This document shows positions 1-64,000 of a stretch of 64,000 bases of DNA, in pieces. The stretch comes from the human T2T-CHM13v2.0 reference genome, Homo sapiens. The position numbers and the translations under genes are program-made. The DNA lies in NCBI RefSeq assembly GCF_009914755.1, contig NC_060930.1, one strand, 5' to 3'. The notes below the pieces were generated by a model that saw only the letters and a program-made list of their open reading frames with translations, was not told the DNA's origin and made no database searches. Position 1 is the first letter of the stretch. The number at the start of each line of letters is the position of its first letter.

Positions 1-319
1 CTTACTGGCCTCCATAATTGCATGAGCCAATTCTCATCATAAACCTCTCCATATGTAGAAATATAAACATAAGTACAAATATATAATATCTATCTCCTAT
101 TTGTTCTGTTTTTCCGAAGAACCCTGACTAACACAGTCGTGGATCTCTTTAACTTTCTATTAGCTTCTAGTTTTAATGATTAGGCTGTTTTAAACCTGAT
201 TATAAGTAAACTGTCTTAATCTTTGTACAGATGCCATATACTGATTTGCCCATATTCCTAACTAGGAATATAGTCTTCAAAATTCACCTTTTAAATGCAC
301 GATTCAAATTTTTTTTCTT

Positions 320-603
320 GGCTGGGTGAGGTGGCTCACACCTGTAACTCCAGCACTTTTGGAGGCTGAGGCAGGTGCATCGCTTGAACTCAGGAGTTCA
401 AGACAAGCCTGGGCAATATAGTGAAACCCCGTCTCTACAAAAAAATACAAAAGTCAGCTGGGCATGGTGGTGTGTGCCTGTAGTCCAAGCTACTCCGGAG
501 TCTGAGGTGGGAGGATCGCTTGAGCCTGGGAAGTGGAGGCTGCAGTGAGCCAAGACCACGCCACTGCCCTCCAGCCTAGGTGACTGGAGTAAGACCCTGT
601 CTC

Positions 604-630
<27 letters not shown>
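320..630 (+). mobile_element. AluJ-type
   Basis: Alu consensus with gaggatcgcttgagcc and a poly-A tail. Confidence 0.9.
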
Positions 631-634
<4 letters not shown>

Positions 635-678
635 TTCTAGAAAGCATAATTCCTATACATCACTACTATCTCTTCTCA

Positions 679-1029
<351 letters not shown>

Positions 1030-1371
1030 TCACAGATATTAAAACAGTTGCAGGTTTAAAGATCACTCCCACCTTACATATTGGTCAATTCCACTGAAAC
1101 CCCAAAGACAGGGTGCTCAGATTGTAGAATTCCATGTTCAAGAGTGAACTAAATATTTTTTGGTCAGCACTCACCTGAATGTTAGGATAATTCAGAGGAA
1201 TTTCCCAACAGACATGAGAAATGTGCCTTCCAAATTGCGGCAGGTGGCCTGAGAGCTTGACATGAGTTTCTCATGTGCAGCAGCGTCTTGTTATTTGTTA
1301 TAAGGGCTTCATAAACAGAGCTGGGTTTACAAGGAGTCTTATGGGCTCAGAATCTTAACTGCGATGTCTAA

Positions 1372-1690
<319 letters not shown>

Positions 1691-3449
1691 AATTATTTCT
1701 TTTATTTCTTATAACCACCCTGATGGTTAAGCATTTTCTTCCTCCATTTTTACAGTTCAGAAAATTGAAGTTTGGGAGTAGATAACTTTCCTAGGGTCTC
1801 ACAGCAAGTCAGCCAAATGAACACCAAAATCCAGGCCTTTTATACCAAATTCCAGGCTCTTTCCAGTATACAGCTGCCACTGCCCACATTGCATAACCAG
1901 AAAGACCATGTTTGAATTATTAAAATGTTAATTCCTAGAATTTGAACTCTGGGACACCTTTAGAAACTCAAACTCTCAAGTCGTCATCTATCTTCCACAT
2001 GTGAAAATGGTCTTCCCCCCAACCTCAGAGCTTAAGGTCCCAGGGGAGGGGCATGTGACTCAGTCTCCCCACAGCCCCCACAGTGGGGCCATGTTCCCCA
2101 GTTGTACGCTTCAGCTGCCCAAGCTCAGTTGACAACGTTTTCCTCTTATTCCCACACTATTAGTGTTACTGATGCCCGCAAAGGGGCCAGCACTGGAACA
2201 GACCCTGAAAATACAAAACCCAGGCAGTCAGGGTCTTGGAGATGGACAAGGGTTCAGTGAGGTGGTGGACTGTGCAGAGGGGATCACCGGACACTGGGAT
2301 CACAGGGTGGCACTGCCTGCCCTTAACCCCTTCCCAAATGTCCCCCAGACCTCCTCCAGCAGAACCAGCACCTATGCAATTAGAAGCCACAGTCCAGATG
2401 TCGGGAACTAGTTCTACTTCCCAACGCTACCTGGACAGTGGGTTTAATCAATGTATTCTCCCAAAATACATCAATCAATCTCCTGATTTGGGGGTATTGC
2501 CAAATGAGTAGTCGTAAAACCAAGAAAAACTTTTAAATGATAATTTACGATAAGCATGTCCTGCTTGGAAAGCAGGCACAAATGATGCTAAAAAGCTAGC
2601 TATTTACACGTCATCTCTGGATTTATACTCAATAAAGCAAAAACAAACAAACTAAACACCACTTTGTCCTAGAACTGGTAAGTGGAGTCCAAAGAAGTCA
2701 GAGTTGGACAAGTGGTAAAGTTAGCAACGCTGACTTGGAAAAAACAACTTTTGCTATGCCTGTGGGCGATATCATACCCCTGAGCCTTAATGTCCATGTT
2801 GCTAGTATATTCATAATGCCGCTTTGACACTCCTGCATTACTAACCCAGCTCTAACCTACTGGCCACCTGTAACTTCGAATACTAAGGAATACTAAGGTG
2901 TACTTGGAATACTAAGGAATACAAGGTTTGGAATACTAAGCTGGAAGTAGGGTCAACATTAAGGATTCTGCCACTAGATGGAGAAATTGTCCCAATCCAG
3001 CGCCACTGCAGTTGTGTTTTGCTTTTGAGAAAAAGCAGCGGGAAAGATATTTATAAATGCCATTTTGTTCAAAGTGCTACGGTAACCACACTTTTCATTG
3101 ACAAATGATAACTTTTTATCCATTTATTTTATGTACAGTACTTTAGCTTGAATAGGGTGGACAGCCCATATTCATCTTGATGACATCAGTATGTTCTAGG
3201 TTCTGTCTTTATCCACATCATCCATGATTCAATGTTGAGTAAATCTCTTAAAAATTACTTAACATCTTTTAAGTTGCTGTGGCAATTAGCACTAAGTCTA
3301 TGCAAATTTCACTTCCAGTTTTGCAACTAATTAGATACAATATTAAAGTTCTTAATAGATTAAAATGCTTTTTGGGGATAAGGTCTTTACCACCAGCTAC
3401 AATAAACAGTAAATACTCACAAAAGGAGGGGCTTCACTAATAACTGGAC

Positions 3450-4116
3450 GAATCACATTTTGCATATTGCGTTTATTTTGCAGAAAATGCTTTCTGCTGA
3501 TTGTCTTTGGCTACTTTGTCAAAAGAAAAATATGAAACAGTTATAGTTTAACAACACAAGAGATTAGCTACATATGCTTAAAATACACACATTCTAGGGG
3601 GCAGAGCAGTCAAATTTTCAATTCAACTAAAACCTGCTGTCCTCAACTATGATTTTATTCTGTCCTTAACAGCTCAACTCTAACTACTTGAAAGCAACAA
3701 GGAAGAAGATTAAGAGTGTGCTTTTTATCTCACTAAAGTAGGACTGGTGGAGTTTACAAATTCTGGTGTGCCAAAGTCGCCAATACACTGTATGAGAAAT
3801 AAACCAAAAAAAGTTTCTGGACCCTGGCAAACATTTTTCCACCATCAGTGAGGTTGGGCCAACTGCATCATCTCCACAGTTGGGTTCATCTGGAAGCCAC
3901 CTGGGACAGCACCGCTACTGCAGGTGTGAGCAAGGGATGCTGGGGCTCTGGGGAAAGGTGCCGTGTGCTCCTCCACTGCTTTGAAAAGGAAGTTACTGAG
4001 GCTGCATTTCCTTCTTAACCTGAGACTGCCACTGGGTACCTAGTAGGTCAATCCAGTCACCACTGGCTGCCACGACAAAAAGTCACTGCATCTTTCGGGA
4101 CCTGGGCCTTGCTGCT
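3450..4116 (-). other. TBXT: TBXT 3' UTR (end approximate)
   Basis: Follows the stop codon. AATAAA on minus strand at 3654-3659 and 3472-3477. Confidence 0.8.
3472..3477 (-). terminator. Polyadenylation signal AATAAA (probable main TBXT PAS; alternatives at 3654-3659 and 3123-3128)
   Basis: TTTATT on + strand with GT/T-rich sequence downstream on the minus strand. Confidence 0.7.
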
Positions 4117-4390
4117 TCACATGGAAGGTGGCGACACAGGTGTCCATGAGGCTATGAGGCGGCCTTGGGCTGCGGCGTCGTACTGGCTGTCCACGATGTC
4201 TGTGGCCGCGGCCGCCCCTTCGTACAGTGGGGATCCCGAGGAAGAGGGCGCCGAGACCGGATGGGTGAGGGGTGTGTAGTGCGCGGGGGAGCCCCGGAAG
4301 AACTGGGCCCCCAGCCCGTTGGACACGGCTGCTGCCTGGGAGCCCGGGGTGACGGCGCTGTTGCTCACAGACCACAGGCTGGGGTACTGA
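4117..4390 (-). CDS. TBXT: TBXT coding exon 8 (274 nt to stop, QYPSLWSVS...WTPVSPPSM*)
   Basis: Acceptor gttgcag|T. C-terminus matches Brachyury. Exon lengths sum to 1308 nt = 435 aa + stop. Confidence 0.98.
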
Positions 4391-4676
4391 CTGCAACAGA
4401 AAGACACCAGTGAGCAGGGCCTGGGCAGGGGCTGCAGGCCAGCTAAGGATGGAAAAACACACCAGAAATCCCATTCGGAGTGACTGTGTAATATGACAGT
4501 TTTCTTCTTTCAAACAGGTCATTTTCTCCAAATTATTAAAGGACTCACAAGCACAATCTGTGATGTATAGAAGTTATTGTCGTATCTATTAATAAGAAAC
4601 AAAATCATCAGGAAGATGACTGAAAAGATTATTCACATATTCAGAGCTCATGAAAGAGCGCTGTTAAGTTTCACTA

Positions 4677-5028
<352 letters not shown>

Positions 5029-6638
5029 TCAGAATAAAACTTTTCAGATAGTCTCAATCAAAAGTTACTGAGGATGGGCTTAAGTACACATGTTTTTATC
5101 TAGGACACCCCACCCCCACCACCGCAGTGATTCTCACGACGAAGACCAGCCTCTCCTCAAACACTAAGCAGCAGACATTCCTTAGAGTAACTCCAGTACA
5201 GACACAATTCCCTGCACTTTGTCCTGTTCAGTACATAGGTGTGCTAGCATGGTGTCCAGCAGCAAGAAAAGCACCTGGCAGTCAGACTAGGAAGCCATTC
5301 CCAGTTCCGCCTTTACCTAGCTGTGTCACATTACACTTTGCCTGAGACTACTTATAGGCTGTGTTTCTCAAGGCATAAAATGAGGAAGGTGGAAATGACT
5401 ATTGAATTCTCCAGTCTAAGCACATGGAAGTGGATAGCATTCAATTATGGTAAGATTTTATTTTGGGAAATAACCTTGTCTTTCTACAAGTGAATAATGA
5501 GACCTTATGTTGTATCACCATACTGTTTTAAACAAGTCTGAGTTAATCAAGGCAGATTTTTATGCCATTTTACAAATGAAAGCTTCAGGTTCTAAGATGC
5601 CCAATTAGAGCCACACTGAGACCCTCGGGTGGGGCCTCTGTCAACAGCTTGCAGTGTGCGGGTCATCTGATCGGGTGCAGGCTTCTGGGGCGATGCTCTT
5701 GGAGCCCCTGAAAGCTTCGCTTGTTTACGCATTGTTGCTCTGTTTCTAACCACGGGCAATTGAATTCTTATTATGAAGGAACTGTTTTCTAGACAAGAAT
5801 TAAGATCGCAGGCATATTTTGGTATTCTAGAAAATGAAGTGCATTGCCTTTGAGGTCGAGATCACTTAATTCCAGGCTCACTCTGCTGTGAGCTGGTCCA
5901 ATCATTTAATATCTCTGGCCCTCCTTCCTCCCTAGAAAGTGAGGGTTGACTTCTAGCTTTGGTATTTTAGGTTTTTATATTCATCCTATGAAGAAATGTA
6001 AGACATTTACCAGCCTGCTTAATTTGTAAGCCTTTTTCCCTCTGCATAACTTGCAAGTTGGTAACAAAATAGTCATCATTGTTTACCAGTTACCTAGCAC
6101 ATATATTAAAGACTTCGAGCCTGTATCCATAGAAAAGCCAATAAACTCATTTCCTTCATTTACTAGCTTTTGTTGGAAAAGGTTCGGAAACGATCTCTTT
6201 AAGCTCTACCTACTGACCCCAACAACCCTGTAGGAGACAGGCCGAGGCTGGGTTATTTTTTTACCACCTTCCTTTTATATGTGAGGAAACTGAGGCCCAG
6301 AGAGGCTAAAAGACTTGTCCATCACGTGAACCAGTAAGTGGCAGAACCAGGATGGGGACCCTGGTTTCATTCAGGGATGGGATAGCGCAGCTCCCATTCC
6401 ACACCTGGGTTGTAAAGGAGCCCAGTCCTTCCAGCGAACAGACTGCAAACAGGAACTCGGCAGTCATGTCACCTGCAATCCCTGGGCATAGCTGGCTAAT
6501 AAAGAATTCTAAATAAAGACCCAACCACCCACAGGGACCAAGGAGAATAAGGACTAAGGACCTATGGGAATGGAAACAGCGTGAAGTCACAGGCAGAGCT
6601 CCCAGGATGCTTTGCACCAGGCCCTGGACATACATTAC

Positions 6639-6768
6639 CTGGAGCTGGTAGGTGGGCTGGCATTGTGGCTCACGGGGAGCATGCTGGGATGGGCAGGCAT
6701 TCCAAGGCTGGACCAATTGTCATGGGATTGCAGCATGGATAAACATGCAGGTGAGTTGTCAGAATAGG
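6639..6768 (-). CDS. TBXT: TBXT coding exon 7 (130 nt, YSDNSPACLSMLQSHDNW...SPPTSS)
   Basis: Acceptor ccccttag|CC, donor CAG|GTAATG. Confidence 0.97.
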
Positions 6769-7382
6769 CTAAGGGGGGAAGGTAACAAAGTGCAATTATA
6801 GATGGTGTCTTCCAAGAACAACAAAGTACAGTGAAATACCACCAATAACTGAAGCTACGTAACACTGAAAACAAAATGTACATGGGATATTAACTGTAGA
6901 AAACAATCCATTAGTCTATTTACATGGTTATCAGGGGCAAGATTTATTGCCAAATATATGTATTTGAAAACATACCCTGGTAAACCCAAGCTTTTTCCCT
7001 TATCATCATTATCAGTAGATGCCCTGTAGACATTGAATCTTACTTACAATCACTGACTTGGAATTACTTATCTTTAAAAATAAATATAACTTTACCCTGC
7101 CTTTTTACCAGTGATTACTTCATAAGAATGGGCGATAGAAACCATTACTCCAGGCAAAATTAGAAATAAGATCTTCCTGCCTCAGAGTCTAGCCTCTGGT
7201 TGAACAAGTCCCAGTGACTTCCTAACCCAATAAGGTCCTTTCATTTCAAATCAGCTTTAATTGCTTAATTGTTTTATGGTATTCTTTAGCTATTTTCCTT
7301 CTTTTGGAGCCAGACAAAATTAAGTCTAGACATATACAGTGTTATAGAGAGAATTAGGCCAGGGGATCTTTATGGTCTATCC

Positions 7383-7854
<472 letters not shown>

Positions 7855-8248
7855 GTGTAGTCAGGAATTCTTGAGCCTGGCTGCCCATCATTGTCACTTT
7901 AGAGAGGTTCATAGAAGACTCAAACCTGGGCTCTCCTCCTAAGGATCGACCATGGTTCTGTGGAGAGGCCCAGGAATCTGTCATTTTCAAAACCTGGAGC
8001 AGCAGCTCTGAGGCCTGTGCAAGGATGCAAGCCTCTGATCTGGGTGTCCGTGGTTGTTCCGCCAGCAGCGGCAGTGGCGGAGACATAAATTGAAGATCTT
8101 CTCTTGAGCTACTAAAAAACTGGGCTTGGGTATGTGTTCCAGAAAACCGTCTCCATTTTTTTAGATTCTAGACTCCTGCAGAATGCCTTTCCCAAAGTGG
8201 TCTTGCAGCCACCCACCAACCCCTGGCAGAATGAGGCTGAGGACTCAC

Positions 8249-8422
8249 TTGGAGAATTGTTCCGATGAGCATAGGGGCTGGGGTAGGGTGAGGACCGGTG
8301 GCTCCTCAGGGTTGGGTACCTGTCACAGCTGTGCGTGGAGGGGAGGGAGAGGGCACCTCCAAACTGAGGATGAGGATTTGCAGGTGGACACAGGGTGCTG
8401 GTTCCAGGAAGAAGCCACCCCC
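8249..8422 (-). CDS. TBXT: TBXT coding exon 6 (174 nt; 177 nt if the upstream AG is used, start 8425); symmetric and skippable in frame
   Basis: GWLLPGTSTLCPPANPHPQF...HRNNSP. Acceptor cacagcag|GG, donor CAA|GTGAGT. Phase 1-1, length divisible by 3. Confidence 0.97.
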
Positions 8423-8464
8423 CTGCTGTGAGAAAAGACAGTGCTGAGTAACCTGCATTAGTGC

Positions 8465-8672
8465 TCCCTCCATCTCTCCAGAGAGCAGAGCCCAGGCCAG
8501 GGACTGTCCCTCCATCACTCCAGAGAGCAGAGCCCAGGCCAGGGACTCTCCCTCCATCACTCCAGAGAGCAGAGCCCAGGCCAGGGACTCTCCCTCCATC
8601 ACTCCAGAGAGCAGAGCCCAGGCCAGGGACTGTCCCTCCATCACTCCAGAGAGCAGAGCCCAGGCCAGTGAC
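8465..8672. repeat. 42-bp minisatellite, ~5 copies (tccctccatcactccagagagcagagcccaggccagggact[g/c])
   Basis: Near-identical units with period 42, also seen as 14-aa repeats in the ORF track. Confidence 0.97.
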
Positions 8673-9187
8673 TTCCCACCTTCCCCTCAGGGGCCCCTGA
8701 TGGGGGAAGCACCCTGAGTGTCTCATACTTAGGACACAGTCTGCCTCACAAGACATCTGAGGCCATCAGCCCCACACTCACTACCACAGGTAACCCAAGG
8801 CTTCCAATCCTGTGTGTACCTGAGTAAACCCAGGAGCCTGGCCTCAGGCAACCTAAGCTGTTTCCTCCTGAGAATCCTCTGGATTGCTTTGAGATCTACT
8901 ATTCCCCAAGGCAGGTGAGCTTTCCTCCACTGAGCATGAATACAATGTAACCACAGGCAGAGAGCAGGTGAGAGATGCTGAGAGAGGTGGGGTGGTGCTT
9001 AGACAAGGGTGCCCTCCCCTTCTCCTCCTGCCACCCACAGAGACGGGAGGTGCCTTCCTAGCTGGGGGTAGACCCTTTTACTGCTCACTCTCCTGGTTTA
9101 AGCTCCCCCCATTCTCCCCAGGAGAATCAGAAAGTTCTTCCAAGACTCCCCTTCCTTCCTCTAAAACTACAATTTCTTGTCCACTCA

Positions 9188-9485
<298 letters not shown>

Positions 9486-10406
9486 TCTTCTACACTCTTC
9501 AAGCTTTGTTGTTTTGATTGAGAAAAAGCAACCCCTAGCGGGACAACTACTGTGGCTTCAATTTCCAAACTACTAACAATTCTCCAGGCAGCACTGGAAG
9601 GAAGGGTGCAGACGTGCCCTGGCTGCCCAGCCGGCCCTGGCCAGAGCAGTGGCTCACTCTACTCAAGTGACTGCCTTTCTGGTTGTTCAATCAGCCTAGG
9701 AAATGATGAAAAATCTACAGAATAGAAAATGCCTGTGTAAGGAGGAGTGTGCCCTGTTGATTCATCCAGCCTCTTGACCAGCCAGTGCTACCGCGTTCAT
9801 TGTTTAATATCTCCAAGTCCCTTCCCCGGGTGGAGAGGACGGACCAGGATGAGAGAGAGCGTTTCTCCCAACAAATGCTGCCGTATAATCCTCTATCCTG
9901 CACTCTGACTCCTGAAAGTCCTAGAGGGAGCTAGACTTAAATCCAACTCTCTCATCCTCAGAGCCACAGGAGCTGGTGAGACATTCCTAGAACCAAAGGG
10001 CTAAGGAAAAATTTGGTTCCTAAGCATCATTGGAAAGATGGCTCTTCAACCATTAATGAAAGCCTCAAAGAGGAGGTAATGAGCTAGATTCTCCTGTTGC
10101 CTACCTAATACAGGAGAGTCCAAACACCCAGCTAGGTCTCAATGATCCACCCCAGGCATGGTGGCAGCTGCCTCACGGCAAAACAAAAGCACCCAGGAGA
10201 GTATCCACAGCCCCGATTAGAGCAGAGGTTAGATGGGCAACACAGCTTCAACATCACAGGGCCAAGAGCCTCGCATGGCAAAAAGGCAATCTTACATCCC
10301 AGGCACACCCAGAAACACCCTTGTCTTCTCCATCTCCACTTCCCAGCTCTCAGCAAGTCTAGTCCCGATGACGCAGAATGACATGACAGAGTGCAACAAA
10401 CCGTAC

Positions 10407-10468
10407 ATTGGGAGTACCCAGGTTGCTGGCTGTCTCCGGGTTCCTCCATCATCTCTTTGTGATCACTT
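10407..10468 (-). CDS. TBXT: TBXT coding exon 5 (62 nt, SDHKEMMEEPGDSQQPGYSQ)
   Basis: Acceptor tttgatag|A, donor AAT|GTACGG. Phases match neighbouring exons. Confidence 0.96.
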
Positions 10469-10601
10469 CTATCAAAATGAAAAAAAAAAAGTATATCGAA
10501 TTTTCAAAAATAAGGAAATTCAGAAAAGAGTATGTGCAGCAATATTTCATCTTTCTGCATACTTCTTTGCCCAAGGGTATTTATAGTTAGAATTCTCTCA
10601 C

Positions 10602-10663
10602 CTTTCCTTTGCATCAAGGAAAGCTTTTGCAAATGGATTGTACTTAATTTTAAGAGCTGTGAT
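10602..10663 (-). CDS. TBXT: TBXT coding exon 4 (62 nt, ITALKIKYNPFAKAFLDAKER)
   Basis: Acceptor ttttcag|ATC, donor AAG|GTGAGA. NPFAKAF marks the end of the T-box. Confidence 0.97.
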
Positions 10664-11507
10664 CTGAAAAACAAGAAATTGCATTTACTAGTATATTCCC
10701 TATTAGCCAGGGGATTTAATTTGGCACCAAGAAATTGAGAAATGCCAGTACCACTTTTAAATATTCAAATATAATCAGACTTCTTTCCACATACAGTTTT
10801 CTATTTGGAACTGAAAATAGCTGAGTAATTGTACAGAGTAGCATGCTTATGAAAAATTTTCAATGTCAATGTTCTGAGTGGGATTCACAATAAATTTAAC
10901 CTACTACTAACAATGTTCCATGTGTATAAATCAGAAATGGCTGAAAACACAGTCTGGGGCTGCTTAGGAAATAGAGACCTGGAAGTTCTAGTTTTCGGTC
11001 AACGCCAACACCAACAAGGTATCCAACTAATGTCGAATTTGCAGTACTTTGGGGTTGGGCTTAGGCATAGATTTACAGGCACCTATGCAGTAGCTTGTAT
11101 CTAGTTGAGTCTTCACACTGCAGAGATTTGAGGGGTTGCCCCCCCACCCTTTGGGGAAGATTTCCAAGGAAGGACATGCCCCTCTCTCACTCAAGTCTTG
11201 TTCTCAAGAAATTCTCACACCATTTAACCTGAATGCTTTTTGGATCTTTTCATTTTGAGCATTGAGAAGTTGTTTCTAGTTTTAAACACTTGTATGGAGA
11301 ATTCAAGGGGAAAATGTTTGAATGGGGACTTAATTTAAACAGTTATCTCCTGTGCTTCCATTTCAAGTTCCGGAATATTATTTGAAAGGGCAGGAAGCCT
11401 TCCTCTCAGTGCGGGTTAGCGCGTCTCCCCGCTCCTCCAGAATCTCCACGGAGCAGCACACCACACCGCAGCACACCGGGAAAGCGATCCGCCTCTGTCC
11501 TTCTCAC

Positions 11508-11642
11508 CTCCTCGTTCTGATAAGCAGTCACCGCTATGAACTGGGTCTCAGGGAAGCAGTGGCTGGTGATCATGCGCTGTGGACCCCCAACTCTCACTAT
11601 GTGGATTCGAGGCTCATACTTATGCAAGGAGTTCAGCATGAT
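11508..11642 (-). CDS. TBXT: TBXT coding exon 3 (135 nt, [12 protein letters not shown]...AVTAYQNEE)
   Basis: Acceptor ccctcag|ATC, donor GAG|GTGAGA. Canonical T-box FIAVTAYQN motif. Confidence 0.98.
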
Positions 11643-12393
11643 CTGAGGGAGACAGATACAGGATTGGTGGCACTGAAAGGCCTGCGTTAAAACAGCAAAA
11701 CATCCATTTCTCCAGGATGCAGAAAGTCCTCTGGATCCCAAGAAAGTGTCTCTGCTGTTGAGGGAAGTGGGGTTCCACCAGGGGAGGCTTCTCCGCGGTT
11801 TATATGTGCTATTCCCACAGCTTGTTTGGAAAAGGGATGTGAGATGCTACACACCATTAAAAGCAATGAATGCTCATCACAAAATCCTTTCACCTGGTGG
11901 AATAAAGTACTAAGGCTTTCAGGAAGGCTATGGTCATTTTTAAAAGACTGAGCTTGTTTGCAACTTGCCTAACCTGGGGTCTTCCAGGAACAATCCCCGA
12001 CTAAAGAATGTTCTTTAGAAAAGCACGACTTTACAAGTTTGTTCCGACTCCACGCAGTAAGTACTGTGGCGCATGTTTAAATTTAAATGCGACTTTGCCA
12101 TCAAGGCTGATATATTTTCCACCCCCAGGAGAGTTTAGGGCTAGACAACGGAAGTTCCCCAAAAGCTCCAGTCCTTCAAAGGGGAGTGCTCCCGCTCCCC
12201 GTTCGCCAGGCGTGGATGTTATCAGCTTAGTATAAACAGCGCTAAAGGCCTTATTAGAGAAGGCTGTGGCAGTTTCTCCAGGGCAGACGTCGCCTCCCGT
12301 TCAAGCAGCGTCCCTTCCCACAACCCCCGTGCAGAAGGCGCAGCGCGGCCCCCTCCTCGCTGGTCCCAGACCTGGCGGGCTCCTCACACCTAC

Positions 12394-12658
12394 CTGGCCC
12401 CCTCCGTTGAGCTTGTTGGTGAGCTTGACTTTGCTGAAGGAGACGGGAGCCTTCATCCAGTGGGCCCCGAAGTTGGGCGAGTCGGGGTGGATGTAGACGC
12501 AGCTGGGCGCCTGCGGCTCCGGCTTGCCCCCCGGCACCCATTCCCCGTTCACGTACTTCCAGCGGTGGTTGTCCGCCGCCACGAAGTCCAGCAGGAAGGA
12601 GTACATGGCGTTGGGGTCCAGGCCAGACACGTTCACCTTCAGCACCGGAAACATCCTC
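12394..12658 (-). CDS. TBXT: TBXT coding exon 2 (265 nt, T-box: [10 protein letters not shown]...KLNGGGQ)
   Basis: Acceptor ttttccag|G, donor CAG|GTAGGT. T-box motifs YIHPDSP and WMKAPVSF. Phase consistent with exon 1. Confidence 0.98.
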
Positions 12659-13187
12659 CTGGAAAACACGGGGCGGGCGCAGGAGGACCCCGACACTGAC
12701 CAGGTAGGCCGGAGGCAGAAGCTGGGCACAGAGGCCTCAGTTATTTCGGGGCACAGAGGAGCCCCCTGGGGAACGTCCGAGGGTGACTCCCAAGCTCCCC
12801 CTTCCCCGAGCCCTGCCAGGTCCAGGTGGCCTCCTCACCATCTCCATGGCCTCGGGAGGGAGGGGAGGAGAGGACCTGGCGAAGGGTTTCAGTGCAGGAG
12901 GCCACATCCCGCGGGGACAGGCGGGGACCAGGGCGCGCCTCGCGGGTCCCGGGATGCCTCCGAGGTCGGGACACCGAAGTGCGCGTTCCTCCTCCCCAAG
13001 CTTCCGCGGAGAAAGCCCCAGAAGAGGGGCTTGTAGAAATGCACTCGAGGGAGTTAACCAGAGCGGGAACAAACACAAAGCCCTCCTCCAGGAGAAAAAG
13101 GGTTCGACCTCCGGGAACTTGCCAGGTCCCCCAGGCTGCCCAGGCGCTGGAGAGCGCGGCGCGCGCGGGCTCCGGACGCGCACCCAC

Positions 13188-13393
13188 CTGCCGTTCTTGG
13201 TCACGATCATCTCATTGGTGAGCTCCTTGAAGCGCAGCCACAGCTCGCTCTCCTCCAGGCCCACGCGCAGTTCGCGCTCTGTGGGGTCGCCCTTCTCGCT
13301 GCCCGCCTGCAGCTCATTCTCCACGGCGCTCAGCAGGTGGTCCACTCGGTACTGCAGGCTCTTTCCCGCGCTCTCGGTGCCAGGGGAGCTCAT
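13188..13393 (-). CDS. TBXT: TBXT/Brachyury coding exon 1 (206 nt, [10 protein letters not shown]...TKNGR)
   Basis: ATG at 13393 in good context (gggaggATG). Translation matches the Brachyury N-terminus and T-box start. Donor AG|GTGGGT. Confidence 0.98.
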
Positions 13394-13669
13394 CCTCCCG
13401 TCCGGCTCCCCTCCCCGCCGTCCCCGAAGCCCAGACTCGCTACCTGAGATCCACCTTCCCTGCTCTTGGCCGCCGCCCTTCCGAGAAAAGGGGCCCCTTG
13501 GACCGAGACCTGCGACGGCTCCCGGGTCCCGGGTCCCGGCACAGACCCGGGAGGAGGGCGCGGACCAAGACTTGGGGGGAGGGGACGGGGGCAGAGGGGT
13601 GGGGAGAAGTTATTCCACTTGAACTCCCCAAGGCTCTACTAGTGTAGGTCTCTGGGGACCGAAATTCAG

Positions 13670-13930
13670 TGCCCTCCCCATAAATAGAGCCGCGGCGGCA
13701 GCGCTGGGGTGCTCGGCGGATTGGGCCGCGCACGCTTTGAAGTGCCGGGCAGCCTCCCATTGGCCGAGAGCGGCCATATCAGACCCAGCCGGGCGGGTCT
13801 GGGAGGCCGGGGGCCAACAATGGGCTCCCGCACGCCTGTTTCATGTAAATCCGGGGCCCCAGCCCTGCGAGCCCCGGCCCAGCCCCTACACCCCCGCCCT
13901 TCTCCAAATGTTTGCACCTCCATCAAAGCG
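13670..13930 (-). promoter_or_regulatory. TBXT proximal promoter: TATTTAT (~13679-13686), CCAAT boxes (13720-13724, 13759-13763), TCF/LEF sites (CTTTGAAG 13735-13742, CATCAAAG 13921-13928), SOX AACAATG 13816-13822, OCT-like ATGTAAAT 13843-13850, FOX-like TGTTTGC 13909-13915
   Basis: Motifs read directly. Two TCF sites mediating Wnt/beta-catenin activation are established for the mouse T promoter. Confidence 0.8.
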
Positions 13931-14129
13931 GCGGGGCAAGCCCCGGAGGAAGGTAAGCTGGACGCCCCGGCCTGCCCCAGCCCGCCCCAGCCCGCCCCAG
14001 CCCGCACTTCCGCGAGGGGCTGCCCGGCAGCCTGCGATGCTCCCTGATTCCCGCGCGGGGTCCTCCTCGCTTTCCCAGCGCGCCCGGATCCCGCAGCCGC
14101 GCCAGGCTGGAACGTTCGCGCGGCCTCAC

Positions 14130-14445
14130 CTGTCCCCGCTCCAGGCGCGCCTCCCTCCCCTCCCAGGGACGAGCGCATTTGGCCGGGCTTTGGGATGCGC
14201 CGCGCTCGTCTCGCCGCAGTAGTAGTGCTGTTCTCGCGCCTCCGATGCCTCAACTCTCCAGTCTGGCAGTTTCCGGTGCACCTGTCCCCACACGTCCCTC
14301 GCCCACGGAGCCCCAGGCGGCGTTACGCACACCCAGGATCGTGGATCAGCCTGCCCCGGCGTCGGGTGTCCCCGCGGCTCTCACCATCTGGAAAAGGAAG
14401 GTCCGCGCGCAGAGAGGGAAATGGACGGAAATAAGCAAAAGCAAA
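14130..14445 (-). other. TBXT: TBXT upstream non-coding first exon (5' end approximate), spliced to acceptor at 13570
   Basis: Strong donor CAG|GTGAGG at 14130. Pyrimidine tract plus AAG|TCTTGG acceptor at 13570. Junction agrees with my recollection of the long TBXT 5' UTR. TATA-like element ~35 nt upstream. Confidence 0.7.
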
Positions 14446-14477
14446 ACAACCCCTTCTGAGAAGTGTCCTCCTCGCTC

Positions 14478-14487
14478 TCTTATAAAA
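14478..14487. promoter_or_regulatory. Bidirectional TATA-like element (TATAAAA on +, TATAAGA on -)
   Basis: ctctTATAAAAaca, ~35 nt upstream of the putative upstream first exon. Confidence 0.5.
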
Positions 14488-16606
14488 ACAGGACTTGTTG
14501 CCGAGGTCAGCGCGCGCATCGAGTGTGCCAGGCGTGTGCGTGGTTTCTGCTGTGTCATTGCTTTCACGGAAGGTGGGAGAAGGTCGGGGCTGGCGGGGTG
14601 GTCCGGACTAGTGGGACTCGGGGCGCTTTCCCCGCCCGGCCCAGCGCCAAGCGGTGTCGGCAGCGGTTGTTTTATTACCTTTCGGTGAGAACTTACGCGA
14701 GGAGAGCGAAGGAGAGGTGACAATGAGCAGGAAATAGTTCAGTGGGGTCTCTTTAAACAGTAACATTCCTCCTAAAACGGGAGCCCAGGAAGGGGGAAGG
14801 AGGCAGAAGCTCCCCCTTCCAAGGCCTGGCTTTGCGCTTCTGCACACCTCGCCCATTCGCTGGACGAGGGCCTGCCTCGGGTAGCAGCCTCTGTTTCCCG
14901 GTCTCCTGAGCGGGCACCCCAGCCCCAACCCCTCTAGAGAAAGCCTGCGCATCGGGTGGGGCAGCGAGTTCAGAGGAGTCTTGCGCCCTAGCAAGGGGGC
15001 TTTCCCGCGGACATGGTATCTGCGCCCCGCGCTAAGTCTCCCCTGCCCCCTGCCCCCTGCCCCTCGCCCCTCGCCCAGCCGGGCTCGCTCCGGGGTCGGG
15101 AATTGCTGGGGAAGCCGAAGGAGGGATCCCCGCCCGGGACTCGAGGGATCGACCCGCCTCGCGGTATGCGGAGGGCTGCCAGGAGCCAGTCCCGGGGAAG
15201 GGTGCCTGCCGCCCGTGGGGGACAGGGCTCCTTCTCTCCCTTCTCCAACTTACACCGACGAGTCAGGAAGCCGGAGCGTCTAGTCCCTGTCCTCATTTCT
15301 CAGTGTCTTTTGATGTCTGGGATGCATGGATATTCCCAGGGGGCTGACCCGAGGTGGGGAAGTTTCCTTCTAGAAAGAGGCACCAAAAGGACCTCATTTG
15401 CTCCTGACGCCGGACCCTCCTGACACGCCTTCACTGGCTCATCGGGTCCTGGGCTTTGGGGGAGAGCGTGGTGCGTGTTACTCTCCTTACTCCGGGTATT
15501 AAAATGTCTAAGAGGTCATCGCTTTGGCCCAAGGCCTCCCGAGGATAAGATAAAAGGGAAAAGTGGAGGGGAGGTGAAGGAGGAACGAGGGTGGGTCCCA
15601 GGCAATTGAGGGCCTCGGAACCCTAGGCACGGGAGCGAAACCTCTCCTGCGGCTTCAGGGCAAAGGAGTCCCGAAGGCTGGATCCCTCCCCTGCGCTCGG
15701 ACGGCGTCGCGGCCGCTTTTCCCACAGTCGGGAAGCGCCAAAGAAGACTGGAGGGTTTAACAGATCGCTCTAAAACTGTTCCGAACAGGAGGGGCACGGC
15801 CAAATAAGAATACAACTTCAGCAGGAAAGAATATTCCGTTTCTAACACGCGTAATAAAATTTCTACTCTCCAGAGAGAATGTCTGAAGCATTGAAGAGTA
15901 GACCCAGGAATTGAACCACCCAAGTCGGAGGAGGTAGAGGTTGGAAGTCACCGACTTTGGCCAGCACTTGTGTAGTGTCACCTGTCTTCACTTTCTAACG
16001 TTTATTTTTCCTCCCCTTTCTGTGGCTGATTTTCTGATCTTTGTTCCTCGGTTCCCAGGACCAGGCCCACTCCCTCCGCCTTTTCAGCGAAGGCTGCAGT
16101 GCATGACAGTTTACAGCCAAAACTTCCTCCAGCCCGGCTATAAAGAATTCCCAGTTAATAACAATGCGCTTCCTTGGGAGGAAAGAGGGGCTGAGGCACC
16201 GCCAGCTGTTTCGCTCCCAGGGTCTATCTCTCCTTGGCAAGCCCAGCCATTCAGAGAAAAACAAGACAAAGCCTTATGGCTGGGCCTCAGGATGCAACTG
16301 TCCCACCGAAAACATGCTTGAAACATTTTATAAGAAAACACACACACACACCCCACTCGACTCCCAGAGAGGCAGTTTTCCTGGGCCCAATCCCTTCTGA
16401 AAAAGCAAAGCCATTTATCTTTAGAAGCAGGCAACAATGAAGCTGTAACAGGCTCAAGGAGGGGTGGAGGATAGCCTCGCGTGACTCTTACCCCACACTC
16501 TAGTCCCTCTCTTTCTGCAAGAAAAACAAATGAATTTCTTTTCTGATTATATATGTACTCCTTGTAGAAATATTATATATGTATCTGTCTTCATATATAT
16601 GTAAAA

Positions 16607-16915
16607 CAGTCACCCACAGTATCTGTGGGGGATTGGTTCCAGGACCTACAAAGATGGCAGAATCCAGGGATGCCCTAGTCCCTTGGCATGGTATTTGCAT
16701 ATAACCTATGGACTTCCTCCATGAACTATAAATCACTTCTGGATTACTTATAATACCTAATACAATGTAACACTATGCAAATAGTAGTTATACTGTATTG
16801 CTTTTTATTTGTATAATTTTTATTCTTTCATTATTGGGGAGAGGGAGTTTGGAATGTTTTCTATCAATTCAACCAACCACGGATATGGAACCTGTGGCTA
16901 TGGAGGGCTGGCTGT
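16607..16915. mobile_element. MER2-like Tigger-derived DNA transposon
   Basis: cagtcacccacagtatctgtgggggattggttccagga start and ggagggctggctg end. Confidence 0.8.
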
Positions 16916-19900
16916 ATGTTTATCTCTCTCTATGTATATAAATGCTAACCTCAAGCACTAAGCAATGTTCATATTTTGGGGTGTTCCTCGTCTTTTTTTC
17001 ATTTTGTTCTTCTCATGAGCTCCTTCTCCCACACTGACTAAGCGGACTGATCGCAAACAGTCACAAGTTCTACATTAGAGATGACAGCCATGTTTCATGG
17101 CCAATAATTCTGCCACCAATTGGTTTATTTGTCTCTCCCATTAAAAGAAACCCAATGGCTTTTGTTATTGCTTTAAAAGGTGTGTAACGTAATTCTTTAG
17201 ACTCTTTACCATTGAAAAATTTTTAAAGCCCATTGGGTTGTTTGAGGTGGTTGTGGTTTTGTGGGAAAGAACAGAGACTTGGTTTTTTAAAGTCTTCCTC
17301 TCAGGACAAGGATCCCACCCTGTGCACAGCCGGCCCCTCCCTGCTGCTCTAGGGAGAAGGCTTCGTGATGTGCTCCCTGATCCGCAGGGAGGCTGTGGCC
17401 ATGTGGGGTGGACGCAGGGACTACCGTCAGCCTCAGGCTGCGTCTCAAAACCTGATCCCATCCAAGCTATTTTTTTGGAGTCAGTGGGCTTCGTCACACA
17501 TGACAGTGTGTGGTTGTTTTAGTGACAGGAGTTCACAGATTAACAACAAACCAACCTGCCCAGTTGAATGTTTGGGAATGTGACAATCCCAAACCTTTCT
17601 CCTTAAAACTCTAGTGCTTCAGCTCCTATCTCTTTGGAATTCAAGTTTCCAGAGGAGAAATCGGGCTGCTGGATTTTGATCTCTTCCTCGGTAGAGAAGG
17701 GTAGCTTGAGTTTTTCTGCCCAGATACTTAATTTTTTCAATGCCTTGTGGATGATAAGTTTCTTGGCGATAGTTTCAGTGGGAATCTGCTGATTTTGCTT
17801 GGCATGCAGGGAAAGCCCTTTCCAACTCAACAAGTCTCTTTAGTTCTGATTGGTATGATGGTGAGTACTGTTTCCACTTCAGGGGTTATCTGTACTTCCA
17901 AATCTGAGGATCCTTGCCTAGTCTCCCGCCTCCTCCCCCTGTGTTGTTTCAGCTCTTAGATCTTTCTGCATATATTAAATGGCTTGTGAAATGTTTTTTC
18001 CACACCACTCTGTCAATTTCCCTCCATGTCACTTTTGGTTTTTACTGCCTCCAATGCAGATTTTATTTCTCTGTTGTAGCTCAGTTTTCTGGTAATCCTT
18101 ATTTCCTCCACGTCCCTTGTCATCTTATTCCATGGCCTTCTAGAGCAGCCTTTTTGCTCCTTAATGTTCTGTTTCTGCTTCTTAGAGGCCACAGTTCTCT
18201 GCATCTTCTGGTGCTTATGGTTTATTTTTTCCCAAGGCTGCTTTTCCTCTGTGTCTTCTGAATAATCGCTCTCCCTGCTTCCCTTTCAGCCTTTTCTGGG
18301 AGTCTCCACGGCCTTTTCTTTTCCTTCCTCCCCCTCTTACATAGGGGTGACTGCCCAGCATGCCTTCTGCAGGGCTGCACTCTCAGGGGCCCTGGATGGA
18401 TGCCCCTTTCATAGCCACCTTGGGAAGACAGAGGTGTGGGGCCTGCCTTATTCAGGGTGAAACCAGCCCTTGACTGGTGGCAGGGACTCAGCAGGCCTTT
18501 GCTGAGTGGCTGCGTTGGCAACACGGAAATGCAGTAGCATGTCTATCTAAGAAACAGCAGTAGCACTGTCCTCAGATCCACTGGACATATGCTGCTGAGC
18601 ACTTTCATCATGAACAAAACATCAATCCTTCACATTTACTAAAATGCAGGATGCTTCTGAAACTCCAAGGGCCCTTCTCTAGTAACCCGCTCATTGATTC
18701 AAATAGTCAGGTGTTTTGGAGAGAGTAAAGGAAGGGTTTCCTGTGAAAATTGTGTATTAAATGAGACCTTAAGAATTACTACAAGTGAGCTATTCCAAGG
18801 GAGGCTTGAAGATGCGGGGGCAGGAACATGCTTGCAGGCTGAAAATGACTCCAGTAATCATGACTGGGGACCCCCACGCAATCGTTTAATTCATATTTAT
18901 ATACCTGTTTATGTCATACTACTGGAAATGTTCTTTCTCCCTCCTCTACAACTAATTTTGAAAAATCCTATTTTGGCCCTGAATAAAATATCTGGCAGAA
19001 AAGAATGTTGGAAATAAATGCGGGTAGACGTACACACACACATACTCTGGCTGGACCAGCTCCAACTTCCATAATCACCATTTAGCAGGAAAGGTTGACA
19101 TGATGTCCCTAATCAGAACATGCTGTGATCACTGTTTTGAAGGGATCCGCAGGGCAGGCAGGCTCTGAGCTCTGCACCAGGGCCTGACACTTGCCTGAGG
19201 AAGCAGGGGTGGGAGAAACCAGCAGGAGCTCCCCAGAGGCCGCTGGGGAGAGGAGAGGGGTGGGGCTTGGCACCAGAGAGTCCAGGGAGGTAGCGCTTCC
19301 TGTTGAAGAACAAGGGTACTCAGGAAGGCAGAGTGGCGCTGCAGGACCTACAGAGCCCCTGGGCACATGAGGAAAGAGAGCCTACGAGGTTTATAAAGTG
19401 TCCGAATATGGAGCAAACTTGAGATCAATAAACTGAGAGAAAAACAGTCTAATCTGAATGACAGTGGAGACTCAAAAGTCACAATCGCCTATTTAATAAG
19501 AACAAGTGAGATGTCACGGCAGGAGGGGTGAAGCCTGGCAGGAAATGTTAGGTGAGACCAAGTGCTGAGTATGTGGTGAGGGAACATAAACTAGGAGGAG
19601 ATGAGATCAAACAGGGGCGGAAATGGATGGGATTGCAATACCCTCAAGGGAACAGGCAGGAAGAACTCCAGAAGAGACTTGCAATAATTCTGGAAATGGA
19701 GCACTTTAGAGGGTTCCTATAGAAATTCCCATCAATATTGTAGGCAAAGACAATGAACCAAAAAAAAGTGATTGAATTATAAGAATACTTTGAAAGGACT
19801 ATTGAAGGCTAGTGGAAAAAACGGAAGACAAGAGCAGAACAGAGCTGAAATCTGCAGAAGGACTTAATGGCGGGAGAGAGGGGAGGAGGCTGCAGCCTGG

Positions 19901-20601
19901 AGGTAATGGGAGGACCAGGGTGAGAGAGAGAAGCCCAAAGGGAAGCTAGGGCTGAGGCTGCCATGGGGGCGGGGAGTAAAGGGCTGTACTCCCTACAGAT
20001 CAAGTACCAGACTGATAGTAAAAATGAGACAAAGGGGAAGGACTTAGCACACCTGTGAGAACAGATTCAGAATCAGTGGTTCCCACCACAGGGACTTCGG
20101 CTGAAAAGACACCTCAGAGGAGAAAAGCCCATTTGGAAATTAGAATTAGCACACATTCTACGACCGATAGTCACAGCTCCAAGGTGACAAGCTGTCCCAG
20201 CCCCAGAACCCTAAAAGGAGCTGACATTCATTGGCGCCTATTACGTGCGAGGAATTGTGCATACATTATCATTTAGGCATTGATGGGAGATAGTATTCCC
20301 TCTTGTATATACAAGGCAACTCAGAGAAAAGAGTAAAAAAAATGGAGTGGCATTTTGATTTCTGATTTGTCTCATTAAATGCAGGTTATTTCCACTAGAC
20401 TAGGTTAAATATGTGAGAAGTAGAAGCAAAGTATGTGAAAAGTAGAAACAAGTTTTTTTCTCTCTTTCACCCACCATATTCATACAACCACATATGAAAG
20501 GAATCTGGTGTGCTTGCACTCAAGTGTGAGTGTTTGGAAAAGGGAGGTGGTGGGGAAACTAGTTGAGTTTAACTACTTTTGAGATCTAAAAAAAAGTTTA
20601 G

Positions 20602-21496
20602 CAACCCCATCAAAAAGTGGGCAAAGGACATGAACAGACACTTCTCAAAAGAAGACATTTATGCAGCCAAAAAACACATGAAAAAATGTTCACCATCACT
20701 GGCCATCAGAGAAATGCAAATCAAAACCACAGTGAGATACCATCTCACACCAGTTAGAATGGCAATCATTAAAAAGTCAGGAAACAACAGGTGCTAGAGA
20801 GGATGTGGAGAAATAGGAACACTGTTACACTGTTGGTGGGACTGTAAACTAGTTCAACCATTGTGGAAGTCAGTGTGGCAATTCCTCAGGTATCTAGAAC
20901 TAGAAATATCATTTGACCCAGCCATCCCATTACTGGGTATATACCCAAAGGACTATAAATCATGCTGCTATAAAGACACATGCACACGTATGTTTATTGT
21001 GGCACTATTCACAATAGCAAAGACTTGGAACCAACCCAAATGTCCAACAATGATAGACTGGAATAAGAAAATGTGGCACATGTACACCATGGAATACTAT
21101 GCAGCCATAAAAAAGGATGAGTTCATGTCCTTTGCAGGGACATGGATGAAATTGGAAATCATCATTCTCAGTAAACTATCGCAAGGACAAAAAACCAAAC
21201 ACCACATGTTCTCACTCATAGGTGGGAATTGAACATTGAGAACACATGGACACCGGAAGGGGAACATCACACACACTGGGGCCTGTTGTGGGGTGGGGGG
21301 AGTGGGGAGGATAGCATTAGGAGATATACCTAATGCTAAATGACGAGTTAATGGGTGCAGCACACCAGCATGGCACATGTATACATATGTAACTAACCTG
21401 CACATTGTGCACATGTACCCTAAAACTTAAAGTATAATAATAATAAAATAAAAAATAAAAAATAAAAAAATAAAAATAAATAAATAAATAAAAAAC
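20602..21496 (+). mobile_element. 5'-truncated L1PA3-like element (ORF2 C-terminus, 3' UTR, A-tail)
   Basis: ORF2 peptides [15 protein letters not shown] and YTMEYYAAIKK. 3' UTR gctaaatgacgagttaatgggtgcagcacaccagc. TSD-like agtttag on both sides. Confidence 0.9.
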
Positions 21497-22644
21497 AGTT
21501 TAGTCATCTGAAAGACAGTAATAGGAGCTGGGGGAAGAAAATCCCACCACGTAAATAACTTCCAATCCCGGCAGAGATGCTGAACTATAATCACAGGTAT
21601 GGCAACCAGAGAGAAAAACAGATGCCAAATAATGCTTAGGCCTAAACACATCATTCTGAGTTTCCAAAGAACCCCGTGAAGTCAGTACTGTTATCCCCTC
21701 CTTAAAAAAAAAGGTCATAATAAAAGGAAATGTACATCAGAGAGGTGAAGAAGTTTGCCCAAGGTTACAGTTAGTGTGGAACTAGAATTCCAAGTTACGC
21801 TAATGGACTATGGTAATTCCAAAACAAGAGTAGGAAGACAAGGATTAACTCCTTGGATGATTATCAGCTCACGTATAACATTCGAACATGGTTGACTTCA
21901 GGAACTGGATTTAAAAAGAAACCTGTATCAAGGTTATCACTACAGTGCTTCACTTGAGTGTTAGAGGGATTAAGATGAGAGGCAATGAAAGGAAAACAGG
22001 GGCATGCCATAGGAAGTTTGTGCAGTGCTGCCTGGAGAGGTTTGAATGCACAGCACATATTTGCATGTATTTCTCATGTTTGTGGGAAAGCAAAATTGTG
22101 TTAAGATGACCAAACCTAATTGAAACCTTGAAACCTAAAAATGTGAGAACTTTATTATTACAACAGGAAATACATATAGTGAAACATCAGTTGGCTATTT
22201 GGCTAGAGTGCAGGACTAAAGATCAGGTAAATCATGCCCTTAAAATGTGAAAATCATGTGGTATCTTTAGCCCGAGTTTCTTTCACAATTTATAACGTAG
22301 GAGTGTTGGCTCCATACAAAGGTTTGCGAAGGTTAAAAAATTAGTTCTGGGTGTTGTTTTCAGCTATATCCTGAAGTAAGGAATGGTCCCTCCTAAAATA
22401 CATTGGTTCGCTGCCTGCCTGGCATAGAACCACAGGCTTATTTTTTGAGTCCTTTATAAGAAGGTACTTCAATTAACAGACCTGCAGAGGATGGAGGTCA
22501 TCAGTATCTTCTTCACTCTCAAAGTGTGCTTCCGGGAACACCTTCCCTGAGAAAGGCAGAACAGGTGCACTGAATGATGAGCGCTCAGCTATTTCCATCA
22601 TCCTTAGCTTCAAAATCTATGTCCAGTCTAGAAAATTCTTCTTC

Positions 22645-22923
22645 TTTTTTTTTTCGAGACCACATCTCACTTTGCTACTGAGGCTGGAGTGCTGTAGCCC
22701 AGTCATGGCTCACTGCAGCCTCAGCCCACAGGGCTCAAGCGATCCTCCTGCCTCAGCCTCCCAAGTTGCTGGGACCACTATATCTGGCTAATTTTTTATT
22801 TTTTGTAGAAACAGACTCTCGCTATGTTGCCCAGGCTCGTCTTGAACCCCTGGGCTCAAGTGATCCTCCTGCCTCAGCCTCTCAAAGTGCTGGGATTATA
22901 GGGGTGAACCACCGCACCCAGGC
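22645..22923 (-). mobile_element. AluJ-type (internally deleted)
   Basis: Reverse Alu consensus. Confidence 0.8.
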
Positions 22924-23830
22924 AAGAAAATTCTTTATATATATTTTGGCTTCCTTCTCCATTTGTTCTTTCATTATAAATAGGTTTGACAAATTTTCTG
23001 TGTTCTTTTGGAAACAGTAATGTATGTATATCTCTCTGGGAGTTCAAAATATTATTAAAGGATTGTATTCTACTTAGGCTATTTTCTTTTCTTAAGTCTT
23101 TTCTCGTCTTCTGATCACATGGGGAGGAGGAAAAGCGGCAACGTTTTCTTTTTTAAAAAAATACATGCCTATGATAGCAATAACCCACCAGGTGTCACAG
23201 TAGGCATTTAGTCATTGCCGATGGAATGGAAGAATACATGACTAAATTTTTAGTGACTCCTAGCTCCGTCCCCACAGCTCATTAACTTTTTAATTTTCCC
23301 AAGTGCCCTTACAATTCAGTCCACAGGAATATGTAATATTGAAGATTACAATTCAATTTTTGATGTGATTTGATGCAGGAGGGGATTTATTCTGGCTGCT
23401 GTGTTGAGAATGACAGGGACAAGATTGGAGGTAGGAAACCTAACTGGGCCACTGCAGCGATTAGAGTAAGACATGTCATCTCCTTGGCCCAGTGAGGTGG
23501 GCAGGGAGAAGGGGTCAAACCCTAGGCAAACTTCAAAGGTGGAGCCCACAGGGTTTGCTGGACAGGTTGGATGTGGAGGGTTGAGAGACACGGCCATGTG
23601 GAGGGGCCCATTAGGCCGTGGGATCTCCTGGCACTCAGGGTTGAGGTCCGAGCTGGTGATACATCCAGGAGTTGGCAGGACAGGAGTGGTATGGAGTCAT
23701 GGAACTGGGTGAGCTCACCAGTGGAGGGCTCACACCTGCATTTGCAGTCACAGGTCTAATGTGAGCCTACAGAGCTTTTAGGGTTGTCCAAAAATCACAT
23801 GTCGGCCTACTTTAGAAATAAGGATCATAG

Positions 23831-24188
<358 letters not shown>

Positions 24189-24740
24189 CTAGAGCCTTCA
24201 CTGGTCATCACCAGGTAATAGCACTGGAGATAAACCAGCGGGATGTAACTCAGATCCTCAAGGAAGGCAGAGTAGGAGGAGGGAAAGCTGGAAGGCCTGG
24301 GTTCCAAGCGCGTTAAGAAAATTATCCCAGTCATCAAGGACTTTCACAACCTTCTCATGCGGTGGTCTGATGGCTTGCTTAGAGATGAGGAAACCAAGGC
24401 ACTGGCCGCTTCACTTCTTCCCATGTTACCAGGGAATGAAATGTAACCCACAGCCTGTCTGGCCAGCTGGAAACTTGGCGCCTGCTCTTTTCTCCCCTGG
24501 ATCTGTTGAGAAGAGACCAGAACCTTATCTAAAAGGGGCAGGTTTTAAAGTTGAAGTGTGTGGCTCAAATATCTTTAAAATTTTATTTGCTTACAAAGAA
24601 AATATGTTTTTGTGCACAGCATTTTGTAATAAACCCAATACAGCCAAGCTTTCCTCTAGCTTTTACATTGCACTGGATGAAGTTGCCGACTTGCATTTTG
24701 GTACAAAGTTTAGATATTTTTGTTCTGTTTTTGGCTAAAC

Positions 24741-24842
24741 ATTTATAGTTGAATTCACCTGAGTTATTTATAGTTGAATTCACCTGAGTTGAACTCACCT
24801 GAGTTGAATTCATGTGAGCTCTATGGCTATGAGCTCTATGGC
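24741..24842. repeat. Short tandem repeats (agttgaattcacctg x4; gagctctatggc x2)
   Basis: Direct repeats visible in sequence. Confidence 0.85.
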
Positions 24843-27203
24843 CCTTATTACTGTAATAAGCCATCATTTTTGAACAATAGCCTCACATTTTCTTGGTGGA
24901 GAGTACTCAAATTTAGAGATTAGATTGAAATTAACAGTGGTCTGAATTAATAGATATTTACCAGTTATTAACAGTTAACAATTATTAGAGGCATCTTGTC
25001 TTTTTGGAAATCCTTTGTTCCCCCTTTCTTAACCAAAATGACTTTTGCCCCAGTCTGTTGATTCTAACTGGACAGTCAAGAGGGTCTTGCCACCCAAGTC
25101 TTGATCTGAGATCAACATTGTGTAGGGAAGCCAAAGTCCTAGTAAAATTAAATTAGTCTTTAATTAACTGACTACTTATTAGTGCCTATTCATCCAGACT
25201 CCCTTACCCAAAACTAATTTCCATCCTCCCCCATCCCACCCATGGCACCTCTTCCCACACTGTGTGAGGGCATCATTTTGTGGGTCCCCCCTCAACTGAT
25301 TGTCATACATGTAACATATTAGACATGCTATTTGAAAATTAAAAACATATTTCTATGCTATTAAAGGAGTTTGTTTAAGAAATAAGGCAAAAGAGTAACT
25401 GGCCTCACCATTCTCTTCCCATGCTAGAAGGGAGCGCACATGGTACTGTGACTGAGGACGCGGTTACTGAAAGCGGGGCTGTGACAGGCTCCTGGGAAGT
25501 GAACTTTGATGCAAAGGTAGCCTTGCAGTTCACCCCCAGGAAAGCTGTCACAGAGGTCACAAAACAGAATAGCTCACCAGCCAAATTAAGATCCTCAAAT
25601 CACAAAGTTTAATGTATCCATTTAAACCACATAGTGAGCAGCAAAGGAACACAGGCGGGGCCGGTCCGCACACCTATGTGGAAGGTCCTCACTTCCTCAT
25701 TTCTGCACCATCCGCACTTTCTGGCTCTCTGCTGCACGGGCCTTCCCTGCCAACGGCATGGGCATGTAGACCAGACCAGGGGTGATGGTTAGAGAATAGT
25801 GTCATGAACACATGGACAATATTGCTCTACCTGTCTCCCCACCCTAATCACCCCCACCCCCAGATGATTTTAGAAGGATTACTGGACATCTTTCCATCCA
25901 TAAAGGAAGTACTGCAGTATGTATCCCTAAAACCTAGGATTATTTTTGGTTAAACATAACCATAATATCATTATCACACCTAAAATTAATAAACAAGACC
26001 TCCTTAATGTCATCAAAAACTAGCCGGTGTCCAAATTTTCCTATTTGTCTCATAGATTCATGAGAAAATTGTTATATCTTTTGATGTCCATGTGCAAAAG
26101 TTCCTGTAGGTGAATATAAGCCTAGAAGGGAAATTTCTAGGTAGTGTCTGTCTTCAGTATTTTTAGAATATGCTGAATTGTTTTCCAAAGAGGTTGCACT
26201 AATTTTATATTCCAGTAACATTGAGGAAGGGTTCCCCTGGCTTTGCATCCTAGCCAATACTCGATACTGTCAGATTTTAAGAGGTTTTCCAGTGTGAGGC
26301 GTATAAAAAAAGGATGTCATGGTTTTAAATCACATTTTTCCAATTTTCCCACAAAATCTTTTTGAGTATGCCATGGAATATTTTTTAAAAAACAATTACA
26401 GGAGTTTTTCTACAATGCCAGTACTCATCATTTGTCAGCTTTATAAGTAGAAAAACATTCTCCTACTTTGTGACTGGCCTTTTCACTTCCTTATTGATGT
26501 CCTTTGTGACCGGAGATTCCCAACATAATATAATCACATATATCACACCTTTCCTTTGCATTTTATGCCCTTTGTGACTTTATCTGAAAGAGCCATTTCC
26601 ATCCCCAGGACAGTCTTCCATATTCTTTACATTGTATAGTTCTACATTTTTACATTTCAGACTCTAGTCCACCTAGCATTGACTTCCGTGCCTAAGATGA
26701 GATAGAGATCCAACTTCAGTGGAGAAAACTGGTCGACTCTGCATCATTGATTGAATCATCAATTGCATCACCAAAGATCAGCAATAAATCTGACATAAAT
26801 CATTTCTGCATCTGATTCTGGGCTATCTGATTCTGGGCTTCCTATTCTAATTCATTGATACTTTTATCTGTCCCATTTTGAGTGCTATGTAGCTTTAAAT
26901 TAGGGCTTGATATCATATAGGACAAGCTCCCACCACTTACTATCATGTCTTATCTATTACAGATCTTTGCTCTTCTATATAAGCTTAAGAATTCGCTTGT
27001 CAAGTTCCATGAAAAATTATTAAAATGGCATTAAATCTCAAGATCAGACTGGAGAACTGACACCTTTTCAACGTACAGGATTTCTGCCCATGAAGGCAGC
27101 ACCTCTGCTTATTTAGGTCTTTTTTAAAATGTCTCTTAATAATGCTTAATAACTTTCTCCATGAAGGGCTTGCAAATATTTTTCCAAATTTATTCCTAGA
27201 TAA

Positions 27204-27831
<628 letters not shown>

Positions 27832-27899
27832 AAATGGCAACTTTTTAAGTGAAAGCTTTTTATTTTATTTTCCCTCCAAAAAATATTTATTTATTTGTA

Positions 27900-29650
<1,751 letters not shown>

Positions 29651-30775
29651 ATAAATAGCAACTTTTTAAAAACTATAACTTTTTTGTAATGTTTATGTAA
29701 ACACTTTAATAAAATTTCATTGTAAAGCAAACGTATGTAGGTAACCACAACCCAGGTCAAGAAACTGCACATTCCCAAAACTCCAAAAGTTCCCTTCCCA
29801 ATCACAAACCCTTTCAAAGTTAACCGTTTTCCAGGAAATTATGATAGTTACTTCCTTGCTTTTCTGTATTATTTTACAAGCTAACTCACATCCATAAGAT
29901 AAATCATTTGATTTTGCTTCTTTTTGAACTTTCATTAAGATCACAGGTTGCATTGTTTTGGGTCCATGTCATTCTATTCCACATTATGATTGTGAGGTAC
30001 ATGAGAGTCATTGGCAACTTCATTCACTTTCATCGCTGTATAGGGTTTTATTATCTGAAATTTCCACAACTTATCCAACCTACTGTTGATGGACACTGGA
30101 TTGGTTCCAGTGTGCGACTGTAATAAACAGTGCTGCTCTGAATGTTATCTGTCTCTTTGTGCATATAGGAGCCTGCAAGGGATGTGCCTAGGGTGGAATT
30201 GCAGCATTCCAGGCTGTTCCTATGCCCCGTTAGGAGATAATGCCCATGGCTTTCCAAAGCAGTGATGCTAATTTACACCTGCGGTGTCTGAGAATTCCGG
30301 TTGCCCCACATCTCTTGAAGCGCTTGGTATTGTCCATCTTTTTTCATTTTAGTCATTCTTGTCAGTATGATGATATGTCATCGTGATTTTGTTTGCGTTT
30401 CTGGTAAATAAAGCAGCTGAGCACATCTGCAGGTTCATTGGCCATTTAGTCATCTCCCTTTCCACACCTCCTGTTCAAACCTCCTTTGCTTTTCTGTATT
30501 GAGTTGTTTCTTCATATTATTTCTTTGTAGGAGTTATTTTATATTTTGGATACAAGCCAGTTGTCAGTTATAAATGTTGTATTTATTTTATCCTACTCTG
30601 TCTTGCCTTTTAATTAACTCAGGGATGTCTTTTGACAAAAAAGTAGTTTTAATTTAATGTAGTCTAATGTATTAATATTTTTCTTAATGCTAAATGATTG
30701 TTGTTCCCGTTTTATGAACTCTTTCTCTATCTCAGCAGAATGAAGTTATTTCCTATATTATATGTTAAAAGCTCT

Positions 30776-34085
<3,310 letters not shown>

Positions 34086-34886
34086 AAGCTCTACCATTTT
34101 ACTTTTAACATTTAGATCTACACTGCATATAGAATTGATTTGTGTTATTTTTTTTTCACCTAATTGTATGCAGTTCTCCCAGAATCTCCCAGGTATTAAA
34201 GAGATTGTCTTTTATTGTAAATTTTGTCCATATATGTGGAAGTCTTTTTGTGTGCCCTTTACTCATTTTGTCTTTTCTGGGCCTATTGCTATAGTATTCT
34301 CATAACTGATAGAGCATTAGGCTTTTGTACTCTGCCTCCTCTTTCTCTAAACCCCTCTGTGTGGTATCGCCTTGTTTCTCAGTGCTGTGTTTCAGATAAT
34401 TTATTTTGCTCTATCTAGTTCACTGATTCTATCTTCAGGTTTGCCTGATCTATTGTTCAGCCCACTCACTGAATATTTACTTTCATTTATTTTATTTTTC
34501 CACTCTAAAAACTCTATTTCGTTCTTTTTCAAGCATCCTTGATTTGTTTTCATAGTTTCCTAATATTTACAATTTAGAATTTCATTTTAAAATTTATTTA
34601 ACTTTATTAATAACACTTACTGCATTTTCTGTGTCTGATAATTTCCATTATCCAAATTCGTTGTGAGTCTGATTTTACTGACCCTTCTTTCTCTTGGTTC
34701 TGGGTTTCTACAAAAAGTAAAAATATCAATGAAGTACCATGTTAATACATACTATTTACTTGATGCCATCATTGCTTATCATAACTTTCAATTCAAGAGA
34801 AAGAAAGCAGCCATTTCATTATTTGGGGGGAACTTCAGCATTTTCTTATCCTTTTCATCTAGTGACGATACCATAGTTGAATTCTC

Positions 34887-35190
34887 TTTTTTTTTAAGAC
34901 AGAGTCTCGCTCTATCACCCAGGCTGGAGTGCAGTGGAACGATCTCCACTCACTGCAACCTCCGCCTCCTGGGTTCAAGAGGTTCTCCTGCCTCAGCCTC
35001 CAAGTAGCTACAGTTACGTGCCACCACGTCCGGCTAATTTTTTTAGTAGAGTGTTTACTAGTATTTAGTAGAGTATTTGCTAGTATTTTTAGTAGAGACG
35101 GGGTTTCACCGTGTTAGCTAGGACCTTGTGATCCGTCCGCCTCGGCTTCCCAAAGTGCTGAGATTACAGGCGTGAGCCACCGCGCCCGGC
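34887..35190 (-). mobile_element. AluS/Y-type with internal tandem duplication and deletions
   Basis: Reverse Alu, ttagtagag repeated three times, TSD tgaattct. Confidence 0.8.
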
Positions 35191-35325
35191 TGAATTCTTA
35201 ATCCACACAGTTGACCCCATATTGATTTACTGTCTTAGACTACTAGAATGAATAAAAAGAATATATATATATACACACTCACACATATATATAGATATTC
35301 CTTATATATGCATTCCTTTTACATA

Positions 35326-35327
<2 letters not shown>

Positions 35328-35371
<44 letters not shown>
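35328..35371. repeat. (TA)~22 microsatellite
   Basis: Read directly. Confidence 0.95.
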
Positions 35372-35372
<1 letters not shown>

Positions 35373-35486
35373 TAATTCCCTGGTAAGAGTAGTGGGTGGT
35401 ACTTCCCCCTGGCACTTCACCTTCAGAATTTATAAGGCAAAGTGCCAGGGGGATGTACCACCCACTACCTCTTACCAGGGAATTAG
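35372..35486. repeat. Long inverted repeat (52/53-bp arms, 10-nt spacer)
   Basis: Arms 35372-35423 and 35434-35486 are reverse complements with 3 mismatches and 1 indel. Confidence 0.95.
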
Positions 35487-36274
35487 GAAATAATTCATAG
35501 CCCTCCAACTCCCGCCATTATCCCTGGATTTCCATATTTCTGTCTCTGGGCTGCTGGCCCATCTACTTCTGAAGGCCCGGAAGCCCAGTGACCTCCCTCA
35601 CTCAGCTGCTCCAAGCCAGAAATCCTGCCCTCTGTGTCCCGCTCTGGCCAAGCCTCCCATCCTGCCAGCACCCTGCCGCACTTCTCCCACTTTAATTTGT
35701 TCTTTGATCTCAGGGAGTTCCACATCCTCCATTCCTCTGGGCAGAGAAAAGGCAGGAGCCATCCACAACACAAAGTGTCAGAACTGCTTGTTCCAGGGAC
35801 AGGGGAGCTGCGGTCATCCCAGGAGAAGGAGGTTCACCCCTCCTGTGATCTACAAAAAGAGAGAGCCTTCTCTTCAAGATTGTATTTAAGTTGTTTTTTT
35901 TCTATTCTTTTCTAACATCTTACAAGGATGTTAATATCAATTCATTTTTTTCTGCAAATGTAAGGTTTGTCCACTTTATTCAACTTCGCGGCATTAACCT
36001 TTTTTGGATTACAGATCTCCTTAAGAATGTAACTTTAAAAAACACACCAGGGAGCCTCTCTCCAATAAAATCACATGTACATAATTGTAGACAACATATT
36101 TTAAGGGGGTTACCCTTCAACTTCATGAATCTTAACTTAAGCGCCCCAATCTACTATAACTTTGCCAACAGATTCCGCATTCAGTGGGCTCTCTGAAGAC
36201 TTTTACTTGTAAATTTTTCACTGAGCTTACATTTACCTTTACCAATATTCCTACCTCCTTTCCTGATTATGTGA

Positions 36275-36602
<328 letters not shown>

Positions 36603-37337
36603 GCAAGGCTATTTTAACTCAAACTGGAACTTGTGAACACTGGGGAAATCACGGAAACATTTTTTGAGATTTTGAAAATAGAGTATATACAATTTGATTA
36701 GCATTTTATACTCAATAATTCTGTTCTGGAGGATATCTTGAGATCACAGATATTGGCTAAAGAAAAGAGCCTCTGCTTCTGGCAAGAGACACTAATCTAC
36801 ACCAAAACCAGTTATGAGATAAATGAAAACAAATCCCTGTTAACAAAGATGTTGTGTGTCTGTATGTGTGTGCAGGTGGGATAAAAACAATCTCTCCTGC
36901 AACTTGCATGACAATCCGGAATAGTGACTGATGCATTTACATAGGCTGTATGGGTTGGCTTAAAGTTAATGTCTATAAAACATTCTAAATTGATAGAATT
37001 GGGGTCTATCCTGGAAAAAGGAACTATGCTGCAATTCCCTGGACAAAATTCAGGCAGAGTTCTGCCTTCAGCTTTGAAGCCACACCAGCATGCCCGGAGG
37101 AACAACATCCATCCCATTTCCAGAAGGCAGAAGTCAGTGCTGCCCTGAGATAGAGAAGAGTTTCCAACCCTTTACCAGTCATGGCCAGCAGCGAACATGG
37201 GGTCTCTGCTCTGCAGGCCGCTCCAGAACCCAGTTTTCCTGGGCTTTGTAAAAGTCACCTGCTGTGCACTGCGTATTTATGAGAAGAGACTGTGAGAGGT
37301 ACATTTTAAGATGCAAGATACTTTAATTAAACTATTA

Positions 37338-37667
<330 letters not shown>

Positions 37668-38846
37668 TTAACTGTTCATTTCACTCAACCTGGAAAGCAC
37701 TCCAAATAGATAAGCAGGTGTTGACAAGCCTGAACCCCAGTGTTTTTACTATGCCACATCGAATTGGGCTAATGCTAAACATGGCTGTCCACAAACACAC
37801 TTTGCATGTGACCAGAGAACAGGCTGCATCTGGATCTCCCCCTAGCTGGAGGCAGGCACACCAAATGATGCAGCTTTGGGTCAATTTCAGCACTAGATGA
37901 CAAATGACATCTACTTCTTGAATGTGAGTTTGCAAACCCTAAATTGGATACTCCACGTGATTTTGTGTCCAGAACACAGGGAGGCCGTGGTGGTCATAGA
38001 GGGAGCGTAGGCTTCAGTGCCAAGCCTGTGTGATGCCCAACTCAGCCGAGGACCCGCTGGGGCCTGCAGCCTCCATCTCCCCTTCTCTATGGGGTTATTG
38101 GTCACGAATGTGAGGTGCCCGGCACAGGTACTCTGTTATAAGTACACTACTTAACAACTGCTACCTGAATGGATGTAACTTATGTAACTTTATGCAAAGA
38201 ACTCAACATTCCAAGAGCCCGTACCAGGCCAGGCGTTCTGTCAAGCACCTTACTCACATTACTGCATGTAATCCTCCCAGCAAGCCCAGGAGAAGGTATC
38301 ACTCTATCCACCACACAAAGAAGAAGACTGAGGCCGAGCTGGGCTGAGGCACGCAGGCTGTCAGGAAAGTGGATGCTGCAGGCCAGGCATGCTGACCGGA
38401 GCAGCTAGAATGCTCCTCTGCTTCACTGTGAGAAGAGGAGGAGCGGGATTTATCTTGTGGAAGAAAACCTGAGCTAGAAGCAGGTGATATCGTGTGGAGC
38501 AGCACAGCCCTTGGCCCTCCCGGGGCTCCCAACATGGGCAGAGGGTGGTGGAGACAGAGTAGATGAGCAGCCATATTCAGTGCCACCAAGGAAGGAAAAT
38601 GTGATGGGGACATGAACGGCCTGGGGGAGCCCAGAGCTGGCATCCCCTCCCCTAGGGACATCCAGAAAGGGTTGCAGAAGGTGGTGCAGGGCTGGCTGAG
38701 GCCTGCAGATGGAAACTGCCAGACCAAATCTGGAATTCAGGTTTCTTAGTTCCCAATTCTTTCTACCTTTCCCCTGCTAAATTCTTCTCAAACACTGTAG
38801 TGTGAGGGTTTGTTGTTGTTTTGCAAGTATTTCTCATTTCTTTCTT

Positions 38847-38880
<34 letters not shown>

Positions 38881-38974
38881 ACTCACATGCCACATAGGGC
38901 CACTTGGTGTCTTCTTGTCTTCTGCTGAGAATCTGTTTTCCTGGACAGGCTCTTGAATTGTAAGAAGTCAAGGG

Positions 38975-39278
38975 GGTTGGGCATGGTGGCTCATGGCTGT
39001 ATATAATCCCAGCACTTTGGGAGGCCAAGGTGGGCGGATCACTTGAGGTCAGGAGTTCGAGACCAGCCTGGCCAACATAGTGAAACCCCATATCACTAAA
39101 AATACAAAAATTAGCCTGACATGGCGGCGGGTGCATGTAATCCCAGCTACTTGGGAGGCTGAGGCAGGAGAATCACTTGAACTCAGAAGGCAGAGGTTGC
39201 AGTGAGCCGAGATCATGCCACTGGACTCCAGCCTGGGTGACTGAGCAAGACTCTGTCTCAAAAAAAAAAAAAAAAAAG
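38975..39278 (+). mobile_element. AluSx-type
   Basis: Alu consensus, TSD-like aagaagt..agggg. Confidence 0.9.
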
Positions 39279-42181
39279 AAGTTGAGGGGAAGCAGTGCTG
39301 GAGGCTGTGGGCAGCCGGGCTTCTGTCCCTGTCTCCCTGGGCTGGACCGCAGCCTGCTGGTGTTGGCATGGGATGTGCACTCCAGCTTTGGGAAGCAAAG
39401 GCTACTTTCACATTTGTTGTTTTCGTTACATTCAGAATATGAAAATTAATTTTTAAAACAAAATGTGGTAAAGTTGGACTAGTGATGATTATTAAAATGT
39501 GTATTTATACATAAAATTCTTTGCTATTTTGGAAAATAGTACCTTATTGCCAAGAAATACCAGTTAGACCTCCTGTGATCGTCTGTGAGTTCATCCCCCT
39601 TGGATGCCGATTGTGGGGCAGCTTTGCCAGGTGACACCCGCCATGGAGACGGAGGAAAGTGGGAGGGAATCCAGGCACAGAAAGGTGGCGGTGGTTCTGG
39701 TTTTGTTCTGTCTTTAAGACAGATTCAATGTTAGATCTTTATTTCTCTAAAACCAAAGCTGACTTCTCTGTCCTCTGGCCACCTCCACATCAAGATCCAG
39801 AATTAAATCACCTCCACATCAAGATCCAGTGGAGTGCAAATGGACTGGACCTTTCTGAATCCTAGGTGGTAGCCACTGTCTACTGATGCCTTTTCTGTTT
39901 CCACAGAAACTCAGGTTATGAAGTCCAGTGCTACCTAGTGGGGAAACGCCAGACACTCACAATTCCAGCTCTCCGACTCCACGTCCCCCCACCCCCAGAT
40001 CTAGAGCTAAGGAAGGACAAGGCCTCACTTGTGCTGCTCCTGACCCACCGGACTCTGGCCAGACCTCCAGCTCTGCCCTCTTCATCCACATCTGCAAACC
40101 AGCCGCTCCCCTCCGCAGTTGGCTGGGGGTAGCACCAAACAGAGAAAAGCAAACACAGGAGAAAGCTGTCGGACTCAGCACTCCTTGAATACACAGTGGC
40201 TGTTGTTATAATGTCCTCAATATTTTTTCTTGCTGGAATCCTTGGGCAGGGATTCATCTTGAGGGAAGGAGGATGAACAAAGCCCCCCACATCGCAGGCC
40301 GCGTGCGTTCTTGCACGCATGCCTTGTATGGATCGTGTATGAGGGACATTAAAACCCACCTATTATTAGAGCCACCGAAACTGTATTTCCCTTTTACTCT
40401 GGAAGAGAATTACAAATAAAGCCTGGTATCTAACGGGTCTAAACCCAAGAAGCTGGGAGCTGAAAGAGCACCCTCTGTGGAAGCAGATGCCTCCCGGAAC
40501 AGGTTAGGATTTCGGTACCGGCTCTGCTGCTCGCGGGCTGTGAGCATGAATGTGCCTCTCTAGCCTCTCTGAGCCTCAGTTTTCTGATCTGCAATAGGTG
40601 ACAATGATTAGTTACTCACAGGGCTCAAGGTGAAGTGACATCACTTTTATGAAGAAGTTTGCAGCTTGCCTGGAACAGAGAGGCACTCAGAAGTGCCTAG
40701 TTCTCTTAATGCTAATAAAAGATACAACTTCAGTGCACAGTGTCCCCTCCCCTCCCCCACCTACATCATGGGGACAGAGGCCAGGAGGCTGTGCTCCACG
40801 GGGAATTCCCTTCAGACCTCGTCCAGCCCTGGAGGCCAAGGGAGTGCAGGTTACCTGTGGGCCCTGTCCCAGGTCGAATTATTGCCCTCTGGTGACAGTC
40901 ACAAGGAGGTCTCTCTGCTAACACTGCAGTGAAAGCTTCCCTGCACTCCCTCACTTGGTTCTCACGACAGCTCTGTGTGGACATGAAGTCATTCTTGTCC
41001 TTGCTGTTTCACTTTTGAACCAGCTCTAGAGCCAATAAATGTATTATTGGCTCTAGAGCCAATAAATGAATGCCTGATGCTCCCCAGCTGGGCTGACATC
41101 AGAGCCATCCGGGACTCTGAGGAGGGCTGCGAGGTGCCCAAAGGGCCACAGAGCAGCAGGTCGGGGCTGATTCCCCTTCATGTGGAGGCAAGACAGGTGC
41201 CCCGCGGCCCTGCAGGCCATTTGTCTCTGTACACACCACACAGCAAGCACCAAGGCAGAAACAAACACACAGTCTCTTATCAGCTCCTAGGAACAGCTGC
41301 TGACAAATTGCTTTTCTTGGGAAAGCACTCAGGCCTATTGGAGGAGACACAGTAATCAGAGGAAATGGTACCTGCCTCCGAGGCACTTCTACTTCTCAAA
41401 CAGCTAAAGAATGTAATTCAAGGAAGGTAATTTCAGCCCCAGTTTCTGCAGGAGTTGGTGAGTGAAGGCCAGAGATCCAAGAAGGCTTCCTGGAGGAAGT
41501 GATGGGGTAGCAGAAAAGAGGAAGAGGAAGTAAAGGGAGTGGGCCAGACCTAGTTGAGCCAAGTTGCCTGTCTTATTTGAGGGGAAGTGAAGTGGGGAAA
41601 GGAAGCAAGCACAGATTTTAGCTGGAATAGTAGAGGGAATGCGGTCTGGTGTGCATGGAGGCCTTCTGAAACGGTGTCTTCATGCCAGGAGCGCTTTGGC
41701 ATGGTTGTGAGCCTGGCCTGGCCCAGCAGTAAGGAGGACTTTTCGCCGTTTGCTATCTCTGAACCTCTCAGAGTGGCTGCCTTCTCACGTCCTCCCTAGC
41801 AGGGAGCCCCAAGGCGAGGCTCTTCCAAAGGCAAGGGGCCCTGGCAACTCCCCACTGGCCGGGCTTGGTGGGCTTGCAGCAACCTCTGGGAGCTTTGCAG
41901 ACCCCTGTCCTCGGACGCTCAGCAAGGAGGTTGAGGGTCAGCCCGGTCACTGTCTGTTTGGTCCAGGAATTGAAGCCCCTCACTGTGCGGAGAGGAGCAT
42001 CCACAGGTTTCAGGGCTTCTGTTCAACCCTCTGTGTGCAAAATAAACAGACTTGGGTAAATTCTGAGGTTGGCTGCAGACACGTCAACTGTTCCGAAGAC
42101 ACTTTGTTTTCCAAAAGAGTTTTGCTCGGTCATCTCCATGTCTGAGAATCCTAGATCTTCATGTCTCTATACACACACTGT

Positions 42182-42663
42182 AAGAAAATGTAGTGTGCAT
42201 CCATCATCTCACACATTTGTCATTTCCTTGCTTTGGAGACATTCAATATCCTCTGTGTAGCTGTTTGATACTATACAATATGTTATCATTAACTATAGTC
42301 ATCCTACAGCAGCAGAGAGCACTGATCACTATACATTATATGTATTGAAACATCACCATGTACCCCATGAATAAGTACAATTATTATTTTTCAATTACGA
42401 AATATAATTTATAAAGAAGAAAATGCAATGCACATCCATCGTCTCAAACATTTCTCATTTTTTGTGTTGGAGACATTCAGTATCCTCTGTTAAGCTGTTT
42501 GATACTATATTCTATATTATTGTTAACTGTAGCCATCCTACAGCCACAGAGAGCACTGATCACTATATATGTATCAAAACATTGCCATGTACCCCATGAA
42601 TACATATAATTATTATTTGTCAAATATTAATTGAAAGTACAATTAAAAAAAGAAAATGCAATG
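42182..42663. mobile_element. Tandemly duplicated (~234-bp unit) inverted L1MA 3'-end fragment
   Basis: Two diverged copies bounded by three aagaaaatg(c/t)a(a/g)tg motifs. Confidence 0.75.
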
Positions 42664-44863
42664 CAAACTAAAGGGCAAAGAGCAAACAGGATTTTTGAAA
42701 ACTTGTTCTTCCATCTTTTTAAACTTAAAATTTGTAATTTTTATTAGCTACAAAACTAAATAGGATGTTTCCTAATCATGTAAATTAAATGCCATAAACT
42801 ACTTGAAATAACTCCATGCCACCTGGAAGGAGCCTTACCTTCACTGAAGGTTAAGCACTAAGCTACTTGGATATTATCCTTGGACGGGCCACATACCTTC
42901 CACCTTTTGCCTCCTTTTGTGTGTGAGAAATATATATGGATTGGCTGAAAGAAAAAAAGACCTAGACCACCAGCATTTCGATCCAGCCCTGCTGTGTTTC
43001 TGTAATTACTTGGATTGGTTTAATCCAAACAAAGAGAATATTCTGAAGATGCTCAATGAAATTCTGATGGAAAGGATGGCTGGCCAAGAGACACCCTCCG
43101 ATCCCCAGGAGCTGCCACATGCAGGATCCAGGCTCCCGTGGGAAAGCCTCAGGACCAGGGGCGGCATTTGCATTTCCGAGGCCAGAACACACTTTTCCTA
43201 TATGTTGCCATTTCCCCAACTATTCAAGCTGATTAAAGGATGCTAGAAAATTACTTAAGCCCTTAAATTGCAACAACAAAGGCTTGGTTTCTCTTTTCAA
43301 CCAAAACAGCACGGCTGCCTGATTCAAATGCTAATAGCCGGGGCCTGAATTGGTCACTAAATGAGAGAGACACCTCTCCCTGCAAATGACCACAAAGCCA
43401 CTCCTTTGCAGTGACAATCTGCAGGATTCTCCCAGTTGGACGTTCTGTTAAATTGCTCCATGGGAAGCATCCTCGCGGTGGGCTGGTTGGTTTCTGGAGA
43501 AGATTGCCTTCTATCTGGCCAGGGCTGACTCTGGAGGAGCTAGGAACCACCCATCTCCCTTGTTGCAGAGCCAAGAGGACATTCCAGCAGATCTGGCACA
43601 GCTTTCAAATTCTTTGTTGAGGAAAAAGGCCCCAGTTTTAGAGCTGGTTGCTACCATCTCAACTCATCCTAATTTCAAAATGGCTCTAAAGACAGAATGT
43701 GGTTTCTCAGCTCCTTACCACCCCATCTCCACACCTCCCTTTGTACCCTACAGTCCCTTCTACCTGGGGGATGGGCACTGCCCGCCACTGACCAGATCCC
43801 CACTCTCTGGCTTGCTTCACCTACCCCCAGCTCATGAAAGAGGGCTTGGGGCCAGATGAAGGAAGTTCCAGTCCAAACTCTCCCATGTAGGGAGTGACCT
43901 CGGGCCGGGTACTGGGCTCTGTCCACCTGGGTACACTGTGGACCTGTTCAGTATCAGGGGAATAGGGAGGCCAATCTTCACACAGCTGCAGTGAAGGCAC
44001 ACACAGATTATACGGGATTTGGACTCAGCAGGCCAGAGGGCAGATTTTACCTCCTCCACCATCCTGACTCTGACCAGGCTACATCTCATGCTGAGCCTCA
44101 ACTTTCTTCTCTGTAACATTGCAAAGGTAACAGTACCCATCTTGCGAGGTTTTGCTGAGCGTTAGACGGTATACAAGTATACTATGTATAAGGCAACAGG
44201 GACTGTGCCTGGTGTGCCCAAGATTAGTGGATGGAGCTACCATAGGCGTGCAGTTAGGGTAGACAATGGAGAGGTTTTGAAATGTCTCTCCTCAATCTCT
44301 ATTCCTCTCTTTTGCCATTATTACAGTATGTCTTTCTAATGTTAAGTTTTGGATTTGTCTTATCTACCAATTATGCAGTTGTGCTCATTATTGACTCTGC
44401 ACCTACAGCCCAGCCCAGTGTGGTATTGGAAATGTAGTGTCATTGCTCAGGGAGTGATACAGTCCACGCTCTGTTGGCAGGTGCATTCCTGAGAGTTATT
44501 TCTATTCTGTCAATACATGCATATTTGGTAGGGGCAATGCTAATTTTCAGTTGACATGAGTAATATAATTTGTCAGTTTCTAGTCCTGAGGGAATTGTTC
44601 TTGATCCTCAAAGATGATGTCCACTTTTCTCTCACCTCTACCTTCTGCTTCCTAAATTCCTTGACAGTCTCAAAGGCCAGGGGTTACTGTTGTTTACTTT
44701 TTACATTTACATTATGCCTGGTTCTTTCCTATTGATTAGACATATGTCCTTCCTTTACTGGCAAATAGTTTTAATACCATTTTATAGAATAGCAATTCCT
44801 TAATATATCTAATATGAAAGACTGTGAATATGGCTGTGCAAAGTTGTATTTAAAATAGATTAA

Positions 44864-45503
<640 letters not shown>

Positions 45504-46277
45504 TTAGAAAGGAACTTACCTTCTGAAGAATTCCATATTACAAGGAGATAGAACACATCTGATACAAGCATCAAAGATTGATTTTGCTTTGGGAATCTTT
45601 CTCATCTGATTTATAAATAATCCTGTTCTGAAAGAAATATTTAATTTAAAAAAATGTTTTACGTTCCTATCTTAACCTCCGCTTTTTAAAAAATGTTTTA
45701 CATTCACATCTTAACCTCTGCAGCTAGAATTTAAGATTGTCAAAGATGAGAATTTAAACCTCTTTATATTGCCAACGTGCAAATCAATGTATTGCAATTG
45801 TACAGTAGGTACATACTGTAAAATTTTCCATGATGATGACATTTAGCACATATTCTCCCCAGCTGACACTTATGATGCTTTGACTTGACCTCCACCTTGA
45901 CTTTCCAGTGTCAATTGGTCAAGAAGGTAAAGCTCCTGCCGCTGGAGATCAAGATGTCGGATAGAGCGCTAGATACCTAAGCTAAGACTGGTAAAAAAAG
46001 AGATGGATGTTGTCTTAGCATAACACAGTGAAAGATGGTATTATGTACAGTATTTAAAATAATATTTTAAGGATTCAAAAATAGTGCCATAAATTATGTC
46101 ATTCTAAATTTTAAAAATGAGGAGAAAATAATTTTAAAATACATAAAGGTAGCTTAAAAGCTAAAATAAAACCCAATTGCATTCTGAGTAATAGAATGTT
46201 AGGTTAGAGAAAATTTCAAACAGATGAAAGTTAGCCAAGAAACAACTAGGAACATAAAACTAAGGGAAAATGAAAGG

Positions 46278-46660
<383 letters not shown>

Positions 46661-48374
46661 TCAATCCAAATGCGTTCTCATTCGGTGCTCCAAAGGATCA
46701 GTGCTATGATCAGGAACCATCATTTCATTTAAGCCAGATGTAATTTCACTTAAACGAGATGTAACTGGGCCAGCAATAGTCGTGGGCAGTTTACTTAAGT
46801 CAGGATTTCCCAGACTTATCTAATCATCAGAATCAAAGGAATGACATGAGAAGTGTGATAAAAATACAGGTTCTGCATCCCAACCAGACCCCCTAAATCA
46901 AAATCTTAGGGGAAAGCCCTGGGCGCTGTGTGTTTTTATCAAGTACGCAGGTGATTGCTATGGTGTAGCCCATTTGAGGGACACGCTATAGTCGAGTATG
47001 GGTTGGGAAGAGCAACTGGAAATAAACAGAGACTGGGATATCTTACAGACAGCCCCAAAACATGCACTCAGTTTGCCATTGGATTCTTTGCTTGATGAAT
47101 AGGATTTAAAGCTAGACTGTATTAGTTATATGACAGGATTTGTTTCATCAATGAAATGTCTCTGTGTGCGTGTGTGTGTGTGTTTCCAGTTAATCCAGTT
47201 AGAGTGGTGGTTGTAACCTGGTCCCTAGATTTCTAAATACTTATGTTTATAGAATTTTATGGTCAAAATGAGTCCCTACCAAGAGCATCTTGTCAAACTC
47301 CCTCCTTGTCCACTGAAGAGCTGTGTGCTGTTTAAGTTGGTATATCCCTGTGTTTATGAGTACACATTTAACGGCGGCAGAATTCTGCAGCCTCCATGGG
47401 TCACCTAGAGCCTGATGAATAAAGTAAGCAAAGTCCAGTTGTAGTTTTCATAATCCAGGACAGTAAGTCCCTGGAGGAAGATCTGTCCATTAAATTCCAT
47501 GAGTTTCAGGAATTTGCACGGACCCTAAGACGCTCCAGTATCAATAAGGTGACACACTGATCCCTGACATGCTCTTGGAAGATGAAGCCAGGCACAGCTG
47601 GCTTTGTGACTTGTTTTTCAGGTTAGTAAAGGTCACTCCCGGCCTTTACTAACATTCACCCAGTGCCTCGGCCAGGATCCACTACTATTTTCACGATGAA
47701 GAAAGCTGGATCTGCTTCCTTTCTTTTCTTCTCCACTATCGATTCTTCTGAGTTTCACTCTGAAATTCCAACACCTTGGGCCTTCTCTCAGGCTCACAGC
47801 GACTCCATCAATCAGGGTGTCTAAAGACCCTGTGGGTGGAGGAAGGAAGGAAGGAGGCACAGAGACCCTGCAGAAATGATTCAGGAGCCCCAGGCAGCTC
47901 ACCCTCCCTGTCCTTTGGGTAGTTTTTCTGCAGTTTCTCACTGTTGACACTTTTTTTCCTCTATGAGTCAAGAAAGAAGGCCCTAAGAGGGAAATGAGAC
48001 AGATCTTTTTACAAATATTCTTCATTACCACACTTTATTCATTCTATCAGCCAAGTGTGTTCCTCCAATTTTTCACTACAATTTTAAAAGCAGAAAATGT
48101 ACCCTATTGTTTTGCACTGTTGGGGCCCATCCAGAGAGAAGGTGCAAGGTACCTACTGGACTTCAAGGCTAAGATTGCGAGTGCAGCCGGAGTGGCTCGG
48201 AAACCAAATGTCAGTGGGAGCTCCCAGTCCCAGCTGTGAGGCGTGGCTCCCAGTCCCAGCTGTGAGGTGTGGCCCCATTGCTTCCCTAGCGGGCTTCTGC
48301 TCAGATGGCTCCAGAGGCTGCTCTTCTGTATCATGACAGCGTTTCATCGTAACAGACGCCAGCTACTGCATTAG

Positions 48375-48800
<426 letters not shown>

Positions 48801-50231
48801 TGGGGATTTCAGTTCTTAATCTCCTTTCAGATTTGCCCATACTCTTTTCCTTCAGTCATCTCTGAGAGAAAACCCAGAGGTCCTTCATGGCTGGCTCAAC
48901 TCACCGTCACTCAGGACAGCAGGGTCTTGCGGTCTGTTGCACTGTGGAGATGCAGGGGCGCCTGTATGGGCGAGTGGAGTTGTTCTGGGTGGAAATCCCA
49001 GGCCGGCTCTTTTCCTGTGACTGTGATGAGTGACTCAGCTCAGAGCCTCCTGAGCCTCATCAGTACAGTAAGGACCACAACACTGAATCCATTGTAAGGG
49101 TGAAGACACAGTCTGCAGAAAACTTGGCACATAGTGGGAATTTCAAACGCTTTAGCTGGTTAAAGAGAATTGACCATTTCTGCCTTTCAATTTCTCAGGA
49201 GTCCCTTTTCAGGGAGGTCGGCTGTCTAATTTGGCCCCTTCTACCTCTATGCATCCTCCTATAGCCATGCCCTCGGTGCAAGTGAGGCCAGCCTGACTTC
49301 TGTTCTCTGTAAGCGGCAGGCTTACTCCCACCTGAGGTTTTGCACAGGGTCTCCCTGGCCTGGGCCACTCTTCCATCTGATGTTACCACAGTTGGTTACT
49401 CTGACCTGTCTTTAATGCCCCTTTCACAAATCTAAACCATCCAGGGACAACAGATAAGGAAAATGGAGTGGAAGCCTCACCACAGATGATGGTGCAGTGC
49501 TGAGAAGCATCGGATTCGAGACAGACATAGAGACCTGGAGGCACTGGATGGAAAAAAGGAACAGAGGAGACAAGAACATGCAGACGGAACAACATGGGCT
49601 TTGCACAGGTACACGACAAACACAAAATGCACAGCGGACATGCGGCTGCTGCGGGGCAGGGCTGGTATGGGAACAAGACGGGGTGTGTGTGCGTCAAACA
49701 AGGCAGAAAAAAATGCAGCCTCGGGTCGCTAGGCATCGCTTCATCCTGTTAAATTCCCCAAAATAGCATGTATCGCTGTCAAACATGAGCATCAGGACTT
49801 TTATCCAAACAGGAAAATTTTCTGTTCTTTTAGTCCCAAGTATATGGAGCACACTTATTAATTAGGACATTATGACGGGCTCTGTGTAAAAATGGGAAGT
49901 GAATCTCTCAATATGTGTTTAGTGAAATTAAAGGTACATTGAATCTACTAAAGAAAAAAAACACTTAAGCCTGGGAAATTATCTTTGTGTTTTTTCCTAA
50001 GTGATTATTATTAGACACCAGAATAGCACCAAACCGAAAAAAATCTCACGACTGAAATATCTCAGAAACGACATTTCAATATATAAAGGAGACATCAATT
50101 TTAAGTTACAAGTAAGGAGAAATTTGGAAACAGAACATACAATTTAACTAAGATTAAGTCTTTCAAAATAATAAGCAGCACTCTAAAACTGAAATCAAGA
50201 ACGATTTTCATGACTATTTGAATTTTTTTAA

Positions 50232-50519
<288 letters not shown>

Positions 50520-50999
50520 TAAATATTTCTCAAAAATAAACCAAGAATGATTTTCAAGGCCTAAGAAAAAGACATGGCACTGATGAGATTTTGAAGACTT
50601 TTATTAAAAGTAATAAGCATAGTTCATTCACCCAAAACTGACAGTGGAAAATCTGAATGTTTCAAGTAAGTAGAGGAAATTCCCCCAAATGAAGAGGGGA
50701 TGACAGAGTCCTGAAGTTAGCTACTGGACACCTTCAGCGGCAGACACTGGAAGATTAGTTACAAGAGGGCTCGACAGGCCTGCAGGTAAAACAAACAAAG
50801 CAAAACAAACTGAAACAAGAAAGCACAGCCAGGCTCTCTCTCCCCAGCTCAGCAGGAGCTCCAGCCCCAGCTGCCATCATTCCTAGCACTCCGGTAGCAG
50901 CGTTACTATTACTAACACTTACGGTATCTTCAAAATCATCCTCCTGGCAACCAATGTGAAGTCACCACCAGGCCCAGAAAGTGGCTGTGACTCTCCCCT

Positions 51000-51448
51000 G
51001 GTGGCCAACACTGCTAGCTGCTGACCTAACCTCCGTTACCCATCCTCTTCCTCACTACCAGGCCCGTAGGTACTGCTGTGGGGTATAAGGTGCGCAGCTG
51101 AAGAAAATGCATTTTTTCCAGCCCCCTTGTGAGATGGGGTGGCCATATGACCACGCTCTGGTCAGCAGAATGTCAGTGAAGTTTTTGGGTGGAGATTCCA
51201 GAAGCTTCCTGAGAAGAGGGCTGGCGGGATGGGCAGGGATCCCCTCTGTCTCAGGCCCTCTGCCGCAGAGGTAGTATGAGGTCAGGAGCAGGAAGCCCCC
51301 ACCAGCAACAGGCAAGAGCGAGCAGCACCATGGGGTCCCCAAGCCAGCCAGGGACTCTCAGCGACAGGAGAGAAAGGCAAGCCTCTGCGTTCTCGCAAGA
51401 GGCTCTTTTCTGGAGGCGGTTTCAGTTTTGCGGTGCTGAATCCAGTTC
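51000..51448 (+). mobile_element. Old MLT1 (MaLR) LTR fragment
   Basis: gtggccatatgaccacgctctggtcagcagaatgtcagtgaagt, typical of MLT1H-J. Confidence 0.55.
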
Positions 51449-51877
51449 TGTAAGGGAAGAAAAAGTTATTTCCTCACCCATTGCTAGGTTTATGGCTGAG
51501 ACACCTATCATAAAAGACAGATAAACAAGAGAAAAGCAGGCGAATTTATTTCATTGTATGTAATTTTTACATGACACAGGCACCTTTAGATATGAAGACC
51601 AAAAGGCACAGGGAGGCCTGTGTATCTTTAGGCTAAGCTTGATGGAGAGCGGACAGTGGTGGAAAAGGGTGAGTACACAGAGCGGGTGTCACCTGATGGC
51701 AGTGAACTGCGGGAATATGCAAGGTGCCAGATTTCAGGGTCTTGTGTCCCAAACCCCATTAGTGTCTAACTCAGTGTGGATATAACTGCTGGGACGCTAG
51801 CAGCGGTCTCTTTGGAAATTGCCAGAGCGCGCCACCGCGGCTGCTGGGTCACTGGGCTTCTGTGTTATGATGGATGC

Positions 51878-52290
51878 TGTATTCGTCATCCATCATTTGT
51901 GGTGTGTTGTAAAGCATCACAAACTGGGTGCCTTTAAACAACAGAAATTTGTTCCCTTACAGTTCTGGATCCCAGAAGCCTGACATCACGGTATCGGCAG
52001 GGCCGTGCTCCCTCCTGGGAAGCTTCCCTCCCCTCTTCCCTCTTCTGGCATTGCTGGTGCGTCAGCCCGGTCTCCACCTCCGTCTTCACACAGCCATGAC
52101 CCCGTGTGTCTCTCCTCCTCTTCAGATGTTCTTCAGTAAGGACATCAGTCATGTTGGATTAGGACCCACCCTGATGACCTCATCCTAGCTCACATCTCGA
52201 TGTCATCTGCAAAAATCCTATTTCCAAAGAAGGCCACTTCACAGGCCCCAGGACTTAAGATTTTAATGTATCTTTTGCAACAAACACCTT
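51878..52290 (-). mobile_element. MLT1B/C MaLR LTR
   Basis: aaactgggtgcctttaaacaacagaaattt...cagttctgga and cctatttccaaagaagg. Confidence 0.8.
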
Positions 52291-52623
52291 AGCGAAATTT
52301 CTTGCAACACACACCTTGGTTTAATGTTCTTGAACTAATCCACTGGCCTCCGGGACTCAGGCATAGCTCTTTGGGCCTCTCAAACTGGCCTGATGTCCTG
52401 GGACCAAATTTGCACTGTGCCTAACCTTGGGCTGAGGATTTTTGCCAGAAAGCTCTGGTCTCTCATGCCCCAGGCAGGCCCATCCTTCCAGTCCTCCAGG
52501 CAAAGCGAATCTGAACTGTGTTAGTTCTAGGCTGTGCCAAGTCCAGGCTCCCTGAGGTTTCTACACTGCCTTTATATTTATAGATCTTAAAAAAAAAAAA
52601 AAAAAAAAAAAAGGTACTGTTTC

Positions 52624-52984
52624 TGGTATGGTTTGGCTGTGTTCCCACCCATATCTCATCTTGAATTGTAGCTCCCATCACTCCCACTTGTTGTGGGAGG
52701 GACTTGGTAGGAGATAATTGAATCACAGGGGCAGTTCCCCCATACCGTTCTCATGGCAGTGAGTAAGTCTCACGAGATCTGATGGTTTTCTACGAGGAAA
52801 ACCCTTTTGCTTGGTCCTCACTCTCTCTTGTCTGCGGCTATGTAAGGCATGCCTTTTGCCTTCCACTATGATTGTGAGGCCTCCCCAGCCATGTGGAACT
52901 GTGAGTCCATTAAACCTCTTTTTCTTTATAAATTACCCAGTCTCAGGTATGTCTTCACCAACAGGGTGAAAACAGACTAATACA
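52624..52984 (+). mobile_element. THE1-family solo LTR
   Basis: tggtatggtttggctgtg...gactaataca, TG...CA termini, 5-bp TSD GTTTC. Confidence 0.93.
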
Positions 52985-53494
52985 GTTTCTCCCCGGCTTC
53001 CCTGAAGACCCACCAGTGTCAGAGGAAGGCGACTTCACAGCCCAGCACATCTGGGACTCAGCTCACTTCAAGGGTAAAAATCTCTTTGAAGTCACATGTT
53101 TTACTCAAAAAATCTCGTTAACTTTCCTTTTACTGCTTAAAGTACTTGTGTTTGCTTTCTCGTTGTAAGAATGGTTTTTTGCGCGTATCTTCAGGTGCAG
53201 TCAATGCCCAGGAATTGTGCACTACCTGCTCTTGAAGGGCCCTTTTCTCCTCAGTTCCTGGGGGTGCTTCCCCTGCTTGAGAAGCACAGGTCTTTCCTGT
53301 TAGGGGTTAGGGTTAGGGTTAAGCCCTCATGTCCCATCCTGGATTTGATCTCTACCACCCTGTGGAATGACAAGAAATCTATTTCATTTAAAAAAAAAAA
53401 AAAAAAGTTAAACAGCTTTCAAAAGTAAAAAAAAAAAAAAAATTATTTTTTTTAATTTCTGAAACAATTTTTAAATTAAAAAATTTTATTTTAA

Positions 53495-53910
53495 ATAAAT
53501 TGGGTTTTTGTCCCCCATTCCTGGCACGCAGCCCCTAAACGCCTTTCCTGAGTGTCAGGGCTGTCTTTGGTGTTGGCCAGGAGCCCCTTCCCATCACACC
53601 TGAGTGCCTGCTAACAAAGTAAGCGAGGCTGGGTCCTGGGACAGCCTCAGGATGGGGTGGGCATGAGAAAGACCATGCCAGTAGAGGGTGGGAACTTTCA
53701 GCCTCACCCACCTGCCTCTGGGAAAGGGAGTGGGGGTGCTGGTAATCAACCTCTATAAAATCTCTTAATAACTGTATTTGATGAGCTTCCAGGTTAGTAA
53801 ACGTATCCAGGTGCCAGGAGGGTGGCACCCCCCAGCTGCTGCACTCAGGACCCTTCAGACCTCACCCTGCATATTCCCCACCTGACCGTTCATCTGCGTC
53901 CTTTATAACA
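53495..53910 (+). mobile_element. MER21-like LTR fragment
   Basis: ggaactttcagcctcacccacc, gagcttccaggttagtaaac, ggacccttcagacctcaccct motifs. Confidence 0.65.
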
Positions 53911-53944
53911 GGGGCCCCAACGCCCTGGCCACAGACCTGCCTAC

Positions 53945-54105
53945 GTGTGTGTCTATGTGTGTGTGTGTGTGTGTGTTTGTGTGTGTATGTGTAGACAGGG
54001 TCTTGTTATCTTGCCCAGGCTGGCCTCAAACCAGGGCCTCAAGTGATCCTCCTGCCTCAGCCTCCCAAAGTGCTAGGATTATAGGCATGAGCCACAGTGC
54101 ATGGC
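53945..54105 (-). mobile_element. FLAM/Alu monomer with (TG)n tail
   Basis: Reverse left-arm Alu sequence preceded by a TG repeat. Confidence 0.75.
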
Positions 54106-55248
54106 CTCTGTTTCTTTTTTATGTTTTCATTTTCCCAACCCATTTTGAATGTTTCACTGCTCTGAAATGGTCTGTCAAATTAGTTACCTGAGTTCTCAAA
54201 TACGTGTCCTTGTTTTCAAGGGTTTACATAAGTAACCACCCACTTTAATCAGAACACTATCCAATTGACTGTCTGAGTACAGGAATCTAGTTGGTTTTCT
54301 TCCAGTCTTCAACTGCGGAAAATTTCTTTGCTTCCAGATTTTGTTTCAAACTATTTCTAACTCCAAGTAAACTCGTCCATTTGCTTAGGGTTAGCCCACA
54401 TTCCCCGCATCCCCCATCTCAGACAACACCATTGGGTCTCCCAAGATATCCCAAGGAAATCAATAACAATTGATTATTATTAATTCTCTGACGCTCTTAT
54501 CCATGCTTGGAAACACGCACTGACTACTGAATACAGTTGAGGTTCACATCGTAATTTTGTTTTCTAGTAAATCTGTCTTTACTAATAATAGTATTTACAG
54601 AAGAAAAAGTAGAACTCATTCTATTTTTATCTTGGAATGCATGATACCTCCAGGTAAAGTGGGGTTTTTTGTTTTTTAATGTGTAAGTTTCAAACTGTTA
54701 ATTTAGAAAACATTTCAAACTTACACATGAGTTGCAGTCATAATAAAATGACTCCTTCAGCTAGATGTATCAATCGTAAACATTTTGTCACATTGTCTCA
54801 TAAAACATGTTTCACGTCTCTCTTTCTCTCTTTGCATATATGTGTAGATACTTGCATATGCACTTAATTATGTTCAGATTTCATCGTTTGAGGGTGATTT
54901 ACAGATATAATGATCCTTAGCCCCTAAATAACTTCCTCATATATCTCCCAATAAAAAGGTTATTCCCTTACATAACTTCAGTAAAATGACGAAATTCGGG
55001 AAGTTGAAGGTTGCCATAATACTATTATCTAATTTACAGACTAATTCAAATGTCACCAACTGCCCCAATACACTGGTAAACGTATAATGCTTTAGGGGTA
55101 TGTTGAGGTCCTGTCAACTGAGATGAAGAGATGTTAACTTGCTTTTGAAAATGAGTCTATATCATTAAAAATTTCTAAATTCCAAGTTCTATGGTGAGAA
55201 AGAGACTCAGTCAATAGCAGTTATTTAAGTATTCAAAAACCTATTGGC

Positions 55249-55355
55249 ACGATGACTTTGGCAACATTTAGACTAAAATTGAAACCATGCAGAGAAAATT
55301 AACATGGCCCCTGCACAAGGATGACACAGAAATTCATGAATTGTTTAATTTTTTT
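55249..55355 (+). pseudogene. U6 snRNA pseudogene
   Basis: ctttggcaacatttagactaaaattgaaaccatgcagagaaaattaacatggcccctgcacaaggatgacacagaaattcatgaa aligns to U6. The ACAGAGA box is mutated to GCAGAGA and the CpGs have decayed. Confidence 0.9.
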
Positions 55356-55374
55356 TCTGAATAGAAAAAAGCAA

Positions 55375-55752
55375 TCTGGACTGAATTGCATTCCTCTAAA
55401 ATTCACGTGTTGAAAGTCCAATCCCCGATGTGACTGTATTTCTTGATAGGGCCCGTAAACGGGTTGTTAGGTAAAATGGGGTCATGAGGGTGAAGCCCTA
55501 ATCCAGGAGGACTGTTGTTTATATAAGAAAAGGAAGAGATACCAGCGACACACTTGCATAGAGAAAAGGCCATGTGAGGACACAGCAAGAAGGCAGCCGT
55601 CTGCACCCTGAGAAGAGAGGCTCGTGAGAAACACTCCTGTTGGCACCTTGATCTTGGACTTCCAGCCCGCAGAACTGTGTGAAAATCCATTTCTGTTGTT
55701 TAAGCTGCCTGCCTGTGGTATGCTGTTACGGCAGTCTTAGCAGGCTGGCACA
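55375..55752 (+). mobile_element. MLT1A-type MaLR LTR
   Basis: ggccatgtgaggacacagcaagaaggcagcc and ggcaccttgatcttggacttccagcc. Confidence 0.85.
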
Positions 55753-56012
55753 CTGGGTGAAAATAGAGGTAAAGGCAATAGACTCACCTTCTCGAAAGTT
55801 TCTTAAATCATATTTGATGGCTGAAGCAAACCTAACACCATATGATGTAGTGCTCAATGTAAAATACTTAGGAACATTTTATTTAAAAAGTAGGAAGTGT
55901 CAAGGGGCCTAAATGGAAGTAAACATTCAATACTTCACTCAAAGTGGTACCATTTTTATATGAGGAGGCTATGATAAGTTACATCTATACATATGTATAT
56001 GTGTGTGTGTGC

Positions 56013-56046
<34 letters not shown>

Positions 56047-56079
56047 TACAATCACCAGGAGGACAATACAAGGTTATAT

Positions 56080-64000
<7,921 letters not shown>

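What the first reader, a model, noticed from the sequence alone, without database searches (positions are those of the whole stretch)
8426..8672. 42-bp VNTR inside the Alu loop, abutting the exon-6 branch point: a possible human-polymorphic tuner of exon-6 skipping
Seen: ~5 near-perfect 42-bp copies end 2 nt upstream (in transcript sense) of a branch-point consensus CACTAAT (8463-8457, A ~33 nt from the AG). On the RNA each unit carries GGG runs (CUGGG, GAGGGA). The high identity between units suggests recent expansion. Inference: copy number changes the Alu-Alu loop length and the dose of G-run (hnRNP F/H-type) sites next to the 3' splice site. It could therefore set the full-length:delta-exon6 ratio, with relevance to neural-tube defects and chordoma. 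I am not aware of this being described.
Basis: partly seen in the sequence, partly recalled or inferred. Interest (0 to 1): 0.75.

Follow-up and report, generated by a model that had tools for sequence, protein, structure and literature searches.

The report
Common 42-bp minisatellite beside TBXT exon 6
A real 42-base tandem repeat sits just upstream of the TBXT exon whose skipping is linked to tail loss; it is already catalogued as a common human length polymorphism, and simple calculations suggest its copy number should matter little for that skipping, though nobody has tested it.

Summary
The repeat is real: TRF finds 5.1 copies of a 42-bp unit at 8464-8677, 96% matching. In transcript sense it ends directly against the only usable branch-point match, CACTAAT at 8463-8457, whose A is 32 nt from the exon-6 acceptor. 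It lies between the inverted AluY (7443-7732) and AluSx1 (9181-9487).

The repeat itself is already described. A published minisatellite catalogue lists this locus (hg38 chr6:166162662-166162875) as a common VNTR. An allele three units shorter was seen in 623 of 2,504 people. hg38 and CHM13 both carry 5.1 copies.

- **Loop length:** the predicted Alu-Alu stem keeps 244-249 pairs from 0 to 12 units, and the loop-entropy cost is about 0.03 kcal/mol per unit.
- **G-run dose:** it is buffered by G-rich unique flank, giving 5-6 runs within 100 nt at any copy number and 9 versus 10 within 200 nt for 2 versus 5 units.

No paper found links the repeat to exon-6 splicing. It is most likely a near-neutral intronic minisatellite. 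A modest splicing effect is untested, and the 2-unit/5-unit polymorphism is a natural experiment for it.

The parts
8464..8677 (-). 42-bp minisatellite, 5.1 copies, in TBXT intron 5 (intron '6/8' in Ensembl numbering). Transcribed as part of the intron. The G-runs lie on the RNA (minus) strand.
   Evidence: TRF. Five units in register. Equals hg38 chr6:166162662-166162875, TRid 183112020, in the catalogue supplement.
8457..8463 (-). Branch-point-like heptamer CACTAAT, with the putative branch A at 8458.
   Evidence: It holds the only yUnAy match at a usable distance in the last 95 intron bases, 32 nt from the last intron base. The consensus is recalled. The branch point is not mapped experimentally.
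8426..8456 (-). Polypyrimidine tract and 3' splice site of exon 6. It reads ...CUGUCUUUUCUCACAG|CAG|G, a tandem CAGCAG acceptor.
   Evidence: Sequence. The annotation gives exon ends at 8425 and 8422.
8249..8425 (-). TBXT exon 6 (177 nt, in frame), the exon skipped in the delta-exon6 isoform.
   Evidence: Annotation supplied with the finding. Xia et al. 2024, passages.
7443..7732 (+). AluY in intron 6, antisense in the TBXT transcript, with an A8 tail and a 10-nt target-site duplication AAAAGCACAC.
   Evidence: Sequence. Sub-threshold Metazoa_SRP matches on +. Inverted-repeat arms. Listed as a hominoid-specific insertion starting at hg38 166161653, which is window 7455.
9181..9487 (-). AluSx1 in intron 5, sense in the transcript, the pairing partner of the AluY.
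   Evidence: Repeat mask in the annotation. Sub-threshold SRP matches on -. Inverted repeats I1-I4, 76-86% complementary.
8676..8688 (+). Exact match to CCNCCNTNNCCNC at the distal edge of the array. I recall this 13-mer as the human recombination-hotspot (PRDM9) motif.
   Evidence: There are 10 matches in the window against 1.81 expected. Any role in the array's instability is inference only.

Best explanation
This is an ordinary intronic minisatellite. It arose and changes length by slippage or unequal exchange between near-identical 42-bp units. In humans it segregates as at least two alleles, about 5 units (both reference assemblies) and about 2 units. It is transcribed within intron 5 and removed with it. 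Its exon-proximal unit is simply the sequence just upstream of the exon-6 branch point. Because the units are near-identical, gain or loss of units leaves the 42 or more nt next to the branch point unchanged. It changes the Alu-Alu loop by only about 3% per unit, and it barely changes the G-run count within 200 nt of the acceptor. I therefore expect little or no effect on exon-6 skipping, which the AluY-AluSx1 pairing sets. What is shown: the repeat, its position, its polymorphism and the in-silico insensitivity. What is inferred: neutrality.

Polymorphism (catalogue supplement):
- Common_VNTRs.txt gives TRid 183112020, pattern 42, array 214, 5.119 copies, 623 samples.
- Major_genotypes.txt gives ref 0, other 623, NAs 1881, and major genotype -3/-3 in 622.
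- The 150-bp reads cannot span the 214-bp reference array plus flanks. Only the short allele is visible, so carriers are at least 623 of 2,504.
- A variant this common in a panel the paper calls healthy and unrelated argues against a large harmful effect.

The two reference assemblies agree:
- The window-to-hg38 offset is 166154198 at three anchors on both sides of the array (7455, 8464, 13963).
- The inter-Alu gap here is 1,448 bp, the figure Xia et al. give.

Insensitivity in silico:
- There are 244, 244, 244, 249 and 249 Alu-Alu pairs for 0, 3, 5, 8 and 12 units. Loop entropy stays within 0.4 kcal/mol from 0 to 20 units.
- Branch-point unpaired probability is 0.59-0.65 for 0-10 units.
- G-runs within 100 nt number 5-6 at every copy number. 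Within 200 nt they number 9 (2 units) against 10 (5 units).
- The local fold is no more stable than shuffles (z = -0.97, 14 of 100 shuffles as good).

Other work:
- Deleting either Alu abolishes the isoform (Xia et al., passages).
- Inter-Alu distance did not differ between skippable and constitutive exons genome-wide (preprint passages).
Against: - The array occupies 38-251 nt upstream of an alternatively skipped exon's acceptor, where intronic splicing regulators commonly act.
- It is the most G-run-dense 214-nt stretch of TBXT's introns: 11 runs, reached by 1.2% of 330 sliding windows whose mean is 3.2.
- PTB-like pyrimidine motifs within 200 nt do change, from 5 with 2 units to 10 with 5 units.
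- Within 300 nt, G-runs go from 11 to 14.
- Predicted accessibility of the polypyrimidine tract moves between 0.09 and 0.38 across copy numbers, with an odd/even pattern.
- Intronic repeats do change splicing elsewhere, as with ABCA7 and the CFTR TG repeat and NARS2.
- The catalogue flags the locus as overlapping transcription-factor-binding and DNase clusters.
- No splicing data by genotype exist that I could find, so neutrality is an expectation, not a result.
Confidence: 0.62

Rival explanations
1. The repeat modifies splicing through motif dose. Its units bind splicing regulators, such as G-run binders of the hnRNP F/H type, PTB on CUCUCU, or SR proteins on the purine-rich GGAGGGAG. Having 2 rather than 5 units would then shift exon-6 recognition and the full-length to delta-exon6 ratio.
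For: - Position next to the branch point.
- G-run density is 5.1 per 100 nt, against 2.1 in the rest of intron 5 and 1.2-1.3 in introns 6 and 7.
- PTB-like motifs are 4.7 against 1.1 per 100 nt, and they double within 200 nt between 2 and 5 units.
- Precedents: ABCA7 exon-19 skipping rises 3.2-fold with VNTR length, and 9,537 splicing-associated repeats are catalogued (abstract).
- The polymorphism needed for such a tuner exists.
Against: - G-run dose near the acceptor is buffered by the flank.
- The motif assignments are recalled consensus strings, not binding data.
- G-runs (enhancing) and PTB sites (repressing) would act in opposite directions.
- The sequence nearest the branch point is the same at every copy number.
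- ABCA7 effects were seen over kilobase-scale expansions, whereas the known change here is 126 bp.
- TBXT is absent from the main text of the splicing-repeat catalogue (0 mentions). I did not see its supplements.
Confidence: 0.18
2. The repeat acts at the DNA or chromatin level. It could be a transcription-factor or open-chromatin platform. Alternatively, because the non-template strand is G-rich, it could be a site of R-loop formation or polymerase slowing just before exon 6, altering TBXT expression or splicing kinetics.
For: - The catalogue marks the locus TFBS yes and DNAse yes.
- The array is 64% G+C with G-runs on the non-template strand.
Against: - Those flags are cluster overlaps from unspecified cell types.
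- No canonical G-quadruplex is possible: no four G3 runs with loops of 12 nt or less.
- The kappa-B-like matches at two unit junctions are no more frequent than chance in the window (13 against 11.6 expected).
- The notochord-enhancer paper I checked (Kemmler et al. 2023) does not use the word 'intron' in its text.
- The TRid is not in any other list of the catalogue's supplement, such as eQTL or population-specific lists (2 occurrences only).
Confidence: 0.08
3. Copy number tunes skipping by changing the length of the Alu-Alu loop.
For: The array is inside the 1,448-nt loop. Xia et al. argue that the shorter of two possible Alu pairings is favoured, 1,448 against 4,188 bp.
Against: - One unit is 2.9% of the loop.
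- The estimated entropy change is 0.03 kcal/mol per unit and 0.17 kcal/mol for losing all five units.
- The predicted stem is unchanged from 0 to 12 units.
- Genome-wide, inter-Alu distance did not separate skippable from constitutive exons.
Confidence: 0.02

Closest known systems
ABCA7 intron-18 25-bp VNTR (De Roeck et al. 2018, PMC5954066; passages read)
   Same: An intronic minisatellite directly flanking a splice signal, polymorphic in length, next to an exon that is skipped in frame. Its proposed action is through the dose of splicing-factor motifs in the units.
   Different: The ABCA7 array includes the exon-18 donor and ranges from 12 to about 427 units. Its length correlates with exon-19 skipping in patient cells. 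The TBXT array lies upstream of an acceptor, has known alleles of only about 2 and 5 units, and has no splicing data.
Splicing-associated tandem repeats (Hamanaka et al. 2023, PMC10078293), including the CFTR TG repeat and the NARS2 repeat (passages)
   Same: Repeats near 3' splice sites whose length changes exon use, by protein binding (CFTR, TDP-43) or by moving the branch point (NARS2).
   Different: The TBXT array lies upstream of the branch point, so it cannot change the branch-point-to-AG distance as in NARS2. TBXT is not mentioned in that paper's main text. GTEx-type tissues are unlikely to express TBXT enough to test it (my inference).
Inverted-Alu loop-out exon skipping at TBXT (Xia et al. 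2024, PMC10901737)
   Same: The same exon and the same loop. The array is part of the looped-out RNA.
   Different: That paper's text does not mention the array: 'tandem' occurs once, for cell-line authentication, and 'simple repeat' and 'minisatellite' do not occur. The demonstrated determinants are the two Alus, not the loop contents.
Common minisatellite VNTRs of the VNTRseek catalogue (Eslami Rasekh et al. 2021, PMC8096271)
   Same: This exact locus is an entry, TRid 183112020, classed as a common VNTR.
   Different: It appears only as a list entry. No gene name, function or phenotype is attached, and only the allele three units shorter could be seen with 150-bp reads.

Membership tests
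Minisatellite / VNTR | Head-to-tail copies of a 10-100 bp unit | tested here: met
   Period 42, 5.1 copies, 96% matches. Five units in register.
Minisatellite / VNTR | Copy number varies among individuals | tested here: met
   Read from a published table, not from genomes. A non-reference allele was seen in 623 of 2,504 samples, with -3/-3 in 622. hg38 and CHM13 both carry 5.1 copies.
Splicing-associated intronic tandem repeat (ABCA7 type) | Lies in the intron close to a splice signal of the affected exon | tested here: met
   The array ends at 8464. The branch-point heptamer is 8463-8457 and the acceptor AG is 8427-8426.
Splicing-associated intronic tandem repeat (ABCA7 type) | Repeat length correlates with isoform ratio | not testable with these tools
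   No RNA data by genotype are available. No paper was found.
G-run intronic splicing enhancer (hnRNP F/H type) | Runs of three or more G in the intron near the splice site | tested here: met
   11 G-runs in 214 nt, two per unit.
G-run intronic splicing enhancer (hnRNP F/H type) | For the tuner claim: G-run dose near the acceptor changes with copy number | tested here: not met
   Within 100 nt there are 5-6 runs for 0-10 units. Within 200 nt there are 9 against 10 for 2 against 5 units. Only within 300 nt does the count go from 11 to 14.
G-run intronic splicing enhancer (hnRNP F/H type) | Bound by hnRNP F/H | not testable with these tools
   No CLIP data are at hand.
Alu loop-out exon skipping (as a loop-length modifier) | Lies within the loop closed by the inverted Alus | tested here: met
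   AluY ends at 7732 and AluSx1 starts at 9181, and the array lies between them.
Alu loop-out exon skipping (as a loop-length modifier) | Stem formation is sensitive to the length change | tested here: not met
   In silico only. 244-249 Alu-Alu pairs for 0-12 units, and 0.03 kcal/mol per unit.
RNA/DNA G-quadruplex | Four G3 runs separated by short loops | tested here: not met
   No match with loops up to 7 or 12 nt. Matches appear only with loops up to 15 nt (one, in the flank) or 22 nt.

The most novel reading that the evidence does not exclude
The common short allele (about 2 units, 126 bp shorter) and the 5-unit allele differ in exon-6 inclusion. That would make this minisatellite a human splicing QTL for the tail-loss isoform of TBXT. 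It could also be the functional variant behind the unexplained TBXT 'TIVS7-2' association with spina bifida, which a review passage says has an unclear mechanism, or a modifier of chordoma risk. By the classical exon numbering as I recall it, the TIVS7-2 intron lies 2-4 kb from the array.
Probability: 0.08. Interest if true: 0.65.

Novelty: already known. Interest (0 to 1): 0.3.

Why it matters
A common human length polymorphism 38 nt from that exon's acceptor would be the first candidate for natural human variation in the ratio, and it is cheap to test because carriers of the short allele are frequent. As it stands, the repeat is a catalogued, probably neutral minisatellite. The useful outcome here is that one proposed mechanism (loop length) can be set aside and the other (G-run dose) is much weaker than it looks.

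Tried and rejected
- **Special RNA structure.** The 321-nt region folds at -160.1 kcal/mol, but shuffles fold as well (z = -0.97). Rejected as evidence.
- **G-quadruplex.** Rejected.
- **Kappa-B-like sites at unit junctions.** GGGACTCTCC occurs twice, but the pattern is at chance level in the window. Rejected.
- **Known TBXT notochord enhancers.** The enhancer paper does not use the word 'intron', and another paper gave nothing relevant. Dropped.
- **Age of the array.** No primate sequence can be fetched with these tools.
  - Xia et al.'s list of hominoid-specific insertions has only a 1-bp T at hg38 166162867 (window 8669) inside the array. It has no 42n-bp block, and the deletions file has no row in 1661624xx-1661629xx.
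  - Either the monkeys also carry the units, or some ape assembly lacks them. The two readings cannot be separated.
  - That supplementary file was cut when stored and the SNV file was too large to read.
- **Other catalogues.** The supplements of Bakhtiari et al. 2021 and of PMC11701250 held no TBXT entry and no matching coordinates.
- **Literature searches that found nothing on this repeat.**
  - TBXT + VNTR: 10 papers held both terms and 8 were listed. The one hit I opened used VNTR only in the SVA element name, and I did not open the others.
  - TBXT + tandem repeat + intron: 33 papers, none on this repeat judging by titles and abstract starts.
  - brachyury + minisatellite: 3 papers.
  - TBXT + sQTL: 4 papers.
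- **Not run.** Splice-site scoring programs and SpliceAI are not available here.

Full report
**1. The observation**

Tandem Repeats Finder reports a single array between 7000 and 11000. It spans 8464-8677, with period 42, 5.1 copies, 96% matches, no indels and score 393.

The consensus unit matches five places in register: 8464, 8506, 8548, 8590 and 8632, with 1, 1, 0, 0 and 2 mismatches. It matches nowhere else in the window, and none of 100 shuffles gave a match. Only three positions vary among the units, and the mean pairwise difference is 1.4 of 42. The 42-mers on either side match the consensus at 14 of 42 positions, so the array has sharp edges and no decayed units.

**2. The surroundings**

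TBXT runs on the minus strand, and exon 6 is 8249-8425. In transcript sense the intron ends ...[array]CACUAAUGCAGGUUACUCAGCACUGUCUUUUCUCACAG|CAG|GGGG.
- CTAAT within CACTAAT (8463-8457) is the only match to the recalled yUnAy branch consensus at a usable distance in the last 95 intron bases.
- Its A, at 8458, lies 32 nt from the last intron base. That is inside the typical 19-37 nt quoted in a passage of Hamanaka et al..
- The acceptor is a tandem CAGCAG, which fits the alternative exon end at 8422 in the annotation.

- An AluY lies at 7443-7732 on the plus strand, with an A8 tail and a 10-nt target-site duplication.
- An AluSx1 lies at 9181-9487 on the minus strand.
- The two are 76-86% complementary over their arms, and both give sub-threshold SRP-RNA matches in opposite orientation.
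- The gap between them is 9181 - 7732 - 1 = 1,448 bp. That is exactly the distance Xia et al. 2024 give for the pair (PMC10901737, passages).

The array is therefore inside the loop that traps exon 6.

**3. Is the repeat already known, and is it polymorphic?**

Three anchors give the same window-to-hg38 offset of 166154198:
- the AluY row in Xia et al.'s supplementary list starts at 166161653, which is window 7455;
- the array itself (see the catalogue entry below);
- a second small repeat at 13963-14005, which equals 166168161-166168203 in the catalogue.

GRCh38 and T2T-CHM13 therefore carry the same 5.1-copy allele.

The supplement of Eslami Rasekh et al. 2021 (PMC8096271) lists the locus.
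- Common_VNTRs.txt holds TRid 183112020, chr6:166162662-166162875, pattern 42, array 214, copy number 5.119. The flags are Intron yes, TFBS yes, DNAse yes, and No_samples is 623.
- Major_genotypes.txt gives ref 0, other 623, total 623, NAs 1881, major -3/-3 and major_n 622.
- The paper defines common VNTRs as loci with non-reference alleles in at least 5% (126) of 2,504 unrelated individuals sequenced with 150-bp reads (passages).
- Its method needs the whole array plus 10-bp flanks inside one read (passages).

The 214-bp reference allele is therefore invisible in that data set. The '-3/-3' calls mean only that an allele three units shorter (about 2.1 units, 88 bp) was seen. By my own arithmetic, alleles one or two units shorter, or longer than the reference, could not have been seen.

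At least 24.9% of people carry the short allele. Under Hardy-Weinberg proportions that implies a frequency near 0.13 (my inference). The TRid appears in no other list of that supplement (2 occurrences).

Its possible link to exon 6 is not: I found no paper that makes it.
- TBXT + VNTR: 10 papers held both terms and 8 were listed. The one hit I opened used VNTR only in the SVA element name, and I did not open the others.
- TBXT + tandem repeat + intron: 33 papers, none on this repeat judging by titles and abstract starts.
- brachyury + minisatellite: 3 papers.
- TBXT + sQTL: 4 papers.
- Xia et al.'s text uses 'tandem' once, for cell-line authentication.
- Two other VNTR studies' supplements held no TBXT entry.

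**4. Age of the array**

I could not fetch primate sequence. Xia et al.'s list of insertions shared by six hominoids and absent from macaque or marmoset has only one row inside the array. It is a 1-bp T at 166162867 (window 8669), the G-to-T difference in the distal unit. There is no 42n-bp block. The deletions file has no row in the interval.

Either the monkeys also carry the units, or at least one ape assembly lacks some of them. The data cannot separate these readings. 'Recent expansion' is thus neither shown nor refuted. The 3.3% divergence between units and the existence of a 2-unit human allele are compatible with it.

**5.

*Loop length.* I built copy-number variants from the window inside scripts.
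- The minimum-energy fold of the whole AluSx1-to-AluY RNA keeps 244, 244, 244, 249 and 249 inter-Alu pairs for 0, 3, 5, 8 and 12 units.
- A Jacobson-Stockmayer estimate (1.75 RT ln of the length ratio, a recalled formula) gives 0.03 kcal/mol per unit and 0.17 kcal/mol for losing all five units.
- A preprint on inverted Alu pairs found that only exon length, not inter-Alu distance, separated skippable from constitutive exons (10.1101/2025.03.07.642063, passages).

I regard this mechanism as negligible.

*G-run dose.* The array is G-run dense on the RNA strand.
- It has 5.1 runs per 100 nt, against 2.1 in the rest of intron 5 and 1.2-1.3 in introns 6 and 7.
- It is the densest 214-nt stretch of TBXT's introns. 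Only 1.2% of 330 sliding windows reach its 11 runs.
- The unique sequence just beyond the array is also G-rich, so the count near the acceptor barely depends on copy number.
- Within 100 nt of the branch point there are 5-6 runs for 0-10 units. Within 200 nt there are 7, 9 and 10 for 0, 2 and 5 units. Only within 300 nt does the count go from 11 to 14 between the two known alleles.
- PTB-like pyrimidine motifs change more: 5 against 10 within 200 nt.

*Accessibility.* The predicted unpaired probability of the branch-point heptamer is 0.59-0.65 at every copy number. That of the polypyrimidine tract moves between 0.09 and 0.38, with an odd/even pattern. The local fold is no more stable than shuffled sequence (z = -0.97). 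No canonical G-quadruplex can form.

**6. Verdict**

My best explanation is an ordinary, common, already catalogued intronic minisatellite with little or no effect on exon-6 skipping (confidence 0.62). A modest motif-dose effect on splicing stays open (0.18). A DNA-level role is possible but thinly supported (0.08). Loop length can be set aside (0.02).

The closest known case of the hypothesised function is the ABCA7 intron-18 VNTR, where exon-19 skipping rises with array length. There the arrays range from 12 to about 427 units (PMC5954066, passages).

The most interesting open reading is that the 2-unit and 5-unit alleles form a natural splicing QTL for the tail-loss isoform. It might also relate to the TBXT TIVS7-2 association with spina bifida, whose mechanism a review calls unclear (PMC9224552, one passage). 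That is cheap to test because carriers are common, but nothing here supports it beyond position.

**Limits**

- All folding results are thermodynamic predictions.
- The motif definitions are recalled consensus strings.
- The population data come from one short-read study that could see only one non-reference allele.
- Supplements I could not read may hold relevant rows: Xia et al.'s SNV file, the truncated part of their insertion file, and the supplements of Hamanaka et al.

Noticed in passing
window 8421-8427 (- strand): The exon-6 acceptor is a tandem CAGCAG (NAGNAG). This matches the annotation's alternative exon end at 8422 against 8425, that is, isoforms differing by one codon.
   Followed up: partly
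window 13963-14005: A second small tandem repeat (10 bp x 4.3, CGCCCCAGCC) lies in the TBXT promoter / LNCDAT region. It too is listed as a common VNTR (TRid 183112021), flagged upstream, intron, CpG and TFBS, with non-reference alleles in 305 of 2,504 samples.
   Followed up: partly
window 8676-8688 and nine other sites: The 13-mer CCNCCNTNNCCNC, recalled as the human recombination-hotspot motif, occurs 10 times in the window against 1.81 expected, and none of 100 shuffles reached 10. One copy sits exactly at the distal edge of the minisatellite. Three others read CC[AG]CCTTGGCCTC, which looks Alu-derived.
   Followed up: no
window 7432-7441 and 7729-7738: A 10-nt target-site duplication AAAAGCACAC flanks the AluY, consistent with a clean retrotransposition.
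   Followed up: no
window 7577-7628 (+) and 9300-9351 (-): Both Alus give sub-threshold matches to the Rfam mir-1268 family (58.1 and 45.2 bits against a gathering score of 83). This is probably just Alu-derived similarity.
   Followed up: no
window 8464-8673: The first base of the units follows the pattern C, G, C, C, G. Units 1-2 and 4-5 form two 84-bp blocks that are 98% identical. Unequal exchange between those blocks would give exactly a 2-unit array, that is, an allele three units shorter. This is inference only.
   Followed up: no
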